Positions 1 through 44,065 of a DNA stretch of 44,065 nucleotides are shown here, in pieces. The first letter of the stretch is position 1. Every line of letters begins with the position of its first letter. A program made the position numbers and the translations under genes. Source of the DNA: a virus (Duplodnaviria > Heunggongvirae > Uroviricota > Caudoviricetes); the IMG/VR virus record IMGVR_UViG_2778261088_000003; one strand, 5' to 3'. Below the pieces are notes generated by a model. It did no database searches. It was given only the letters and a program-made list of their open reading frames with translations, and was not told the DNA's origin.

Positions 1-20793: not shown

Positions 20794-22005
20794 ATGATGA
20801 TGAAACGCGATTACGGCGGTGTCGGCACCATAGCTCTTCGTGCAAGCGCATTACTTAAGGCCATGAGTCAGGATATTGAAGATCAGCGCAAAGAGTTCAA
20901 TCAGACCGAGTATTATCAGACGTTCACTCGTAACGCTGTGGCAAAGTTGCCGAAGCTGAGCCGCCGCATTGTGGAGCAGGCCATCAAAGAGATGGAAGAT
21001 GATGGGTACCAGTTCAACAAGAAACAGGTCGGTAACGTTGAACAGTACGCGCTGACCATCCAGAACGTCATTGATATCTATGCCCACCGTAAGATCCCAA
21101 AATATCGCGACATTCACAAATCGCCTTACGTTATTTTTGTCGTAAACCTGAAGGGTGGCGTATCCAAAACGGTTTCCACAGTCACGTTGGCGCACGCTCT
21201 GCGTGTGCATCAGGATTTACTGCGTCACGATCTGCGCATTCTGGTAATTGACCTTGACCCTCAGGCATCCAGCACAATGTTCCTCGACCATACTCACAGT
21301 ATTGGTTCCATCCTGGAAACCGCCGCGCAGGCGATGCTGAACGACCTGGACGCGGAGACGCTACGCAAAGAGGTGATTCGTCCGACCATCGTTCCTGGCG
21401 TAGACGTGATTCCAGCCTCTATCGACGATGGCTTTGTTGCCAGCCAATGGAAAGAGCTGGTTGAAGAGCATCTTCCCGGACAAAATCAGTACGAAATCCT
21501 TCGACGCAATATCATTGATCGTGTTGCGGATGATTATGACTTTATCTTTATTGATACCGGTCCACACCTGGATCCGTTCCTGCTCAACGGTCTGGCGGCC
21601 AGCGATTTGCTGCTTACCCCTACTCCACCAGCCCAGGTTGACTTCCACTCAACACTGAAATATCTCACCCGTCTGCCAGAAATGCTGGAGCAACTGGAGG
21701 AGGAAGGCGTAGAACCGCGTTTGAGCGCCAGCATTGGTTTTATGTCGAAGATGACCGGCAAGCGCGATCACGAGACATCACACAGCCTTGCGCGTGAGGT
21801 TTACGCCAGCAACATTCTGGACTCTTCTCTGCCTCGTCTGGATGGCTTTGAGCGATGCGGCGAGTCTTTCGACACCGTAATCAGTGCCAACCCGCAATCG
21901 TATCCAGGCAGTGCAGAGGCGCTGAAGAAGGCACGAACCGAGGCCGAGCGTTTCACTAAGGCTGTGTTTGATCGAATTGAGTTTGTTAGGGGTGAGGCGG
22001 CATGA
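20794..22005 (+). CDS. parA: partition ATPase ParA (type Ia)
   Basis: Deviant Walker A NLKGGVSKTVSTVTLAHA, plus VIDLDPQ and DTGPHLD. AAGGAG Shine-Dalgarno favours the third ATG (20800). Confidence 0.9.
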   Translation: MMMKRDYGGVGTIALRASALLKAMSQDIEDQRKEFNQTEYYQTFTRNAVAKLPKLSRRIVEQAIKEMEDDGYQFNKKQVGNVEQYALTIQNVIDIYAHRKIPKYRDIHKSPYVIFVVNLKGGVSKTVSTVTLAHALRVHQDLLRHDLRILVIDLDPQASSTMFLDHTHSIGSILETAAQAMLNDLDAETLRKEVIRPTIVPGVDVIPASIDDGFVASQWKELVEEHLPGQNQYEILRRNIIDRVADDYDFIFIDTGPHLDPFLLNGLAASDLLLTPTPPAQVDFHSTLKYLTRLPEMLEQLEEEGVEPRLSASIGFMSKMTGKRDHETSHSLAREVYASNILDSSLPRLDGFERCGESFDTVISANPQSYPGSAEALKKARTEAERFTKAVFDRIEFVRGEAA

Positions 22006-22967
22006 AAAAAATAGTTTCCCGTGGACGAGTGCTGGGCAAGAATAGCTCCGAGTTTGCTCGCATGCTTGAAGGCAGTGAAGGCACCAAAACCTTTACCCTA
22101 AAATCTGGCCGCCAGGCTAAATTTTTGCTTACCGTTGTGCTGAGTGGTGAGATTGAGTCGCGCACGTTCGTTGACCCGGCAGTTAACGGCCGCGATCAGT
22201 CTCTGCTCACCCCTGAGTCGGTAAGCGATATTTCCCGCACCATTAAATTGCAACAGTTCTTCCCGGCTATCGGTCGTATGGTTGGGGAGCGCATTGAGGT
22301 ATTGGACGGATCACGTCGCCGCGCTGCGTGTATCTTCAATGAAACGAAATTTGAGATTCTGGTGACGAAAGATGAGATCAGCCTGGCGGATGCACGCCAG
22401 CTGGCCATTGATATCCAGACAGCCCGCGAACACACCCTGCGCGAACTGGGTAAACGCTTCGAGGTTATGTATGGTAAGAATATGACCAAAGAAGAGATCG
22501 CCCGAGCTGAGAACATCTCAAAGGCTAAAGTGACGCGAGCTTTCCAGGCTGCCGCGGTGCCGGATGAGATGATTGCTGTCTTCCCCGTAGCCAGCGATCT
22601 CGCCCTTCCAGATTACCAGTTACTGCTCCAGATCGCCGAGGATGCTAACGCTAAAAGCGTGCCGATTGAAGAGCTGGTTGATACGGTGCGCGAACGAATT
22701 GCAGAGACTGAGGGCGCGAAAGAGGATAAAGCGAAGATACTGGCTATCTTCAAAGCGGAAAGCAAAAGCCTGAAGCCCGCGCCGGTTAAATCTGTGGTGG
22801 TTGAGAAGCTGCGAGACTTCTCTGACCGTCGCCAATATGCCCGAAAGAAGTCCGATCCGAAAAAACGGGTTGTCGCCTACGAGTTCTCCAGACTCCCGTC
22901 TGAAGTGCAAACTGAAATTGACGAAGCAATAAAAAAAATCATTGGGAAAATGTCTGCTGGGGAATAA
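22002..22967 (+). CDS. parB: partition protein ParB (centromere-binding)
   Basis: ParB box GRDQSLLTPESV ... LDGSRRRAA; ATG overlaps the parA stop. Confidence 0.9.
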   Translation: MKKIVSRGRVLGKNSSEFARMLEGSEGTKTFTLKSGRQAKFLLTVVLSGEIESRTFVDPAVNGRDQSLLTPESVSDISRTIKLQQFFPAIGRMVGERIEVLDGSRRRAACIFNETKFEILVTKDEISLADARQLAIDIQTAREHTLRELGKRFEVMYGKNMTKEEIARAENISKAKVTRAFQAAAVPDEMIAVFPVASDLALPDYQLLLQIAEDANAKSVPIEELVDTVRERIAETEGAKEDKAKILAIFKAESKSLKPAPVKSVVVEKLRDFSDRRQYARKKSDPKKRVVAYEFSRLPSEVQTEIDEAIKKIIGKMSAGE

Positions 22968-23019
22968 TCCCGCTGGTGGGAGGCGGCTTTAGCCCCCTCC
23001 CCTGTCTAAAATGTCCCGC

Positions 23020-23100
23020 GCCTATTTCATGTATAAATATATGATATATATAGATATTCATAAAAAATTTCAGACTGAAATTCCCACGGTTTCACGCCTG
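23020..23100. other. candidate parS centromere region
   Basis: AT-rich core flanked by ATTTCA/GTTTCAC heptamer-like boxes just downstream of parB; exact P1 box A/box B consensus not matched. Confidence 0.3.
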
Positions 23101-23233
23101 TTTTACTTGCCCCCCTCCCCCGCACAAAAAATTTAAAAAATTACTTTTAGCGAGAAAGTCAACAAGTGACTTTCAATAAAATCTCTTCCGAAAAGGGATT
23201 CACACAAGTGCCTTGTGTTTAAGGAAGAGTAAA

Positions 23234-24940
23234 TTGAGTAACTTACGCGAATACCAGAATCGTATTGCAGATATCGCAAAACGCTCTAAAGCTGTGCTTG
23301 GCTGGGCAAGCACTGCGCAGTTCGGTACTGATAACCAATTCATTAAAGATGATGCCGCGCGTGCCGCATCTATCCTTGAAGCTGCACGTAAAGACCCGGT
23401 TTTTGCGGGTATCTCTGATAATGCCACCGCTCAAATCGCTACAGCGTGGGCAAGTGCACTGGCTGACTACGCCGCAGCACATAAATCTATGCCGCGTCCG
23501 GAAATTCTGGCCTCCTGCCACCAGACGCTGGAAAACTGCCTGATTGAGTCCACCCGCAATAGCATGGATGCCACTAATAAAGCGATGCTGGAATCCGTCG
23601 CAGCAGAGATGATGAGCGTTTCTGACGGTGTTATGCGTCTGCCTTTATTCCTCGCGATGATCCTGCCTGTTCAGTTGGGGGCAGCTACCGCTGATGCGTG
23701 TACCTTCATTCCGGTTACGCGTGACCAGTCCGACATCTATGAAGTCTTTAACGTGGCAGGTTCCTCTTTTGGTTCTTATGCTGCTGGTGATGTTCTGGAC
23801 ATGCAATCCGTCGGTGTGTACAGCCAGTTACGTCGCCGCTATGTGCTGGTGGCAAGCTCCGATGGCACCAGCAAAACCGCAACCTTCAAGATGGAAGACT
23901 TCGAAGGCCAGAATGTACCAATCCGAAAAGGTCGTACTAACATCTACGTTAACCGTATTAAGTCTGTTGTTGATAACGGTTCCGGCAGCCTACTTCACTC
24001 GTTTACTAATGCTGCTGGTGAGCAAATCACTGTTACCTGCTCTCTGAACTACAACATTGGTCAGATTGCCCTGTCGTTCTCCAAAGCGCCGGATAAAGGC
24101 ACTGAGATCGCAATTGAGACGGAAATCAATATTGAAGCCGCTCCTGAGCTGATCCCGCTGATCAACCACGAAATGAAGAAATACACCCTGTTCCCAAGTC
24201 AGTTCGTTATCGCGGCTGAGCACACGGTACAGGCGGCGTATGAAGCACAGCGTGAATTTGGTCTGGACCTGGGTTCCCTACAGTTCCGCACCCTGAAGGA
24301 ATACCTGTCTCATGAACAGGATATGCTGCGTCTTCGCATCATGATCTGGCGTACTCTTGCGACCGACACCTTTGACATCGCTCTGCCGGTTAACCAGTCC
24401 TTTGATGTATGGGCAACCATCATTCGTGGCAAATTCCAGACTGTATATCGCGACATTATTGAGCGCGTTAAATCTTCTGGTGCGATGGGGATGTTTGCTG
24501 GTGCTGATGCAGCATCTTTCTTCAAACAGTTGCCGAAGGATTTCTTCCAGCCAGCCGAAGACTATATCCAGACTCCGTATGTTCACTACATCGGTACCCT
24601 GTTCGGTAACGTGAAAGTGTACGAAGTACCTGCTGGTATTTGTAAGAACTTAACGACAGAGAACATTCAGTTCAGCTCGATGGATGTGCTGTGCTACGTC
24701 CGTGATGAAAATCCGGGTAAAGCAGGCTTCGTGACTGGTGATGCTGTCCCGGCTATCCCGTTCCAGCATCCGACCACTCCGGCGCTGGTCAACCGTACCA
24801 CACTGTGGGGTTCGGCTATCAACGATATGCACCCACGCAACGGCGCTGATTACTTCACTCGTGTAACGCTGACAATGGCCAAAAAAGGCGGGCTTAACTT
24901 CATTAGCGGCGACACGATTGATGCCGGTGACTCTGAGTAA
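23234..24940 (+). CDS. large structural protein, candidate major head protein
   Basis: TTG 23234 preceded by AAGGAAG; track start is TTG 23213. Assignment is by size and position next to parS; no motif evidence. Confidence 0.4.
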   Translation: MSNLREYQNRIADIAKRSKAVLGWASTAQFGTDNQFIKDDAARAASILEAARKDPVFAGISDNATAQIATAWASALADYAAAHKSMPRPEILASCHQTLENCLIESTRNSMDATNKAMLESVAAEMMSVSDGVMRLPLFLAMILPVQLGAATADACTFIPVTRDQSDIYEVFNVAGSSFGSYAAGDVLDMQSVGVYSQLRRRYVLVASSDGTSKTATFKMEDFEGQNVPIRKGRTNIYVNRIKSVVDNGSGSLLHSFTNAAGEQITVTCSLNYNIGQIALSFSKAPDKGTEIAIETEINIEAAPELIPLINHEMKKYTLFPSQFVIAAEHTVQAAYEAQREFGLDLGSLQFRTLKEYLSHEQDMLRLRIMIWRTLATDTFDIALPVNQSFDVWATIIRGKFQTVYRDIIERVKSSGAMGMFAGADAASFFKQLPKDFFQPAEDYIQTPYVHYIGTLFGNVKVYEVPAGICKNLTTENIQFSSMDVLCYVRDENPGKAGFVTGDAVPAIPFQHPTTPALVNRTTLWGSAINDMHPRNGADYFTRVTLTMAKKGGLNFISGDTIDAGDSE

Positions 24941-25000
24941 TCAGGGGAAGTTCTCCGTTTAACATAGCGCCCCCGTGCGGGGCGCATAACAGGGAAAGTT

Positions 25001-26590
25001 ATGTCTCAATATTCAATTCAACAGTCATTAGGTAATGCATCCGGCGTCGCGGTTAGCCCGATCAATGCCGATGCGACGTTATCTACCGGTGTTGCATTAA
25101 ATAGCAGCTTGTGGGCTGGTATTGGCGTATTTGCGCGTGGCAAGCCGTTTACTGTTCTTGCGGTTACTGAGTCCAATTACGAAGATGTTCTCGGCGAACC
25201 GCTGAAGCCGTCTTCCGGCTCACAGTTCGAACCAATTCGCCATGTATACGAAGCTATTCAGCAAACGTCTGGTTATGTTGTTCGCGCTGTTCCGGATGAT
25301 GCGAAGTTCCCGATTATTATGTTCGATGAATCAGGCGAACCGGCTTACAGTGCGTTGCCATACGGTTCTGAAATTGAACTTGATAGTGGCGAAGCCTTTG
25401 CTATCTACGTTGATGATGGTGATCCGTGTATTTCACCTACCCGTGAGTTAACCATCGAAACGGCAACAGCGGACAGCGCGGGTAATGAACGCTTCCTCTT
25501 AAAACTGACCCAGACGACTTCGCTCGGCGTGGTAACGACCCTGGAGACACACACTGTGTCTTTGGCGGAAGAAGCGAAAGATGACATGGGCCGCTTGTGT
25601 TATCTGCCTACGGCTCTGGAAGCCCGTTCTAAATATCTGCGCGCGGTTGTTAATGAAGAGCTGATTTCGACAGCGAAAGTAACAAACAAAAAATCGTTGG
25701 CGTTCACTGGCGGTACCAACGGCGATCAGTCGAAAATCTCAACCGCTGCGTACCTGCGTGCGGTTAAAGTGCTGAATAATGCGCCGTACATGTACACCGC
25801 TGTTCTTGGCTTGGGCTGCTATGACAATGCGGCTATCACCGCATTAGGTAAAATCTGTGCAGATCGCCTGATTGATGGCTTCTTTGATGTCAAACCGACA
25901 TTGACGTACACGGAAGCGATCTCTGCTGTTGAAGATACCGGTTTACTTGGTACCGATTATGTAAGCTGTGCTGTCTATCACTACCCGTTCTCCTGCAAAG
26001 ACAAATGGACCCAATCCCGTGTGGTCTTTGGTCTGTCTGGCGTGGCGTATGCGGCGAAAGCTCGTGGCGTCAAGAAAAACTCTGATGTCGGCGGTTGGCA
26101 TTACTCACCGGCTGGTGAAGAACGTGCCGTCATTGCTCGTGCGTCAATTCAACCGCTGTATCCGGAAGATACCCCGGACGAAGAAGCAATGGTCAAGGGC
26201 CGTCTCAATAAAGTATCTGTTGGCACCTCTGGCCAGATGATCATCGACGATGCTTTAACTTGCTGCACGCAGGATAACTATCTGCACTTCCAGCACGTCC
26301 CATCCCTGATGAATGCAATCAGCCGTTTCTTTGTCCAGTTAGCCCGACAGATGAAGCATAGCCCGGACGGTATTACTGCGGCTGGCCTGACTAAAGGGAT
26401 GACCAAACTTTTAGATCGCTTTGTCGCCTCCGGCGCTCTGGTGGCTCCTCGTGATCCTGATGCTGACGGTACAGAACCGTATGTGCTGAAAGTTACGCAG
26501 GCGGAATTCGATAAATGGGAAGTAGTCTGGGCCTGCTGCCCGACTGGCGTAGCCCGTCGTATCCAGGGCGTACCGCTGCTTATTAAGTAA
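25001..26590 (+). CDS. candidate contractile tail sheath protein
   Basis: 529 aa; ATG with GGGAAAG Shine-Dalgarno. Call rests on size, position ahead of a tube-sized gene and weak C-terminal pattern resemblance. Confidence 0.4.
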   Translation: MSQYSIQQSLGNASGVAVSPINADATLSTGVALNSSLWAGIGVFARGKPFTVLAVTESNYEDVLGEPLKPSSGSQFEPIRHVYEAIQQTSGYVVRAVPDDAKFPIIMFDESGEPAYSALPYGSEIELDSGEAFAIYVDDGDPCISPTRELTIETATADSAGNERFLLKLTQTTSLGVVTTLETHTVSLAEEAKDDMGRLCYLPTALEARSKYLRAVVNEELISTAKVTNKKSLAFTGGTNGDQSKISTAAYLRAVKVLNNAPYMYTAVLGLGCYDNAAITALGKICADRLIDGFFDVKPTLTYTEAISAVEDTGLLGTDYVSCAVYHYPFSCKDKWTQSRVVFGLSGVAYAAKARGVKKNSDVGGWHYSPAGEERAVIARASIQPLYPEDTPDEEAMVKGRLNKVSVGTSGQMIIDDALTCCTQDNYLHFQHVPSLMNAISRFFVQLARQMKHSPDGITAAGLTKGMTKLLDRFVASGALVAPRDPDADGTEPYVLKVTQAEFDKWEVVWACCPTGVARRIQGVPLLIK

Positions 26591-26599
26591 GGGAATACA

Positions 26600-27415
26600 A
26601 TGAGCAAAAACTTTTTTCAATCCGGGGCATTTTTGGGGAATGGACTGTCTCGTTTCGCTTTGAACTCTGATCCTGTGCAGCTGATGGAGTCTGCCCGAGC
26701 AAGCGCCGAACCGCCAACAGATCCGGTTATTAATAATAATCCGGAACCGGCGGCACAGACTAACGATAACGTTCCATCTGCCCCGGCTCCTGAGCAAATC
26801 CTGGAAGGGAAAGACGGTAAAGAATGGACCGTCGAACAGGCGCACCAGATGATTCTGGAAGCTGCAAATCGAAGTGCTATGCAAAATGCGTTGAGTGATG
26901 CGGCCGACGCCGTTTTCGCCTGGGCTGATAGCGGTGATCTGACTTTCGACTCCCTTGATGGTTTCGTTCAGGCTATCGCTGGTATCTCTGATGACGACGA
27001 CTCCGAAGTTACAGAAGAACAGGACGATGCCTATAACGAAGCATGGGCAAATGTTGCTGACTTCCTCGCAGCATGCGGTGTAGATGATGACCTGATCGAA
27101 GCACTGGCTGACGATGAAGACGACGACGCAGCTGCTGATGTTGGTGCCTCTATCGCTGGTTTAGATAGCGACGACCGCGACGAACTGGAAGCGGCGTTTG
27201 TTGTTGCTGGCACTTCTGATGAAATGCTGACTGAAGCATTTAAGAAGGTTGTTCGTAACGGTGAGATCAAACTCATCCGTAAACGCCTGCGTAAAAAACG
27301 TCTGACTGCGGCTCAAAAATCGGCGCTGAAAAAAGCGCGTCGAAAAGCCCAGACCGGCGCGGCAAAACTTGCCCGCAAAAAGTCAATGAAACTGCGCCGT
27401 AAGCGCCTTGGCTAA
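26600..27415 (+). CDS. hyper-acidic protein with strongly basic C-terminal tail
   Basis: Central region rich in D/E; last ~50 residues rich in K/R (RKRLRKKRLTAAQKSALKKARRK...). Confidence 0.5.
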   Translation: MSKNFFQSGAFLGNGLSRFALNSDPVQLMESARASAEPPTDPVINNNPEPAAQTNDNVPSAPAPEQILEGKDGKEWTVEQAHQMILEAANRSAMQNALSDAADAVFAWADSGDLTFDSLDGFVQAIAGISDDDDSEVTEEQDDAYNEAWANVADFLAACGVDDDLIEALADDEDDDAAADVGASIAGLDSDDRDELEAAFVVAGTSDEMLTEAFKKVVRNGEIKLIRKRLRKKRLTAAQKSALKKARRKAQTGAAKLARKKSMKLRRKRLG

Positions 27416-27450
27416 AGGAGGAGGCCGGAGAACTCCGGCCTTTAACTTGA

Positions 27451-28032
27451 ATGGCACCTATACCTTATGGGGTTTACAGCCAGGCTGACGGTGTATCGCC
27501 ATTTCTGAAAGTTACTTTAACGAACTCTCAGTACCAGGTTACCGGATATATCAGCCAGGGGGCAGCAATGAATATGGCCCAGAATTGGGAAGCGCCGTTT
27601 ACCGGTATGTCCATGGGGTCTGTTGCTGGTGCTTTCAGTGGTTTTGCGCAGGTTGGTACTGAAACAACGTCGGTGGCCCGTTGGAACAGCTTAATGGTTT
27701 GGGAGGGGGGAACACCGCCGACTTTCACGCTGCCAGTAACTTTCATCGCTTTGTTTGACCCATTCACGGAGGTTTCAGGAGCTATCGCCGCATTGTCAGC
27801 GATGATTAGCCCGGAACTTAAAGATGCCAGTATTGGTGGTCGAATCCCGGAGCGTGTGACGCTAAACATTGGTCGCCGGATCAACATCATTGATGTCGCT
27901 ATCCAGGACATAAGTTTCGATCTCGATGCGCCCAGGGACAGCAATGGGCATTTCCTGAAAAACACCGTCAACCTCCAGTTGACCGGTTCTTCGATATATA
28001 ACAGCTCCGATATTGTTCGGGCGTTCCAGTAA
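27451..28032 (+). CDS. hypothetical tail structural protein (193 aa)
   Basis: ORF between the sheath candidate and the tube-sized gene. Confidence 0.45.
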   Translation: MAPIPYGVYSQADGVSPFLKVTLTNSQYQVTGYISQGAAMNMAQNWEAPFTGMSMGSVAGAFSGFAQVGTETTSVARWNSLMVWEGGTPPTFTLPVTFIALFDPFTEVSGAIAALSAMISPELKDASIGGRIPERVTLNIGRRINIIDVAIQDISFDLDAPRDSNGHFLKNTVNLQLTGSSIYNSSDIVRAFQ

Positions 28033-28043
28033 AAGGATTTTAT

Positions 28044-28553
28044 ATGGGGCACAATAACACTAAGGGAAACCGTAAATTTATTAAGGGCCGCTATACTGCC
28101 AACGCGGCCAAAGGCGAACGACTGGTATCTTCTGAATTCCAGCTCACTTTTGCAGGCCATGAAGATATCAGCGTACTGGTTCGCACGTCGCAAATTCCTG
28201 AAATGACCCGCGAGGATGTGGAGGACTATGGTCCGAATGGTGTGAAGTTCAACCAGCACGGACCAATTCGAAACTCTGGGGAAATCCAGGTCCAGTGCGT
28301 GGAGACTATCGAAGGCGATATTCTTCAGTTCATCAAGGATCGCATTGCGGCGAAGGACTATGTTGATATCACGATGGCTGCTACCCCTGAATCCAAATCT
28401 TCCGGGGTTAACGCTGTAACAAAAGCTGCTACAACAATTGAAATGTTGGACTGCAAAATCTACAGTGATGCAATCGACTTTAGTACCGAAGATGTGACTG
28501 CCGCTGTGCGCCCGTCACTTCGTATCGTCTACAACTGGATTGAGTGGGATTAA
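28044..28553 (+). CDS. candidate tail tube protein (169 aa)
   Basis: Size and position; followed by a strong terminator. Confidence 0.4.
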   Translation: MGHNNTKGNRKFIKGRYTANAAKGERLVSSEFQLTFAGHEDISVLVRTSQIPEMTREDVEDYGPNGVKFNQHGPIRNSGEIQVQCVETIEGDILQFIKDRIAAKDYVDITMAATPESKSSGVNAVTKAATTIEMLDCKIYSDAIDFSTEDVTAAVRPSLRIVYNWIEWD

Positions 28554-28573
28554 GAGTCATCCCTTGTATTTTA

Positions 28574-28598
28574 AAGCTCCTTCGGGAGCTTTTTTATT
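28574..28598 (+). terminator. rho-independent terminator of the head/tail operon
   Basis: AAGCTCC-TTCG-GGAGCTT followed by TTTTT. Confidence 0.8.
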
Positions 28599-28669
28599 TG
28601 GAGATGAAAGGGTGCATTGAGGATACCTGACACACTAAGAGTGGCGGAGATCTCTCCCCGCCAGGTCTC

Positions 28670-28825
28670 TTACCTTTCAGATTCGTAGGCTGTGAAGACA
28701 GTGACCTCCGTCTGGCCGGTTCGGATTCGTACCTCGCAGAGGTCTTTCCTCGTTACCAGTGCCGTCACAATGACGGTTAAACAGATGACGATCAGAGCGA
28801 TTAACATCGCTTTTTGCTGCTTCAT
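28670..28825 (-). CDS. hok: Hok/Gef-family type I toxin (51 aa)
   Basis: MKQQKAMLIALIVICLTVIVTALVTRKDLCEVRIRTGQTEVTVFTAYESER, near-identical to my recollection of E. coli HokC/Gef; AAGGAG Shine-Dalgarno. Confidence 0.9.
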   Translation of the reverse strand: MKQQKAMLIALIVICLTVIVTALVTRKDLCEVRIRTGQTEVTVFTAYESER

Positions 28826-28883
28826 AGCCTGCTTCTCCTTGACCTTTTGGTCGGTAAGAGGCTAATCTACGTATGCTAAGCAT
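28677..28883 (-). CDS. mok: mok-like overlapping leader ORF
   Basis: 68-codon ORF starting upstream of hok and overlapping it in another frame, as in hok/mok/sok loci. Confidence 0.45.
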   Translation of the reverse strand: MLSIRRLASYRPKGQGEAGYEAAKSDVNRSDRHLFNRHCDGTGNEERPLRGTNPNRPDGGHCLHSLRI

Positions 28884-29006
28884 AGATATGGCCTCAGATT
28901 AATGTTAAGCGTCTTGCAGGACGCGTAATGTTATCTGGGGCTTTCTTCTATCTGCTTTTCGGGTAATGCCTGAAGCAGATAGCCTCAAGCACCCGCAACG
29001 ATTGTA

Positions 29007-29252
29007 TCAATGTCTGGCTTTTTTTCTATAGAAATCACCTGGAAGGGTGAATATCCACATCAGAAGAAATGTTGCAGCAAACATGATCCCTAATGGCCAG
29101 ACCGCGCCAAAGAAAATCCATACTAAGATCTCCTCTGCTCGTTCTTTGCGGTCGATATCGACAAGCATTTTTCGGCTGATCATGTATACACAGAAGCCAA
29201 TACAAACATATCCTGCAAAAGCGATCGCTAACTGTAAAAAATCAGATTGCAT
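29007..29252 (-). CDS. small two-helix membrane protein (81 aa)
   Basis: ATG 29252 with GAGG upstream; two hydrophobic helices. Confidence 0.45.
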   Translation of the reverse strand: MQSDFLQLAIAFAGYVCIGFCVYMISRKMLVDIDRKERAEEILVWIFFGAVWPLGIMFAATFLLMWIFTLPGDFYRKKARH

Positions 29253-29302
29253 CTCCGACCTCAAACTGAAAACGCCAGGTGACTCCAGATTAGAGCAATC
29301 TA

Positions 29303-30148
29303 TCACCCTCTGAATCCTGCCGGTATACCCCATTGTTCGTTATCTTTATTTTTGGCTAAAACCGCATTAAGAGCTTCGTTTACCGTCATGCAATGCGGCA
29401 GATTATCGAAGTTTGATACCCCGCCAATATCAGGAGAACGCTTGTTCTTCAGGTAAGCATATTTCCGCGCTGCCGCCTCTACCTTCTGCTTGAACTCATG
29501 TTTTTGAGCGCGTTTTTTGGATAACCGCAGATTGTCAGCCTTTGCTTTTGCCTCAGCGATCCATGAAGTCAATTTTTTGAGTCTGGTCGTTCCGGCACCG
29601 CCGGAAACTGATCTTTTTGTTTTTTTAACTTGTGACTTCTTATTCTTTATTGCCACGTCATCCTGACAGGGGGAGGGGGTATCATTTTGACATGGGGGTG
29701 TGGATAAAAAATTAAATAAAGCCAATGTCTTAGCGAGAACAGCTTTAACCTTGGTTGCCGCTGAAGAGATCTTTAATTTGCTTTCAATCAGCGCATTTTT
29801 GGCTTGTTGTGCGAAGGCCAAAAAGGATGGTGTAAACCGGTACAGGTTAGCGCGACGTTCACGGTGATCGCCGATAACAATCTCTACAGACAGAATTCCT
29901 TTGTTTACAGCTTCACGGAATGCACGAACGACGGTTGATTGGCTATAACCAGTTTCTGCCGCGATCAGGCGGTGAGGCTTGTGAATGAAGTATTCACTGG
30001 TTGTTGCCGCTAGATTTGCACATTGCGACAGGATATGCCCGGCGCTACGGGATAGACCGGAGTGTGTTACAAAGCAGGCCAATTCATAGCCAGAAAAAGT
30101 AAAATCGCTCATCGTTATACAGCTCAGGAAAGTGACTTTAGCCAGCAT
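29303..30148 (-). CDS. repL: lytic replication protein RepL-like (281 aa)
   Basis: Second gene of the operator-controlled kilA operon; length and position match P1 RepL as I recall it; contains a helix-turn-helix (STVVRAFREAVNKGIL). Confidence 0.6.
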   Translation of the reverse strand: MLAKVTFLSCITMSDFTFSGYELACFVTHSGLSRSAGHILSQCANLAATTSEYFIHKPHRLIAAETGYSQSTVVRAFREAVNKGILSVEIVIGDHRERRANLYRFTPSFLAFAQQAKNALIESKLKISSAATKVKAVLAKTLALFNFLSTPPCQNDTPSPCQDDVAIKNKKSQVKKTKRSVSGGAGTTRLKKLTSWIAEAKAKADNLRLSKKRAQKHEFKQKVEAAARKYAYLKNKRSPDIGGVSNFDNLPHCMTVNEALNAVLAKNKDNEQWGIPAGFRG

Positions 30149-30177
30149 TACAATGCTGGTGGTTCTTACTACGTCTG

Positions 30178-39971: not shown

Positions 39972-41401
39972 GTAAAACAACACCTACTAAAGACAGTATT
40001 CGTGCAGAGTTTGAAGAGCTTGTCGAGAAAGATTCATTCTGGTCGAAGTTTGTCGGCTCTCAATTTGTCTCGATGCTGACATTGTTTATTACCCAGATTG
40101 TCTACAGGTGCTTTCAGTATGCCGATGCGGCGCTGGCTGAAGGCTTTATATCGACCGCGACGCGGCGTTCTTCTATCCTGGCAGCGGCAGAAACGAATAG
40201 TTACGTTGGTACCAAGCCAACACCGTCATCGGGGATGATTGAGATCACCGCCACAAGTGAAGATGCCCCAGCGGTAATCCCCAAAAACATGCCTTTAATA
40301 TCTGACGACCAGTATCCTTACATGACTATGGATGTATGCAGGTTGGTTGACGGCACCGGTACGGTAGAAGTGGCACAGTTGGAAATCCAGGAGGTGACAT
40401 ATACCGTTACGGCAGCCAAAGAATTTCTGGAAGTCGTGTTATCAAAGGCTCTCACTGCTGTCTGCTATAAGCTGGAAGTATTCGTGACGACCGATGGTAA
40501 GACCACGCAGTGGTCTTCCAGCACTATGTTCCGGTTAGCCGGTAGTAAAAGCCAGGTCTACGTTGAGTTTTATAAACCATCCGAGCAGTTGGGGGTTCGA
40601 TTCGGTGATGGGCTAATTGGGCAAATACCGCCAGAAGGCTCGACCATTACGCTTAAGGTATGGTGCACCAACGGCGATATAACCCTGGTTGCTGGCCAAA
40701 ACCTGACGCCTGTCGATTCTGCGGCTAATTTAGCTAATTTGATTTCAGTTAAGACAACGACACCTATAACCGCAGGTACCGATGCCGAAACAACGGAGAT
40801 CACACGTAACCGTGCACAATATTACCTTGCCTATGATGATCAGGTCGTATGGGGCGGGGACTATACGTATTTTCTGGTGCGTAACATCCCGGGACTGTCC
40901 TGGGTAAAGGCATGGGGCGAAGGCCAGCAAGAGAAATTAGATGGTGCTTATAATGTTCGGAATATCAATAAGATATTTATTTCAGGATGGCATCCAAACA
41001 AAAGCCAGTCAGAGCTTGAAGAAATGATCCTGGCTGCCTTTAAGAAGGTGCCGAATGAGTTGAACAAGAAATTCTCGTATAAAGAGGTCAGAAAACTCCC
41101 CTTTAAGATCACCATCACTGGGCGGATATCGGCAAGCCTGACCATTGAGAACGTGACTGATGAGCTGAAGTCGGCACTGGAAACAAAATTTGGGCGTGAC
41201 TCAACTTTCTTTGATCCGAACCGTGTCGGCAAGTACATCCTAATCAAGAAAAAAGACGTTTGGGCATTTATCGAAACGCTGGGTTATTTCCGCGACTTTT
41301 ATCTGGAATTTGTCGAGTGGAATGAGTCCAACGGCTTTTACGATTTCGTTTATCTGGATACAGAAAACTCCACCTTTAATATTTCGTATGAGGAGGAGTG
41401 A
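39968..41401 (+). CDS. baseplate protein (gpJ-like position)
   Basis: 477 aa, translationally coupled between the gp25-like gene and the next baseplate gene. Confidence 0.45.
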   Translation: MSKTTPTKDSIRAEFEELVEKDSFWSKFVGSQFVSMLTLFITQIVYRCFQYADAALAEGFISTATRRSSILAAAETNSYVGTKPTPSSGMIEITATSEDAPAVIPKNMPLISDDQYPYMTMDVCRLVDGTGTVEVAQLEIQEVTYTVTAAKEFLEVVLSKALTAVCYKLEVFVTTDGKTTQWSSSTMFRLAGSKSQVYVEFYKPSEQLGVRFGDGLIGQIPPEGSTITLKVWCTNGDITLVAGQNLTPVDSAANLANLISVKTTTPITAGTDAETTEITRNRAQYYLAYDDQVVWGGDYTYFLVRNIPGLSWVKAWGEGQQEKLDGAYNVRNINKIFISGWHPNKSQSELEEMILAAFKKVPNELNKKFSYKEVRKLPFKITITGRISASLTIENVTDELKSALETKFGRDSTFFDPNRVGKYILIKKKDVWAFIETLGYFRDFYLEFVEWNESNGFYDFVYLDTENSTFNISYEEE

Positions 41402-42237
41402 TGCAGCGTTCCTGGTTTAATAACCGGCTTACATCAGCTAAGCAAAAGTCATTACTTTATAAATCATTGGCTGATTTGGTTCAGTCAATGATGGACACCT
41501 TTGTTGACCCATGGTTGGAGCGAATTACCAACCGGAAGTCTATTTTCTCCATGAGCAAGGAGGATCTGGAGACTAGGACAAATGAACTTGGCCAGTTTTT
41601 TACTATCAGAACGTCGAATTCATCTTCCGTTCCGATGTTGTTACAACAGCGGTTTGATGAGATCCATTTTAAGGGTACTGAACGCCCTATAAACCAGACA
41701 ATTTATCGCGAATTTAACGGTATATCGGTTTTATGGGATCCCATATATGCTCCGGTGGACTTTGAACGTCATCCCTATGGCACGGTCCTGATTCCAGAAA
41801 GCACACTGGAAACCACCGGCGGCACATTCGGCGAGATGTTTCTGACTTCCAGAGGAATGATCAGTATTCCCATAAACGACCTGGCCCGGACAATGGGTAT
41901 TACTGGAACGATAGATCAGTCCGCAATTACAGAAGAAATTCTCAGAAAGTTTAATCAGTTCGTAAAGCCTCTACTGCCACTGCATATAGTGTTTGATGGG
42001 CTTACGCTCTATTTGTCGGTTGTTGTAAATGAACAGGCCGACATGATCACTTTGAATGAGATTTCTGATACCGAAAAAGCATTCTGCTGGTTTGAAACTT
42101 CGGATACAACTTCGCTTACTGAAGTTACGTCGATTAACGCCCCGATCACTGCAACGCCGGGCGGCACTATTGTGAAAGCAACGCCTACGTTTGATCGCAC
42201 CCGCGCAGATGATTTGCTGTTGGATAGCGATGCGTGA
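41401..42237 (+). CDS. baseplate/tail protein (279 aa)
   Basis: ATG 41401 after GAGGAGG, overlapping the upstream stop. Confidence 0.45.
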   Translation: MQRSWFNNRLTSAKQKSLLYKSLADLVQSMMDTFVDPWLERITNRKSIFSMSKEDLETRTNELGQFFTIRTSNSSSVPMLLQQRFDEIHFKGTERPINQTIYREFNGISVLWDPIYAPVDFERHPYGTVLIPESTLETTGGTFGEMFLTSRGMISIPINDLARTMGITGTIDQSAITEEILRKFNQFVKPLLPLHIVFDGLTLYLSVVVNEQADMITLNEISDTEKAFCWFETSDTTSLTEVTSINAPITATPGGTIVKATPTFDRTRADDLLLDSDA

Positions 42238-42315
42238 CAATCACCCCGTCCGCAGGGCGGGGTGACAAGTTACTTATCTTACAATGAGGCTTCACAACAT
42301 TGATTAGGGAAAATC

Positions 42316-42750
42316 ATGTCTGACGTCTCAACAAACCTCTATAAGAGTCAGTTGTTGGACTATTACTATCAGCGGCGCGCTGAATCGTCCATTAACAAAG
42401 GCTCTCGATTTTTAATCAGCAAGGCCGTTTTCGGTACCAGTTCACTGGTTACTAAGAAAGGAGATGGCACTTATGAGATTGGAGAACTGCCAAAGGCTTT
42501 CGATCTGGCAGAACTGACCAGTCAATTTTGCACCATCAACCTCGTCCCAACCTACTCAGGCGGGATAATTACTGTCCGAATGGACCTTGATCAAAGTCAG
42601 TTGCAGGAAGGGAAAAACTACCCATTCAACACTCTGGTTGTTCTGGATAACGAGAATAAGCCAATCGCCATTATTTGTGTCCAGGAAGACTCGCTGTATG
42701 TGGGCAAAACATATACCGCAGTTATGGCCATAAACTCGACTACAGCATAA
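42316..42750 (+). CDS. tail protein preceding the fibre gene (144 aa)
   Basis: ORF immediately upstream of the tail-fibre gene. Confidence 0.45.
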   Translation: MSDVSTNLYKSQLLDYYYQRRAESSINKGSRFLISKAVFGTSSLVTKKGDGTYEIGELPKAFDLAELTSQFCTINLVPTYSGGIITVRMDLDQSQLQEGKNYPFNTLVVLDNENKPIAIICVQEDSLYVGKTYTAVMAINSTTA

Positions 42751-42761
42751 GGATATGCTTG

Positions 42762-44065
42762 ATGAATGACGTTACAGTTGTTACATCGGTTACTTACCCA
42801 TCACCCGAGTCGTTGGCTCTGGTGGCTGATGTGCAATACCACGAACCATATCTGTCAGCCGCTCTAAACCGAAAATTCAGGGGAATTGTTGACCCGGGAT
42901 TTTATGCTGGTTTCTTGCCTAAGCCTGGCGGTGGGATGAACCTGTTAATCACCTCAGTGGATGGAGATAAAACCGCTGGCGCGGCGTCAGTGGATATTGG
43001 TGAATTCTACCAGGTAACTATTCAGCATCGTAAGGATATCTCTCTTGCACTTAACGCAGGCAAGAAATATGCAATTGTGCTGAAGGGAAGATACCTTCTT
43101 GGAGAAGATACCTATCAGGTTAATACCGCGTCACATATTCATGCAGCTGAATTTGTTGCCAGAACCTATACCGATTCATATCAGTTAGGTGATGGGGAAC
43201 TGCTGGTTTGTACGGTGAATATCCCTGCTGGCGTATCTACCATTACTCAAGAGATGATTGATACATCCGAGCGTATCAACCGCACGATCGGCATTGATAT
43301 TTCAGACTCTGTAACCAGTACCAGAAGTGATGTTGCTGCGAGTTCGCTGGCAGTTAAAAAAGCCTACGATCTGGCGAAAAGCAAGTATACGGCGCAGGAT
43401 GCAACCACGACACAAAAAGGGATAGTTCAGCTCAGTAGCGACACCAACAGCACTTCTGAAACATTAGCTGCAACTCCAAAAGCGGTTAAAGCTGCATACG
43501 ATCTAGCAGCCGGAAAGGCACCATCCAGTCATACACATCCCTGGAATCAGATCACTGGTGTGCCAACAGCTTCATTGACAGCGAAAGGCATCACTCAGCT
43601 CAGTAGTGCCACTAACAGTACGTCCGAAGTGCTGGCCGCCACACCGAAAGCTGTCAAGGCTGCATACGACCTTGCAGCCGGCAAGGCACCCGTCAGCCAC
43701 ACTCACCCGTGGAGTCAGATAACGGGAGTGCCTGCTGCCTCGCTGACGGCAAAAGGCACCGTACAACTGAGCAGTGCCACGGACAGTCAATCAGAAACTG
43801 AGGCTGCCACGCCGAAGGCTGTGAAAATCGCGTATGATCTGGCCCGGGGAAAATACACAGCCCAGGATGCAACAACGACCCGTAAAGGGATCGTACAACT
43901 GAGCAGTGCCACCAACAGCACCTCTGAAACGCTGGCCGCCACACCAAAAGCCGTCAAGGCTGCATACGACCTTGCAGCCGGCAAGGCACCCGTCAGCCAC
44001 ACTCACCCGTGGAGTCAGATAACGGGAGTGCCTGCTGCCTCGCTGACGGCAAAAGGCACCGTACA
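42762..44065 (+). CDS. tail fibre protein, 5' part (runs off the window end)
   Basis: ATG 42762 with AAGGA; open frame to the window end, so absent from the ORF track. Contains repeated SATNSTSETLAATPKAVKAAYDLA units also present in P2 gpH as I recall it. Confidence 0.85.
   Translation, partial: MNDVTVVTSVTYPSPESLALVADVQYHEPYLSAALNRKFRGIVDPGFYAGFLPKPGGGMNLLITSVDGDKTAGAASVDIGEFYQVTIQHRKDISLALNAGKKYAIVLKGRYLLGEDTYQVNTASHIHAAEFVARTYTDSYQLGDGELLVCTVNIPAGVSTITQEMIDTSERINRTIGIDISDSVTSTRSDVAASSLAVKKAYDLAKSKYTAQDATTTQKGIVQLSSDTNSTSETLAATPKAVKAAYDLAAGKAPSSHTHPWNQITGVPTASLTAKGITQLSSATNSTSEVLAATPKAVKAAYDLAAGKAPVSHTHPWSQITGVPAASLTAKGTVQLSSATDSQSETEAATPKAVKIAYDLARGKYTAQDATTTRKGIVQLSSATNSTSETLAATPKAVKAAYDLAAGKAPVSHTHPWSQITGVPAASLTAKGTV
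43380..44065 (+). repeat. intragenic tandem tail-fibre repeats
   Basis: Units of about 150 bp; 43653-43765 and 43953-44065 are identical over at least 113 bp. Confidence 0.8.

What the first reader, a model, noticed from the sequence alone, without database searches (positions are those of the whole stretch)
28600..29000. hok/mok type I toxin locus inserted between the tail-operon terminator and the lytic replicon
A 51-aa Hok/Gef-family toxin ORF, missed by the ORF track because of its size, sits with an overlapping mok-like frame. The sok antisense RNA should be encoded on the plus strand around 28850-28940 but I could not place its promoter or terminator with confidence. A post-segregational killing module fits the plasmid lifestyle; as a membrane-depolarising toxin it could also act in abortive infection.
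Basis: partly seen in the sequence, partly recalled or inferred. Interest (0 to 1): 0.5.

Follow-up and report, generated by a model that had tools for sequence, protein, structure and literature searches.

The report
Complete hok/mok/sok toxin–antitoxin cassette
This is an ordinary, apparently intact hok/mok/sok "killer peptide plus antisense RNA" module sitting in a known swap-site of a P1-like phage-plasmid, already labelled hokD in hundreds of public records, so it is real but not new.

Summary
A 51-aa Hok/Gef toxin ORF (28670-28825, minus strand; Pfam 78.7 bits against a cut-off of 22) overlaps a 68-codon mok frame (28677-28883). Every regulatory element of the R1 paradigm can be placed by alignment. 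These are the hok promoter, the 5' tac and 3' fbi elements (paired in 99.3% of cells over 69 homologues, with compensatory changes), ucb, and the mok-SD target hairpin. On the plus strand lies sok: promoter TTGACC-18 nt-TAATCT at 28839-28868, RNA about 28873-28951.

The locus is not a simple insertion. A 693-bp segment (28596-29288) replaces P1's 1.8-kb pmgF-rlfB-rlfA block, which is the known "variable region 5". Only 28610-29006 is the hok module, 87-91% identical to lambdoid-prophage hok loci such as hokW-sokW and Rac.

The junction is common. It occurs in about 214 PLSDB plasmids and in 230 of 5,426 complete E. coli genomes, annotated hokD or MokW.

The most likely function is post-segregational killing of cells that lose the plasmid prophage, alongside phd/doc. 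Induction-coupled lysis help (shown for hokW) and abortive infection are possible additional roles. Interest is low.

The parts
29001..29028 (-). hok promoter: -35 TAGAAA (29028-29023), 16-nt spacer, extended -10 TGaTACAAT (29009-29001). The TGA is also the stop codon of the upstream 81-aa ORF.
   Evidence: Promoter scan. The -10 box aligns with TAGAAT (Rac) and TATGAT (R1 type). Homology to lambdoid copies starts at 29006, so the -35 box comes from the local context.
28566..28994 (-). Predicted full-length hok mRNA. The +1 is G28994 (GGGUGCUUGAGG...). The 3' end is inferred to lie just past the inverted bplB terminator.
   Evidence: Position 1 of the Rfam leader model falls at 28994. The 5' end is conserved in all 69 homologues. 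Fold: -164.6 kcal/mol, z = -9.2. The 3' end is an inference.
28983..28994 (-). tac element, the 5' end of the mRNA. It pairs with fbi in the full-length RNA or with ucb in the processed RNA.
   Evidence: MFE. tac-fbi helix 99.3% paired with a UA<->CG switch against the R1 type. tac-ucb helix 99.6% paired.
28937..28944 (-). ucb element (AAAGCCCC). It pairs with the mok SD region in the full-length fold and with tac in the alternative fold.
   Evidence: The first hairpin of the Rfam consensus.
28858..28895 (-). Target hairpin. It holds the mok SD GAGG (28895-28892), the mok ATG (28883-28881) and a hypervariable loop (28869-28880) complementary to the Sok 5' tail.
   Evidence: -12.6 kcal/mol, z = -3.1. 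The outer stem is invariant. Loop entropy is 0.83 bit against 0.19 overall, with 17 variants.
28677..28883 (-). mok reading frame: 68 codons, +1 frame relative to hok, stop TGA at 28679-28677.
   Evidence: The ATG aligns with the R1 mok ATG. The out-of-frame architecture is shared by 13 copies (P1 lineage plus Rac), whereas 50 lambdoid copies have it in frame.
28670..28825 (-). hok toxin gene: 51 aa, SD AAGGAG, stop TAA.
   Evidence: Pfam HOK_GEF 78.7 bits. NCBIfam Hok subfamily below cut-off, 49.5 against 73. 47/51 identical to HokW and to Rac Hok. 42% identical to R1 Hok.
28643..28662 (-). GC-rich 3'-UTR hairpin upstream of fbi. It is the likely stop point for 3' exonucleolytic trimming.
   Evidence: MFE. 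Helix 19 has 6 of 9 pairs with compensatory changes. The role is inferred from the R1 model.
28610..28622 (-). fbi element (CCUCAAUGCACCC), complementary to the 5' tac. Its last base is also the last base of homology to other hok cassettes.
28573..28592 (.). P1-backbone bplB terminator hairpin. It is strong on the plus strand and weak (UUU only) on the minus strand. It sits where lambdoid hok copies carry their own terminator.
   Evidence: plus-strand terminator. Present in the P1 reference. Rac has CCCGCTTCGGCGGGTTTTTT after fbi. The minus-strand hairpin is -11 kcal/mol.
28839..28868 (+). sok promoter: -35 TTGACC (28839-28844, overlapping the hok SD on the other strand), 18-nt spacer, -10 TAATCT (28863-28868).
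   Evidence: Aligns with R1 Psok TTGCGC/TATCCT and with hokW-type TTGCCT/TAACCT. Not found by the consensus scan.
28873..28951 (+). Sok antisense RNA, about 72-79 nt: single-stranded 5' tail, a 23-bp interrupted hairpin (28890-28942), then CUUUCUUCU.
   Evidence: Coordinates transferred from the annotated sokW of 933W and from R1 Sok. Fold -32.9 kcal/mol, z = -5.7.
28596..29288 (.). 693-bp segment that replaces the 1,826-bp pmgF-rlfB-rlfA block of phage P1.
   Evidence: BLAST breakpoints at 28595/28596 and 29288/29289 against NC_005856.
29007..29252 (-). 81-aa predicted membrane protein of unknown function (108 aa from the upstream ATG at 29333), between repL and the hok promoter.
   Evidence: PHROG 3772, unknown function, E 6e-54. 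No significant Pfam or PADLOC family. The SJ46 homologue shares the C-terminal half.
29289..29299 (-). Retained core (ATTGCTCTAAT) of the C1 operator Op55/Orlf, immediately downstream of repL. The right breakpoint lies inside the 17-bp operator.
   Evidence: P1 annotation. Junction alignment. One of 3 perfect cores in the window; 6 hits with at most 1 mismatch against 1.0 expected.

Best explanation
This is a complete and probably functional hok/mok/sok type I toxin-antitoxin module of the prophage hokW/hokD clade. It was recombined as a discrete 397-bp unit (28610-29006) into the variable slot between bplB and repL of a P1-like phage-plasmid.

Mechanism, inferred from the R1 paradigm and from hokW-sokW. 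A constitutive promoter makes a stable hok mRNA of about 430 nt. Its 5' tac element is locked to the 3' fbi element, and its mok Shine-Dalgarno sequence is sequestered by ucb, so the RNA is neither translated nor bound by Sok. Slow 3' trimming removes fbi. The 5' end then refolds into the tac-ucb stem and exposes a target hairpin that carries the mok start. While the plasmid is present, the short-lived Sok RNA is made from its own promoter on the plus strand. Sok pairs through its 5' tail with that hairpin loop, blocks mok translation and hence the coupled hok translation, and the duplex is degraded. When the plasmid is lost or transcription stops, Sok decays first. Mok and Hok are then translated, and Hok depolarises the inner membrane and kills the cell.

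On a low-copy plasmid prophage the most likely pay-off is post-segregational killing, as a second addiction module next to phd/doc.

What is shown here: the sequence elements, their conservation and their pairing. What is inferred: expression, RNA half-lives, killing and plasmid stabilisation.
For: Toxin family membership: Pfam HOK_GEF 78.7 against a cut-off of 22 and PHROG 251.

Leader: covariance model 114.9 bits against a gathering score of 59. The same model matches the hok-sense strand in the R1-type locus and in 933W.

Element-by-element alignment to a database-verified R1-type hok/sok sequence and to the annotated hokW/mokW/sokW.

Folding: the full-length MFE closes the 5' end on the 3' fbi, z = -9.2. 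The isolated 5' 58 nt folds as the tac-ucb stem at -25.2 kcal/mol, and in the truncated RNA that conformer lies 3.8 kcal/mol above the MFE.

Pair counts over 69 distinct homologues: 93.3% of cells paired against 36-43% for slid controls; 24 pairs with changes on both sides against 10.7 in shuffles (0 of 500 shuffles reach this). P1-lineage-specific compensatory changes occur at columns 21/57, 207/225 and 371/380.

Integrity and selection: all 69 hok ORFs are intact. Column entropy is 0.06 in the CDS against 0.27 in the leader.

Prevalence: the junction is conserved at 99% or more in about 214 plasmids and is present in 230 of 5,426 complete E. coli genomes.

Co-residence: doc lies on the same replicon in at least 4 hok-type plasmids.

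Experiment on the closest relative: hokW-sokW is toxic, and Sok neutralises the toxicity from its own promoter (PMC8621323).
Against: Nothing here measures transcripts, killing or stabilisation.

The cassette lacks the dedicated terminator that lambdoid copies carry after fbi. It relies on the inverted bplB terminator, which on this strand is followed by only three U residues. The 3' end, and therefore the kinetics of fbi release, are uncertain.

The MFE of the truncated RNA gives a local 5' hairpin rather than the tac-ucb stem.

The tac-ucb and SD-dcb helices are invariant, so they carry no covariation evidence.

The Hok protein scores below the curated NCBIfam cut-offs (49.5 against 73).

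P1-like elements already carry phd/doc, so an additional stabilising benefit is not guaranteed.
Confidence: 0.82

Rival explanations
1. Induction-coupled lysis helper. As shown for hokW-sokW in prophage Sp5, Sok would disappear when the prophage is induced, and Hok would permeabilise the inner membrane ahead of holin and endolysin, increasing or advancing phage release. In the P1-like context, derepressed transcription from the C1-controlled kilA-repL operon would run through orf81 into the cassette. That transcription is co-directional with hok and head-on against Psok, which would give a physical route for silencing sok.
For: The closest characterised relative (88% nt identity; Hok 47/51 identical) halves Sp5 yield when deleted, and its Sok vanishes on RecA-dependent induction (PMC8621323). 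The cassette lies 309 bp downstream of repL on the same strand, with only a weak 5-bp terminator-like hairpin between them. A C1 operator core is retained right after repL.
Against: No transcript data. The 2-fold effect in Sp5 is modest. The window's mok is out of frame, unlike the in-frame mokW of hokW-type copies, so regulation may differ. P1 has its own holins, antiholin and endolysin. About 220 other P1-like plasmids do without hok at this site.
Confidence: 0.3
2. Abortive-infection or anti-phage cargo. Host transcription shut-off by an infecting lytic phage would deplete Sok and release Hok, killing the cell before the invader completes its cycle and so protecting the clonal lysogen population.
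For: R1 hok/sok on a high-copy plasmid reduced T4 plating by 42% and plaque size by about 85% (reported in PMC8621323, citing its reference 27). In canonical P1 the same slot holds rlfA/rlfB, which match the PADLOC candidate defence system PDC-M04 at 1e-95 and 1e-51. The site therefore behaves like a defence or accessory hotspot, known as 'variable region 5' (PMC9603915).
Against: Hok has no PADLOC model hit. The T4 effect was weak and seen at high copy number, whereas P1-like plasmids are low copy. The hotspot argument is guilt by association: other occupants include Lom-like and unknown proteins.
Confidence: 0.2
3. A selfish or decaying hitch-hiker with no phenotype. The cassette would be transcriptionally mis-terminated or permanently repressed and merely carried along, as are many chromosomal hok loci.
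For: Loss of the native terminator. hok loci are often inactivated: two R1-type plasmid loci picked at random had IS150 or ISKpn28 in the leader. About 125 P1-like plasmids retain only the leader and sok, without hok.
Against: Every element is intact, and lineage-specific compensatory substitutions preserve helices. All 12 distinct P1-lineage copies keep hok and mok open. The CDS is under much stronger constraint than the UTRs.
Confidence: 0.1

Closest known systems
hokW-mokW-sokW of Stx2 prophage Sp5 / phage 933W (AF125520; Takada et al. 2021, PMC8621323)
   Same: 87-88% nucleotide identity over exactly 28610-28997. Hok is 47/51 identical. The leader architecture is the same, with a long Sok hairpin carrying the ~16-nt insert relative to R1, and the fbi is the same. 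RF01794 scores 113.5 bits there against 114.9 here.
   Different: mokW is in frame with hokW, giving a 70-aa N-terminally extended Hok. Here mok is a 68-codon +1 frame, as in R1. The Sok-tail/target-loop sequence differs (CTGAACACATGT against CTTAGCATACGT). Psok is TTGCCT-17 nt-TAACCT against TTGACC-18 nt-TAATCT. The genomic context is an integrated lambdoid prophage rather than a plasmid prophage.
hok/mok of a Rac-type prophage (MN652886, E. coli 442/2)
   Same: The best non-P1 match: 91% over 28610-29006. It has the same out-of-frame 68-codon mok, and its target loop differs by one base.
   Different: Rac carries its own rho-independent terminator immediately after fbi, and the flanking genes are different.
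hok/sok (parB) of plasmid R1, the paradigm type I post-segregational killing system
   Same: The elements occur in the same order: Phok, tac, ucb, mok SD and ATG, Psok on the opposite strand overlapping the hok SD, hok, 3' hairpin, fbi. RF01794 matches both. The tac-fbi pairing is kept by a compensatory UA<->CG change.
   Different: Only 42% Hok identity. The leader differs by indels, with a longer first hairpin and a shorter Sok hairpin in R1. R1 has its own terminator and is borne on a conjugative plasmid.
E. coli K-12 hokD (relF) of the Qin prophage, the name PGAP gives this gene
   Same: The toxin protein is nearly identical, and RefSeq annotates the window's gene as HokD.
   Different: From my own knowledge (Pedersen & Gerdes 1999, not re-checked here), K-12 hokD lacks the mok, sok and upstream regulatory elements. 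The window's locus has all of them, so 'HokD' is a protein-similarity label, not a statement about locus architecture.

Membership tests
hok/sok type I toxin-antitoxin family (Hok/Gef) | A ~50-aa Hok/Gef membrane toxin ORF | tested here: met
   Pfam PF01848 78.7 bits against a cut-off of 22, covering profile positions 1-42 of 42. PHROG 251, 110.7 bits. 42% identity to R1 Hok with the conserved TRK-LCE-R core. The NCBIfam Hok subfamily match is below its cut-off, 49.5 against 73.
hok/sok type I toxin-antitoxin family (Hok/Gef) | An overlapping upstream mok frame with its own SD, through which hok is translated | tested here: met
   A 68-codon frame, 28883-28677, overlaps all but the last 7 nt of hok. 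Its ATG and GAGG align with the R1 mok start. The ATG is conserved in 68 of 69 homologues. Translational coupling itself cannot be tested here.
hok/sok type I toxin-antitoxin family (Hok/Gef) | A cis-encoded antisense Sok RNA gene, with its own promoter and terminator, opposite the mok translation-initiation region | tested here: met
   Psok boxes are positionally homologous to R1 and to the functionally tested sokW (PMC8621323). The RNA has a 23-bp hairpin and a U-rich tail, z = -5.7. It covers the mok ATG and SD. Only the sequence is shown; expression is not.
hok/sok type I toxin-antitoxin family (Hok/Gef) | Long-range 5' tac - 3' fbi pairing that closes the full-length mRNA | tested here: met
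   Predicted in the MFE. 12 pairs, 99.3% of cells paired in 69 sequences; one pair switches UA<->CG between clades, and the variable base is the bulge.
hok/sok type I toxin-antitoxin family (Hok/Gef) | An alternative tac-ucb stem and a target hairpin in the processed mRNA (refolding switch) | tested here: inconclusive
   The complementarity is present and invariant, 99.6% and 100% paired. It matches the Rfam consensus structure. The 5' 58 nt folds that way on its own. However, the MFE of the truncated RNA prefers a local hairpin by 3.8 kcal/mol, and the invariant helices give no covariation.
hok/sok type I toxin-antitoxin family (Hok/Gef) | Stable toxin mRNA with a labile antisense RNA, and killing of plasmid-free or transcription-arrested cells | not testable with these tools
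   This needs RNA half-life measurements, rifampicin killing and plasmid-stabilisation assays.
Rfam RF01794 'sok antitoxin (CssrC)' | A match above the gathering score on the strand of the RNA the family is named for | tested here: not met
   The score is far above threshold (114.9 against 59), but the match is on the hok-sense strand and ends at the hok AUG. The same holds in the R1-type locus, and in 933W it lies opposite the annotated sokW. The model therefore describes the hok mRNA leader. Sok is the reverse complement of roughly its positions 45-115.
P1 variable region 5 (rlfA-rlfB-pmgF slot) | Located between bplB and repL, with breakpoints in backbone sequence shared by P1-like elements | tested here: met
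   Breakpoints at 28595/28596 and 29288/29289 against NC_005856. Alternative cargo occupies the same left breakpoint in RCS47 and SJ46. The region is listed as highly variable in PMC9603915.

The most novel reading that the evidence does not exclude
The cassette may be wired to the phage's lysis-lysogeny switch. The core of the C1 operator Op55 survives just downstream of repL. No strong terminator separates the C1-repressed kilA-repL-orf81 transcription unit from the hok promoter. On induction, read-through would supply extra hok transcripts and would collide head-on with Psok. That would silence the antitoxin, so Hok would fire as an induction-coupled early membrane lesion. This would supply the missing mechanism for the loss of Sok seen with hokW.

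Two further possibilities follow from the comparative data. The hypervariable 12-nt target loop may give each of the 2-9 co-resident hok/sok cassettes in a cell a private antitoxin. The roughly 125 P1-like plasmids that keep only the leader and sok may use that sok as an anti-addiction device against hok-bearing rivals.
Probability: 0.15. Interest if true: 0.55.

Novelty: already known. Interest (0 to 1): 0.22.

Why it matters
It matters mainly for annotation and for bookkeeping on phage-plasmid biology.

- The commonest allele of P1 "variable region 5" is a full type I addiction module. In database records only the toxin is annotated, under the borrowed name hokD; sok, mok and the mRNA elements are not.
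- P1-like phage-plasmids are vehicles for ESBL and other resistance genes. A second addiction system beside phd/doc would help to explain their persistence.
- The slot exchanges hok/sok with a candidate defence system (rlfA/rlfB = PDC-M04). This fits the view that it is an accessory or defence hotspot.

If the induction-coupling idea held, the locus would offer a tractable model of how prophage induction triggers a type I toxin.

Tried and rejected
- The consensus promoter/terminator scan found Phok and the bplB terminator but missed Psok and the Sok terminator. I placed both by homology instead.
- Folding the 3'-truncated mRNA did not give the tac-ucb stem as the MFE. I report that stem only as an alternative conformer 3.8 kcal/mol above the MFE.
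- The first two R1-type plasmid loci I fetched (L006, L007) had IS elements in the hok leader and could not be used. I then verified my recalled R1 hok mRNA sequence by BLAST (100% identity to NC_004998.1) and used that locus.
- Literature searches for hok at the P1 rlfA position found no paper describing it. Two candidate papers mention hok only on other plasmids.
- PADLOC has no model that matches Hok or orf81. Pfam gives nothing significant for mok, orf81, RepL or BplB.
- phd/doc is not inside this window. I showed co-residence by cross-matching accession lists instead.
- I rejected the idea of a simple insertion, because 1.8 kb of P1 sequence is missing at the site.
- I rejected taking the Rfam hit as direct evidence for Sok, because it lies on the hok strand.
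- I did not pursue YUNR U-turn motifs. UUAG in the window's loop aligns with CUAG in R1, but several relatives lack such a motif at that position.

Full report
**What the window is.** The window comes from a P1-like phage-plasmid. It carries C4 antisense RNA and its a1/b1 targets, three tRNA genes, icd-ant-kilA-repL on the minus strand, and the tail genes 23-22-21-pmgG-bplB on the plus strand. Both gene sets are collinear with phage P1. The 1-kb stretch around the finding is 99-100% identical to hundreds of E. coli, Klebsiella and Salmonella plasmids and to several "Punavirus P1" records.

**Checking the observation.** The 51-aa ORF at 28670-28825 on the minus strand is real. It is a strong Hok/Gef family member: Pfam PF01848 at 78.7 bits against a cut-off of 22, and PHROG 251 "MokW-like host killing" at 110.7 bits. 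It is 47/51 identical to HokW and to a Rac-prophage Hok and 42% identical to R1 Hok. The overlapping frame at 28677-28883 has 68 codons. It begins at an ATG that aligns exactly with the mok ATG of the R1-type locus and is preceded by GAGG. Rfam family RF01794 ("sok") matches 28820-28994 at 114.9 bits against a gathering score of 59.

**The Rfam hit is on the hok strand.** That match lies on the minus strand, and its last consensus positions are the hok AUG. I ran the same model on a verified R1-type locus and on phage 933W, where sokW is annotated. It matched the hok-sense strand in R1 and the strand opposite the annotated sokW in 933W. RF01794 is therefore in effect a model of the hok mRNA leader in its tac-ucb conformation. 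It supports the locus but does not locate Sok.

**Placing the elements.** My recalled R1 hok mRNA sequence proved 100% identical to database plasmids such as NC_004998.1. I aligned that locus, two divergent plasmid relatives, Rac, 933W and 80 IMG/VR phage loci with the window. The coordinates below are on the minus strand unless stated.

- *hok promoter:* -35 TAGAAA at 29028-29023, a 16-nt spacer, then TGaTACAAT at 29009-29001. The TGA is also the stop codon of the upstream 81-aa ORF. The +1 is G28994.
- *tac:* 28994-28983.
- *ucb:* 28944-28937.
- *Target hairpin:* 28895-28858, containing the mok SD and ATG.
- *hok SD:* AAGGAG.
- *hok coding sequence:* 28825-28670.
- *3' hairpin:* 28662-28643, GC-rich.
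- *fbi:* 28622-28610.
- *Psok (plus strand):* -35 TTGACC at 28839-28844, an 18-nt spacer, then -10 TAATCT at 28863-28868. It is column-for-column homologous to R1 Psok (TTGCGC-17 nt-TATCCT).
- *Sok RNA (plus strand):* starts at 28873 by the R1 alignment or 28875 by the 933W annotation. It forms a 23-bp hairpin (28890-28942) and ends in CUUUCUUCU at about 28951.

The consensus scan missed Psok because TAATCT matches only 3 of 6 consensus positions. In hokW-sokW, mutations at the sokW -10 box abolished protection, and sokW supplied in trans restored it (PMC8621323).

**RNA structure evidence.** The full-length RNA (28994 to 28565) folds at -164.6 kcal/mol with z = -9.2. Its first 12 nt pair with fbi, and ucb pairs with the mok SD. 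I counted pairs on alignment A1, which holds 69 distinct sequences.

- The MFE structure is paired in 93.3% of cells, against 36-43% when partners are slid.
- 24 pairs change on both sides, against 10.7 in shuffles (0 of 500 shuffles reach this).
- The tac-fbi helix is 99.3% paired, with a UA<->CG switch between this clade and R1.
- The P1 lineage has its own compensatory doubles at columns 21/57, 207/225 (both changes synonymous in hok) and 371/380.
- The alternative leader fold (tac-ucb stem and target hairpin) is 91% paired. Its key helices are invariant, so they show no covariation.

The 5' 58 nt folds as tac-ucb on its own (-25.2 kcal/mol). In the 3'-truncated RNA that conformer sits 3.8 kcal/mol above an MFE with a local 5' hairpin. 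The refolding switch is therefore compatible with the sequence but is not demonstrated thermodynamically.

**Integrity and selection.** All 69 hok ORFs are intact. Column entropy is 0.06 bit in the CDS, 0.27 in the leader and 0.34 in the 3' UTR.

**Mosaic structure.** Homology to P1 (NC_005856) ends at 28595, which is the T-run of the bplB terminator and therefore backbone sequence. It resumes at 29289. The intervening 693 bp replace the 1,826-bp pmgF-rlfB-rlfA block, which a survey of 77 P1-like elements listed as "variable region 5" (PMC9603915). Within the 693 bp, only 28610-29006 is homologous to other hok loci. The same two end points recur in about 50 distinct lambdoid loci. The unit runs from the -10 box to the last base of fbi.

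Lambdoid copies such as Rac carry their own terminator (CCCGCTTCGGCGGGTTTTTT) right after fbi. Here that terminator is missing, and the inverted bplB terminator lies 17 nt downstream. Read on the minus strand, its hairpin (-11 kcal/mol) is followed by only UUU. This is the one feature that might compromise normal 3'-end formation.

The right breakpoint falls inside the 17-bp C1 operator Op55/Orlf and preserves its ATTGCTCTAAT core.

**Prevalence.** The table gives counts of records where a single match covers at least 80% of the query.

| Junction type or measure | Count | Source |
|---|---|---|
| hok-type junction, PLSDB plasmids | 214 | |
| RCS47/SJ46-type junction, PLSDB plasmids | 125 | |
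| Canonical P1 type (rlfA/rlfB/pmgF), PLSDB plasmids | 98 | |
| Whole 693-bp segment, complete E. coli genomes | 230 of 5,426 | |
| At least one related hok cassette, complete E. coli genomes | 4,739 of 5,426 | |

Genomes with a related cassette have a median of 2 places and up to 9, mostly chromosomal. PGAP annotates the gene as "HokD" and one phage record as "MokW"; sok is not annotated. I found no paper in the searchable library that describes hok at this P1 position.

**Function.** The mechanism I commit to is the R1 one: a folded, stable hok mRNA; a labile Sok that blocks mok and hence hok translation; activation after Sok decay; and membrane depolarisation by Hok. Its role would be post-segregational killing for a low-copy plasmid prophage. 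doc is present on at least four of the same plasmids, and phd/doc is reported as core to P1-like elements (PMC9603915). hok/sok would therefore be a second addiction module.

Two non-exclusive alternatives deserve weight. First, hokW-sokW, the closest characterised relative, loses Sok on RecA-dependent induction, produces HokW about an hour before endolysin, and doubles phage yield (PMC8621323). Second, R1 hok/sok partly excludes T4 (cited in PMC8621323), and the slot holds a candidate defence system in P1: rlfA and rlfB match PADLOC PDC-M04A and PDC-M04B at 1e-95 and 1e-51. A decaying-remnant reading is unlikely, given the intact elements and the lineage-specific compensatory changes.

**Differences from hokW.** The window's mok is a +1-frame 68-codon ORF, as in R1 and Rac. 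In 50 lambdoid copies, including hokW, a 1-nt deletion puts "mok" in frame with hok.

**Verdict.** The finding is correct, and the locus is a textbook system in a known variable site that is already annotated in public records. Its interest is low. The by-products are listed under things noticed in passing.

Noticed in passing
window 28869-28880 (-), alignment A1 columns 137-148: The 12 nt after the mok ATG form the loop of the target hairpin and are the complement of Sok's 5' tail. They are 4.3 times more variable than the cassette average (0.83 against 0.19 bit), with 17 variants among 66 copies. The variant CTTAGCATACGT is private to the 12 P1-lineage copies. This looks like a specificity patch that insulates co-resident hok/sok loci; 87% of complete E. 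coli genomes carry at least one related cassette.
   Followed up: partly
L091 (phage RCS47) 1918-2091 and L092 (phage SJ46) 1918-2213; homologous to window 28863-29122: RCS47- and SJ46-type P1-like elements keep the hok promoter, a full-length hok leader (RF01794 68.5 bits), the mok ATG and a sok gene with a plausible promoter (TTGCTC-18 nt-TAATCT). The hok coding sequence is gone and is replaced by a convergent 198-210-aa ORF of unknown function. About 125 PLSDB plasmids have this junction. It may be an orphan antitoxin with an anti-addiction role, or simply a scar.
   Followed up: partly
L002 (phage P1 NC_005856) 2000-3168; the block missing from the window between 28595 and 29289: P1 rlfA (DUF3800) and rlfB, long annotated as 'replication-linked functions', match the PADLOC candidate anti-phage system PDC-M04A/B at E 1e-95 and 1e-51. 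The bplB-repL slot therefore swaps a candidate defence system for a toxin-antitoxin module.
   Followed up: no
window 28820-28994 (-); L008 150-326 (+); L003 1713-1887 (-): Rfam RF01794 'sok antitoxin (CssrC)' matches the hok-sense strand in every locus tested and ends at the hok AUG. It models the hok mRNA leader, not the Sok RNA. Annotation pipelines that use it will place 'sok' on the wrong strand.
   Followed up: yes
window 29289-29305 (-): The right recombination breakpoint lies inside the C1 operator Op55/Orlf. The core ATTGCTCTAAT is kept and the distal 6 bp are replaced (CTGGAG against TATAAC in P1). It is one of three perfect cores in the window. C1 bound here could act as a roadblock between repL and orf81/hok.
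   Followed up: partly
window 29007-29252 (-), or 29007-29333 from the upstream ATG: An 81-aa (or 108-aa) two-TM-like protein of unknown function (PHROG 3772) lies between repL and hok. Its TGA stop codon doubles as the TG of the extended -10 of the hok promoter. Its C-terminal half is shared with a different N-terminus in SJ46.
   Followed up: partly
window 28573-28592: The bplB terminator sits where lambdoid hok cassettes carry their own terminator and may act as a bidirectional terminator shared by the converging tail operon and hok. On the hok strand it has only a UUU tail, so hok transcripts may run antisense into bplB.
   Followed up: partly
alignment A1, column 176 (window 28834): A single-base indel decides the mok architecture. 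The P1 lineage and Rac (GGTCAAGG) have mok out of frame with hok, as in R1. 50 lambdoid copies including hokW (GG-CAAGG) have it in frame, encoding a 70-aa N-terminally extended Hok.
   Followed up: partly
L006 (NZ_CP141206.1) and L007 (NZ_CP022920.1): Two R1-type hok loci picked from the plasmid hit list both had an IS element (IS150, ISKpn28) inserted in the hok leader, removing the promoter and tac. Leader disruption seems common on plasmids as well as on chromosomes.
   Followed up: no
window about 18640-19524 (+); L005 10241-11125: The plasmid replication initiator is annotated as 'RepB family', and MOB-suite types the 100%-identical plasmid as IncHI1B. It is probably the p0111-type rather than the IncY-type P1 replicon described in PMC9603915. 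I did not check this.
   Followed up: no
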